The notes under the pieces were generated by a model. It was not told the DNA's origin. It saw nothing but the letters and a program-made list of their open reading frames with translations, and ran no database searches. This document shows positions 1 to 64,000 of a DNA stretch of 64,000 bases, piece after piece. The DNA is from Octopus sinensis (lineage: Eukaryota). The DNA lies in contig NC_043002.1 of assembly GCF_006345805.1 (NCBI RefSeq), positions 96,038,001 to 96,102,000 of the forward strand, given 5' to 3'. The position numbers and the translations under genes were made by a program. Position 1 is the first letter of the stretch. Every line of letters begins with the position of its first letter.

Positions 1-2706
1 ATAATTAAAAGTAATCAACAAAACAAACGAACAAAATAAACTTTAATAAAACATATCCACCAGAATGGCTAGCCACCAAAAATCCAACTAAAACTGGTCT
101 GATAATGAAATCGACGTTCTTATCAACACATGGCATTGCCTTACCCAAACAGAGAGCATAGGTGCTTCGTGTCTGAACGAAATTGCTAAACGAACATTTC
201 CCCATTTGCAAACTCGATCTGAACAGCAGATACAAAATAAATTAAAACAAATCGAAGTTGCTTTTAAATTAATAAATAAACACTTCGATAAAGTGAGATG
301 TGTTTTCTCTTCAACAACAACAACAACAGCTACAGCAACAACAACAACTTCAGCAGCAACAACCTCAGCGGCAACAACAACAACAACCTCAACAACAATA
401 ACAGATACAGCAACAACAACAACTTCAGCAGCAACAACCTCAGCGGCAACAACAACAGGATGAACCACTCCTTGATTCATCTACAATGGCTGATTTGCTA
501 AACGAGGGTCACACAGCAGGAAGCACCACCCCTTCCTTTCACGGTCCCAGCAGCTCAATCATCATCACTGTCAACATCATCTCTTCTGCTTACTACTGCT
601 AGTACTACTCCCACTATGTATCCACAAACATCTTTGTCTACCGCTATCTCATGGAATTGACCTCCTCAATCGTCATCACTGTCAAAATCTCTTCTACCTA
701 CTACAACTACTACTACTAATGCTATCTCAAGGAATTTACCTCCTACAGGTCACAAAAGTCGCCAAAACCTCAACTATCATCTACACCTCCCACAACTCAA
801 ACACGCACCTACACACCCACTCGAAACCCCATCATTTGCTGATATTCTCTTCGCCATAGATTATGCACTGATAGAGACTTCAAATTCACCCATTTACCTG
901 GAACAAAACGCTCTATCCCCACAAACTACAACAGCAACCACCATAATACATACTCTATTACAACACCACCACAACCACCAATATCTCAAACAAGGAATCC
1001 CCAAATCTGCCGCTATTCCCAGCGAGATAGATTGTGTTTGCACAGGGATTGCCCCTTTACCCATCTCCCGGGGACTCGTCGGACAAATGACATTATAAAT
1101 AAAAATAAAAGCAAAAAACCTACGACTCATATAGAAATAACCACTCATATAAAAATAACCACAACCACAGTCACCTACAGTTCCCTAGACAGGAAACCTC
1201 TTCTTCCCCTTTTTTAGCTATAATGAATCTGGCAAAAGAACTGGAAAAAAACATCCGAGCTATCACCCACCACTATCCACCACTATTACCCCACTGCACA
1301 TGCCATTAAAAAGCAATCAAATTAACAAATCACCAAAACAATTAAAACCATCCACTCTCGCCTCAACTTTTTTGCTTAATGCCCAAGGCATCAGCCCTTC
1401 CACCAATACACAAAAATGGAAGATAAAATTCCTGGAGGACTGGGTCGATGCCCATCCAAACCACATCCCTTTCTTCGTCCTCACTGAAACCCATCTTAGT
1501 AACCTTCACTTGGAAGCCGAGGTGAAAGTTAAAAATTTCAAAGCCATTCGTGCTGATCGTGCTGGCAGTAGAAAGGGTGGGACTGCCATTTATGTTCATG
1601 ATTCTTTCTCAACTGAGGCTGTGAACATATTTTCCAATGGATACTGCGAAGCAGTCGCTGTATTCAGTCAAACCAACAACTTAACAGTAGTTGGGCTCTA
1701 CAGACCACCCCAAGCGCCCCTACCATGCTTCAAGGAATGCCTCAACAACATAAAGTGTTTCATTCAGCAGTGTCAACCTGACAACATTTTAATGATGGGA
1801 GACTTCAACCTTCCCAGGGTTGACTGGTCTACAAACAGTCTGCCGCCAGGTTCTTCTCTCTCAACCCCTGACAGGGAGGCAGTGGAATCGCTTCTTGACT
1901 TCATGGATGATTTCTTCCTGTCCCAACTGGTACTTGAACCAACGAGATGTCATAAAAACATCTTAGACTTAATTTTCAGCAATCACACTGATACTATCCA
2001 CAATATTGCAGTGGAGAAAACCCTACTCTCTGATCATGACATGGTTCTCTGTGATCTGAGATTTCACTGGCCAAAATGCAAAACAAATGTCATCCCTCCT
2101 GTTCATCCATTTGACACTATGGATTTCCACAATGCAAACTGGGAAGCAATCAATAATGATCTTGCACAAGTCGATTGGTCCTTCACACACACATACACAC
2201 CTGCCAACATCAAAAAGTCCTGGCAGTCATTTGTAGACACCATTACGAACATATGTGCAAAACACACCCCATTAAGATCTGCAAACAAATCTAAGTGTCG
2301 AATCCCTAGAAATAGAAAATCTCTCATCAGGAAAATTAAAAGAATTAACAAAAAAATCAACAAGCTGAAATACTGTCAACAGCAACACACCAACCTGACT
2401 GCCATCTCGTTGCTAGAGATTAAAAAACATAAACTCCAAAACAACATCAATAGTCAGCGAAGAGCTGAAGAGGCCTGGGCCATTGAGAAAATCAAACTCA
2501 ATCCCAAAGTGTTCTTTTCATTTGCAAAAAAACACAGAGTCACTGGTTCTACTGTTGGCCCTCTGATTGATGAAAATGGTACTCTTCAAGACAATGCCAA
2601 AACCATGGGAGAGATATTGCAGAAACAATATCGCTCTGTTTTCAGCAATCCTGATATGACTAATCTGGGCTGTATCAGTGATATTACTCCCCAATACACT
2701 TTATCG
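1..2706 (+). mobile_element. CR1-type LINE, 5' portion: degraded ORF1 region plus ORF2 AP-endonuclease, truncated before the RT domain
   Basis: ORF 1300-2826 has APE motifs (LLNAQGI, LTETHL, VVGLYRPP, MMGDFNLP, NILDLIF, SDHDMV) followed by the CR1 linker (IKLNPKVFFSFAKK, VGPL); homology stops near 2706 where unrelated sequence begins. Two CCCH-like motifs lie upstream at 834-911 and 1005-1083. Confidence 0.85.
313..457 (+). repeat. (ACA)n-rich tandem duplication (~72-bp unit) within the LINE ORF1 region
   Basis: Two copies of acagcaacaacaacaacttcagcagcaacaacctcagcggcaacaacaaca; the source of the poly-Thr/poly-Val/poly-Asn ORFs. Confidence 0.85.
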
Positions 2707-3535
2707 AAAAAAAAAAAGATGGCGAAAATCATTTCAGACTGGGGTGGTGAGGGGGTGAAAAAAATAAATTTTCAAAATATTTTCCAGTTTTTTTTTTTCA
2801 TGAAAAGATGCTTCTCGTCATTCTGAAGACTTTGCTGAGAAACATTGGAAAAAATCCCTGTCAAAACAGAGAAATTCTAACTTATGTGGGCCATCTGATC
2901 CAAAACTTCGTTTTCCAGAAACTCCTCGCCCCCACCCCCTTCCAAAAATTTTACCCACAGATTTCTTTGTAATTGTAATCTACACCGTTTGAAAGAAATT
3001 TGCTTAAAATTTCATCAAAAGATACCTATTTTCCAGAAAGTTATGAGGGGAAATTGTTGAGTCCTGTGAATTTTCCAAAATTACTCTCCCCAACCCTTCA
3101 GAAATTTTTCCAACAAATCTTTACATACACTCAATCTACAGGATATAAGCAATTATTTGGTGAAAGCTTCGTTAAAAAGTATCCATTTTTCTGGAAGTTA
3201 TGAGGCAACAAAGTCAGGGTGTTAAACTGTAGTTAAACCCTTTTTCAATAAAAGTTAACGGATTAACGTTAACTTCTGTTACATTTTCAAAGAATTAACA
3301 GATTAATGCTGTTAACTTTTTGGTTAACAGATTAACAAAGTTAACTTTTCAATTAATGGTGCCCACTTGTGTGTGTGTGTGTACATATATATATATATAC
3401 ACACACACATATTGATATATGTGTATTTGTATAGATATATTTGTATATACTATCCATACATACATACATACATACATACATACATTATGGCTGCCCCCTC
3501 GTTATCAAGTATGGCCATTGCACAAAGCTTAACTG

Positions 3536-3990
3536 TTACTGGTGCTGTGATCGAATGTGACTTTTTAGCCCAGCCAAAGATCTACAATGTCTTGTACAAA
3601 ATTGGCAACTAAAACCTTTACTGGTAATAGCCGGCTGTAGTTGTAACTGGGCTTCATGTACCTTTGCATGTCGTTTAAGTCCTCTTGCCGAATTACACTC
3701 TCTTCCACATGCCCGACAGATATGGTTAGTATGGTGTGTTACACCACAACCAGTGGCCAAGTTGTCACTCATCTGTCTCGTTTTATGACTACGAAGATGA
3801 CTCATGAGTCCAGCTTTACTGAGGCAGGGTCTTGCACAGACATTGCATGCCAGAATCAAAGGAAGACCCTTCCCTTCTGGAAGTGTAACAGCGATGCCCT
3901 TCCTGACATCCCTCCTTACTTTCTCATGTGCAACTCAAATATCATTGGTATGGAGTAGAACTTTGAGCAGATAAGGTAGAAACAGATCCT
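3536..3990 (-). mobile_element. RTE-type LINE 3' fragment encoding three C-terminal C2H2-like fingers
   Basis: ORF 3536-3859: CNVCARPCLSKAGLMSHLRSH, CRACGRECNSARGLKRHAKVH, CQFCTRHCRSLAGLKSHIRSQH. These have the CxxC...GLxSH pattern of RTE ORF2 C-termini and lack TGEKP linkers. Confidence 0.6.
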
Positions 3991-4079
3991 AACTCATCTC
4001 CGTATCAAAAGATACAGAGATGACTTAGGATCTGTTCCTACCTGACAGTAAAATGAGGGAGAACTATAAGGCAATATAT

Positions 4080-4295
4080 ATTTCTTTATTGCCCACAAGG
4101 GGCTAAACAAGGACAGACAAAGGGATTAAGTCGATTATAACGACCCCCAGTGCGAAACTGGTACTTTATTTATCGACCCCGAAAGGATGAAAGGCAAAGT
4201 TGACCTCGGCGGAATTTGAACTCAGAACGTAGCGGCAGACGAAATACCGCTAAGCATTTCGCCCGGCGTGCTAACGTTTCTGCCAGCTCGCCGCC
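4080..4295 (-). mobile_element. tRNA-derived SINE (family A: ggcggcgagctggcagaaacg...aaagaaata)
   Basis: Full copy flanked by the 15-bp TSD ctataaggcaatata (4065-4079, 4296-4310). Confidence 0.85.
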
Positions 4296-5009
4296 TATAA
4301 GGCAATATAGCAACATTTCTATCAACAGACTGACTATTTCTCTGATGTAAGATAAGGAATGTTATAGGTACATAGGGATGGATGAAAATCAATCCATTGA
4401 TGTAACTTGTGACAAAGAATGCCTAATCAGAAAATGTAACACCTGGATGAAACAAAAATATAGTCCTCAGGATTTTTTTATAACATTAAATCAGTATTCC
4501 ACATGTTTATTATATCAATAATTGTATGAACATTTGGGTTACTTGATGAGATACTACAGCAGGTCCATCCATATTGTCAAAACAAGAAATCTGTAAGCCA
4601 ACACTAGAAATTTCAATATCATTACTAAAGTACTTTGTCTCTAATTAAAAGGAAAATAAAGCAGCAAAGTGTTAATATTGATTCAAGCATTTGTATGATG
4701 TATCACATGCATGCAACAACATCCACTAACCCTCCAAATGTCAAAGTTCATGTATAGATGAAGCATACATGAGGTAAGTTACGTAATGAAACTTGGAAAA
4801 GAGTACCTCAGAAAGTATCTTCTAACCGATGATCAAGGAGGCACACCCAGAGAAATTGCACAAGTCTGTCACAACACATTATCAAATGAAGAGCAGTATG
4901 CGTATCAGTAGAAGGTCATTCATGGTGGCTGTTTTGCTTGTAAACTTCAAATTGACAACACAGTTAACCAAAGTAATCTATTTTGAATTGCGAGGCAATG
5001 ACTAGTGAC

Positions 5010-5490
5010 CAAGACCTTTGGAAGTATGCTGTGCATGAGAAGACCCGGCAGGACAAGTGAGACCATAACCCGTGGCCTCTACCTGAGATGTAGCCAGTCC
5101 ACTTATGCATACCTTTCCTTCTTGGGACACAAAACTCAACTTGCGAAGATCTGTTGAGGCAAGTAAAATCAAAATCGATCAAAATTAATGGAAATTGTAT
5201 TTGTGATACCAGTGTCGGTGGCGCTGCCCCGACTGACCTCCGTGGCGATGGCTCGTAAAAAGCACCATCCGATCGTGGCCGTTGCCAACCTCGTCTGGCA
5301 CCTGTGCCAGTGGCACGTAAAAAGCACCCACTACACTCACGGAGTGGTTGGCGTTAGGAAGGGCATCCAGCTGTAGAAACACTGCCAGGTCAGACTGGGC
5401 CTGGTGCAGCCTTCTGGCTTTCCAGACCCCAGTTGAACCGGCCAACCCATGCTAGCATGGAAAGCAGACGTTAAACGATGATGATGAGGA
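5010..5490 (+). mobile_element. RTE LINE 3' end and 3'UTR ending in a (GAT)n tail
   Basis: Near-identical to 11800-12382 (DQDLWKYAV...RQDK stop, modular 3'UTR, aacccatgctagcatggaaagc, gatgatgat). Confidence 0.85.
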
Positions 5491-5867
5491 GGAGGATGAC
5501 TTGGCGGTGTATATTTTTGTCATTCAGTAACAAAATGCAATTTTCTTTTCTCAGCCATTTGCCCAATATTTCTTGCACCTTTGAAATAACAAGCTGCATA
5601 CCACCAAACCACATCCTCCCCAGCCAATCCTAATTGCTTCTCTTCCTCTTGTTGTTCCTAATGTATTTCAGATTCCACATTAAAGAATGTCCTGAACATT
5701 TGCTGTCAGAACTGTAGACATTGATATTCTACCCTGTCAGCTCTTGTTCCACAATAGTCAACCTATAGAATATAAGTACAGGAACAAAATTTACTTAAGA
5801 GTGCAAACCCAGGTCCAAAATTTCTTATAAGGTCGATTTTTTCAGTTTCAATGTAAAACAAACACAG

Positions 5868-6135
5868 GTGTCAGACGAGGCTGGCAAACGGCCACGATCA
5901 GATGGTGCTTTTTACGAGCCACTGGCACGGAGGCCAGGCGAGGCTGGCAATGGCCACAATTGGATAGTGCTTTTTACGTGCCACTGGCACGGAGGCCAGT
6001 CGAGGCGGTGCTGGCAATGGCCACGTTCGGATGGTTCTCTTACGTGCCACCGGCACTGGTATCACAGCTACAATTTCCATTGATGTTGATCGATTTCAAT
6101 TTCGATTTTGATTCTCACTTGCCTCAACAGGTCTT
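5868..6135 (-). mobile_element. RTE LINE 3'UTR fragment, inverted relative to 5010-5490
   Basis: Reverse complement of the modular 3'UTR at 11935-12200. Confidence 0.8.
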
Positions 6136-6139
6136 CACA

Positions 6140-6350
6140 AGTAGAGTTTTCAAATTTTGGCACAAGGTCAGCAATGTTGGGGGAGGGGTAATATAATTCC
6201 ATCAATCCCAGAGCGCAACTGGTATTTATTTTATCGACCTCAAAAGGATGAAAGGTAAACTCAACCTCAGCAGAATTTGAACCCAGAATATTAAGACAGA
6301 CAAAATGTTGCAAAGCATTTCGCCTGGCATGCTATCAATTCTGCCAGGTC
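6140..6350 (-). mobile_element. SINE family A variant (tail ...ccttgtgccaaaatttgaaaa)
   Basis: Shares the central core (gaaaggatgaaaggtaaactcaacctcagcagaatttgaa) with the other copies. Confidence 0.7.
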
Positions 6351-6800
6351 TAATAATAGAAATAGTTATTACATTTACACATCAATCAAATCAGATAAAT
6401 TCAATGATGGAAAAGAAATTTTTAAATTCAGTCAAAAAATGTTTCTATGCTTGTTCATTTTGGCAATGAAGTTTTTTGGGAGGATGCTCAAAGCATCTTC
6501 ATTGCTCCCACCAAAAGTTTTAGAGAGTACTCTTGCACCCTCTGCACCTGACTGAGCCTAAGCCACAGAAGTAACCTACAAAGCTAATGATGACTACTTC
6601 TAAATGATAAAAAAAAGAAAATTGTTAACACATGATTAAATATCAGTTTTCAGATAAAAGTATTTGAGATAAAATAGTCACATAGAAGTGACTTAATTTG
6701 ATATACAGGGTTGACCGAAGTCACTTGACAATAAATCAAAACCGTTTAATGTCAAGATCTGTTTATGCTTAACAACTAAATGAATTTAATAAAAGCATCT

Positions 6801-7213
6801 GGATCTTTTCGGTTTGAATGGCAGTTTTTAACATAATTTCTAGGTAACAAAAAAATTTTAAACTTCCTATACTGGTAGAATGTGTTTATAAAACATTTTT
6901 TCTCTTAGCTTTATTGAGAAAATTCTATAGTTTGTAAGATATTTGTTGTTTTTTTTCTTCAATTTCTGCAATTGCAACCAATCAAATACGTCTATTGAGG
7001 TAAAAAAAAACATTCTGTGCCATATGAATATGTCCCTCGTTTAAGAAACAGATTGGGTTTATTTACATTTGTGAAGAAAAAAAAATTACCCTTCCCCCAC
7101 CCCTAACCCTAAAAGAGATTGAAGTGCAATAGACCGATACAAGGGTCATAATTATGGGTGACAATTTCATATGACACCACTAGAAAAAACTGCCGTTCAA
7201 ACCGAAAAGATCC
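6801..7213. mobile_element. MITE with ~29-bp TIRs and an 8-bp TSD (Merlin-like by GG ends; family inferred)
   Basis: ggatcttttcggtttgaatggcagttttt at 6801 and aaaaactgccgttcaaaccgaaaagatcc ending 7213; aagcatct on both sides (6793-6800, 7214-7221). Confidence 0.8.
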
Positions 7214-7334
7214 AAGCATCTAAATATGAAACATCATGAAAATTGTTCAAATTGAAGTCCTTCTTGGGCAATACATTTTTCCATTCGAGTCAATATAGAA
7301 TTACAGATACTATCTATGGAATTTTGATTTACTG

Positions 7335-7751
7335 TTGGGTGAATTTGGAAAAGACTTTCTAACTAGAAAGGGTATGGCCTGGTCAACCTGTAATGACATG
7401 TATAAGATCTGGTCATCAAATCTAAGTAGAGACCTCAAACTTGAAATCTTCAAAGCCACAGTCGAACCAATTCTACTATATGGCTCAGAAACCTGGATGT
7501 TATCAAAGAAGCTTGAGAGGCTGTTGAATGGAACCTACACTCGCCTCCTTATGAGAGCTCAAAATCTCTCGTGGAGGCGCCATCCAACCAAAATGCAAAT
7601 ATATGGGAAACTACCACCTGTGTCATTTCTTGTGAAAGGTAGGAGAGTCCAGTTTGCTGGACATTGTTGTAGAGATGAAAAAGAGGTAATTTCTACTCTT
7701 CTCCTCTGGAAGCCATCTACTTGCAATACCAGAGGGCTCACAGAACAGTGA
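7335..7751 (+). mobile_element. RTE/RTEX-like LINE ORF2 C-terminal fragment
   Basis: KLEIFKATVEPILLYGSETW...RRVQFAGHCCR matches the LLYGxETW / FAGH post-RT motifs of RTE-group LINEs. Confidence 0.75.
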
Positions 7752-7889
7752 AATAGACTATACTCCTCTGAAAATTTCAGGACTTGTGCCTATAATACGG
7801 TATAGGTGCATTGGGCAGTTGCCTGAAGGCCTCCTGAGCCTAAGGGCTCGATTCTAATCTACGTCTTGCACTCAATAACTATTCTTTTC

Positions 7890-8462
7890 TATTCTAGGCA
7901 CAAGGCCCGAAATTTTAGGGGAGGGGGCCAGTCGAAAAGATCGATTCCAGTACGCAACTGGTACTTAATTTATTGACCCCGAAAGGATGAAAGGCAAAGT
8001 CGATCTCAGTGGAGTTTGAACTCAGAACATAAAGATAAACGAAATACCTATTTCTTTACTACCCACAAGGGGTTAAACACAGAGAGGACAAACAAGGACA
8101 CACAAAGGGATTAAGTCGATTACATTGACCCCAGTGCATAACTAGTACTAATTTAATCGACCCCGAAAGGATGAAAGGCAAAGTCGACTTCGGCAGAATT
8201 TTAACTCAGAGCGTAGCAGCAGATGAAATACCTATTTCTTTACTACCCACAAGGGGCTAAACACAGAGAGGACAAACAAGGACAGACAAACGGATTAAGT
8301 CGATTACATCGACCCCCAGTGTGTAACTGATGCTTAATTTATCGACCCCGAAAGGATGAAAGGCAAAGTCGACCTCGGCGGAATTTGAACTCAAAACGTA
8401 ACTGCAGACGAAATACAGTTACGCATTTCGCCCGGCGTGCTAACGTTTCTGCCAGCTCGCCG
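7890..8462 (-). mobile_element. Head-to-tail trimer of SINE family A
   Basis: Three copies of the core; the two junctions (~8050, ~8230) both read aaagaaata|ggtatttc on the minus strand. Confidence 0.85.
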
Positions 8463-9065
8463 TCCATTCAATAAATATTATAAGACCCAGGGCTGGATTT
8501 TTACCTGGAGGTGGTGGGGGGAATATAATGCTGTTAAGACGGCTCTACTATAGTGGAAAGAATTACTTTTGCTTTACAATTTTGTAATCAAAGTCTGTCA
8601 GTTATCAGGCCGTAGGATTCCGAAATCCGCCGAAACTACACTTGATTATATATAGACTTTAGATGAGTTGTAGTGCACCTGAGCACTGTACACAATTATT
8701 ATTATTATTAAAGACATCCGTACATAATACTATATAATACTACTTTAAGATAAAACAAGTTAACTGTGACTATGCATTTATACAAGTTACAATGACTCAA
8801 CGATAGTGCGAAAGTTGAAATAAAATCATATTATGTGTTAACGGAATTAAATCCGAGTACTGGCTCGATTTGTGATCGAAATAGAAATAAACACTTGGAG
8901 TAATTAATTACTAATTAGGTACACTAAGACTCAAATTACGTGAAACTCTCTCTCTCTCTCTCACTTTCCCTCTATCTCTTTCCGTCTTTCTTTTTTTATT
9001 TTAGAGTTATCTACCTTTAGTCAACAGTTCTTAATTGGTGTTGGAATACTTCACAAGTCGTCAAC

Positions 9066-9204
9066 ATGGCTCAGGAAATTCTCGTGAATGGATATGATGA
9101 ATATGTAGCAACAGCTGATCAAAACAAAGGCAAAACAATATTTGCTTTATTTACAGGAAGTAAAGACTCTAGTGGCCAAAGCTGGTGTCCCGACTGTGTC
9201 AAAG
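9066..9204 (+). CDS. TXNDC17: Thioredoxin domain-containing protein 17 (TRP14), coding exon 1
   Basis: MAQEILVNGYDEYVATADQNKGKTIFALFTGSKDSSGQSWCPDCVK with the WCPDC active site diagnostic of TRP14; donor GTATCA at 9205, phase 1. Confidence 0.95.
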
Positions 9205-9497
9205 GTATCAAATTCTTATAATTTTGGATTTTAGATCGTCCTTTTCATTGTTTCCTGTAGGCGAACTGGCAGAAACGTTAGCAAGTTTTCTTTGAAACCG
9301 AGCTCGTGGTGCAGTTTCAATCCCCCATCAGAGTTATTTCGCACTCTGTTCATCACTTCCTTTGTAAACGATATGCTTACTCAACAGTCTTTCATTCCGT
9401 CTTGCTTTAAATAGTTCACGCTTCATGCTTCTGTCAAAGCTTGTTGTAAAGTAACATTTTCTTTGTTAAGCTAACGGTTAATTATATGAACTTCGAA

Positions 9498-9687
9498 GGC
9501 GGCGAGCTGGCAGAAACGTTAGCACGCCGGGCGAAATGCGTAGCCGTATTTCGTCTGCCGTTACGTTCTGAGTTCAAATTTGCCTTTTCATCCTTTCGGG
9601 GTCGATAAATTAAGTACCAGTTACGCACTGGGATCGATGTAATCGACTTAATCCGTGTGTCTGCCCCTTGTGGGTAGTAAAGAAATA
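9498..9687 (+). mobile_element. Young SINE family A copy in TXNDC17 intron 1
   Basis: 22-bp TSD ggttaattatatgaacttcgaa (9476-9497, 9688-9709). Confidence 0.9.
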
Positions 9688-10937
9688 GGTTAATTATATG
9701 AACTTCGAACCCAAACATGAGACATATATAAGGACTTTGTATGCGCTCTCTCTGTATGTATGTGTATATATATATATATATAAAATCTTGTTTTTCTGAC
9801 ATGCTAATATATCGTTTCATTTCTTAACTTTAACTCACATCACTTTATGGGTGGTACAGGGGAGGAAAGTCAGTATAATCGACTGTACCTTTTTTTATCA
9901 TCGTTACTATTTTATACCATGTTGTACTGCACATCGTACCATCCTTGGGTGTTTCTATTAACATACTAGCCTGTTGCCAGCCTTTCAGTTTCTGGAGGTC
10001 TCCAGAACTTTGTGCAGCGCAACACAGAGAGAGAGAGAATTCATTACACACACACACTCTTCAACAACATGTGACATCGTGCTTGGTGGAGCATCGTTCT
10101 GATATTTAATGTCTCATACCAGCATTAAAGTCTTGAAAACTTAAAAGCAAAAATCAACTTCAGCGGCATTTGAACGTGGAGTGCAGTGTAATGTAATGGT
10201 GATTAACTTTTTGTTGTTGTTGTTACTTTACTTTTCCAATGCAATTAATTGATTCAATTTGAAGATAGGAAATGCGAAGAAACTTGTTATGGATGAACTC
10301 TTCTTCCTTGTTCGATCCACACACATGTAATAGAAATACAGAATCGTTACCAACCCGGCTGAAACCGGCTCTGGCTCTTTAGAATAAATGTCTTCCTATC
10401 ACTAGCTGAATGATAGCTAAGTCATTTTAGTAAATTTTTTGTTATATTTCAAGTAATTGAAAGAAACAGAGTATCTCAAAATAAATACAGTAACGAAAGG
10501 GTAAAAGTTGCCTCTTAGAAGTTAGGGTTAGAATGCTTATGTGACAAGTTATTTATTGCTGTTGAAAGTTAATGGTCACTAACTTTCATCATCATCGCTT
10601 TACTCCTGCTTTCAATGCTGGCTTGGATTGGACAATACATATCTGAAGATGCTGCCTTCCTTGACAGATTAAATCTTGCTCTCTTCTATTCTTTTTTTAT
10701 TTTGCTGTGTTTCCTACGGCTTGCTAACAGTACAAGACTGATGGATTCTCTCAACCCTACATATTCTCCATATATTTTTGGTAATCATTTTACAAAGTGT
10801 ACTGCATGCATTTTATTGTGCGACAGCTCTTGTGAGTTTACCTTTTCCCTCGCCAGGAAAATGTTGTCACTACTTAACGTCTCCATGCTTACTAAGAAGC
10901 AATGTAACAGAGTGGGTAGAAGAAAGAAGGCACGCTA

Positions 10938-11345
10938 TATTAAGTCCTTATTGTTCATCAGTAGTTTTAACAAATCAGTCAATAATATATTCTCCATTAT
11001 TCACGATTTCTTGCCAACGTTCCACTAGCTTGTCGATGCCTTGACGGTAGAAATCATCTCGAAGAATTCATCGTGTCATGTTTTCAGCTCCACGTCGTTA
11101 TTGAAGGTAACGCCTTGCAGACTGTTGGAAAGTGACCGAAAAAGATGATAGTCTAAAGGTGCTATATCAGGAAAATATGGTGGGTGCGGTGGAACTTCGC
11201 AACCGAGCTCTTGGATAGCATTTTTGGTCAAATTAACAATGTCGGGAGCGAGCGTTGACGAATAGAAGAAACACGTCGTGTTGCCGGTTGAGTCCTTACA
11301 GCTGGATTGCTCATCGAGTGAAATTTATGGTGATTGTATCATGAG
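10938..11345 (-). mobile_element. mariner transposase C-terminal remnant (pseudogenised)
   Basis: Minus-strand frames give NRQHDVFLLFVNARSRH (HDNARPH-like), PHPPYFPDIAPLDYHLFRSL (YSPDLAP-like) and DDFYRQGIDKLVERWQEIVNNGEYIID stop at 10975. Confidence 0.85.
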
Positions 11346-11484
11346 ACCATCTCATGTGCTGGGTCATTTCCCATGTGGATTCACGCTGATCCTCGTGAAT
11401 GGGCTCATTTCATTGATTCTCATTAAACGAAAGAGGTTGGCTGGAATGCGGAGAGTCTGTAAGGTCGAATTTCCCCCTCCTTAA

Positions 11485-12382
11485 ATGTGTAAGTCATGCC
11501 AGTACAAGAAATGAAGCCAGTATGCTCCGATGGATGTGTAATGTCGGTGTTCATACTCGACAGAGTGTAAGTACCTTGAGAGAAAAGTTGGACCTAAGAA
11601 GCATCAGTTGTGGTGTACAATTGAGACGTTTGTGCTGGTGTGGTCATGTGGCGAGAATGGATGAAGATAGTTGTGTCAAAAAGTGCCACACCCTGGCGGT
11701 TGAGGGAACCTGTGGAAGAGGTAGACCCAGGAAAACCTGGGACGAGGTAGTGAAGCACGACCTTCGAACTTTAGGTCTCACCGAGGAAATGACTAGAGAC
11801 CAAGACCTTTGGAAGTATGCTGTGTGTGAGAAGACCCGGCAGGACAAGTGAGACCATAACCCGTGGCCTCTACCTGAGATGTAGCCAGTCCACTTATGCA
11901 TACCTTTCCTTCTTGGGACACAAAACTCTACTTGTGAAGACCTGTTGAGGCAAGTGAGAATCAAAATCAAAATCGATCAACATCAATGGAAATTGTAGCT
12001 GTGATACCAGGGCCGGTGGCACGTAAGAGAACCATCCGAACGTAGCTGTTGCCAATGCCGCCTCGACTGGCCTCCGTGCCAGTGGCATGTAAAAAGCACC
12101 ATCCAATCGTGGCCGTTGCCAGCCTCGCCTGGCCTCCATGCCGGTGGCTCGTAAAAGGCACCATCTGATCGTGGCCGTTTGCCAGCTTCGTCCGACACCT
12201 GTGCCGGTGGCACGTAAGAAGCACCCACTACACTCACGGAGTGGTTGGTGTTAGGAAGGGCATCCAGCCGTAGAAACACTGGCAGATCAGACTGGGCCTG
12301 GTGCAGCCTTCTGGCTTCCCAGACCCCAGTTGAACCGTCCAACCCATGCTAGCATGGAAAGCGGACGCTAAACAATGATGAT
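11485..12382 (+). mobile_element. RTE LINE 3' end with complete modular 3'UTR and (GAT)n tail
   Basis: ORF 11522-11851 MLRWMC...LCWCGHVARM...GRGRPRKTW...DLWKYAV is the typical RTE C-terminus. Confidence 0.9.
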
Positions 12383-12559
12383 TTCCGTGCAGTTCTTTCA
12401 GTAATAGCACCTTTTCTGCAATGCGTGCGTGTGTGCGATAGTAGTCTCTTATAGTCCGAGAAAGACGGTTCTAGAATTTTCTGCTGAATAACCTACACAA
12501 CTGATTTGTTTGTACTGACCCAATGTGTAGTGTGATGGAGGAAAAGAACAACAGAAAAA

Positions 12560-13030
12560 GAAGCAATGAAAGAAAGAAGTACAAAAGGCTTTACCTTGGC
12601 GAAATCAGCGGTCATTCTCACGAATTCAACACATCTTGTCGCTCTGCACTCTTTGCTGACCACATGTGCTTCCTGACCCGCACGTACTTCCTGCCCACGC
12701 ATGCTCCTTTCACTCTTCTGCCGGCGTGCTCTTCCTCTGCCCCGTGTTGCATTGATGCAGTTCACGGATGCCTCCACTCGCACCTGAATATTGCCCTGTG
12801 TGACACCGACTCCTCAGCCTGTCCTGACCTGGGCAACATATTGTACCAAAATACGACCTCGATTGGTGAAATGTGGCCCCTCTCTGCCATGGTCTTGATG
12901 GTACGATGATGCCTTTCCACATAGCCAGTATGCCGCCCTGAAGAAGCGTTTGACCTTCCATCCATCAAGCATTTCTTTCAGGACCTCCAAACGAAATGCA
13001 GTGCCATTATCCAGAAGCAGTTCATCCACA
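12560..13030 (-). mobile_element. Degraded Gypsy-type integrase fragment
   Basis: ELLLDNGTAF...FFRAAY and VERHHRTIK are integrase core D and E motifs, split by frameshifts. Confidence 0.75.
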
Positions 13031-13039
13031 TGGTTCTGG

Positions 13040-13350
13040 GTTCAGTCCTGCATGGCACCTTGGGCAAGTTTCTTCTACTGTAGCATCAGGCCAACTAAAG
13101 CCTTGTGAATGGATTTGGTAGACAGAAACTGAAAGAAGCCTGTCATGTGTGTGTGTATTTGTGTATCTGTGTTTTCCCTCAAACATCGTTTGACAACTGA
13201 TGTTGGTGTGTTTATGTCACCATAACTTAGTTCAGCAAAAGAGGCTGATAGAATAAATACTAGGCTTACAAAGAATAAGTCCTGGGATTGATTTGTTTGA
13301 CTAAAATGGCAATACTCCAGCATGGCTGCAGTCAAATGGCTGAAACAAGT
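13040..13350 (+). mobile_element. tRNA-derived SINE family B (5'-degraded)
   Basis: Matches 33696-34098, including the tail ctccagcatggctgcagtcaaatggctgaaacaagtaaaa. Confidence 0.75.
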
Positions 13351-13371
13351 AAAACAATATATGTGTGTGTG

Positions 13372-13868
13372 TAGTTCTATATTTAAGAGATGAGGAATTA
13401 TTTACATTATTTACATTTGACATATATTTGTTCTCATCTTATTTTTGTTAACACAACATTTTGGCTAATATACTCTCCAGCCTTCATCAGGTGTCTTGGG
13501 GAAATTTCAAACCTGGGTTCTCATTCTTAAGGTATTTTTCGATGTTGTTGTTGTTGTTATCATTATTATAATTATTATTATTATTCAGGTCACTGACTGG
13601 AATCGAACTCGGAATCTTGGGGTTAGTAGCCCACGCTCTTAACCACTGCACCATATGCCCACGGGCATACTAACCCCAAGATTCCGAGTTCAATTCCAAG
13701 CAGTGACCTGAATAATAATAATAATAATAATAACATGGAAAAATACCTTAGGAATGAGAACCCAGGTTCGAAATTTCCCCAAGACACCCGATGAAGGCTG
13801 GAGGGTATATCAGCTGAAACGTGTTAACAACAAACAAGATGAGGACAAATGTCCATCAAATGTAAATA
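13372..13868. mobile_element. Palindromic pair of a tRNA-headed element with Penelope-like tail and hammerhead-like cores
   Basis: Left arm (minus) and right arm (plus) meet at atgccc-ac-gggcat (13655-13668); B box gttcgattcc/gttcaattcc; (AAT)n spacer; CTGATGA...GAAAC-like cores at 13450-13495 and 13783-13825. Confidence 0.7.
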
Positions 13869-13889
13869 GTTTGTGTGTATCTCTTACCT

Positions 13890-14180
13890 TTTACTTGTTT
13901 TAGTCACTAGACTACAGCCATGCTGGGGCGCCACCTGTAGAATTTTTAGTCAAATGAATCAATACCAGTACCTTATTTTAGAGCCTGATACTTATTTTAT
14001 CAATCTCTTTTGCTGGACTGCTACATTATGGAGACGTAAACACAACACCGGCTGTCAAGTAGTGTGGGAAACAAAGGCATATACATGTATATATATATTT
14101 ACATGACAGGCTTCTTTTCAGTTTCCATCTACCGAATCCACTCACAAGGCTTTAGTTGCCTGAGGCTAAGATAGAAGACT
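13890..14180 (-). mobile_element. SINE family B fragment
   Basis: Reverse-complement similarity to 33696-34098. Confidence 0.6.
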
Positions 14181-15219
14181 TGTTTTTCGGATGTTCTGAT
14201 CACATTTTGGCTTGACCTCCTGGTGACATCATTTGTTTAGCGACTGTTTTGATCTCTTGTTTTTGACTAGTAGAGGTCCAATGCTCTGATTATTTGATTT
14301 TCAGTATACACCATTTTTTTTTTTCGTCAAAGGTCTTGGTAACTTGTTTTTGTCTGATGGTCATCTAATGTTCTGGTTGGCTGATTCTCTTAAGAAACCA
14401 CTGGTTTCAGACAGCTCAATGTTTATTTGGGATTCCCTTGTAGTCTGTTATATTCATTACCTTATCTATACCTATCTGCGCCTACATGTGTGCACATGCA
14501 TGCATGTATAAGTATATAATGTAACTTGCTTGAAGCATGGCAATATGTATAAATGAAATGTTTTTAAATGCTTTGAGCACTGCAGGTGTAGAGTTAATCA
14601 AAACATATAAAATGATGTCAATGTATGAAAACAGATGATGATATAGTGTTATCTTATATAGATTGTTTTAATCCTATAATATTTCAGGAAAACTCCACCC
14701 TTTTTGAGTTTTTTAACATATTACATCCACTGCAACCTCTGGCTTTTCAGTGATATACATCCCTTATGTATGTCATATAGATAAATATGTTTACTGTTTT
14801 TCTGACATAGTAATAGGCTATCTCATTTAATTTCTCTATTGCCCGTGACATTCCATCATCTCATGGTCTGTAAAGTAAATACTTTTAAGTGACTACGCAC
14901 ATACCTCCAAAATATGTGACCTTGTACCTAGTTGATAGCAGAAAAGGTAGAGTGCTTCAGATATTTAATGAAATACTATCCCTGTCTATTCTATGTCATG
15001 TGTTCGTTAAAGCCTTAAAAGTCAAAAATTGACAGGAGTAGCTTTAAGCATGCATCAGACAATGATGAAATAGAGTAGTATAATGTAGTTTTGATCCAGC
15101 TCTCTGCTGTCTTGGTTGTCCATTTCTCTACTGCTATCGTCATTATTTACTTTTTCCTTGTAAATGAATAATTAATGAATGTTTTGTTTGCTTATTGTTT
15201 TTTAAGTTTTTTTATTGCC

Positions 15220-15436
15220 CACAAGGGGCTAAACATAGAGGGGACAAACAAAGACAGACAAACGGATTAAGTCGATTATATCGACCCCAGTGCGTAACTG
15301 GTACTTATTTAATCAACCCCGAAAGGATGAAAGGCAAAGTTGACCTCGGCGGAACTTGAACTCCGAATGTAACAGCAGACTAAATACCGCTAAGCGTTTC
15401 GCCTGGCGTACTAATGTTTCTGCCAGCTTGCCGCTT
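15220..15436 (-). mobile_element. SINE family A copy
   Basis: Full-length match to 4080-4295. Confidence 0.85.
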
Positions 15437-15786
15437 ATTGTATTAAACTCAAAGCCACCTATAGTTTGGCAGAAACTAGAGGTAGCAAAGATGTGTCCTA
15501 AGCATTAGATTGCCATGAAATATGTTACCATATCTGAATTAGTGCTTTAAGTTTCAGTTTGCAACTTTACATTTGGTTTTTCTTGAGAGGAGATAATGCA
15601 AGTTTTTTTCTTTTATGTTGAGAAAAATTAAACAAAGTTACAGTTATGCTTTCCATATTAGACTATAATAAAAAAAAATGTGATTAGCAGTAATTGATAT
15701 AATCAGATAAAACAGAATCTAGGAAAACTGGTGGTAGTCTGTATTGGCAAGACTTGTATTACTTGGGAAAAGCAACAGAAAGAGTA

Positions 15787-16276
15787 CCGTAAATCCTCAA
15801 GTATATACGCTGAGGATTTTTAGAGGGCTGTACTTCTGAAAAACCTAAACCTTGTGTATAATATGCACCCCTTCTCTACTTGAGTTGTGCGTAATTAAGC
15901 CAGCAGCACCTAGTCAAACAAACACTTCCGCGCATCTGTCATACAATTATGGTGATGTTCTTAACTGTTATATGGGAATGTAAATATGTTTGCAAATTGT
16001 TTTTGTTACATGTTATTCTATGTTCTGAATACTTTTATTTTAATAAATGTTGCTTACTACAAGTTGTGGATGATTCTTTTATGACTTCATTGCTTTCAGG
16101 CTTAGCTCGAGGTATTTTTACACCTGACATCACAAAATGCATCTGAATAAACATTGCCAGACTGCAAATAGAGACTCAGACATTGCTTAGAAAATATTTT
16201 TCATTTTTAACCTCGTATATAGGGATTTCGACCATTAAATTTTGGGGAAAAAATGCGGATTATACTCGATTTACAG
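15787..16276. mobile_element. Tc1/mariner-pogo-type MITE with TA TSD
   Basis: TA|ccgtaaatcctcaagtata at 15785 and tatactcgatttacag|TA ending 16278 are imperfect TIRs. Confidence 0.65.
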
Positions 16277-17459
16277 TACAGTGAAATTTCTGTTGTTTTT
16301 GGACAGTCTTTCTCCTAGGTTTAAAATGATAGGAAGCAGGGAAAAGGGAAGGCAACAGAGTTTTTGCAGCTTCTATGTTTGAGCAACTGACTGCAATTGA
16401 TGGTGGGAGGTACAAAACAATGTGAGTTTGCATATGTAGACAGGAAGTAATAGGAGACAGACACTGAGAGAGGAGATGGTAAAAGAAATGAAAAGAGGAA
16501 GAGAAGTAGATGAAAGTGAGGTTTAGGAAAAAATTAAGGCAGGAAAGGAGCTGAAAGATAAAAATGGGATTGGAAAAATATTCATTTAAATTTGTCAGTA
16601 CTTGTCCCAAGTTTGAATATGGAACATTGTTCCCTCTGTTTCTTGAGTCCATGATGTGCAGAGATGCCAGACACTGCTAAATGTGTAATGGAATGTCTTG
16701 TGGTGTTAAGGTGGATGGTGACCTAACTGGAGTTGCCAACTTAAGAATAGGTAAACTTTGCTTGTATCTACTATGACCCAAAGTAGAAAGTTCTTTATTT
16801 TCAATACATACCCTTAGGTCAAAAACCAGTCGATTCTATACAATGGGATCTTATGTTTAAAGAGTTTTGTTGGAAATTTGTCACTGAGATTAAGAATTGG
16901 TCATCCCTTCACTACCACCTCATCCTACATAAGACAAATAACTTTTCTTCTCTGTACTTTGCTACCTCATGCCATTGTTTCTCATCCACATATATATATT
17001 TGTTTTGTTCAACCCTAGATCAGCTCTGATTGAGCAGACCTATGACCAAATAAATGTGTTACAGCCATCTTGTCCTTTTTTTCAGGCTAGTATATCTACA
17101 ATTACATCATTATGTAATATATATTTCTCTTAAGATAGCAGGGTGTGATATGAGGGATGTTTGGTTGTTATTTTTAGCTGATTACGTAGAGGTTCCCTTG
17201 TTGGTTTGATAACCATATATTGAATACAGTGGTAGACATCTCATACTTACCATTCTTATTGGGGTGTGAATGACAGATTTGGTTTTTGTAGCTACTGAAG
17301 GGAAAGAAAACACAGAAACACATGTCCTACAATCTAATGATATCATTCACATGCCAAAGATGTGTTTTCACGCATGTGCAGGATGAGAATTTTCTCTTGT
17401 GACTAGTTCTTCAGTAAAAGGTTTTCTCATGTCCAAATACATTTGAACATGTAAAGTAT

Positions 17460-17872
17460 GATTTTACACAAAGATAGTTATATAGGCACAGTTGTAGCTA
17501 TATGGTAAGAAGTTTGTTTTTTCACCACATGGCTCTAGGTTCAGTCCCACTACATGACACCTTTGGCAAATGTCTTCTACTATACCCTTAAGGCGACCAA
17601 GGCCTTGTAAGTGGATTTGGTACATGAAAACTGTAAGAAGCCCATCATATTTATTTCATTTATATGTATATATTTGTGTGTGTTTTTGTGTCATCTCACT
17701 ACTGCTTGATTTGTTGGTTTGTTTATGTCCCTCTAACTAGCAGTTCAGCAAAAGAGACTGATAGAGTAAGTTAAGCTGAAAAATAAATACTGGGGTTGAT
17801 TTGTTCACCTAAACCCTTCAAGGCAGTGCCCCAATGTGGATGCAGTCAAATGACTGAAACAAGTAAAAGATA
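17460..17872 (+). mobile_element. SINE family B copy (diverged)
   Basis: Head, central GT microsatellite and tail cagtcaaatgactgaaacaagtaaaaga. Confidence 0.7.
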
Positions 17873-18019
17873 AAAGTTACATTACACTATAATGACATGA
17901 TTATTAAGGAAATCAAAATATCAACATACTGGGTTATAAAGAGGGTTTGCTATCAATGAACTAGCTGTTTTCTGTTGACACTCAGAAAAATTGACAAAAG
18001 AAGGCTTTATAGGTTTTAA

Positions 18020-19076
18020 CCCTTTAACATTCAGATTTATTCAGTCAAATCTAAATACTTATTCAATCAAATTTTTTAATTACCGTGTATGAGACCGTAA
18101 ATGAGATCAGGGTTTTTAATCACTCATCTTTGTCTGCTTGTCTGTGTGTTTGCAAAATTACTGAACAGATTTTCACCAAATTTGACAGAATTTGGGTGAG
18201 TGACTCAAAATTATAAACATTTGATTTGATTATCTTTAAAAAAAAATTTTTTTTAAATTGAACTTACAAATTTCCTGATAAGCAACTGGTAATTATATTT
18301 TGTTCACTTACTTTTTCATATGAATTGACCCTCATCTGCGTGTGTATAGATCATGGTGTACCTATATGCATAGACACATGTGGTACATGCATAAATACAT
18401 ACTTAGATATACAACTGTGTGTGTGTGTACAGTGATGGATTCGAGGGTTTCATTTATTTATGAGTTGATTTCTTAATTTCACCAGAGTATAAATACCTAC
18501 AATGGTGATACTTAAAAAAAAAGAAAAATTTTTTAAAATCAAACTTACAAATTTCCCAATAAGCAAGTGGTCATATTATTTTGTTCACTTTTTTTTCATA
18601 TGAATTGACTCTCATCTGCATGTGTATAGATCATGGTGTACTTATGCATGTAGACATATGTGGGTACATACATAAATGCATACATAGATAGGTGACTGTG
18701 TGTGTACAGTGATGGACTCAAGAGTTTCGTTTATTTACGAGTTGATTTTAATTTCACCAGAGTATAAATACATATAATGGTGATACTTAAAAAAAAATAA
18801 TTAATTCAGTTCAATTAAAAAGCATGGGTAAGCAACACATTGTAAGCCACACTATAATTTGCAAAAAAAATTATCTGCATGCAGGGTATGCATCACCCCT
18901 CCGATATCTTTTTTTTTTTTATTAATCTTGCATTATCTCATAGCTTTGAGATATTGATGATATGTTTGTTTATTTTTAGAATGACATTGTAGGGTGGGTG
19001 TGAGAGGCTGTATCTGACCAGTTTGAACATATAACAGAATATTTGGGCCTGATATGGCTAGTTTAAATGCTAAGGG
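18020..19076. mobile_element. piggyBac-like MITE (TTAA|CCC...GGG|TTAt) interrupted by another element containing a ~280-bp tandem duplication
   Basis: Ends ttaa|ccctttaacatt and aatgctaaggg|ttat; an uninterrupted relative lies at 21004-21215; tandem units at ~18236-18512 and ~18513-18796. Confidence 0.6.
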
Positions 19077-19639
19077 TTATAAGATATTATTGTTAGGTAT
19101 GTGACACAAGAATATCCAAAAATATGGTGAAATAAGTGTTTACCAGAAGAGTAACACAATGAATGTGTATGTTTTCCTCTGTATATCCATCATTTTGAGT
19201 TATCTGTCTTATTGCTCTCCTCTTTCTGTAAGTATATTTAATGAGTTAATTAGTCTTTTTTTTTCAACTGTAAATAATATATTAATCATAATAATATATG
19301 TGAATATGCCAAATTATTGTGATTAAGGATGAGTGTACTTTAATAAATTCCACACTCAGATATTATCCAATTTCTACTCTATAGAATAGTATCTGGTAAA
19401 ATAGTTATGGCAGGGTTTAAGTCTTGTTTCTTGATTAAAAATTCACCACTTCAGCAATGTGAAGAGCCAAGAGAAATGTCACCAGGTTTTCTCTCCGATT
19501 TTAATAATTCTACCTATCCATTAAAGTAAGTAAAGTAATGTAAAATATATAATAATTATGAATTTTTTAAAATCCTTACTTTTAGATGTTTCTATAGAAA
19601 AGAAACAAAATAATTACATATAATTTGAATATAATAATA

Positions 19640-20125
19640 GACACAGGCATGGCTGCATGGCATTTTGAGCAAGTGTCTACTACTATAGCCCCAGCCTTAT
19701 GAGTGAATTTGGTAGATGGAAACTGAAAGAAGCCTGTCATATATACATTCTTTTCTTTTCCTTGTTTCAGTCATTAGCCTGCAGCCATACTGGAGCGCCA
19801 CCTTGAGGAATTTTAGTCAAACTAACTGACCCCAGTACTTTTCTTTTTAAGCCTGGTATTTGTTTAAATGGTCTCTTTTGTCAAACTGCTAAGTTATGGG
19901 AATGTAAACACATTAAGTGGTGGTGGGACACACACAGACACATATACAATGGGCTTTTTATAGCTTCTTTCTGCCAAATCCACTCACAAGGCTTTGGTCA
20001 ACCCAAAGCTATAGTAGAAAATACTTGTCTAAGGTGTCACACTGTGGGAGTGAAGCTTGTGGTTGGGAGGCAAGCTTCTTACCACACAGTCTCACCTGCA
20101 CCTATATACATTTACACAAGTGTGT
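19640..20125. mobile_element. Cluster of SINE family B fragments (plus partial, minus near-full)
   Basis: Similarity to 33696-34098 on both strands. Confidence 0.6.
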
Positions 20126-21003
20126 GGGTGTGTATAGATAGAAAATTTGGCCCTTAATCTGTTGCCCACTTTAATTCTGCCACATAGTACCTTGGAAGCT
20201 TTTAACAGAACCCACTCTGTATCAAGCATTCAAACCTAGTCTCTGGTTTGAAGATACTTTCCTTTCTCCTTCTGTCCTGACTAAAAAGATTAAAGAGTAA
20301 GTCTCCACATCTTTACACGAACTGCTCGAAATAACAGCTTAACCTTTCAAATTACATGCTACTGTTTTATAAGAAGAACACATTGATTAACTAGATACAC
20401 TATGCCAAAAAAGATAGGATGATCACACTTGGAATGTCTTTTGCTTACAGGTCTGTTCAATTAGGGCCAACCTTGAGCTTAATCACTGCCACTGTATTTC
20501 TTTACCATTGCTGTAATCCTGCAATTATGCTAAGATTGCATGTTAATTAAAAGTGGTGAGAAAAATTATCTAGAGGTTACCTAATTGTGTTGGTGCAAGT
20601 AGATTGTGTGCATTTAGATGACACAGTTGCTCACAGATTAAGTTTTTAAACAATTTGCATTGTTTAAAGATTCTAGTTGTTCTATGAGCAATCTATGAAG
20701 CACACGCACATAATCACACATCCTGTCTGCTCAGAAGGAAATCAGCAATTATGTCAATGCGAATTTGTATTCAAAAGAAAATTGATTTTAAAATAACTCT
20801 AGAAATGGGATTATGTGGGGTGTGTTTTCTGACTGAATGTTGAATTTAAATTATGAATCCAGGCCATTTTGAATCACAAGATTTCATTTTTGTGTTGCTG
20901 TTGTTGTTGTTGTTGTTGTTGTTGCTGCTGCTTAGCCTCTGGTCAGCTCTGATTGAGCAAATATATGATCAAAGTCATTCCATATTGTTCTGTTCTATCA
21001 GAA

Positions 21004-21215
21004 CCCTGTAGCATCCAGATTACTCTGTCAAAAACAGTGCTTATTTATTCACATTGTTTCTAGTTAATTATGTATTATCTCGTACTTTCAAAATTTAGAT
21101 GTGATTGTTTACTTTTAGAATGAAATTGTAGGGTAGGTGTGAGAGGCTGAATCTGGCTAGTTTAGACAAAAACAGAATACTTGGGCCGGATATAGTGGGT
21201 TTTAATGCTAAAGGG
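21004..21215. mobile_element. piggyBac-like MITE
   Basis: ccctgtagcat...aatgctaaaggg|ttaa; internal sequence matches 18920-19076. Confidence 0.6.
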
Positions 21216-21448
21216 TTAAAACAATTGTGTATTACTTGAGTGAGATTTAGCTGCTACATTAGCATATTGGGTGACCTCATAGAAGCTTCTATTCATTTTC
21301 ATATAAAACAAATAGGTTAAAATGTTTTTAATAACAAACTAGAGAGAATTAAATTTTAACTCAAAACTTTTCATGTGTTGGAGTTATCTTAAATTGCAAT
21401 AAAAATATTTACACTATTCTTTAATTTATTCTTCCATATTTGTTGTAG

Positions 21449-21530
21449 CTGATCCTGTGATAAAGCGAAACATGAAGCAACTTCCAAGTGATGCTATTTT
21501 TATTCACTGTAATGTTGGTGATCGTACATT
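21449..21530 (+). CDS. TXNDC17: TXNDC17 coding exon 2
   Basis: tgttgtag acceptor, (A)DPVIKRNMKQLPSDAIFIHCNVGDRT(F), donor GTAAGT at 21531; 82 nt, frame-compatible. Confidence 0.93.
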
Positions 21531-21875
21531 GTAAGTTAATCTATATACTCTTATTCAATTATGTTTTAATAATTTTTATCAGAGAGATATTTATGTTGGT
21601 TTCTAATTATTAATATTACAAGGATTTATTTTTGGATATTTTTTCTCTCTTTTTGCTAGTTCTGTATACTAATTTATTTAAGTTCATTTAATGACTAAAA
21701 TCTGTTATAATTTCATTTGTGTTTAATACGCATTTATTATCATCATCATGAAGTTCAGCTTGCTCAAATTTGCATGAGCCTGATTCCTATCTACCATTCC
21801 ATATGATAATTCTTCTCTGTACCTCCAGTATTATCTATTAACTGATCTGAGTATTAATATTAGAGAAACATCATA

Positions 21876-22107
21876 GGCGGTGAGCTGGCAGAAACGTTAG
21901 CACGCCGGGCAAAATGCGTAGCTGTATTTCGTTTGCCGTTACGTTCTGAGTTCAAATTCTGCCACGGTCGACCTTGCCTTTCATCCCTTCGGGGTCGATA
22001 AATAAAGTACCAGTTTTGCACTGGGGTCGATGTAATTGACTTAATCCCTTTGTCTGTTCTTGTTTGTCCCCTCTATGTTTAGCCCCTTGTGGGCAAGAAA
22101 GAAATAT
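21876..22107 (+). mobile_element. SINE family A copy
   Basis: Full-length match to 9498-9687. Confidence 0.85.
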
Positions 22108-22962
22108 ATTAACTGATCTATGTATATCAACCAATGGAATACAACTCTGCTAAGGTGTCCAAAATAGGGTGTCACTAACCAGCCCCTCCTTATTTCTCTA
22201 GTAATGTTCAGTCAAGTGTACCTTCTCTCTCTAATGGTATCAGACTTTAGGAAGCTTGTTGCATAATCATTCTTTGGTGGAGTGTTCTTTTCAGGACATA
22301 TTCAAAATGGCAAGAAGCATATACACATAGGTGCCATCCAGTATAAAAATATGAATTGATCAAATATAGACAATGACAAACTATCCCACAGGACTTCCTG
22401 AATGGCATACCTCACAAAAAAATTACCTTGAATTTTTTTTTAGTAGTGCAGCCTGTCTGATGATAAACCATGTGACATGTGGCTTGGTTCTTGAAAAAAG
22501 GTTGCCTTTGACTGATCTAGTATGTGACAGGTATTTTATCAAATCTAGAAGGATGAAAGGCAGAGTTGTCTTCAGAAGGATTTGAACTTAGAATATAACA
22601 TCCCATAGCTAAATATCACAAAGCATTATATTCAATGCTTTAATTGTACTGCCAATTGATCACTTAAAAATGCTGAACTTTTTGGTTTACATCTTGTTTT
22701 TGAGATAATGTACTTGACTCCGTTTACTCAAGTAACAGAATACAAAAAAAAGGATAAACAGATAGCAAAGTAGTAGCATCAAACAGCCATATTGATGTGG
22801 TGATAAATATTACTTCTTTGTATAGTCACTACTTTCATCTCTTATTGAGGTTCTTCTAACTAGCTATTTTGCTTTCGTGTAAAATCAGTGATCGATGGTC
22901 GCTTATTTTTCTGTATGTGGCGAGCTGAAGTGAACCCCGTCAATTTGTAGTGGTTGGGTGTT

Positions 22963-23009
22963 CACGACTGAAGATGGGCACAAATAACCTGAAACTGTTC
23001 AGTCTCATG
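22963..23009 (+). ncRNA. Degenerate type I hammerhead-ribozyme-like fold (Penelope-type), TXNDC17 intron 2
   Basis: cacga CTGAAGA t gggc acaaata acct GAAAC tg tt ca GTC tcatg: core CUGANGA/GAAA, GUC triplet, stems I-III with two mismatches. Confidence 0.4.
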
Positions 23010-23937
23010 ATCCCGTCATCTACTAGAAGATGATAGAGTTTCACTGCCCTACTTGCAATCAATGCAAGTTACATATAATTTGAATATAGTATTAGACACA
23101 ATCATGGCTGCATGGCATCTTGAGCAGGTTTCTTCTACTATAGCCCCAGGCTAACCAAAGCCTTGTGAGTGAATTTGGTAGATGGAAACCTGTCATATGT
23201 ACATTCTTTTATCCAGTAACCAGCTGGCAGAGGATCTGCTTGGGGGTAAAGCAGTAGTAACATCAAACAGCCATATTGATGTGGCAATAAACAGATAGTT
23301 TATCCATTTTCTTTGCTAACATAAGTATTTGGACATTTGCACATCATTAAAGCAAGTATTTTTACAGCTGGAGATATTACCCTTTTAACTCTTCAATGGG
23401 AAGAGAACTGTGAAATAGAAGCAGAGCTGCTTCTGCTGGACATGTTGAAGCAAGTATTTGACTGATGTACAACACTATGGAATGTTTTATGCTTCCCACT
23501 TATAACCATAGTGTTATGCCTCTATCAAAAAATTATTTTACCTACTTCAATCTGTCTGGTTGAAATAGATCCCTTCCCTTTTCACAGTTTACAGATAATA
23601 TCCAGCTGTTAAAAAAGATTTCTTCAATGACATCTGTAAACAGAAATTTGTAGAGCCATCAAAACCACGAAAAGCATTCAAAAAATTAGTTTAAAATAGT
23701 GAGTAACATTTGTGTAGTTAAGAAGTACACTTTGCATCAGTATGGTTTCTAATTCAGTTCCACTGAATATCATCTTGGGTGTTTTCTGCTATAGCCCCAA
23801 GAGAACCAATGCCTTTTGTGGCTAGAAACTGTAATATGCCTGTTTTATGTGTATGTGTACAAATGTGTATGACTTGATATTTTGCAGTGGTCATGTTGAC
23901 ATTACAACCAGTTGCTTTGCACTTTTGAAGACCTGTG

Positions 23938-23972
<35 letters not shown>

Positions 23973-25639
23973 CTTCCCTCATCTGCTCACCTGAAAAATA
24001 GATGAGAGTTGGTGACAAGAAAGACATCTGGCTGTAAAATCCTATCTCAAAATCAATTCTGATCTAAACCATGCCAAGATGGTAAAACAGAAGTTAAAAT
24101 ATACCAAATGTATGAATGAGTATTAATAATAACTAAAGTTGAAATTCAAAAGTAAAATTTAAGAATACAGCAGTTTATCAAAAATTTTGATGTTGCCACT
24201 CTCTTCTATTCATTCTCTTGATCACATGGCCTTAAATGAGCAGAGATACTGGAGAGTAACAAGTTTTAAATCATACAGGACATAAGACAATCTCTCTAGT
24301 GTCGGTGCATGTAAAGTAGCCAGTAAAGTAGCTCACCCAGTACACACACTATGAAGTGGAAATAATGCAGGATTGAAAGGATCCTTTTGACTGACCAAGA
24401 AGATGACAACTATTCAGTTGGTGCCAGTAAAGTAATTCACCCAGTACACTCTGTAAAGTGACTGGTGATAAATTAGAAATAATGAAAGGTTGACCAAGAA
24501 CATGACAACCTCTCTTGTGTTGGTGCTTTGATAAAATACTCTATAAAGTGGTTGATGTTAATAAAGGCATCCAGTCATTGAAACCTTCTGAAACTGGAAC
24601 AAATAAATGAGACATGGTACTTCAACCAATATAGGAGGACAGTAACTCTGAATAAAAACTATCTTGAACCATGACAACTTGTCCAACCTATGCCAACCAT
24701 GAAAAAGGATATATGACAGTAGTGGTGGTGGTAGCAGTGACAGAACAACAACTGTTGCTTTAATAGTTTTTAACATGTATATAATAATCTTCTTGTCCAT
24801 TCACTCGTTACACTTTAGTTAGTTAGAGAGGTGGATGTGGAGTGAGTGAGAAGTAGGGTAAAAGTGAGAGAGAGAGGGGAAGAAATGTGATTAGAGAAGA
24901 AAGAAGAGAGGAGTATAATAATACACTAAGGCCAAATGCCTTATTGGTTAAAGAGAGAGGCAAAGAGTGAAAGTAAAAGATGGTGAGAGAAAAGTGGGAG
25001 AGAGAAATGTTAAGGACATGCTGTTGGGTGGGGAGGGAAAGGTGAAGAGAAAGAGAAATGTTAGAGGCATGAAGAAGGTTGAATTACATGGTTAAAAAGT
25101 TTGTTTAAGAGGTAGAGAGAAAGATAAAGTGTTTAGCAGAGGGAAATTTTAAAATCATATAATATATTAATTATGACTGCAAAATAAAAATAAAAATCAT
25201 CCTTTCTTTCTTAAATAACTTCTCTTCATCTTTATCATTCTGTGGAATTTCCACAGGTCCTGCCAATTGAATTTAATTTTTGTAGTTAGAAAATGTTATG
25301 AGATATTATCCACAGTTTCTTCCTTAATTATTCACATCTAGTATGCATAGTTGACAATTTGTGAAGAGAAAGGGTTTTCTTTTGTCATTGAGAATCATTT
25401 TATGTAGAAAGCAGTTAATTCATTTAATTTGTACACTAGATTGTTGTTGTGTGCTTTAGAACACTCCAAACTTCAATTAACTTCTATTCATATTTCGCTG
25501 AAGTTATAAATCTCAAAAACAAATTACAGTTTTGTCTAAGATTGAAACTTTTATGGGATTTATATGTTATTAAACTTCCACACTCACTGATTCTTCGATA
25601 TTGTTTAATATTTCTGTTTTTCTTTTTAACTTCCACTAG

Positions 25640-25721
25640 TTGGAAAGATCAGAATAATGGCTTTAGAAAAGATGCTAAACTACGTTTAACTGCTGTTCCA
25701 ACTCTATTAAAATTTGGCCAT
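25640..25721 (+). CDS. TXNDC17: TXNDC17 coding exon 3
   Basis: ttccactag acceptor, WKDQNNGFRKDAKLRLTAVPTLLKFGH (conserved WKD..N.FR and TAVPTL), donor GTAAGT at 25722. Confidence 0.95.
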
Positions 25722-26311
25722 GTAAGTAATACCATATTTTACAAATATTTTATTTAACTTCATTAAAAGCCTATTTCAGTTATTTATAAATTTTACCAGT
25801 TTTTAAGCATTTCTAAAATTTAACCTAATTTTCATTTGCTAGTATGTAATTCTTTGATATCATATAATGTTCTGTAGATTGTTATAGGCAATATTGTGCA
25901 TTTTCAAGATAATTTAAGATGATTCAAGCTTAAATTTTCCCAGAACTTATAAGCCAAAATGATTCCCCCTCTGTTGCTTGTGTTGATCAAAAGAGGGCAA
26001 ATAGTTTGATTTTTAGAAGCAAGGAGTAAATTCATGTAATTTAACCATGAGGCATTGTATTAGGGGTTTAGTCAACTCCAGTATTTATTTCAGGCTGGTA
26101 ATTTTGTCAATTACTATCACAGGTGTAGTCCACAGCTACAGGTATAGCAGTGGAGTAACATAATTGTTTTCTCACTTCATGGTTCCGGGATCAGTCCTAC
26201 TGCATTTCAGAATGGGCAACTGCCTTTTACTATGACCTCAGACCAACTAATGCTGTACGAGTGACTTTGGTAGCTGGAAAACCATTGTGTGTGTCTGTAG
26301 GCATGCATGAA

Positions 26312-26643
26312 GGTGCATGGCTCAGTGGTTAGAGTGTCGAGCTTATGATCATGAGGTTGTGAGTTCAATTCCCGGACCGGGCTGCATGTTGTATTCTTGA
26401 GCAAGACACTTTATTTCACATTGCTCCAGTTAACTCAGCTGTAGAAATGAGTTGTGACATCACTGGTGCCAAGCTGTGTCAGCCTTTGCCTTTCCCTTGG
26501 ATAACATCAGTGGTGAGGAGAGGGGAGGCTGGTATGCATGGGCGACTGCTGGCCTTCCACAAACAGCCTTGCCCAGACTTGTGCCTGGGAGGGTAACTTT
26601 CTAGGTGCAATCCTATGGTCATTCATGACCGAAAGGGGTCTCC

Positions 26644-26645
<2 letters not shown>
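26312..26645 (+). mobile_element. tRNA-derived SINE (family C)
   Basis: A box tggctcagtgg, B box gttcaattcc, then cttgagcaagacactt domain; ends at a (TA)n tract. Confidence 0.7.
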
Positions 26646-26677
<32 letters not shown>

Positions 26678-27469
26678 AGAGAGATCCCGCTGTGTCATAA
26701 TTTAATGTCTTCCTTCTATGCTGGCTTGAGTTGCATGGTTGGAGCTGGTGAGTCAGAAAACTGCACCAAGTTCTACTGTCTGTTTTGGTACTGTTTCTTG
26801 GGCCGGATGCCCTACCTAATGCCTACCGCTTTATAAGAGTGTGCTGCATACTTTCTACACGCCATCAGCAGCAGTGAAGTCATCATGTAACTAGGAAGAC
26901 AGGACCCCTCTACTGAGTGAGGACTAGTATTAAGGGAGTTGGCTTTGTGCCTGGAGATGAGAAATTATAATATGAATAGAGGGTCAGAAATAGGTATTTT
27001 GCAGGAGAGGAGAAACATGGTTACTGAGAGAAGATAGTGAAGATGTGATGGTGGGGTTACACTCAAGTTACAAGGAGGTGTGTATAAATGAGTTGGAACC
27101 AAGGATTGGGTAGAGCAAGTGAGTGGGGGGAGTAAATTTGTGAGATTGTAAAAAGGGGAGCATAAGGTGGATGAGAGAGAAAGGGGGGAATGTAGCAAGT
27201 GGACACAAATAGAGGAAGGGGTGTTAGGGGGATATATTGTGAAGAAGAGATTCAACAGGGATACATTGTGTCCAGGTAGGTTCACAAAGACACAAAGGGA
27301 GAGTGGGAGATGGAGAGTGGGTGAGTGGGATGCAGTGAGTGGTGAACCCATCTGGTGGGGATGGGGGTGTTAAAAAGATAGCTTGTTGGAGAAAGGTTTG
27401 TTAGGGACAGGTTTGTGTAGAGGGATATGGACATAAACAACAAGTCTTTGTGGTCTTGATTTTACATAG

Positions 27470-28960
27470 ATAGATGGGTCTGCTCAAGCACAACAGATCA
27501 CCGATAATCTTGCTACTTTGTCATCTCCTCAGTGAGACTCAACATCTGAAGATCATTTTTTACCACTCCATCCCATGTCTTTCTAGGTCTTCCTCTTCCA
27601 CAGGTTCCCTCCAAATTTAGAAATCTGCACTTCTTTATGCAGCTGTCTTCATATATGTGCATTACATGACCATAACAGCAGTCTTTTTCCTCAACATATT
27701 TACACTTTGTTGTACATGCATACTGATATTGCACATCCTGCAAAGCATACTGGCTTCATTTCTTTCAAGCCTTTGCATGTCCTCTGCAATAACAGCCTAC
27801 ATTTCACTACCATGCAGCACAGTTGTTTGTACACAACTATTGTACAATTTACATTTCACTTTGACAGTGAAGCTGTTTATTATTAGTAAAAGTAATAGCT
27901 CTCTGAACTTTGCCCAGCTGCCACTAATTCTAGCATCTATACTTTCAGAGCATCCGCCTTCACTGCTAATTTGGTCTCATAAGTAATGGAAACTTTCTAC
28001 TACCTAAGGATCTTCCTAAGCATTTGAAGAAATCTATTTCCTATGTGTTCTTAATGTACCTTGTTCCTGCACATGTGCCACAAACACACTACATTCTTTG
28101 TTAACCTTCTTGTCATTCCAATGCACTTCTTAATTGTCCATAGCTTGCACTGGGTACACCATATGGAATTTCCACCTACACCTTTTCTACATATCAAGTA
28201 GGGCCATTTCCCTAAAAGAATTCGTAATTTGTTTGCTTTCTTGCTTACAAATATTTTAGTCTTTGCTAAATTAACTCTAAGGCCCCTGAAATTTCTTCTA
28301 GGTCTATTATAGATTTAGCTATAAGAATAAGGTCATCAGCACTAAGGAGCTCTAAAGGGCAGTCAGTTTTAAATTCCTCTCTTACAGCCTGGAGGACTAT
28401 GTTAAACAAGGAGGGGCTGAGAACTGAACCTTGATGAACTCCTACCCACACATTAGATTTGTTGCTATACTCATTGCTGACTTTCACCTCACTGATAACA
28501 TCCCTGTTCATGGCTTGGATGGCTCTCACCAGCCACTCATCCACCCTTAGCTTCTGCATCAACCACCAGAGGAGGGAGTGGGGGACCCTGTGAAAGAGTT
28601 TCTCCATGTTGACAATTACCAAGTACAGTAGTTTGTTTTTGGCTAAATGCTTCTCATGCAGTTGCCTTACTAGACAGATAGCGTCAGTAATGCTTCTCTC
28701 TGACACAAAACCCGAACTGCATCTCATCTAGGTTAACATGCTCCCTAATAGATTGAACTGTTACCCTTTCTGTAACTCTTGTGACTTGATCCAGCAAACT
28801 CATACCTCCGTAAATACTTCTGTCTAAGGCATCTCCATGAATTCTGTGTCCAGTGCTGATTGGCCTAGTGGTTGTGTTATACTGAGTGATTAAGTCATCC
28901 CTCAGTTGTACACTAGTATTTAGGGAAAAAAATATGAACGAGGATTTAGTTGTTGAAGGT
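27470..28960 (-). mobile_element. Degraded RTE LINE ORF2 (RT to C-terminus)
   Basis: ORF 28266-28727 (TDAICLVRQLHEK, VGVHQGSVLSPSLF, LLSADDLIL) and 27513-27743 (GRGRPRKTW). Confidence 0.85.
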
Positions 28961-29544
28961 TGAAATGATTGGAGGGGGAATAAATTGAGAAGTGTTGAAA
29001 CATGAAATACAGTGAAGACAGAGAGAAATATATCAAATAAGTTTAACTGTAACTGTTACAGAGTTAGCAGGTTTAGAAGAACAGAAACTCTTTTAATAGT
29101 GCTATAAAAGTTAGAGAAAAGAAACAACTGATCATTGAGACACTGGTTAGATGGCATCAGTAAATATACATTTGCTTATGAATCAGACAATGTTTGTGTA
29201 GTTGCAGTATAGCATGTGAGTGAAAGTAGTACAAGCAATCTCAGTTATGTGAGCAGCACTTTAGTGTGGGAAGGAGAAATAGCAGAATTTTGGAGGTACT
29301 AAGTATTATAAATAGTAGCAAATAAAGTAATTTGGGTGTGAAAGCCAAATTAAGATGGACTAAAGGATTGCACCAAAACCATAGCATGCCTACTGCAAAA
29401 AGTTAAAATTAAGCTAATTCAAGTTTCTCCTTTTCTTTTTCCTCATTCTCATCTTTGTTACTTATTTCTACATGCATACCACTTACTTTGTATATTTTCT
29501 AATTTCATTGAAAATATTGTGATATGTTTTATTTTAATTTTTAG

Positions 29545-29613
29545 CCTAATCAACTCAAAGAAGAACAATGTATGAACGATGACCTCATCCAAATGCTCTT
29601 TACTGAAGAATAA
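29545..29613 (+). CDS. TXNDC17: TXNDC17 coding exon 4 (terminal)
   Basis: T-rich tttttag acceptor, PNQLKEEQCMNDDLIQMLFTEE then TAA; the four exons total 372 nt = 123 aa plus stop. Confidence 0.93.
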   Translation, partial: PNQLKEEQCMNDDLIQMLFTEE

Positions 29614-29663
29614 TTCATATTCTTTCTTCTCTAAATACTCCAAAACTAATTCTTTGAAGATGA

Positions 29664-29813
29664 AATAAAGTTCTTTGTACTTAACTTTTTCTGAAAATTT
29701 CGTTGTGCCTTAGAATTTATCGTTGTTGTCAATTGATTGTATGAATGCATGCATTCAAAAGAACTACAACTTGGAAAATGATTTTTTTTTTACCCAAGTT
29801 ATTGAATAATAAA
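29664..29813 (+). terminator. Candidate polyadenylation signals for TXNDC17
   Basis: AATAAA at 29664-29669 and 29808-29813 downstream of the stop; usage unknown. Confidence 0.45.
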
Positions 29814-30438
29814 AGTTATCTTCTGTTCTTTTTACTAACATACATAAATACATGTAGGCATGTATTTATGTATGTACTTCAGAGTGTATGTATGTTTGTA
29901 TTTCCTTGTCTTTGCATTGAATAATGATGTAAATGAATGTCATTCTTTTCCAATATTCTGTAAAAACATAATGAACCATGGTGAAATATTATCTTGCTTG
30001 GAAACAGGTAAGGCTTAGTGGCAGTTGTAGAAAATCTGCTTCAGTAAACTCCATCTGACCCATGCAAGTATGGAAAAGTGGATGTTAAAATGATAATGAT
30101 AACTTTTGTATTTATTTAAAAAATATTTTTGGTATAAATTTTCATAAAATATAGAAATAAATGAATTTATAACACATTTTTTTGTTAAAATGAACACAAG
30201 TTTTATTTAATATTTCGAAATGAGAAGAAAAGTCAGATTCAGTGATAATAGTTTCTAACATTGCATAAGACCAGAAATTTAGGGCAACAGAACTGGCAAT
30301 TATATTAAACCTTGTACTTGGCTGATAGTGTATTGCACCCAGAGGCATGAAAAGTTGAGTTGACACCAGCAGAATTTGAACTTGTAAGGTGAAATGTTGT
30401 AACTAAATACTACAAGACACTTGTAGTATTTAGTATTT

Positions 30439-30668
30439 GGCTGCGAACTGGCAAAAACGTTAGCACGCCGAGCGAAATGCTTAGCAGTATTTCGTCTGCC
30501 GTTACGTTGTGAGTTCAAATTCCGCCGAGGTCGACTTTGCCTTTCATCCTTTCGGGGTTGATAAATTAAGTACCAGTTACTCACTGGGATCGATCTAATC
30601 AACTTAATCCCTTTGTCTGTCCTTGTTTGTCCCCTCTATGTTTAGCCCCTTCTGGGCAATAAAGAAAT
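30439..30668 (+). mobile_element. SINE family A copy
   Basis: 19-bp TSD taaatactacaagacactt (30404-30422, 30670-30688). Confidence 0.85.
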
Positions 30669-30759
30669 GTAAATACTACAAGACACTTTGCTCTAACAAT
30701 TCTGCTAATCCACCACTCTTTATACTTTTTTTTTTGTCGCCCTTTTCAAGCCTAGCCAG

Positions 30760-31258
30760 GCTCATTGGCCTGGTTTCTGTGGCATATGTGTCCCCTCCCC
30801 CCAGCTGGACGGGACACCAGTCCATCGCAGCATTACTCGATAAACAGAAAGAGAGAGTGAGAGAAAGTTGTGGTGAAAGAGTACAACAAGGGTCGCCACC
30901 ACCCCCTGCCAGAGCCTTGTGGAGCTTTTAGGTGTTTTCACTCAATAAACACACACAACGCATGGTCTTGGAATCAAAACCGCGAGTCCACTGCCCTAAC
31001 CACTGAGCCATTGCGCCTCCACTACTCTTTATATTTAATAATTATAATTATTAATATTGATTTCAAATTTTGGCACAAGGCCAGCAATTTCAGAGAAGGG
31101 GTAAGTCATGTACATCAACCCCAGTATTCAACTGGTACTTATTTTATCATGAGAGGCAAACGCAACCTCAGGGAATTTTGAACTCAGAACATAACGATGG
31201 ATGAAATACTGTTATGCATTTTGTCCAGTATGCTAACAATTCTGTCAGTTCACCACCT
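30760..31258 (-). mobile_element. Two adjacent SINEs (family D head at ~31020; family A variant 31055-31258)
   Basis: Minus strand ggaggcgcaatggctcagtggttaggg matches 49335; the second matches 6140-6350. Confidence 0.7.
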
Positions 31259-31927
31259 TAATTATCTATATTAATAAAAGAGAAATTCTGTCTGTCCATC
31301 TGGGACCCCTGTATTTCAGTCTACATTTGCTCTACATAGACCTATACCTTTTGGAATCAGGATGATCCCAAGATTGAAAATTTGCTCTTCATTTGGTTCT
31401 TGGTCATCCAGCACAGGGATCTGATTTAAAAACATTTGGGTTGCTATTTCTTGCAGGTAAGGCCTGGCTGACACTTGCCATCTTGGTCAGCATTTGTCAG
31501 ATGATGTCAGAGATCAAGGTGAAGATAAATGACATTCGCTTCATTAATTTTACGTTGAGATAAAAACTTTGGGACAAATTGGCCAACAGTTGGAATTCAA
31601 ATTGGGACTAGAACAATAGAATAGATTACACTTCTGAATTAATTCTCATCTGTACTTAACCTCTGATCAAACACCATTGAAGCATATAGTCATGTTATTT
31701 AGTTCTCATTAGTTTGGGGCCAAAGGCCCAATTAACCCTCCACAGGAGCTAGCTTAAAAGTATGCACAGAGTGCAGCTTTTAAAGTAGTAATTGATATTA
31801 TTAAACATAATTTTTACATTCATTTTGAAATCTTTTCAAATCTTTTTTCATTTATTCTTTTACTTTTTCATCACCGTTATCATCATCATGGTTATGAAGT
31901 GAGTCTGAGAAGGACTATTTCTCAGTT

Positions 31928-32155
31928 AAGATTGTTTGCCAACATAACATGGCAGTCCTGGTTTAGGACGAATGTTGCTGTAATTTAGCCCCAGGAGACA
32001 TTATCTCCAGCTGGCTGTATGACACAATCTGTGTCCTTATATTTTCAAACACAGATAGTGTCATATAGCCAGCTGGAGATGATGTCTCCTGGGGCTAAAT
32101 TACAGCAACATTCGTCCTAAACCAGGACTGCCATGTTATGTTGGCAAACAATCTT
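31928..32155. repeat. Near-perfect inverted repeat (107-bp arms, 14-nt loop), MITE-like
   Basis: Arms 31928-32034 and 32049-32155 differ at 3 positions. Confidence 0.9.
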
Positions 32156-33020
32156 TACTCCAAAGTACTGTTGCTGAATATCTCTTGTGAGATTTACAAA
32201 TAGTAATTTTTTGACTATTTCTCAGTTCAAAACATGTATCCATACAAGGATTTCAGTTCACTACTGAAAGCTAAATATTCTTGTCATTCCAGCTTAAAAC
32301 AGTTAACAGTATTTTCCTTGTTAACAACCAGGCAGGCTGGATCATATTATTAATTGTCTCACTCACAGCACTCCTGTCATGACATTAAATGAACTACTAA
32401 TCCTTCAACCAAGAGCCTCTATCAACTCAGTTGTAACTCTTGTGTCATGTAATTTATGTAACAATTGATAGAGGGCTATATTCAGAGATAAATTCTTTTC
32501 TTAATGTGGAATGCTGAACAGTATCAGATATTGTTTTGTGTGTCTGCAAAAACGTGGATAACACTAAATGAACTAAATTAAACCAGAGAAAATACTGATT
32601 CAAATGCATTACATAATGTACAACATAAATATAAAACTGAAAGTGAAACAGCCTTGAATTTTATTTCATGCTTTTTAACTGATAAACAATTAAAATATAT
32701 AGCTTTCCAAACAAAACAGCCAATGTGTCAAGCAAACAGTTGTCAGCAGGTAGCATATTTTATTATGTTTGTAACAACAATATATTGAACTAAACTAAAT
32801 TAAAGTGCCTCATCACTAACTGGAGCAGAACTAGGGCAAGGCCATTAAGTAATTGGTACTATAGTCACAGATTTCAGTTAGATGTACAAGTTAATAGAAA
32901 TTTCAAAATAATATTCAAGTAGCCTTTATTTATGGGTGTGTATGAAGTGCTATTCACTCTAATTATATTTAATAAAAAAATATACAAGAAGGTTCCCAGA
33001 CTAGCTATATATATATATAC

Positions 33021-33058
<38 letters not shown>

Positions 33059-33392
33059 TGATTGTATACTGTCAACTTAACGTGATAATCCCGTAACGGA
33101 ATAAAACTAACAATGTGTGTCTGTATGTGTGCATCACTAAAACTCGAGAACTACCCAACCAATTTCCTTTAAATTTTACACATGCCTTACTTAGTGTCAC
33201 AGGCCATAAAAATTTTCAACTCCTTGCCCAACATGAGCCCAGTGCAATCTCTTACCTCTTACACTATTTCAGTTTTACATGTCAAAAGTGAAACAATAAA
33301 ATCTCTATTGTAATTTGAGATACATTCAGTTTAATACTTTCACTATTAATACTGAAACTATGAAAGTGAAACTATTATCTCACATATATATA

Positions 33393-33434
<42 letters not shown>

Positions 33435-33695
33435 GTATATATAAATGCATGTATATATATGTATATGCAAGTATATATATCTGCATGTGTGTATATATAT
33501 GCATGTGTATATATATATACACACACATACATATGAATGTACATTATATATATATGCATGTATGTATGTATATATATATATAATTAATATTAATATTAGG
33601 GAAGTTATTTCCGAGTCCACAGGGGAGAGAAGTTCAATTTAGTGGTACTAAAATGAATTACTGTATTACATACATATAAATAGATAGTATATATA

Positions 33696-34098
33696 GGCGC
33701 AGGAGTGGCTGTGTGGTAAGTAGCTTGCTAACCAACCACATGGTTCCGGGTTCAGGCCCACTGCGTGGCATCTTGGGCAAGTGTCTTCTGCTATAGCCCC
33801 GGGCTGATCAATGCCTTGTGAGTGGATTTGGTAGACAGAAACTGAAAGAAGCCTGTCGTATATATGTATATATATATATATAAGTGTGTGTGTATATGTT
33901 TGTGTGTCTGTGTTTGTCCCCCTAGCATTGCTTGACAACCGATGCTGGTGTGTTTACGTCCCCGTCACTTAGCGGTTCGGCAAAAGAGACCGATAGAATA
34001 AGTACTGGGCTTACAAAGAATAAGTCCCGGGGTCGATTTGCTCGACTAAAGGCGGTGCTCCAGCATGGCCGCAGTCAAATGACTGAAACAAGTAAACG
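33696..34098 (+). mobile_element. Full-length tRNA-derived SINE family B
   Basis: tRNA-like head (tggctgtgtgg...gggttcaggccc), internal TA/GT microsatellite, CR1-like 3' tail. Confidence 0.85.
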
Positions 34099-34118
34099 AG
34101 TATCTATCTGTCTGTCTA

Positions 34119-34190
<72 letters not shown>

Positions 34191-34446
34191 TTAAATGGAA
34201 TTTTTCAGAAATTTCTGTCGGCTTTTTTTCGAGTAGCGAGCATATTGTGAAAAATTATATGGTTATGGACAATATGTTCAATTTCGGCATATTTGGCATT
34301 AGAAATTTTTTCGTTTGCCCTTATTTATAAGTTGTTTATAATTATAATTTTAACCTTTAAAGGTATTTTTTAATATGCTGGCCATTGATAAAATTTTTTT
34401 TAGAAAAAATTTTATCCTACATTAAATATATATATATATAATCTGG

Positions 34447-37056
34447 AACACCACGTGACATATTTCTTTTGGGTGATTTCAACTTCCCCTACGTCAAATG
34501 GCCCGAAGGTCACATACTCTCAGGAATGAATCAATGCAAGCAAGTACAGGTGGAGTCCCTGCTCAACCTCACCAATGCCTTATTCATGGAGCAAGTTCTA
34601 CTCAAGCCAACTAGGGCAAATAACATTCTGGATCTCTGCTTCACGAACAATATGGACATCATTCATGATGTGAAAGTGACACCGACATCAGTTTCGGATC
34701 ACAACATAATAGAGCTGTCTATGTTTGGGCCGAAAGTAACCAGAGACATACAGCCTAAAGGAAGCACCCAAAATCTCTCCAATCTGAACTTCCATAAAGC
34801 AGATTGGAAATCGATCCAAAAAGAGATCCTCAGAGAGGACTGGCCGGAATGTCTCTCCACACCAGACATTGACATGAAACTAGAATGTTTCATGTCTTCT
34901 GTGCAAGCAGTATGCCAGAAATATGTCCCAGAGCACAAGGCCAAAACAAATAGGAGCAAGATTCCAAGAGACAGGAAGATCCTCATGAGACGAAGGTTGC
35001 AAATCGTCTCAACCAACATCCCAAAAGTAGCGAAACGTCCTGCCTAAAAACAACACTGATGGAGATCGAAAAAAGGCTGCAACAATCCTATGTGAAGGAG
35101 AAAGCAGACAAAGAAGTCTGGGTTATAAAAAACATTAAATCAAACCCAAAGGCCTTCTTTCATTACGCGAAAGAAACAGTCTCAGTGCACTACAAGATAG
35201 GACCCCTCCTCCAAAAGGATGGCTCCCTCACAGACAGTCCAACTATGATCAGTGAGATGCTGAATGACCAGTTCAAAAGTGTTTTTAATATCCCGTTGGA
35301 ACACAGACAAGTGAACGAACCAGTGGACTTCTTTGCCGCCTCACCTATAACCAGTGAGGCGGTTACAATAGAATGTATTGACATTAGCGAAAACGATGTC
35401 CTACTAGCCATAGATGAAGTGGACACAAACTCAGCTGCTGGTCCAGACGGTTTCCCAGCCATCCTCCTCAAAGTGTGTTAGCATGCCCTGGCAAAACCCC
35501 TCAAGATTCTCTTCCAGAGCTTTTTTGCGAATGGAAAACTGCCAAGCAAGCTGAAGGAGGGAATAATATGCCCAATACATAAAGGGGGAAGTAGAGCAGA
35601 TGCCAAAAACTATAGGCCTATGTCTCTGACTTCACACATCAACAAAGTCATGGAAAGGATAGTCAGAAAGAAACTAATCGCATTCCTTGAGGAAAATAAC
35701 TTGCTGAGTAATACCCAGCATGGTTTTCGACCAGGTAGGAGCTGCCTGACCCAGCTCTTACAGCATTATGACTGGTTGTTGAGGCAGTTACTCAAAAAAT
35801 CAAATGTGGATGTAATCTACCTTGATTTTGCAAAAGCTTTTGACAAGGTGGATCATGGTATGATATGCCACAAACTACATGACCTTGGCATAGCTGGAAA
35901 ACTTGGAGTGTGGTTGCATGACTTCCTGAAAGATAGGAGTCAGGCAGTAGTGGTTAATGGAGCTACCTCTATGAACACACAAATAGTGAGCGGTGTTCCA
36001 CAGGGCACTGTCTTTTTATAGTGGCCCTCTCAGATATGCCCTCAAATGCCCGGATAGCCACTCTGGCCAGTTATGCAGATGATACGAAAGTCTTGCAGAA
36101 AATACAGAACCCCAGCGATGTTGCACACGTGCAGCAGGAGTTGGACTCAATCTACAGATGGACTGAGGATAATAATATGCAGTTTAATGCTGAAAAATTC
36201 CAGGCCCTGCGCTACCAGCATCCAAAACTGAATATTAAACTTACAGGATACACCGGTCCACAGGGAATTTCAATCCCAGAGCCTAAGTCTGTGAGGGACC
36301 TGGGTATTGACATGAGTGATGATATCTCTTTCCAAGTGCACATTACCAGGATGGCGACAAAGTGCAGACGACTGGCTGGGTGGATCCTAAGAACATTCAG
36401 AACCAGAGATAAAGAAACCATGATGGTCCTCTGGTGGACATTCATCCTCAGTCGCCTGGATTACTGCTCACAGCTATGGTCACCCACCAGTGTAAAATTA
36501 ACAGCGGACCTTGAAGCAATCCAGAGAAGATTCACAAAGAAGATCGTCTCTTTGCAACAGCTCAGCTACTGGGAAAGTTTGAAACAGCTAAGACTCTACT
36601 CCCTGGAGAGAAGACGGGAGAGGTATGCAGTAATATATGTCTGGAAGATCCTGGAAGGAATTGTGCCAAATTTTGGCATTGTAAGCTACACCAATGCTAG
36701 AACGGGACGACACTGCATAGTGCCAAAGATCCCAGCAATGCCATCACGCTTCAGGACCAGCTTCTGCAACAGCCTGGGTTTCAAGGGCCCACAGCTTTTT
36801 AATATTCCCCCAAAGAGTCTGAGGAACTTGCACAAAGTAGATATAGCGGTTTTTAAATCAAAGCTGGACATCTTCCTGTCAAGAGTCCCAGATGAACCTA
36901 CCTCACAGCAAGAGGTGCAAATGAGAGTAGCTGTATCAAACTCCATTCTTCACCAAGTGCCACATATTAGACGAGGTTCGTCGTAATAACAGTGTAGCAG
37001 AAAACGGCAGTGCATCAGCATGGCCGCAGCTCTGAGCTGAAACTAGAAAAAAAAAA
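34447..37056 (+). mobile_element. CR1-type LINE ORF2, 5'-truncated in the endonuclease, with stops and frameshifts, intact 3' end and A-tail
   Basis: LGDFNFP, NILDLCF, SDHN (APE); AGPDGFP, NYRPMSLTS, QHGFRPGRSCLTQL, YLDFAKAFDKVDH, SGVPQG, YADD, RDLG, RLDYCSQLW, YSLERRRER (CR1 RT and C-terminus). Confidence 0.92.
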
Positions 37057-37084
37057 TATATATATATATATGTATATATATATA

Positions 37085-37487
37085 AGAAAATGGAGGAAAA
37101 ACAGCAAATTGAAGTGCATCTTTGATGCTAAAAACCCATTATTTAATTAGTAAAGCAAGGTGAAGGTAAGAGTGAGTTTACTGCTGCTTCTGTGCACAAT
37201 GTTGGCGTAAATATGTATTTACCTCATTGCAAATGGTAGACGTCATCAGACTTCAAATTCAACCAACCCCTATTCTTCAACTACTTCACAACGGATTTAA
37301 TGAACTTTGAATGCAACTAAATTGTAACAGTTTCGAATCATTGAACATTTTCTTTTCTGGTTTTTCCGCCTACCTTGCACTCTATTCTCCTCTTTGTCTA
37401 TCTCTGACGTCTTCGGTCTGATGACGTCTACCATTTGCAACGAGGTAACATGGTACAAGGAAACAGCTATAAATTCACTATTACATT
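37085..37487. repeat. Old inverted-repeat element hosting the Gypsy insertion (right arm continues at 43119-43200); Penelope-like centre tentative
   Basis: 37085-37251 is the reverse complement of 37416-37487 joined to 43123-43200; the centre reads ILQLLHNGFNEL stop and contains ctctgacg/ctgatga. Confidence 0.6.
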
Positions 37488-37527
37488 TGTAACGTGAAAG
37501 GATCTATCATCGAAGCACTGGAAGGGT

Positions 37528-37902
37528 GTCGAGATCCTTTCTAGTCACATACAAAATTCTTGCAGAAAACAAACAGACGAAACTCAGGTAAAGGTGAACA
37601 GACAACTTGGTTTATTGATTCATGGTTGTACGTTGTCTGATGGGGGAATAGACACCTCTGATATACTGCTGGTGTTGGTCGTTGAGGTTGGTTGAAGTTG
37701 GTTGAAGCTGGTGTGTGGCTGTCAGAGCCAGGAAAACCGTGACCGATCGCAGTGCTGTCTTGAGCTGAAGAGAGAGATTTGAGGTTCGCGGGCTCGAGAG
37801 ATGTTTTCCCGCACATGCGCATGGGGAAGACTTCCGGTGGCCACCCGGAAGTAGTCCCATTCTGTGCACGCGCGCCGAACCCTACACAGTAGCATCACTA
37901 CA
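37528..37902 (-). repeat. Inverted copy of the Gypsy LTR (lacks the terminal 7 nt), preceded on the minus strand by the PPT
   Basis: Reverse complement of 42738-43111; gggctcccctcc at 37903. Confidence 0.9.
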
Positions 37903-38663
37903 GGGCTCCCCTCCGAGTGCGAAGTACGACAACCAGAATATTGTGGTGGTGCTGCAGAAAACAGAAGGCTTGCCGATCCCCCAGAAGACTTGGTACATAC
38001 TATTATACAATAAGAAACATTTTAAAGAAAGTTAAATGTAAATTGTTTTTGAAAGTTTCTTGGGCCAATGCACTGTTCTGCCCGATTTTGTAACATACGG
38101 TGTGCTCGGGGCACCCGTTGACGGCGAGGGTGGTGTTGTAGGAGCCGGTGAAGGCAAAGGCGTCTGTGCAGGTGAAGGCGTTTGTGCCGGTGAAAGTGTT
38201 GTTAAAGGTGCATAGGTGGGTGTGTCAAGGTTGTCATCAAAAGATGAAGACGTCTCAAAATGTGCCTTTTTAAAACGGTCCACGGAAACGGTCCCTCCGA
38301 ACGACCATTTATCTCAATCGTGAAACCTTTGGTGTGCGAGAAAGCACACGAAAAGGTCCTTTATAGGGAGAAACAAGTGGGCCCTTCACAGAATCGTCCC
38401 GAACAAACATGCAACCAGGTGTTCATATCCGGTGGAAGATGGGACGGTGGAGATTGCTTTCTGGGAAGCATGGGCGGAAGGTTTGAAAAATATTCCCGCA
38501 GTCTGGTGACATAGGTCGCCGGATCATGGGGCGGGGAAGTGTCTGGCACCAACATCGTACCGGGCAATGCCAGTGTGGTACCATACAGCAGCTCTGCAGC
38601 AGAAAACCCCATTTCTCGACCATACCTTCTGCCCCCTTCTCACAGATTCCTTCCGACAAAGGC

Positions 38664-39401
38664 ATGGCTTCAGGTTTGCCTTCATTTACGGGGGATGCGG
38701 GGCTGTGGTTTGCACAGGTGGAATCAAACTTTGCCGCGCATACCATTCCGCCACAACAGCAGTTACATCTACTGTATTCAAGTTTGCCCTCCCGGCTCGC
38801 AACATCGGTCAGGGATCTCATTGTGAGTCCCCATCCTGACGCCACATATGCGTCAGTAAAGGCGGAGATCCTCCGTCGCAACACGCACTCAGAAGAAAGT
38901 CAGTTTAATGAACTGATGGCCGACGAGCAGTTAGGGGACAGAACTCCATCCCAATTTCTGCGCCATCTAAGAGAGCTAAGCGGCAACGCCGCTGACACGC
39001 CGCTCTTACGTAAGATATTTTTCTCAAGGCTGCCTGCCCACGTGCAGACAATGTTGGCCACGGCACTGGATGCTGTGTCTGTGGACCAGATCGCCACGAT
39101 GGCCGACAAAGTGTTGGAGTTTTCGCGCCCATCTCCCTCGCGGGGCCTGTACGCATGTACAGAGCCCCCCCCGACACCTCCGACGAACGATAAACTGGGC
39201 GAGAACATCGACGCGCTTACGCGGAGGATCGATGATCTGTGCCGTGCGATCGGACGCCAATCTCGTAGTCGCAGTAGCTCTATTTCCCGCAGTCGGAGTG
39301 ACTCTGTTTCTCATTCCGGCTGGTGCTGGTACCATTCGAGATATGCCGAAAAGGCAGATCGGTGTACCCAGCCGTGCACTTTCAAGCCCTCGGAAAACTA
39401 A
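38664..39401 (+). CDS. Gypsy gag (true start may be upstream or lost)
   Basis: LPSF...LWFAQVESNF, LGDRTPSQFLRHLR, CWYHSRY...CTQPCTF are characteristic of CsRn1/Kabuki-like gag. Confidence 0.85.
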   Translation: MASGLPSFTGDAGLWFAQVESNFAAHTIPPQQQLHLLYSSLPSRLATSVRDLIVSPHPDATYASVKAEILRRNTHSEESQFNELMADEQLGDRTPSQFLRHLRELSGNAADTPLLRKIFFSRLPAHVQTMLATALDAVSVDQIATMADKVLEFSRPSPSRGLYACTEPPPTPPTNDKLGENIDALTRRIDDLCRAIGRQSRSRSSSISRSRSDSVSHSGWCWYHSRYAEKADRCTQPCTFKPSEN

Positions 39402-42400
39402 ATCCGGAGGAGGTGAGCACGTCACCTTCTTCCATCTCGTTTCCCAAACATCGTGCATTCTATGTAAAAGATCTGGTGTTGAAGACATTCTTCATGGTGG
39501 ACACCGGCTCCTGTTGCAGCATCTGGCCCCTTCGTCTGGCTGCAGACAAGCCCAAGCGCTCTTCGATTGTCTTGCATGCTATTGACTCGTCTCCATAACC
39601 ACTTACGGTCAGATTTCGCTGCGCCTCAACCTCAACCTTTGTCGAGACTTTCGATGGTTTTCGTCATCGCTGACATCCCGCATCCTATTCTCGACGCTGA
39701 TTTCCTGGATAGGTTTAACCTATTGGTGGATGTCAGGCGTCGGAGGCTTCTTGATAGCACGACGTCGCTCTCTACACCGACTGGGAGTTCCACCACTGCG
39801 GTCCTTAGCCCGACATTCTTTGTTGCCACCTCTGGAGACCCTTTTCACTCTCTTTTGGTTTCATTTCCGGAGCTAGTGGACATTGCATTTAAACCGGAAA
39901 AGCCTACCCACTCGACCCTCCATTTCATCACCACCAATGGGCCACCTGTATTCTCACGCCCCCGGCGCCTAGCGCCAGACCGACTAAAAACGGCCAGAGC
40001 CGAGTTTGAGCACATGCTTCAACTTGGCCTTATACGCCCCTCCACCAGCCCATGGGCACCTCCCCTTCATTTGGCGCGAATGGGCGAGTCTGATTTTCGC
40101 CCGGTTGGAGACTATCGACGCCTCAATGCCGTCACAATAGCCGATCGCTATCCGATTAGAAATCTCCGGGACTTTACGGCAAATCTCCATGGTTGTACCA
40201 TTTTTTCGAAGGTCGATCTGATACGCGCTTACCACCAATACCGGTCAACCCAGCCGACGTTCCAAAAACTGCAATCACTACACTACCCCGTTTGGGTGTT
40301 TTGAGTTTTTGTACATGAGTTTCGGTTTGCGGAATGCTACTAGCACCTTCCAGCGTTTCATTGATGAGGTTGTCCGCGGTCTTGATTTTGTGTTTGCCTA
40401 TGTCGATGACATACTCATTGCGAGCGACACACGAGAAATCATCTCCGGCACCTTTCTCAACTCTTCCAGCGTCTTCGCGCGTATAGCATACGCATAAACC
40501 CCGACAGTGTGTTTTCGGACGCTCTTCCCTAGATTTTCTAGGGCATCATATTGATTCGACTGGAATCAGCCCCCTCTCGTCAAAAGTCGATGCCATTCAA
40601 CGCATCGCACCCCCCACTTCCTTGCGCCAGCTCAGGCATTATCTAGGGATGGTCAATTTCTACCGACGCTTCATTCCCGGTTGTGCAGATAAGCTGCTAC
40701 CTCTCACCAGGCTGTTAAAGGACTCTCCTAGAAAGGACAGTCAAGTCACCCTCTCTGTTGAGGCAGTGACAGCCTTTGAGTCCATTAAGAAGGAGCTGGC
40801 TTCTGTTTCTTTGCTTGCACATCCAGTTCCTGGTGCTTCTCTCTCTTTGACTGTGGACGCATCGGACACTGCGATTGGCGCTGTGTTACAACACACAGTG
40901 GATGACCATGTTCGACCTCTAGCCTTCTTTTCCCGTCAACTGCAACCAGCTGAACGACGATACAGCACCTTTGATCGTGAGCTCCTAGCGATCTATCTAT
41001 CGGTTCGTCATTTCCAGCATCAACTTGAAGGGCGAGATTTTGTGATCTATACGGATCACAAGCCCCTTACGTTTGCCCTGTTTTCAAAAACGGACAAACT
41101 CTCTCCCCCGTGCTTTTCGGCACCTGGATTTTATCTCTCAATTTACTAGCAACATTCGACACATACCTGGAAAAGAGAACGTTCCTGCTGACGCTCTCTC
41201 TCGCCTTCCAGTTTGCGCCCTTTCGTCTCCTGCTGCTATCGACTTAGCTGCCATATCGCAGGAGCAGCCACCTTTGGCGTCGTTAGATTTAACTTCTCCC
41301 AAGTTCTCCTGTTGCCAGTTTTCCTACCTTCCGCTTCCGTCAGCCGAAGGCACCATTCTTTGTGACACTTCAACTGGATCTCCCAGGCCACTGGTGCCTG
41401 AGACCCATCAACGCTCAGTGTTTGAAGCACTGCACTCCTTATCACATCCTGGCATCGCTGCCACCCTCAAACTAATCACTGCTCGGTTTTTCTGGCCGAA
41501 TATGCGTCGCACAATTACTTCTTGGACACGCACCTGCTCCAAGTGTCAACGATCCAAGATTCAACGGCACGTTCGTGCCCCGCTTGGACAATTTCCCCCA
41601 CGGAGGCCCGTTTTCGCCATGTCCACATCGATCTGGTTGGACCATGGCCTGTGAGTCGCGGGTTCTCTTATCTATTAACTTGTGTCGATCGTCTCTCCGC
41701 TGGCCAGAAGCCATTCCGATAGCAGACATTTCTGCTGAGACTGTTGCGCGAGCTTTCGTTTCAAACTGGATTTCTCGCTTCGGAGTCCCGTCCCGATTGA
41801 CAACTGATCGTGGACGACAGTTTGAGGCCTCGCTATTTCGCGAATTGTCGCGAATTTTGGGTATGCACCATATCCACACCACAAGCTACCATCCAGCGTC
41901 TAATGGATTGGTTGAGCGGTTCCATAGACAGCTCAAGGCCGCTCTTCGTGCCTCTTCGGACCCACAGTCCTGGATCGAATTTCTGCCCATTGTGCTTCTC
42001 AGCTGTCGGACTGCTGTCAAGGCAGACCTGGGGTTTTCTGCTGCAGAGCTGCTGTATGGTACCACACTGGCATTGCCCGGTACGATGTTGGTGCCAGACA
42101 CTTCCCCGCCCCATGATCCGGCGACCTATGTCACCAGACTGCGGGAATATTTTTCAAACCTTCCGCCCATGCTTCCCAGAAAGCAATCTCCACCGTCCCA
42201 TCTTCCACCGGATATGAACACCTGGTCGCATGTTTTTGTTCGGGACGATTCTGTGAAGGGCCCACTTGTTTCTCCCTATAAAGGACCTTTTCGTGTGCTT
42301 TCTCGCACACCAAAGGTTTTCACGATTGAGATAAATGGTCGTTCGGAGACCGTTTCCGTGGACCGTTTTAAAAAGGCACATTTTGAGACGTCTTCATCTT

Positions 42401-42618
42401 TTGATGACAATCTTGACACACCCACCTATGCACCTTTAACAACACTTTCACCGGCACAAACGCCTTCACCTGCACAGACGCCTTTGCCTTCACCGGCTCC
42501 TACAACACCACCCTCGCCGTCAACGGGTGCCCCGAGCACACCGTATGTTACAAAATCGGGCAGAACAGTGCATTGGCCCAAGAAACTTTCAAAAACAATT
42601 TACATTAACTTTCTTTAA
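39392..42618 (+). pseudogene. Gypsy pol (PR-RT-RNaseH-IN) broken by several 1-bp frameshifts
   Basis: MVDTGS (protease), RPVGDYRRLN and FSKVDLIRAYHQ, AYVDDILIAS (RT), LTVDASD...YTDHKPL (RH), HSLSHPG...CSKC (IN zinc finger), TTDRGRQF...VERFHR (IN core). Confidence 0.9.
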
Positions 42619-42737
42619 AATGTTTCTTATTGTATAATAGTATGTACCAAGTCTTCTGGGGGATCGGCAAGCCTTCTGTTTTCTGCAGCACCACCACAAT
42701 ATTCTGGTTGCCGTACTTCGCACTCGGAGGGGAGCCC

Positions 42738-43118
42738 TGTAGTGATGCTACTGTGTAGGGTTCGGTGCGCGTGCGCAGAATGGGACTACTTCCGGGTGGC
42801 CACCGAAGTCTTCCCCATGCGCATGTGCGGGAAAACATCTCTCGAGCCCGCGAGCCTCAAATCTCTCTCTCGGCTCAAGACAGCACTGCGATCGGTCACG
42901 GTTTTCCTGGCTCTGACAGCCACACACCAGCTTCAACCAACTTCAACCAACCTCAACGACCAACACCAGCAGTATATCAGAGGCTGTCTATTCCCCCATC
43001 AGACAACGTACAACATGAATCAATAAACCAAGTTGTCTGTTCACCTTTAACCTGAGTTTCGTCTGTTTGTTTTCTGCAAGAATTTTGTATGTGACTAGAA
43101 AGGATCTCGACCACTACA
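42738..43118 (+). repeat. Gypsy 3' LTR (381 bp)
   Basis: TGTAGTG...CACTACA terminal IR, preceded by PPT ggaggggagccc, with AATAAA inside. Confidence 0.92.
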
Positions 43119-43299
43119 CATTCACTTTGCTTAACTAATTAAATAATAGCATTTTAGCACCAAAGATTCACTTCTATTTGTTGTTCTTCCTCCCTTTTTT
43201 TTTATGTATATACACATTAAACTATGGTGTACCTTTTTAAGTTACCTGCTGCCGTATACCTTATACCAAGGAGCATAATTAGGTAATTATCAAGAAAGC

Positions 43300-43862
<563 letters not shown>

Positions 43863-43879
43863 GAAAATTGGACCTTTGG

Positions 43880-44505
43880 AAATATGCTGAGCTTGAGAAG
43901 ACTCGGCAAACCAAGTGAGACCATAACCTTGTGGCCTATGCCAGGGGTGTAACCAGTCCACTTATGTGTACCTTTCCTTCATCGGACACTCAACTCTGCT
44001 TGCGAAAACCTGTTGAGGCAAGTGAAATCGAAATCGAAATCAAATTCGATGACTGGCATCCATGCTAGTGGTGCGCTAAGAGTACCATACAAGTGTGATC
44101 GTTGCCAGAGCAACAGACTGGCTTCGGTGCCGGTGGCACATAAAACGCACCGTTTGAGCGCGATCGTTACCTGTGTCATCTTACTGGTACTACTGCTGGT
44201 GGCACGTGAAAAACATTTGAGTGAGGTCGTTGCCAGTGCCGCTGGACTGGCTCCTGTGCAGGTGGCACATAAAAAGCACCGTTTGAGCGTGGTGTTGCCC
44301 GTACCGCCTGACTGGCCCTCGTGCCAGTGGCACCTAAAAGCACCCACTAAACTCTCGGAGTGGTTGACATTAGGAAGAGCATCTAGCTATAGAAACTATG
44401 CCAGATTAGATTGGAGCCTGGTGCAGCCATCTGGTTTGCCAGACCTCAGTCAAATCATCCAACCCATGCTAGCATGGAAAGTGGGCGTTAAACGATGATG
44501 ATGAT
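43880..44505 (+). mobile_element. RTE LINE 3' end, related subfamily with modular 3'UTR and (GAT)n tail
   Basis: gagaagactcggcaaaccaagtgagaccataacc...aacccatgctagcatggaaagtgggcgttaaacgatgatgatgatg. Confidence 0.8.
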
Positions 44506-44799
44506 GATATATATGCATGTATATATATTACATATGCATGCATATATATACATATGCATGCATATATATATGTATGTATATATATGTATATATATATATA
44601 TATATAATAATAAATATTAGGGAATAAATCCAAATTTACAGGGAAAAATCAGATTTAGGATTGAATCCAATTTTATAGTAAAATATTATATAATATTAAT
44701 TAATTGTAGTGGCGAATTTAATTTTATTTAATTTATATAAAATTTTGTATGTATTGGATTAAGTCTTTCTTTGTTTGATTTGCATAATAGTGGTTTTGT

Positions 44800-44812
44800 C
44801 TCTAATTAATAT

Positions 44813-44844
<32 letters not shown>

Positions 44845-45001
44845 ATATACATGCATGTATATATATGTATGCCTGTATATATATATATATGCATGTATAT
44901 ATATATGTACGCTTGTATATATATATATGCCTATATATATGAATATATGCATGTATATATCTATGCATGTATATATATATATGCATGTAAATGTATATAT
45001 A

Positions 45002-45042
<41 letters not shown>

Positions 45043-45066
45043 TATATATATACATACATACATGCA
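44800..45066. repeat. (TA)n/TGCA compound microsatellite
   Basis: Direct inspection. Confidence 0.95.
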
Positions 45067-45068
45067 TA

Positions 45069-45500
45069 CTAGCAGAGATACCCGGCGTTGCTCGTGTTAC
45101 AGGCAATTGAAGAATTAGACTTTTCTGTTATATTTTCTCTAATGAACTGGAATACCTATGATTCAAATTTCCTCAAAATTGCAGATGAAGGTTCTTTCCC
45201 TCTTTACACACTGTAAAAAAATTCTATTCATGACACGTATCGCATGCTACTGATCTTTATGTGCAGATTCCAAAATTCCAGTCTTATGGAACCTGTTAGA
45301 AGGATTTTGCTCCTGAAAAATGGAGGTCATGGAGCTCTAAAATGTGGGAGTTAAGGCTCCTATTGAGAGTTGGTGTCTTAATATCAACCAGAGAAGTTGA
45401 ATTGTTGAGAATCTTTTTAACTTGGGTCTCACATCTATTGTTTGAATTTCTTTGAAATAGGAAATATATTTTCACTGGGTTTGTAAAAGAGAGCAAAGCT
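45069..45500 (-). mobile_element. Helitron-like 3' end
   Basis: Minus strand reads cacgagcaacgccgggtatctctgCTAG|t, the same hairpin-plus-CTAG end as at 47604-47631; the inner boundary is uncertain. Confidence 0.55.
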
Positions 45501-46079
45501 ACAGGAAACCAAAAGACGAATTGTCTTTTGCAGTCAGCTACCCTACCCTAGTCATTACCACTCCCAATGTAGGATTCCTCACCATCCAGGTGACAGGCAC
45601 AACCGTAAGATGCATTACAAATCTATAGCAATTGGAAGGGTGTGACCCAACTGAAATCAAAATTAACAACTGTGTGATGTGAGGGCTAAGGAGAAATGAA
45701 AGTGTCACCTCTGGAGTTTGCAAATGACCACTATACTGATACATAACTGGACAGAATAAATTTACAATGTATAAATGTCTTTGAATAACCAGTCACTCAT
45801 CTGGGAAGGCCTTGAAATCAATGTTACCATGTGGAGACTATGTGTGACCCAGTGATAATAAAAAGACTCAAAGGAGGTCTGCAATCAAATAACTTTACTG
45901 AACACTTTGCAACTGAATCAGTGGAGGCAAAGATGCCTCTCATTTACTTGACACTTTATGCACCACATTGCAGAAATCACAATCTAAGTGTATGTTAAAG
46001 CAAACTCTTACACTATTGTACCATTGAATTACAAATAATGCTCATCTTTTATGCTCAGGTAACCCTACAGATTTTATAC

Positions 46080-46745
46080 CTGTGTGTGGCAGATGCACAG
46101 GGGCAATAAACACCGAAGATGTACAGAAAATAGATTCCATCACATGCCTGGGGGAAAGACTAGAAGTAGTTGATAGCTTTCATTACCTAGGTGACCAAGT
46201 CAGTAGTTGGGGTGGATGCTCTGAGAAGAAGCTGCTAGAATAAGAATAGCCTGGGCAAAGTTCAGAGAGCTCCTAACTCTGCTGGTAAGAAAGGGCCTCT
46301 CACTCAGAGTGAAAGGTAGACTGTATGATGCCTGTGTGCGAACAGTCATGCTACATGGCAGTGGAACATGGGCTGTGACTGCTGAGGACATGTGTAGGCT
46401 TGAAAGAAATGAAATTAGTATGCTCCATTGGATGTGCAATGTCAGCGTGCATACATGACAGTATAAGCTCCCTGAGAGAAAAGTTGGACATAAGAAGCAT
46501 TAGATGTGGTGTACAAGAGAGACAACTGTGCTGGTATGCTCATATGTTGCATGTTGATGAGGACAGCTGTGTGAAGAAGTGTCATACCCTAACAATGGAG
46601 GGAATCTTTTGAAGAGGTAAACCTGGGAAGACATGGGATGAGGTGGTGAAGCACAACCTTTGAACTTTGGGCCTCACAGAGGTAAGGACAAGTGACCGAG
46701 ACCTTTGGAGACATGCCTTGCTTGAGAAGACCAGACAAGCTACTA
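46080..46745 (+). mobile_element. RTE LINE ORF2 3' fragment
   Basis: VCGRCTG...VVDSFHYLGD...LLTLLVRKGLSLRVKGRLYDACVRTVMLHGSGTW...GKPGKTW. Confidence 0.8.
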
Positions 46746-47142
46746 CAAAAATAACCTCAAAAATGAGGCTGGGTCACACAATTTTAAAGTCATCAGCTGA
46801 GGGAGGCAACTCTGCCTGAAGTATGAAGTTTTGAACTCATTATCTTATGGTTAGTAATCCATTTCAAGCCATTAAGTCTTTAAACATTATTTTACTACGT
46901 TTAGTCTTTCGACTGTCACCATGATGGGGTATCACCATCAAATATTTAATTGATCATACTGACCTCAGTATGTATTTCAATCTGAAGTTTGCTTTCCAAC
47001 CACATGGTTCCATGTTCAGTCCTTCTGCATGGTACCTAGGGCAAGTGTTTTTTTATTATAATCCTTGGCTAACCACAGACTTGTAACTGAATTTGGTAGA
47101 TGGAAACTGCAGCTTTGTTCATCAGAAAATGACCATAAAACA

Positions 47143-47631
47143 TCTCTATATATATAAACGGCAAAATGTCTGCGTGTGTATCCTTTATACAAATCCACAA
47201 TTTTTCAGTTAGAGGGCTCGCACTTTCTATGGTCATTCAAAACCGTCCAAAGGTGGTCGTGCACATCTTTACATTTCCCCAGTCACCCTGCAAAGCCATT
47301 AAAAAATCAATAGAATTGACTTTTTTGTGAATTTTCTATCCAAAACCCAATCAAAATGCCTGAAACTTGATATGCCAATTGAATGCCAGCTAGCTGTATG
47401 TGATTGGTTGGAGATTTGGACAGTACTCACGTGTATGTGCGCATGCACGCAGCTGTATATGCATGCACTAGCACTATGACTCGGTGTTGCCAGGTCATAG
47501 TGCTAATGTTTATATAAAAGAGTTGTTTGCTTCATATTCTTCCTGTGCTGATTCTGCCCAGAAAAAAGGAACACATAATACAAAGGGGCTGTAGGTCATA
47601 ACACCAGGGCAACGCCAGGGTGCATTGCTAG
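47143..47631 (+). mobile_element. Non-autonomous Helitron
   Basis: A|TCtctatatatataaa 5' end, subterminal ccagggcaacgccaggg, CTAG|T 3' end; inserted between A and T with no TSD. Confidence 0.7.
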
Positions 47632-48649
47632 TTATATATATAATTTACAATCATAAAGGATGACAGTAACTTTGAAATTTATCAGTCCCTGATTATGATT
47701 GGCAAAACTTTCAAGTTCCTGTCACCCTTTTCCTTGTACATATGTGTATATATTTTCAACTCAAGATATTTCAAGTAATTTCCTGTTTTGAGTTTCTAGC
47801 TACAAGATTTCAAAGTACTGTATGTGAAGATGTCTCTGAAAACCAAAAAATGTTTTGTTTTGTTGAATTATATTATGTTGTATGTATACAGGAGAAAGAC
47901 CAATGTCTATGGCATATATATATATATAACATAACAACCATTTAATAATGTGGATTGAAAAATATCTCTAACATATAGGCATAGGCATAGGAGTGTGTAT
48001 ATATATATATATATACACACACACACATATATATAATTTTTGGGACTCATGACTATATGTCAATTAGTGTGTTGAGTAAAGCACGTTCACAATTTGGGCT
48101 ACCTGGTATCATCCACATTTGGGGTATATTTCTGCTGGATCTACTTCAGGAATTCCGTAGTTTTAGCTGAGATAATAATAATCAAAAGAAGGAAATGGAG
48201 AATGGATTAGTCTTTGTTCAGTACGAACATCATTTCGACCCCTCCTGCAACTGTCCTTTATGGGTGTGATGTTGAGCATCCAATTGTGTTGCATTGGTCA
48301 GTGTACTCAGGGTCACATTCCTTTCCTTCAATGATTATCATATATGTGTGTATATATATGTATATATATATATATATATAAAATTAGAAAAAACCCACCT
48401 TTTATCAATTCAAAATGAACAATTAAATTACACCATCTAGAAAATTACATATAATAGAAATATTAAAATTAAAATAACAATAAAATATCAATGATTAAGT
48501 AAATTGCAAAAAAAATAAATAATAAAAACGTATAAATATATATATATTATATATATATATATATATACTTACATATATATATGCATGTGTATGTATGTTA
48601 ATAAAATAGATGAATAGAGTTTGCATACAGTCAAAGTCACACAAAGCAA

Positions 48650-49870
48650 CATTTAATAAAATACTTTTGTGAAAACTCATATTTAACATGTGTGAATACA
48701 CACCACTGAAATACTCCCAGGAGGAACGTCTCCTTCTAGAGAACATATGTGGAAACATATTCAGCTGTGAAAGAGGTCATTGGATTGTAGAAAGCATTTC
48801 TTTCTGTATTGTTAAATGTTATCATTTGTGAATACCAAACCTACCTTTCACAGATTGAGAGAACAATTCATCCTTATATTAGAACAATGAGCAGGACATT
48901 CACTGATGTGCACAAAGCTTTGTCAAGTAAGAATTAGCTAAAAGTGCACAAAGCAGCACTGAATAAAATATATTCATATATAATCATATTTAACATGTTC
49001 AAGTGCACTCAGATGTGAGAAGACCTTTCACTATGGAAATTGTCTTGGGCAAAAATTCTACTCTTAGACATGTGTGAAAATACAGTGTTGTTCCACGTCC
49101 AGGTGTACATGAACATGTAAAATAAACTTTAGAAGAATATATTTTATTTAACACTGCATTGTGACTTTAGCTAATTTATTCTAGCATGAAAATGCTTTAT
49201 GCACATCAGTAAATGTTCTGTTTGCTGTTCTAATATAAGAACAAATCATTCTTATGAACTGTGAAAGGCAGATTTGATATTTGTAGCTGATGACATGTAA
49301 CAAAGCAGACATGCATGCATCCTATTATCTAATAGGAGGCGCAATGGCCCAGTGGTTAGGGCAGCGGACTCGCGGTCATAGGATCGCGGTTTCGATTCCC
49401 AGACCGGGCGTTGTGTTTATTGAGCGAAAACACCTAAAAGCTCCACGAGGCTCCGGCAGGGGATGGTGGTGATCCCTGCTGTACTCTTTCACCACAACTT
49501 TCTCTCACTCTTACTTCCTGTTTCTGTTGTACCTGTATTTCAAGGGGCCGGCCTTGTCACTCTCTGTGTCACGCTGAATATCCCCGAGAACTACGTTAAG
49601 GGTGCACGTGTCTGTGGAGCGCTCAGCCACTTACATGTTAATTTCACGAGCAGGCTGTTCCGTTGATTCAGATCAACCGGAACCCTCATCGTCGTAACCG
49701 ACGGAGTGCTTCCATCCCATTATCTAATAACATAATTCTCAGTCTGATGTGTTTTCATACATGTTGTCCAGAAGGAGAATTTTTCTTCTGAGAGTATTTC
49801 TGCAGTGAAAAGTCTTCCCATGTCCAAATGTACTCGAATGTTAAATATGATTTTATACAAATAATGTATG
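48650..49870. repeat. Old foldback element (arms ~350 bp) with a SINE inserted in the right arm
   Basis: 48650-49000 aligns to the reverse complement of 49135-49334 plus 49730-49870. Confidence 0.65.
49335..49718 (+). mobile_element. Young tRNA-derived SINE (family D)
   Basis: A box tggcccagtgg, B-box-like gtttcgattccc, CpG-rich; TSD attatctaata (49324-49334, 49719-49729). Confidence 0.85.
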
Positions 49871-50797
49871 TGTATACATACACGCATGTGTGTAATGCAT
49901 GATGAAATGTAGTGCCTTTTACCCTTTTCCAGATCCTCTGAGATCAATTGCAGAAAGAGGGGAAGTTATCCTTAAACTGGAAACTCTAACTTAAATGCTT
50001 ACAACAGAGTGAACTCTGCTAAGGTTACCCAAGAACTAGATGCTGATGTAAAATCAGACAGTAGATTAAGTGTACCACCCCAAAACATTAATCAAACAGA
50101 AGTGGGTGGGTTGTCAGATAGCACCTGGGGCTTCATGCCAACTTATTAATGAAAGTGAATATAGATGGAAATGAAAATCCTACTTGTATAAATATTAATG
50201 CATTTGTTGGCAACAGGTATTGAGAGAATCACTGATAACAAGGAGTTAGTTAAAGTATTGTCTTCAATATATTTATAGCTTTTAAATATTTATAAAGTTG
50301 CATAAAGGAACTACCGGAGGAGGTATATTTTAATCAAATAATAGATGTCCTATGCAATTTTTTAAAAATAAAGAACTGGTGAGGAGAAGTAATGTACATC
50401 ACTTTTGTAGGATCTTACAGGTTAGTGAGATCAAAGTGATTGATATCTAGAATTTTCCACACATGTAGGTCAATGTATGCAGGAAAACCATTATTGGTAG
50501 AGGGTAGTGGTTCATGGTTTGGAGATGAGACACATTAAGAGTGACAACATTGTTTCTGAATAATATCCAGCAATAATCTAGTGGCTGAAAATGTTTATAA
50601 AACTACCCCACCAAAAATTTTGAAGCACGAAGCAAATCTTTTATCATGACAATAGTGAAGCAAGATACATTGTTGTTTTGCTTTGGGCCAACCCCAATCC
50701 AATAGGCCTGTGATCAAAAGTATTCCAGTCATGACTTTCTTTACAGGGACAATAAAGACTGCATTATCTTATATCACTTCCTTGTATTTAAAACAGT

Positions 50798-51275
50798 TAG
50801 TTAGTTAGTTAATTTTTTGGCTCAAAAAGCAAAAAGCAAGGCCATGTAGGGGGACATGGAGTTATGTACAGGGTGGTGTTCATGTAAAGAGTTCAGGCCA
50901 CTTGAGGTCAAGGGAGACTTTGAACCGAGCGGTCATCGGCATCTTCACCATCTCGTCAGGCAGCTTATTCCACGGATCCGCAACCCGGACGGAGAAAGCC
51001 CCTCTCCTTCGATTGAGATGACATCGTCGCAGATAGAGCTTTTCAGAATGACCCCGCAGCTGACGCTCTGGAGCAGGAGTGAAGAACGGCTCTTTCGAGA
51101 GGTCACACTTTCCGCTTATGATGTTGTGAACAAGAATGAGATCTCCACGGCGTCGTCGTTTTTCTAGAGAATAAAGGTCGAGCGTCTTCAGCCTTTCCTC
51201 ATAAGACAAATTCTTGAGACCAAGAACCATGCGGGTAGCCAGCTTCTGGACTCTTTCGAGATGCTGTATGTCTTT
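50798..51275 (-). mobile_element. CR1-type LINE 3' fragment with (TAAC)n tail
   Basis: ORF 50880-51230 LSYEERLKTLDLYSLEKRRRRGDLI...RGHSEKL...FSVRVADPWNKLP. Confidence 0.88.
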
Positions 51276-51584
51276 GAGGAGATAAGTGGAGAATGAATTG
51301 AGGGAGATTTGACTGTTATTTCTAGCGTGTGATCCCCCACCATATATTTTATGTATGAATTAATCTTCCTTCAAATCTGCTTCTTGTTAATTATTGAAAT
51401 AAAGTAAAAGCAGAGATAAAGAGAATAATTGATGTCTGACTACAACTAAATACACTAAGACAAAAGATTCAAAAGTCTTAGTAATACATTATTGTTTGAT
51501 TCATCAAAGAGAATGTGACATGATGTATTATTTAATGGATACCATCATCCTCATCATCAACATTTAGTGTGTGTTTTCCAATAA

Positions 51585-51810
51585 GGCAGCAAGCTAGCAG
51601 AATCATTAGCACACCAGACAAAATGCTTATTGGTATTTTGTCCATCTTTACATTCTGGGTTCAAATTCTGCCGAGGTCAACTTTGCCTTTCATCCTTTTG
51701 GGGGTCGATAAAATAAGTACCAGTTGAACACTGGGGTTGACGTAATCAACTAGCCCTCTCCCACCCCCACCCCACCCCCATCTTGCTGGCCCTGCACCGA
51801 ATTTTGAAAT
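51585..51810 (+). mobile_element. SINE family A variant
   Basis: Core gaggtcaactttgcctttcatcc...ggggtcgataaaataagtaccag. Confidence 0.75.
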
Positions 51811-52647
51811 CAGTGTCTGTTTTCTATGTTGGTATTAGTTAGTTTGACAGGACCTGGCAAGCACCAAGCTTCACTCTCTACTTTGGTATGGTTTCAGCAG
51901 CTGGATGCTCTTCCTAATGCCAACAACTTTAGGCCGTATATTGGGTGCTTTTTTGAAGTGGTACCAACACCAACTGGAAGACAAAAGACCCCGGGGGGTG
52001 GCGGAGTAGTAGTGAAGGAGATGGTTTTGTGCCAGATGCTGAGAAGTTAAAGTATGACAGAAGAGAGGAGTGAAAGAGACTAATATTTGCTAACTTGCTG
52101 AGGTATAATATTTGAGTGATTAAGACAGTGTTTTTCCAAGTAAATTCCATGAAAAAATTCTGACATTTTATGAGATAAGGAATCTTTATCTTTCCGCCAT
52201 TGGATTGCAGCCATGCTGGGGCACTGCTTTGAAAGGTTTGGGTCAAATGAATTGACCCTAGTACTTTTTTTTAATCTTTTAAGCCTATTACTTATTGTAT
52301 CAGTCTCTTTTGATAAACTTCTAAGTTACAGGGATGTCAGCAAACCAACACTGGTTGTCAAGTGGTGGTGGGGTACAAACACAAAAGATAAATATATATA
52401 AATATCAATGGTGGTGGCATTAACTCATATCTGAGTACTTAATCCTCTTCATCTTGATGGGTGCAGAGGTTGCCGGTTTGTGAGATGGCAGTATAGAAGA
52501 ACCAGGGGCATTTTTCACAGCACAGAGTTGGCAGAGAACAAGGAAGTGCAAGTTGCTCTTTGCATCTTCGACATCCAATCTCTGCCTCTTGACATTTGTT
52601 ATTTTTCCATCTAGTCTGTTTCCTCGATGATAACATGCCACATATAT

Positions 52648-52877
52648 ATATTTCTTTACTACCCACAAGGGGCTAAACATAGAGGGGACAAACATGGACA
52701 GACAAAGGGATTAAGTCGATTACATCGACCCAGTGCGAAACTGGTACTTTATTTATCGATCCAGAGAGGATGAAAGGTAAAGTCGACCTCGGCGGAATTT
52801 GAACTCAGAACATAGCGGCAGACGAAATACCGCTAAGCATTTCGCCCAGCGCGCTAACAATTCTACCAGTTCACTGC
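52648..52877 (-). mobile_element. SINE family A copy
   Basis: Full-length; gccacatatata repeated on both sides. Confidence 0.8.
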
Positions 52878-52879
52878 CA

Positions 52880-53475
52880 CATATATACAAGATAGGCTTC
52901 TTTTAGCTTCCGTCTGCCAAATCCTTTCACAAGGCTTTGGTCAGCCTGAGGCTATAATAGATGACACCTGCCTTAAATGCCACAGTGGACCCAGAACCAT
53001 GTAGTTGGGAAGCAAACTTCTAACCATGAAGTTGTGTCTGTGCCCACTCTTTTACTTGTTTCAGCCATTTGACTGTGGCCAAGCTGGAGCACCGCCTTTA
53101 GTCAAGCAAATCGACCCCAGGACTTATTCTTTGTAAACCTAGTACTTATTCTATCGGTCTCTTTTGCTGAATCGCTAAGTTACGGGGACGTAAACACACC
53201 AGCATCAGTTGTCAAGCGATGTTGGGGGGGGGGAGGGACAAACACAGACACACAAACATATACACACACATACATATATATAAATATATGTATATATAAA
53301 TATATATACACATATATACGACGGACTTCTTTCACTTTCCGTCTACCAAATCCACTCACAAGGATTTGGTCGGCCTGAGGCTATAGTAGACACTTGCTCA
53401 AGGTGCCACGCAGTGGGACTTAACCCGGAACCATGAGGTTTGTAAGCAAGCTATTTACCACACAGCCACTCCTAA
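52880..53475 (-). mobile_element. SINE family B: partial copy plus full copy
   Basis: 53055-53475 is the reverse complement of 33696-34098. Confidence 0.75.
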
Positions 53476-53889
53476 TAAATATCTTAATAAAATTCCAAAA
53501 AATTTATTTTATTAAAAAAAAAAAAAGGTATTCATCATTATGAAAATAATAGTTTTTCATATTTTTGTAAATAAATTCTCTTTTTCTAAAACAATTTTTG
53601 TTCTTCACACATCTGTGACCTCTTCAGTGACACTTTCCATCTTCGTGTGTGCTCTTGCTCTGCTTAGTCCATTCTCTTCAATTTTTGTTCTATTTAACGT
53701 CTTCTTAAAATTAGGATAGCAGGGACTGTCTGTGAAATATAGGTGTTGGTTCTGCGATTTTTAGAAAATTACACAAAAAGTTTTGTGACAAAATAAGTTT
53801 GGAAACCGCTAGTTCAAGAAACTGAGTTAAATTCTTCAGCAACTGTTTATTTTCCATAAAACAAGGCTCAATATTCATAAATGAAATGT

Positions 53890-54095
53890 GGTGAGCTGGT
53901 AGAGACATTACAGCACCAGGAAACATGCTTGGCAGTATTTCTTCTCACTTCAAGTTCTGAGTTCAAATGCTACTGGGGTTGACGTTGCATTTCATCCTTT
54001 CGGGGTCAATAAAATAAGTACCAGTTGGACACTGGGGTTGATGTAATCGACTTACCCCTCTCCCGAACTTGCTGGCCTTGTGCCAAAATTTAAAA
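53890..54095 (+). mobile_element. SINE family A variant
   Basis: ggtgagctggtagag...cctttcggggtcaataaaataagtaccag...ccttgtgccaaaattt. Confidence 0.7.
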
Positions 54096-54544
54096 CCAAT
54101 ATTCATCTATCAACTTGATTGGAAAATAAGTATTCCGTCTACACCATAATAATTATAAGGAAAAGGATTCTGCTAATAAAAGAGAACTGCAGATACCAAC
54201 AGCTTATTTAGATTCAAATTTACAGAAGTCATCACCAAGTTCTAACAAAACAGCCAAAAATGACATTTCATGCTAACGGAATATTTCTAACATTTTGAGT
54301 GCAGGTATTATAATTTTTTTTTTTACTTCAGCTATGATTAAAAAAAATAGTGGTTTCATCAATATTAAAGTAACTGATACGTAATAACTGGGTACCCTCA
54401 CTTTTATAGGTCTAGATTCGACTAGAAAAACTAAAATTCGAAATATATCCCAAAAGTATATAAAATTAGTAATGTATTCGAAATGATATATATATATAAT
54501 TTCAACAATATAAAGGAATGGCCCTCGTAGGCCATTCGTCTCAC

Positions 54545-54560
54545 CAGAAAGAGCAGCCAT
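54545..54560 (-). CDS. Candidate first coding micro-exon (MAALS) of an unidentified minus-strand gene
   Basis: ATGGCTGCTCTTTCTG|GTGAGA donor within CpG-enriched non-repeat DNA; splices in frame to 53605-53729. No homology recognised. Confidence 0.3.
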
Positions 54561-54599
54561 ATATAAGAACAAATCAACTAAGATATTGGTTACAGATTG

Positions 54600-56100
54600 T
54601 TACAATAAGGTCATCAGATATACCAGCAGCCGTTGAATTCGGGCAGGTGACTTGCGAAGAGAGTCTGTAACGTTTTACCAGCTTAACAGAAAAAAAAAAA
54701 AAAAGGAAAGGGAAAGTGGACAGATTTTACAAAATTTAATCCCCTGCATTCCATCAGCAACCGTCGCAGTGTTCCTAAAGTGAAATTAGGCAGGCAGGTT
54801 CTCCACACCTTTCATAGGAACAATTGTTGCGAATTAAATGACGTTTTGCGCGCCATTCGATACAACATCCAATTCCAAAGCACATACTAAATCACTAACT
54901 GTCCAAACTTCTCGGTGGGTAGCAGCAATGTCCAATATCTCACTCATTCGGGTCGCTAATAGTAATTTCTGCATGTAAAAGTCCAATCGTGAAACATTAT
55001 AAATTACGTAATCAAAAGACCAATTCGAATTATGGACCGAAAAAGCAAGGATACCCTAATAAGAGAATCTTTGCTTTTATTATATGGAATATTATTAATG
55101 ACTGATCCAATAAAATACGTAATCTAAAACGTAAATTCGCTCATGGCGATGTCAAGGGAACCTTTACGTGGTTGCTTGCTAGAAATAGCTACCAAATTTC
55201 CTTAAAATTATACTCTACCGACTTAAAAATAATACTCAACACTATATGGAATATGTAATGACACCGGGGTAATAGAAAAAACCCCAAAAAACGATGAGTT
55301 TATTGTTGCATTACGTTTAACTATAGATCTGCTCATTCAAGAGTGACCTAGGGCTGAAAAACAATAACAATTAAGATGGGTTTTTTTTAAGTTGTTAGAA
55401 AATAATACACAGAAATTGACATTTTTAGCTTCCTTATCACGATATTCTTGTCAACAATAAATGAACGTCTGGAATATATACATATACATACAGGCTTATA
55501 TAAAGGCTAAATGAATGGAAACACGTTTATGTACACGAGGGAACATGTATATTATGTAAACAGAAATATAGGATACCTCTGATACCCCTGATGAAAAGCA
55601 TTCCTGCCGTAACCATCCAGTCCTTTTGTATATCTAAAACTACATTATCGAATGTGCCCTTCCTTTTTTTTTTAAAGACAATAGGGTGAGATTTGAAGGG
55701 AATTTAACTGCTATTTTTAGCAGATCGAGTGAGTGTGTAGAAGCTCTCACGTTGGGCTCGCAAACTCGCTTATGTATTTGGGAGTGTATGTGTGTGTAAA
55801 CACTCGCCTCGCAATTTTATGAATCGATAATGGGAAATACGAATATAAAAGAATTTATCTAATTATATAAGATAGCGAAACTGGAAAACGCTGAAAATGT
55901 ATTGGTAATTATCACTAAATTCCGGTTATTGGCTTGAAAATAAAATAAACCCCGTACGTGCAATAAGGAGGAGAAAGTACCGCCGCGTAGATAATGTGCC
56001 ATGTGAAATTTAAAGGCTTCGAAGCTGACCCGGAAGTAAAAACTCTGTGTTGTCAGTAAAATAGTTATATAATAAAGTGTCAATTAACTCCATCCATTAT
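54600..56100. promoter_or_regulatory. Probable divergent promoter region
   Basis: CpG less depleted than elsewhere; several CCAAT/ATTGG motifs near 54590-54990; ETS-type CCGGAAGT at 56030-56037 upstream of the LONRF-like ATG. Confidence 0.35.
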
Positions 56101-56468
56101 ACAAGTCAGACTCAGTGTAGGTTTGTTGTATGCTGTGGCAGGTCTGACAACATTGTCGTCGGAATAACTTGCTACTCATCATACAGTAATCGCTACATAT
56201 GTACTTATTATTAAAAAAAAAGAAATTAAAACAACTAAGTTCATAATACGATGGTTGTTGTTTGTAATCTTAACGAATCTCCGAACTGTTTTTTCTGTTT
56301 AAATCATACACAGTGTAATGACAAGAACCGGCAAACAGCATTTATTCAGCTTTTAACAAGCAGCTGCTGGGACGCAGAAATAACAGCAGAAAAAGTATCT
56401 GGTTGTGATGTTTAAATCTTATGTAAGTTAGCTAACAGTTACTGAATGGTGCTCTGGGAAAACAAACA

Positions 56469-56722
56469 ATGGTTGATTTAAGGCAAGATAATAATTATTT
56501 AGATTCTTCTGAAAGTTCACTGGTGTTTAGATTGTTGGGACAAGCCGATAATTTGGCTCAGAATGGTAAAATCACGTTAGCATTCAATACATACTCGAAG
56601 GCTTTGAAACTATTTAACTACCCGGCTCAGAAACTGCTCTGTCTTGCTGATGCTTTAATAAAATCTCACAATAACCGAGAAATTTATACCCGTATGTCTT
56701 CGGAAAAAATTCAACTCTTCAG
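56469..56722 (+). CDS. LONRF: First coding exon of a probable LON peptidase N-terminal domain and RING finger (LONRF) family gene
   Basis: LLGQADNLAQNGKITLAFNTYSKA resembles the N-terminal TPR-like helix of vertebrate LONRF3 as I recall it (LLxQADxLAxxGxIxxAxxxY); ends ...IQLF at a strong donor AG|GTAAGA, where the first RING would be expected. No later exon identified in the window. Confidence 0.55.
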
Positions 56723-57704
56723 GTAAGAAAATACTTCATTTTCAATAATTTTACCTTCAACGAAATATATATATATATATAGGTCTATATATCTCTTCTA
56801 AGTATATTTAACTCTTTCCGTTTTGATGACATTTTAATTCACTATGGCTTTAAAAAATACTAATTTCAAGCCGAATTGCATTTAAAACGTTTGATATAAT
56901 CTAAATATGAAACTGAACAATTATATTGTTAATTATTATTGCTGCAAGTAGTTGAGGTATTGTATTTCGTGTTTAATTTGTACCGGTATTCGATGTGTTT
57001 TAAATTTGATGTTCGTGTAGTTATGTAATTGTTACATAAGACTTAAAATGCAAGAAACGGAAGCCATTTCTGGCCCTGATATATATAAAACTCGACAAAA
57101 ACAGATATTAGAAATAAAATATTGAATTCCAGCTGAAAATTATTAAACATATGAAGTCTAAAATGCGATTTTGCCGTGCTAATAATGCGTTTAGAGCCAC
57201 GTATCGCAAACGGTCGCCTTTGTTTACAAAGTTCTAAAATGTCAGATTATTCCTTACTCGTGTTTAATTTTGCATTGTTTATTACCTCTCGGTAATTTTA
57301 ATACCATTTCAATTTTTTACTTTAAATTAAATGATCATACTAGAATTATTCTATTAAAACTATTTTTACCTTTCATATAAATATATATTACAAAATAATC
57401 TTTTTTCGTGACTACCGATTGATTTTGTTTTCTTTTTGTGGGGTGCTGCGGCACCGGTCAGTTTTCACACAACTGTATATAATTCCGCATGTTTTTGCGT
57501 CGGGGCATCTTAGTATCCACGGTTGAAGAAGTGGGGATTTCTCTTTAGTAGTTCCCCAAAATTTTTCAAACTGAGAGATTGCTGAGGGGACAACAAAGGG
57601 ATTATCTCTTTATATATACATAAAGTATAATTATAAATATATAATTAAGGGCGCTGGAAGGACAGTGCCTGTACGCTTGAAACAGTCATCAAATGACTAT
57701 CCTA

Positions 57705-57928
57705 ATTGTGTGTGTGTATATATATATGTATGTATGTATATATATAGTGTGTGTATGTATGTATGTATGTATATATATATATATTATATATATATAGTGT
57801 GTATGTATGTATGTATGTATATATATATATAATATATATATATATAGTGTGTGTATGTATGTATGTATATATATATATTATATATATATATAATATATAT
57901 ATATATATATAGTGTGTGTGTATATATA

Positions 57929-57970
<42 letters not shown>

Positions 57971-58310
57971 TGTGTGTGTGTATGTATGTATGTATGTATA
58001 TATATATATAGTGTGTGTGTGTGAATGTATGTATGTATATATATAGTGTGTGTATGTATGTATGTATGTATATATATAGTGTGTGTGTGTGTATGTATGT
58101 ATATATATAGTGTGTGTATGTATATATATATATATATATGGTTATCAGTAACAATAAAGGGTGAAATTAATTAATTTGGAATAATTATTAATTACACCAA
58201 GTAGTAGTACTTACTTACTTATATATATATATATATTATATATAGTGTGTGTGTATGTATGTATGTATGTATATATAATATATATATATATAGTGTGTGT
58301 ATGTATGATG

Positions 58311-58345
<35 letters not shown>

Positions 58346-58417
58346 TGTGTATGTATATATATATATTATATATATATATATGTATGTATGTATATATATA
58401 GTGTGTGTGTGTGTATG

Positions 58418-58466
<49 letters not shown>

Positions 58467-58580
58467 TGTGTGTGTGTGTATGTATGTATGTAATGTATAT
58501 ATATATATATAGTGTGTGTGTGTATGTATGTATGTATATATATATATATATATATATAGTGTGTGTGTATATATATTGTC
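57705..58580. repeat. Two blocks of compound TA/TG/TATG microsatellite with repeated agtgtgtg motifs
   Basis: Direct inspection; interrupted by unique sequence at 58140-58215. Confidence 0.95.
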
Positions 58581-59805
58581 CGAAAATTTTTAAATGACTA
58601 AGACCAGTTAGTGAAAGTTTAAATTTGAAGTCTTAAAGTTTTTTTGTTTTTCTTTTTTGGTGGGGAGGTCAAGTAACTAGCGCTACCACGCTATCTTAAA
58701 CATAGTGAGGTGTTGTAGATGCTTCTCTTTAAACAATTGCAACTATTCACCCAAAATCATGGCCCACCTTCGGCAGTTTTCTCCAAAATGTACAATTATA
58801 TAAGAGGTTTTGTTAATTTTAAAATAATGGCCTTATCACGTACATACAGAAACGAGAAAACAATTTGTTAAATGATATTCAAAAACAAAAAAGCACTTTA
58901 TTTCCTATTTAAGCAATATGATCTTACATAACAATTCATATTTCAAATATTTTGGTGGGTTTTTTTTCTCTCTCTTCACAAAAAATTATTGTGCTACAAA
59001 AGCTTTATTTTTGACATTGTTATATTGTTTTGTTTAATTGCTTATCAAAAGTAAGGTATCCTCCAAAACCTTTATGTAACAAATTTGGGGTACAACAATG
59101 CCTTAACAACATTGTCTGTTTCCGATATTTGAATATTTTTTACTACTATTTTCTTAAACTGCAAAATATATGTTCAATTTTATTCGTTATATGTATTGTG
59201 TACCCAGAAAAAAATGATTATGTAACTTTTGAGATATGTTTTGTAACTGAATCCAGTTGAAATCTGAATCTATTGCAGCTGATATAATTATTTCAAAGTA
59301 AAGTAAACCTTTTTGCATTAAAAAAATTGAAGTGAATTTGAATAATTAAGATTGCGTCAAAACGCTTTCAGATGTTAATTAAAATATATTTTATTAATAA
59401 TGGCTATTTTCACGTTTTATTGCAGATTTTGTAATATATTCGTTTAAAATTATCTAATTTTCTCAAATATTTAAATTTGAATATGATTTTAAAACATTTT
59501 AATCCGTTTTCTGAAATCCTGTGTTCGTTGTTGTTTTTTGCTCCAACCCCACCCGTTTCTGAAAAATTATATAAGGGTTATCATTTTATGGACAATGCAT
59601 TAAAGAGAGCATGTGGCATGAATTGTTACAATATTACAATTAAAATTCTTCGTTTCCAATATTTGAACAGGTGTTTAATATTTCAATGATAGTTCAAGGC
59701 CGTTAGTTTGGTGGTGTACGTGCCGACTGTTGTTTTCCTGAAATAAACTTCTCTGAGACGTGTGTGTTATGTGGGCGTGCGTCAGTGTGTATATATGCAT
59801 GTATG

Positions 59806-59841
<36 letters not shown>

Positions 59842-61894
59842 TCACGTGTACGTATGTATATTAATGTATATTATATAATATACATAACCGTGTGTATTAG
59901 ACAAAGTAGAAAATATTTGTAAAGACCGACGACGGAGGTGTCCTTCTACTATTACATAATAGATATAAGTCCGTCACAAATGTTGGTGATATAATCGCTT
60001 GAATTAGGATGAAAACCTATTCAGCATGTTACGAACAACAATGTGTGCATGTCGATGTGCTAAATTAGCTTTTTATGTTATTCAACAATTATCTGGAGAA
60101 AGTTCAATTTTTATCATGGCCAATTCTAGAGTGATATCTTTTAGTTTGGCAAGACTTTAAGGGAGAACTGAATACAATTGATATTTAAAAAGGAAGTGAA
60201 GCAAATTAAGTTTTCGTTGTAATTCTGTTACCTTTAATTCTCTCCGTCGGTTTAATTGCACTGAATCATTTACTAACTTTAAAAATAATTAAAAACACCC
60301 CCCCCCACCACCGCGAATCCTATTGGAGTTCTGTTCAGAGGTCAGAGTATTTAAACCTAAAACAAAATGTTTAATTTATGAGTTTTACGTACAAAAATCT
60401 ATTTAATTTCAGTTCGCATCTAAGAAGCTTTATAATGTTTGCCTTCTGTCCGCTACTTATTTTAAATCCCCAATTACTAAGTCTGGAAGGAGTTGTGCTT
60501 AATCGTAGACCAAAGGTTCGAATCTTATAAAAGCAAGATAAAACGCAACTACATTTCAAATGATTGGAAAATAGTTTTTCGAGGCACTTTGTTTCAAAAA
60601 ACTGTTGAAAAATATTAAAGTACATGAAATTTCAACTTCCTATTTAACATGTAATGGAAGCGCGAGTTAAAGCACTTAATCTAGATTTTGTAGATTAAAG
60701 TTAGATTATCAAAATATATAAAATGAATAAAGATTACCAAAATTTAAAAGAAATATAGTAATTCTAATTTATTCTCTCTTATATATTTATATTTAAAAAA
60801 GGGGGTAATGAACATTTCGTACAGGATAATGATTGATATAAGCAGACATTCTAGGCACTTCAGATGAAGTTATATAACCTCACAAATTTGGACATTTTAG
60901 AATGTAAAGCTTTAAGGTAGCAACATCAAAGACATCATATGTTTTCTGGTGGCAACCTACAAAAATCTCTAAAAGTCCTAATATTCCATTTTATTTCTAA
61001 TAGGTATAAAGTAATGGAGTAAAAAAAAAAAAAAAAAAGGTATTTTATTTTCTGTAAATTTGAAATCTAAATTTCCACGTTTTGCTACATATGGAAATAA
61101 ATCATTTATTTATTAGCATCATTTAAATAGGTATTCTTAAAGATTCAACAAAAATTTTAATTTTTAATTTTCTTTTTATTTAGATTGCCCTGTACGTGAC
61201 ATGCTATCCCACCTATATATTCGTAATTATTGCGTTCTCATCTAGTCTGGCGGTTTTTTTTACCCCCGCCAGTATTGGTCAGTTACGTAAGACTGTTCTG
61301 AGTTGGCGATCTCTGTTAAACAAAAAGTGGACAGGGATTTCGTTACAGATAATTCGTCAATGATATATATTACTGATGGTGATTTTCAATGTATCTTCTC
61401 CATAACGTGATATTCATTGGCGACGGATAAATGAGTAATTGAAATGATTTCTAAAAGTTAATTATGTCAAGTTGCTGTTATTGTGTAACCCCTGGTCAGC
61501 TTTGATTCAATCGATCTATGATCAAAAGTGTTCTAAACCTTTTCCTTTTTCACTGTATATATATATATATATCTTAAATTACAGGGGTCAGTGCGTCGAT
61601 CCTCCTTTTTCTTTATAGGTGTGATTTGAGTGAGATTTCACTGTCATTTCCATCATTTTAAGTGACTCACGTAGATGTTGGCTCTTAAATTGCGACGAAG
61701 CAAAGGTGTTTAACACGCAAACAATAACTATTCCTCTTAATATTGGAGACGTAGTCTAGATAAGAGCAACTGTATTGTGCGTGTACATGCGTTTTTTTTG
61801 TTTTTGTGTGTATTTCATGTATGAGTTTATATATTATATACGTATGTTACTCTTTTACTTGTTTAGCCAGAGCCGGGGCTATCTAAACGTGTGC

Positions 61895-61895
<1 letters not shown>

Positions 61896-61969
<74 letters not shown>

Positions 61970-62245
61970 TATATATATATGTATGTATATATGTATAAAT
62001 ATATGTATGTATATATGTATAAATATATGTATGTATATATATATATAATATATATGTATAAATATATGTATATATGTATAAATATATGTATATATGTATA
62101 AATATATGTATATATGTATAAATATATGTATATATATATGTATGTATATATGTATATATATATATATGTATGTATATATGTATATATATATATATGTATG
62201 TATATATGTATATATACATATATGTATAAATATATGTATGTATAA

Positions 62246-62278
<33 letters not shown>

Positions 62279-62325
62279 TGTATATATGTATATATACATA
62301 TATGTATAAATATATGTATGTATAA

Positions 62326-62358
<33 letters not shown>

Positions 62359-62368
62359 TGTATGTATG

Positions 62369-62402
<34 letters not shown>

Positions 62403-64000: not shown

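Follow-up and report, generated by a model that had tools for sequence, protein, structure and literature searches.

In L1 twin priming, an insertion with an inverted 5′ part arises from two nascent cDNA strands joined at microhomology. At the level of a whole family, Mu killer is an inverted duplication of MuDR that silences its relatives, an accidental inverted duplicate of a transposon having become a hairpin-RNA silencer. To our knowledge, integrated cDNAs without a 5′ LTR are rarely documented outside retroviral cell-culture and patient studies. On inverted-LTR structures of Gypsy or Ty1 elements, the excerpts of literature retrieved comprised DIRS papers and general reviews only. For complex LTR elements with one TSD, the origin put forward is an abnormal template switch before a lone integration event (PMC1950507). 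In HIV-1, excerpts of another study trace integrated proviruses that carry inversions and asymmetric LTRs back to reverse transcription (PMC9278108).

Six Octopus sinensis loci (GCA_006345805.1) were retrieved via gag proteins, a small sample selected through gag annotations. Three of them, L001, L004 and L005, are normal copies with direct LTRs of ~410–420 bp and pair identities of 99.5%, 97.4% and 97.2%, respectively. The canonical LTR starts with TGTAGTGATG and ends with CCTGTTACA; it is followed by AT, the PBS TGGTGACCCCAAG, a leader of ~380 nt and gag. This PBS presumably resembles the tRNA-Trp type. TSDs are 4 bp long: TATA in L001 and AATC in L004.

The window analysed here, a stretch of 64,000 nucleotides from the same species, holds a Ty3/Gypsy element of 5,631 bp (37488–43118) with TG...CA ends and a copy of CATT on each side. 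Its surroundings in the window are repeat-rich octopus DNA with LINE fragments and (TA)n arrays, and a plus-strand LINE (34469–36986) lies just upstream. The element has a single internal region, one direct LTR (42738–43118) and one inverted LTR (37488–37902). Its parts, with the adjoining host DNA, are the following:

37068–37251, no strand: arm A of the host inverted repeat, the paralogous empty-site control, whose reverse complement aligns with 37416–37487 plus 43123–43225
37416–37487, no strand: left part of host arm B, terminating in the left TSD CATT (37484–37487)
37488–37902, minus strand: inverted LTR of 415 nt with full canonical U5 end, aligned through its last base to the LTRs of L001–L005
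37903–38611, minus strand: inverted PPT (~37906–37914) and C-terminal coding tail of the integrase, equivalent to 42029–42737
38609–38611, plus strand: internal junction, CCA common to both parent sequences
38612–38663, plus strand: final 52 nt of the leader
38664–39401, plus strand: gag, by translation an intact 245-codon ORF, with a DUF7041 domain (Pfam, E = 9e-14) and a C-terminal Cys/His motif
39302–42618, plus strand: pol with RT, RNase H, H2C2 zinc finger and DDE integrase core (Pfam, tblastn and stop-free stretches)
42726–42737, plus strand: polypurine tract GGAGGGGAG (42726–42734) then CCC, in the same context as in L001
42738–43118, plus strand: direct LTR of 381 nt that starts with TGTAGTG and ends with CACTACA (alignment to canonical LTRs)
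43119–43225, no strand: right TSD CATT (43119–43122), then the remainder of host arm B

Pfam matches in pol comprise RT_RNaseH_2 (6e-30), Integrase_H2C2 (5e-19), rve (3e-6) and a weak RVT_1. The order RT, RNase H, integrase (H2C2 and DDE core) is that of Ty3/Gypsy elements (Metaviridae), and tblastn agrees. With pol pieces of O. sinensis as tblastn queries, at least five frame changes appear in pol, near 39595, 40238, 41100, 41605 and 41700. The gag protein is 83–91% identical to O. sinensis proteins in a protein search. At the nucleotide level, the element matches L001 at 92% over 4.5 kb, from 55 nt before the gag ATG to 43070 inside the 3′ LTR, as befits descent from canonical family copies. 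The PPT before the 3′ LTR, the TG...CA ends and the short TSD are likewise those of a Ty3/Gypsy element; two LTRs in direct orientation and a PBS adjoining a 5′ LTR, which also belong to that class, are lacking. Judged by its sequence, the element descends from an octopus Ty3/Gypsy family in which ordinary copies are laid out as LTR-PBS-leader-gag-pol-PPT-LTR with 4-bp TSDs.

No 5′ LTR of the element was found. Its absence and that of the PBS had been reported in an earlier note on this DNA, and a window-wide search bears this out: neither the PBS motif TGGTGACCCC nor leader homology occurs anywhere in the whole window, while both are found in L001–L005. Besides the 5′ LTR and PBS, ~325 nt of leader are thus missing from the element. 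A tRNA scan of the window returned no tRNA, and a sequence match search gave no further copy of the element elsewhere in the window. The element is unable to replicate, because both LTR promoters point outwards, the PBS is absent and pol is frameshifted. It is a rare structural variant of a known element type, and one non-functional copy whichever history holds.

The two arms, of ~1.09 kb each and 3.4 kb apart, pair between 37528–38611 and 43111–42029 at 98.3% identity; the alignment spans 1,089 columns, of which 7 are mismatches and 11 gaps. The inverted terminal arms formed by integrase tail, PPT and LTR, as first described in the earlier note, are therefore real and well beyond chance. All seven substitutions outside the tip are transitions and singletons, four of them at CpG; the 11 gap columns are all indels of 1–2 nt, mostly in short homopolymer runs. 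Six of the seven differing sites pair a base common to the four O. sinensis copies, on one arm, with a unique change on the other; site seven (37785/42854) varies among the relatives. The left arm has three derived changes, the right arm three or four. Since these singleton transitions are derived on both arms, the arms were identical at birth and later mutated independently in the genome. Neither consensus noise nor two different family members would show such a pattern: it speaks against a duplicate made by artefact and, though weakly, against separate insertion of two elements.

Host DNA provides an internal control for the insertion. The element sits in one arm of an inverted repeat (37068–37251 versus 37416–37487 plus 43123–43225), with TG at 37488–37489, CA at 43117–43118 and CATT at 37484–37487 and 43119–43122. 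Removing 37488–43122 gives a gapless alignment with the reverse complement of 37068–37251 across the junction, and the empty-site sequence left after removal of the element and one CATT reads ...TTACATTCACTTTG.... In an ungapped register test, exact excision yields 112 identities out of 141, and every other offset from −4 to +8 at most 74 out of 141. As only exact excision restores the register, comparison with the paralogous arm shows all 5,631 bp to be inserted DNA, accompanied by a duplication of 4 bp. Two claims of the earlier note thus stand: its empty-site comparison, and its TG...CA ends with a 4-bp TSD, a length usual in the family. An abnormal element bounded by a single TSD is also what characterizes composite elements of the Sabot and Schulman type. 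A protein search for the orthologous locus via the ORF of the adjacent LINE (36021–36986) returned nothing above 67% identity.

At the internal junction, the inverted arm had been described as joined at 38612 to sequence just 5′ of gag, and so it is: this sequence is a leader remnant, 55 nt before the gag ATG in relatives. Both parent sequences contain the CCA of 38609–38611; its context is ...AAAACCCCA/GGTCTG in the reverse-complemented integrase and ...CTCTCTCCA/TTTCTC in the leader. Two non-homologous points are therefore connected through a 3-nt microhomology, with no filler and no longer homology. Such a junction is the mark of a non-homologous template switch or a microhomology-mediated join. 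Microhomology of 3 nt is equally typical of cellular repair and replication switches.

In the earlier note the left arm was ended at 37528; pairing does start there, but the arm runs on to 37488, and alignment with four canonical LTRs identifies the intervening 40 bases (37488–37527) as the normal U5 end. Its tip reads TGTAAC on the plus strand, the reverse complement of ...GTTACA. Within this U5 end a terminal hairpin is predicted (−11.6 kcal/mol, z = −3.9), as it is for L001. The abnormal LTR is the right one. After 43111 it lacks 33 nt, i.e. the loop and 3′ half of the U5 hairpin, and its final 7 nt, CACTACA (43112–43118), show two differences from the canonical CGTTACA and form the exact reverse complement of the U3 start TGTAGTG. 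We also considered the left tip as a foldback or direct-copy addition to the inverted LTR and rejected this, as canonical LTR ends show a normal U5 tip and place the deletion on the right. With 33 nt gone and the last 7 nt equal to an inverted U3 start, the two U5-side ends proposed earlier are not secure. Read on the minus strand, the unit has the tips TGTAGTG...GTTACA of a normal element, so the right tip could be a U3-type end. The U3 and U5 tips have 5 of 7 bases in common, however, and the 'U3 identity' therefore comes down to two transitions, one at a CpG. If normal 3′ LTRs of the same subfamily ended in ...CTCGACCACTACA, this tip would simply be a common variant of U5; protein searches for closer subfamily copies, sought for CACTACA LTR ends, gave best matches of 91% for gag and 83% for integrase.

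We lean towards the view that a single aberrant product of reverse transcription, the outcome of a non-homologous switch from one nascent minus strand to another, entered the chromosome as a unit. A nascent minus-strand DNA would have copied just the 3′ LTR, the PPT and ~700 nt of integrase. This short strand would then have left its RNA template and annealed, through the three bases CCA/TGG, to another minus strand whose 3′ end had advanced to 55 nt before gag; that other strand would stem from a co-packaged genome. The two strands could have copied each other to the end, giving a linear duplex that is bounded on each side by the 1.1-kb tail, in opposite orientations, and has neither 5′ LTR nor PBS. 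The element's integrase would have joined both TG...CA tips to the host with a 4-bp stagger (CATT), acceptance of the tips being putative. That the inverted arm ends exactly at the canonical U5 tip is what a run-off at the minus-strand 5′ end would be expected to leave. The exact empty site with its CATT pair, the 4-bp TSD typical of the family, the filler-free microhomology and arms identical at birth also argue for this account, and the template-switch complexes (PMC1950507) and rearranged HIV-1 proviruses (PMC9278108) are precedents for it. The right tip, without its 33 nt and with an inverted U3 start as its last 7 nt, needs an extra event or a second switch. One option is a stall in the U5 hairpin and a switch to the 5′ end of displaced plus-strand strong-stop DNA, which would produce a U3-type tip and offer the integrase a normal U3/U5 pair; the other is a later 33-nt deletion with two transitions. 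Counting against the one-step origin are the right tip, which is not a plain U5 end, the fact that a single copy is available, and a microhomology no less typical of cellular repair and replication switches.

Another retrieved locus, L003, is a second abnormal copy of the same O. sinensis family. It has no 5′ LTR, and its body begins at the PBS, flush with host satellite. Beyond its 3′ LTR lies the remnant of an inverted LTR, joined head-to-head (GTTACA-A-GTAACAGGAT) and ending with CACTACA at the boundary with the host. The canonical U5/PBS boundary, GTTACAATTGGTGACC, contains the palindrome CAATTG, through which two plus-strand 3′ ends might prime one another. We count the abnormal inverted LTR join of L003 in favour of a one-step origin of the window copy. 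Two odd copies among the six retrieved and the one in the window may hint at a family tendency to abnormal joins.

The real rival is a normal element, integrated on the minus strand (TGTAGTG...GTTACA, TSD CATT), whose interior was rearranged later in the chromosome; the earlier reading of the locus as integrated in one unit is the best supported one, given the single TSD and the exact empty site, but has to contend with this history, which we regard as unlikely though far from negligible. The rearrangement could have been an inverted duplication by a replication or repair template switch, in which the tail was kept, the tail-to-leader segment copied backwards and the rest deleted, or a second copy could have nested in the opposite orientation, followed by two deletions. 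The minus-strand tips would be canonical from the outset, and CACTACA at the right tip would call for no point mutation. This history accounts just as well for the TSD and empty site, and cellular template switching or end joining could have left the 3-nt microhomology. Yet two breakpoints are required, at distances of 7 nt from one tip and of 40 nt from the other tip's copy, both sparing host DNA, a strong coincidence for random breaks in a 5.6-kb element, and the second junction has no microhomology. The nested version requires three independent events, and arm differences that are only singletons fit one template better than two independent family copies. The U3-like tip, moreover, amounts to the two transitions already described, 5 of the 7 bases being shared anyway. 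Several other joins were rejected: autointegration attaches the tip of an LTR to the element's interior and produces circles, and neither junction here has such a join; in a simple internal inversion the inverted part would be a flipped segment, not a duplicate of the tail; and recombination between LTRs of two elements would give mismatched flanks, which the empty-site result contradicts.

An assembly artefact, in which a chimeric or fold-back long read or a misjoin of two copies made the 38611/38612 junction, seems to us quite improbable. Indels of 1–2 bases in homopolymers between the arms and in pol do point to noise in a long-read consensus. The sequence at the junction is unique, however: the two sides share 3 nt only and leave no repeat for the assembler to misjoin. 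A fold-back read sets a sequence beside its own reverse complement, whereas 3.4 kb separate the arms here. On either flank the host DNA is collinear and bears the TSD, and the CpG-type transitions derived on both arms, together with the 33-nt indel, indicate two distinct, independently mutated copies; these observations together make misassembly unlikely. The earlier note had raised an inverted-repeat Gypsy derivative as an alternative; that the unit belongs to a family of these, transposing with the layout seen here, finds no support and is barely credible. The clean TG...CA ends and TSD would suit such a family, as would the inverted LTR arrangement of L003. Against it, the window holds no second copy, L003 differs in architecture and junctions, no LTR promoter points into the body, the PBS is absent and pol has at least five frameshifts; moreover, the inverted arm carries coding sequence that stops at an arbitrary point and is no defined terminal repeat.

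As in hairpin-RNA loci, a long near-perfect inverted repeat (1.09-kb arms, 98–99%) lies within one potential transcript. Both LTRs point outwards and no promoter faces the body, so a transcript spanning both arms would need read-through, e.g. from the LINE at 34469–36986. Such a transcript, running from the upstream LINE to the AATAAA of the direct LTR (43022–43027), could possibly fold into ~1 kb of dsRNA. To act as a source of hairpin RNA upon upstream read-through would be the only conceivable activity of the element. We offer as a speculative and distinctly improbable extension that a cDNA with an inverted duplication, inserted by the integrase, became a hairpin locus read through from the LINE and directs small RNAs against its own family, as an animal counterpart of Mu killer. 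If so, and taken with L003, this would also suggest that the octopus family readily joins the 3′ ends of nascent DNA strands.

If the aberrant product did form before integration, the locus would be a natural fossil of two nascent strands priming on each other. It would also mean that an LTR-retrotransposon integrase can insert a cDNA without a 5′ LTR, and such products would be a plausible source of hairpin loci against an active transposon family. If the element was rearranged after a normal insertion, the locus is an ordinary decayed transposon. Its relevance is to errors of reverse transcription and the origin of hairpin loci; otherwise it is ordinary.

Within its own family, the element is ~90–92% identical to the canonical copies L001, L004 and L005 over gag-pol at the nucleotide level. 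They have in common the LTR start TGTAGTGATG, the PPT context, the U5 terminal hairpin, the 4-bp TSD and the DUF7041 gag. Where the canonical copies have two direct LTRs, AT with the PBS, and a leader, an inverted 3′ tail stands in place of the 5′ parts of the element.

DIRS-type retroelements, as excerpts of the literature portray them, resemble the element in having inverted terminal repeats. They differ in using a tyrosine recombinase and in carrying defined terminal and internal complementary repeats, whereas a DDE integrase, a TSD and arms copied from its own 3′ end characterize the element. A tyrosine recombinase and absence of a TSD would mark a DIRS element; we found only rve/H2C2 integrase domains and a 4-bp TSD. 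L1 insertions depend on target-primed reverse transcription and lack long duplicated arms, unlike the element.

Defective HIV-1 proviruses were likewise rearranged in reverse transcription yet integrated, and the LTRs of one provirus may differ by deletions, according to the excerpted study (PMC9278108). They belong to a retrovirus in somatic cells and keep the 5′ LTR; an inverted duplication replacing the 5′ LTR is not described in those excerpts (PMC9278108). Complexes of the Sabot and Schulman type (PMC1950507) likewise combine an abnormal LTR element, a single TSD, a switch between co-packaged templates and one integrase event. The word 'inverted' is absent from the text of PMC1950507. Those complexes are direct fusions with three LTRs in the same orientation and two internal regions, whereas the element has LTRs in opposite orientation and one internal region. 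Unlike in the complexes of PMC1950507, the switch proposed for the octopus element would have taken place between opposite-sense strands, hence its inverted arms.

A second abnormal member of the Gypsy family of the window copy is carried by the O. sinensis locus L003 (CM016859.1:57508291-57525040), with the following positions within the locus:

7653-12461, aberrant Gypsy copy
11833-12257, its 3' LTR

The 5' LTR is absent, and the body of the element begins with the PBS, which directly abuts a host (TA)n-rich satellite. Downstream of the 3' LTR lies a head-to-head U5-to-U5 junction, followed by an inverted LTR remnant, 97% identical, that covers the initial 194 nt of U3 and ends in CACTACA at the host boundary.

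In canonical copies of the family, the U5/PBS boundary reads GTTACAATTGGTGACC, and was located at two loci:

L001, 7612-7636
L002, 7603-7627

Here a 6-nt palindrome, CAATTG, straddles the LTR end and the start of the PBS, the latter presumably of the tRNA-Trp-like type. This palindrome could promote pairing between two plus-strand 3' ends.

The final 55-62 nt of the canonical LTR are predicted to form a terminal hairpin, in which the tip GTTACA pairs with an upstream TGTGAC:

window 37488-37548, minus strand, LTR terminal hairpin (predicted fold)
L001 12432-12486, LTR terminal hairpin (predicted fold)

The predicted structure is kept in the window copy and in the O. sinensis copies even though their sequences differ; in its right LTR, the window copy lacks the hairpin loop and 3' half. 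The pol reading frames are interrupted in all five retrieved O. sinensis family copies (L001-L005), so the frameshifts of the window copy cannot, on their own, be assigned to sequencing error or decay.

Other repeats in the window include LINE-type retrotransposon fragments with endonuclease/reverse-transcriptase domains and long, imperfect arrays of (TA)n/(ATAT)n:

1300-2826, plus strand, LINE fragment
28266-28727, minus strand, LINE fragment
34469-36986, plus strand, LINE fragment
43340-43870, array
57717-58558, array
61930-63994, array

The last array takes up the terminal 2 kb of the window, a stretch with a GC content of 17%. The LINE at 34469-36986, which contains frameshifts and whose nearest database relative is 67% identical, lies on the same strand as the Gypsy insertion and ends a short way upstream of it. 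A host inverted repeat comes after a (TA)n tract and the 3' end of a LINE:

37068-37251, one arm
37416-37487 plus 43123-43225, other arm

The arms, of about 180 nt each, are 84% identical and separated by a 164-nt spacer; one of them is the site of the Gypsy insertion. This repeat may represent a small foldback or MITE-like element.
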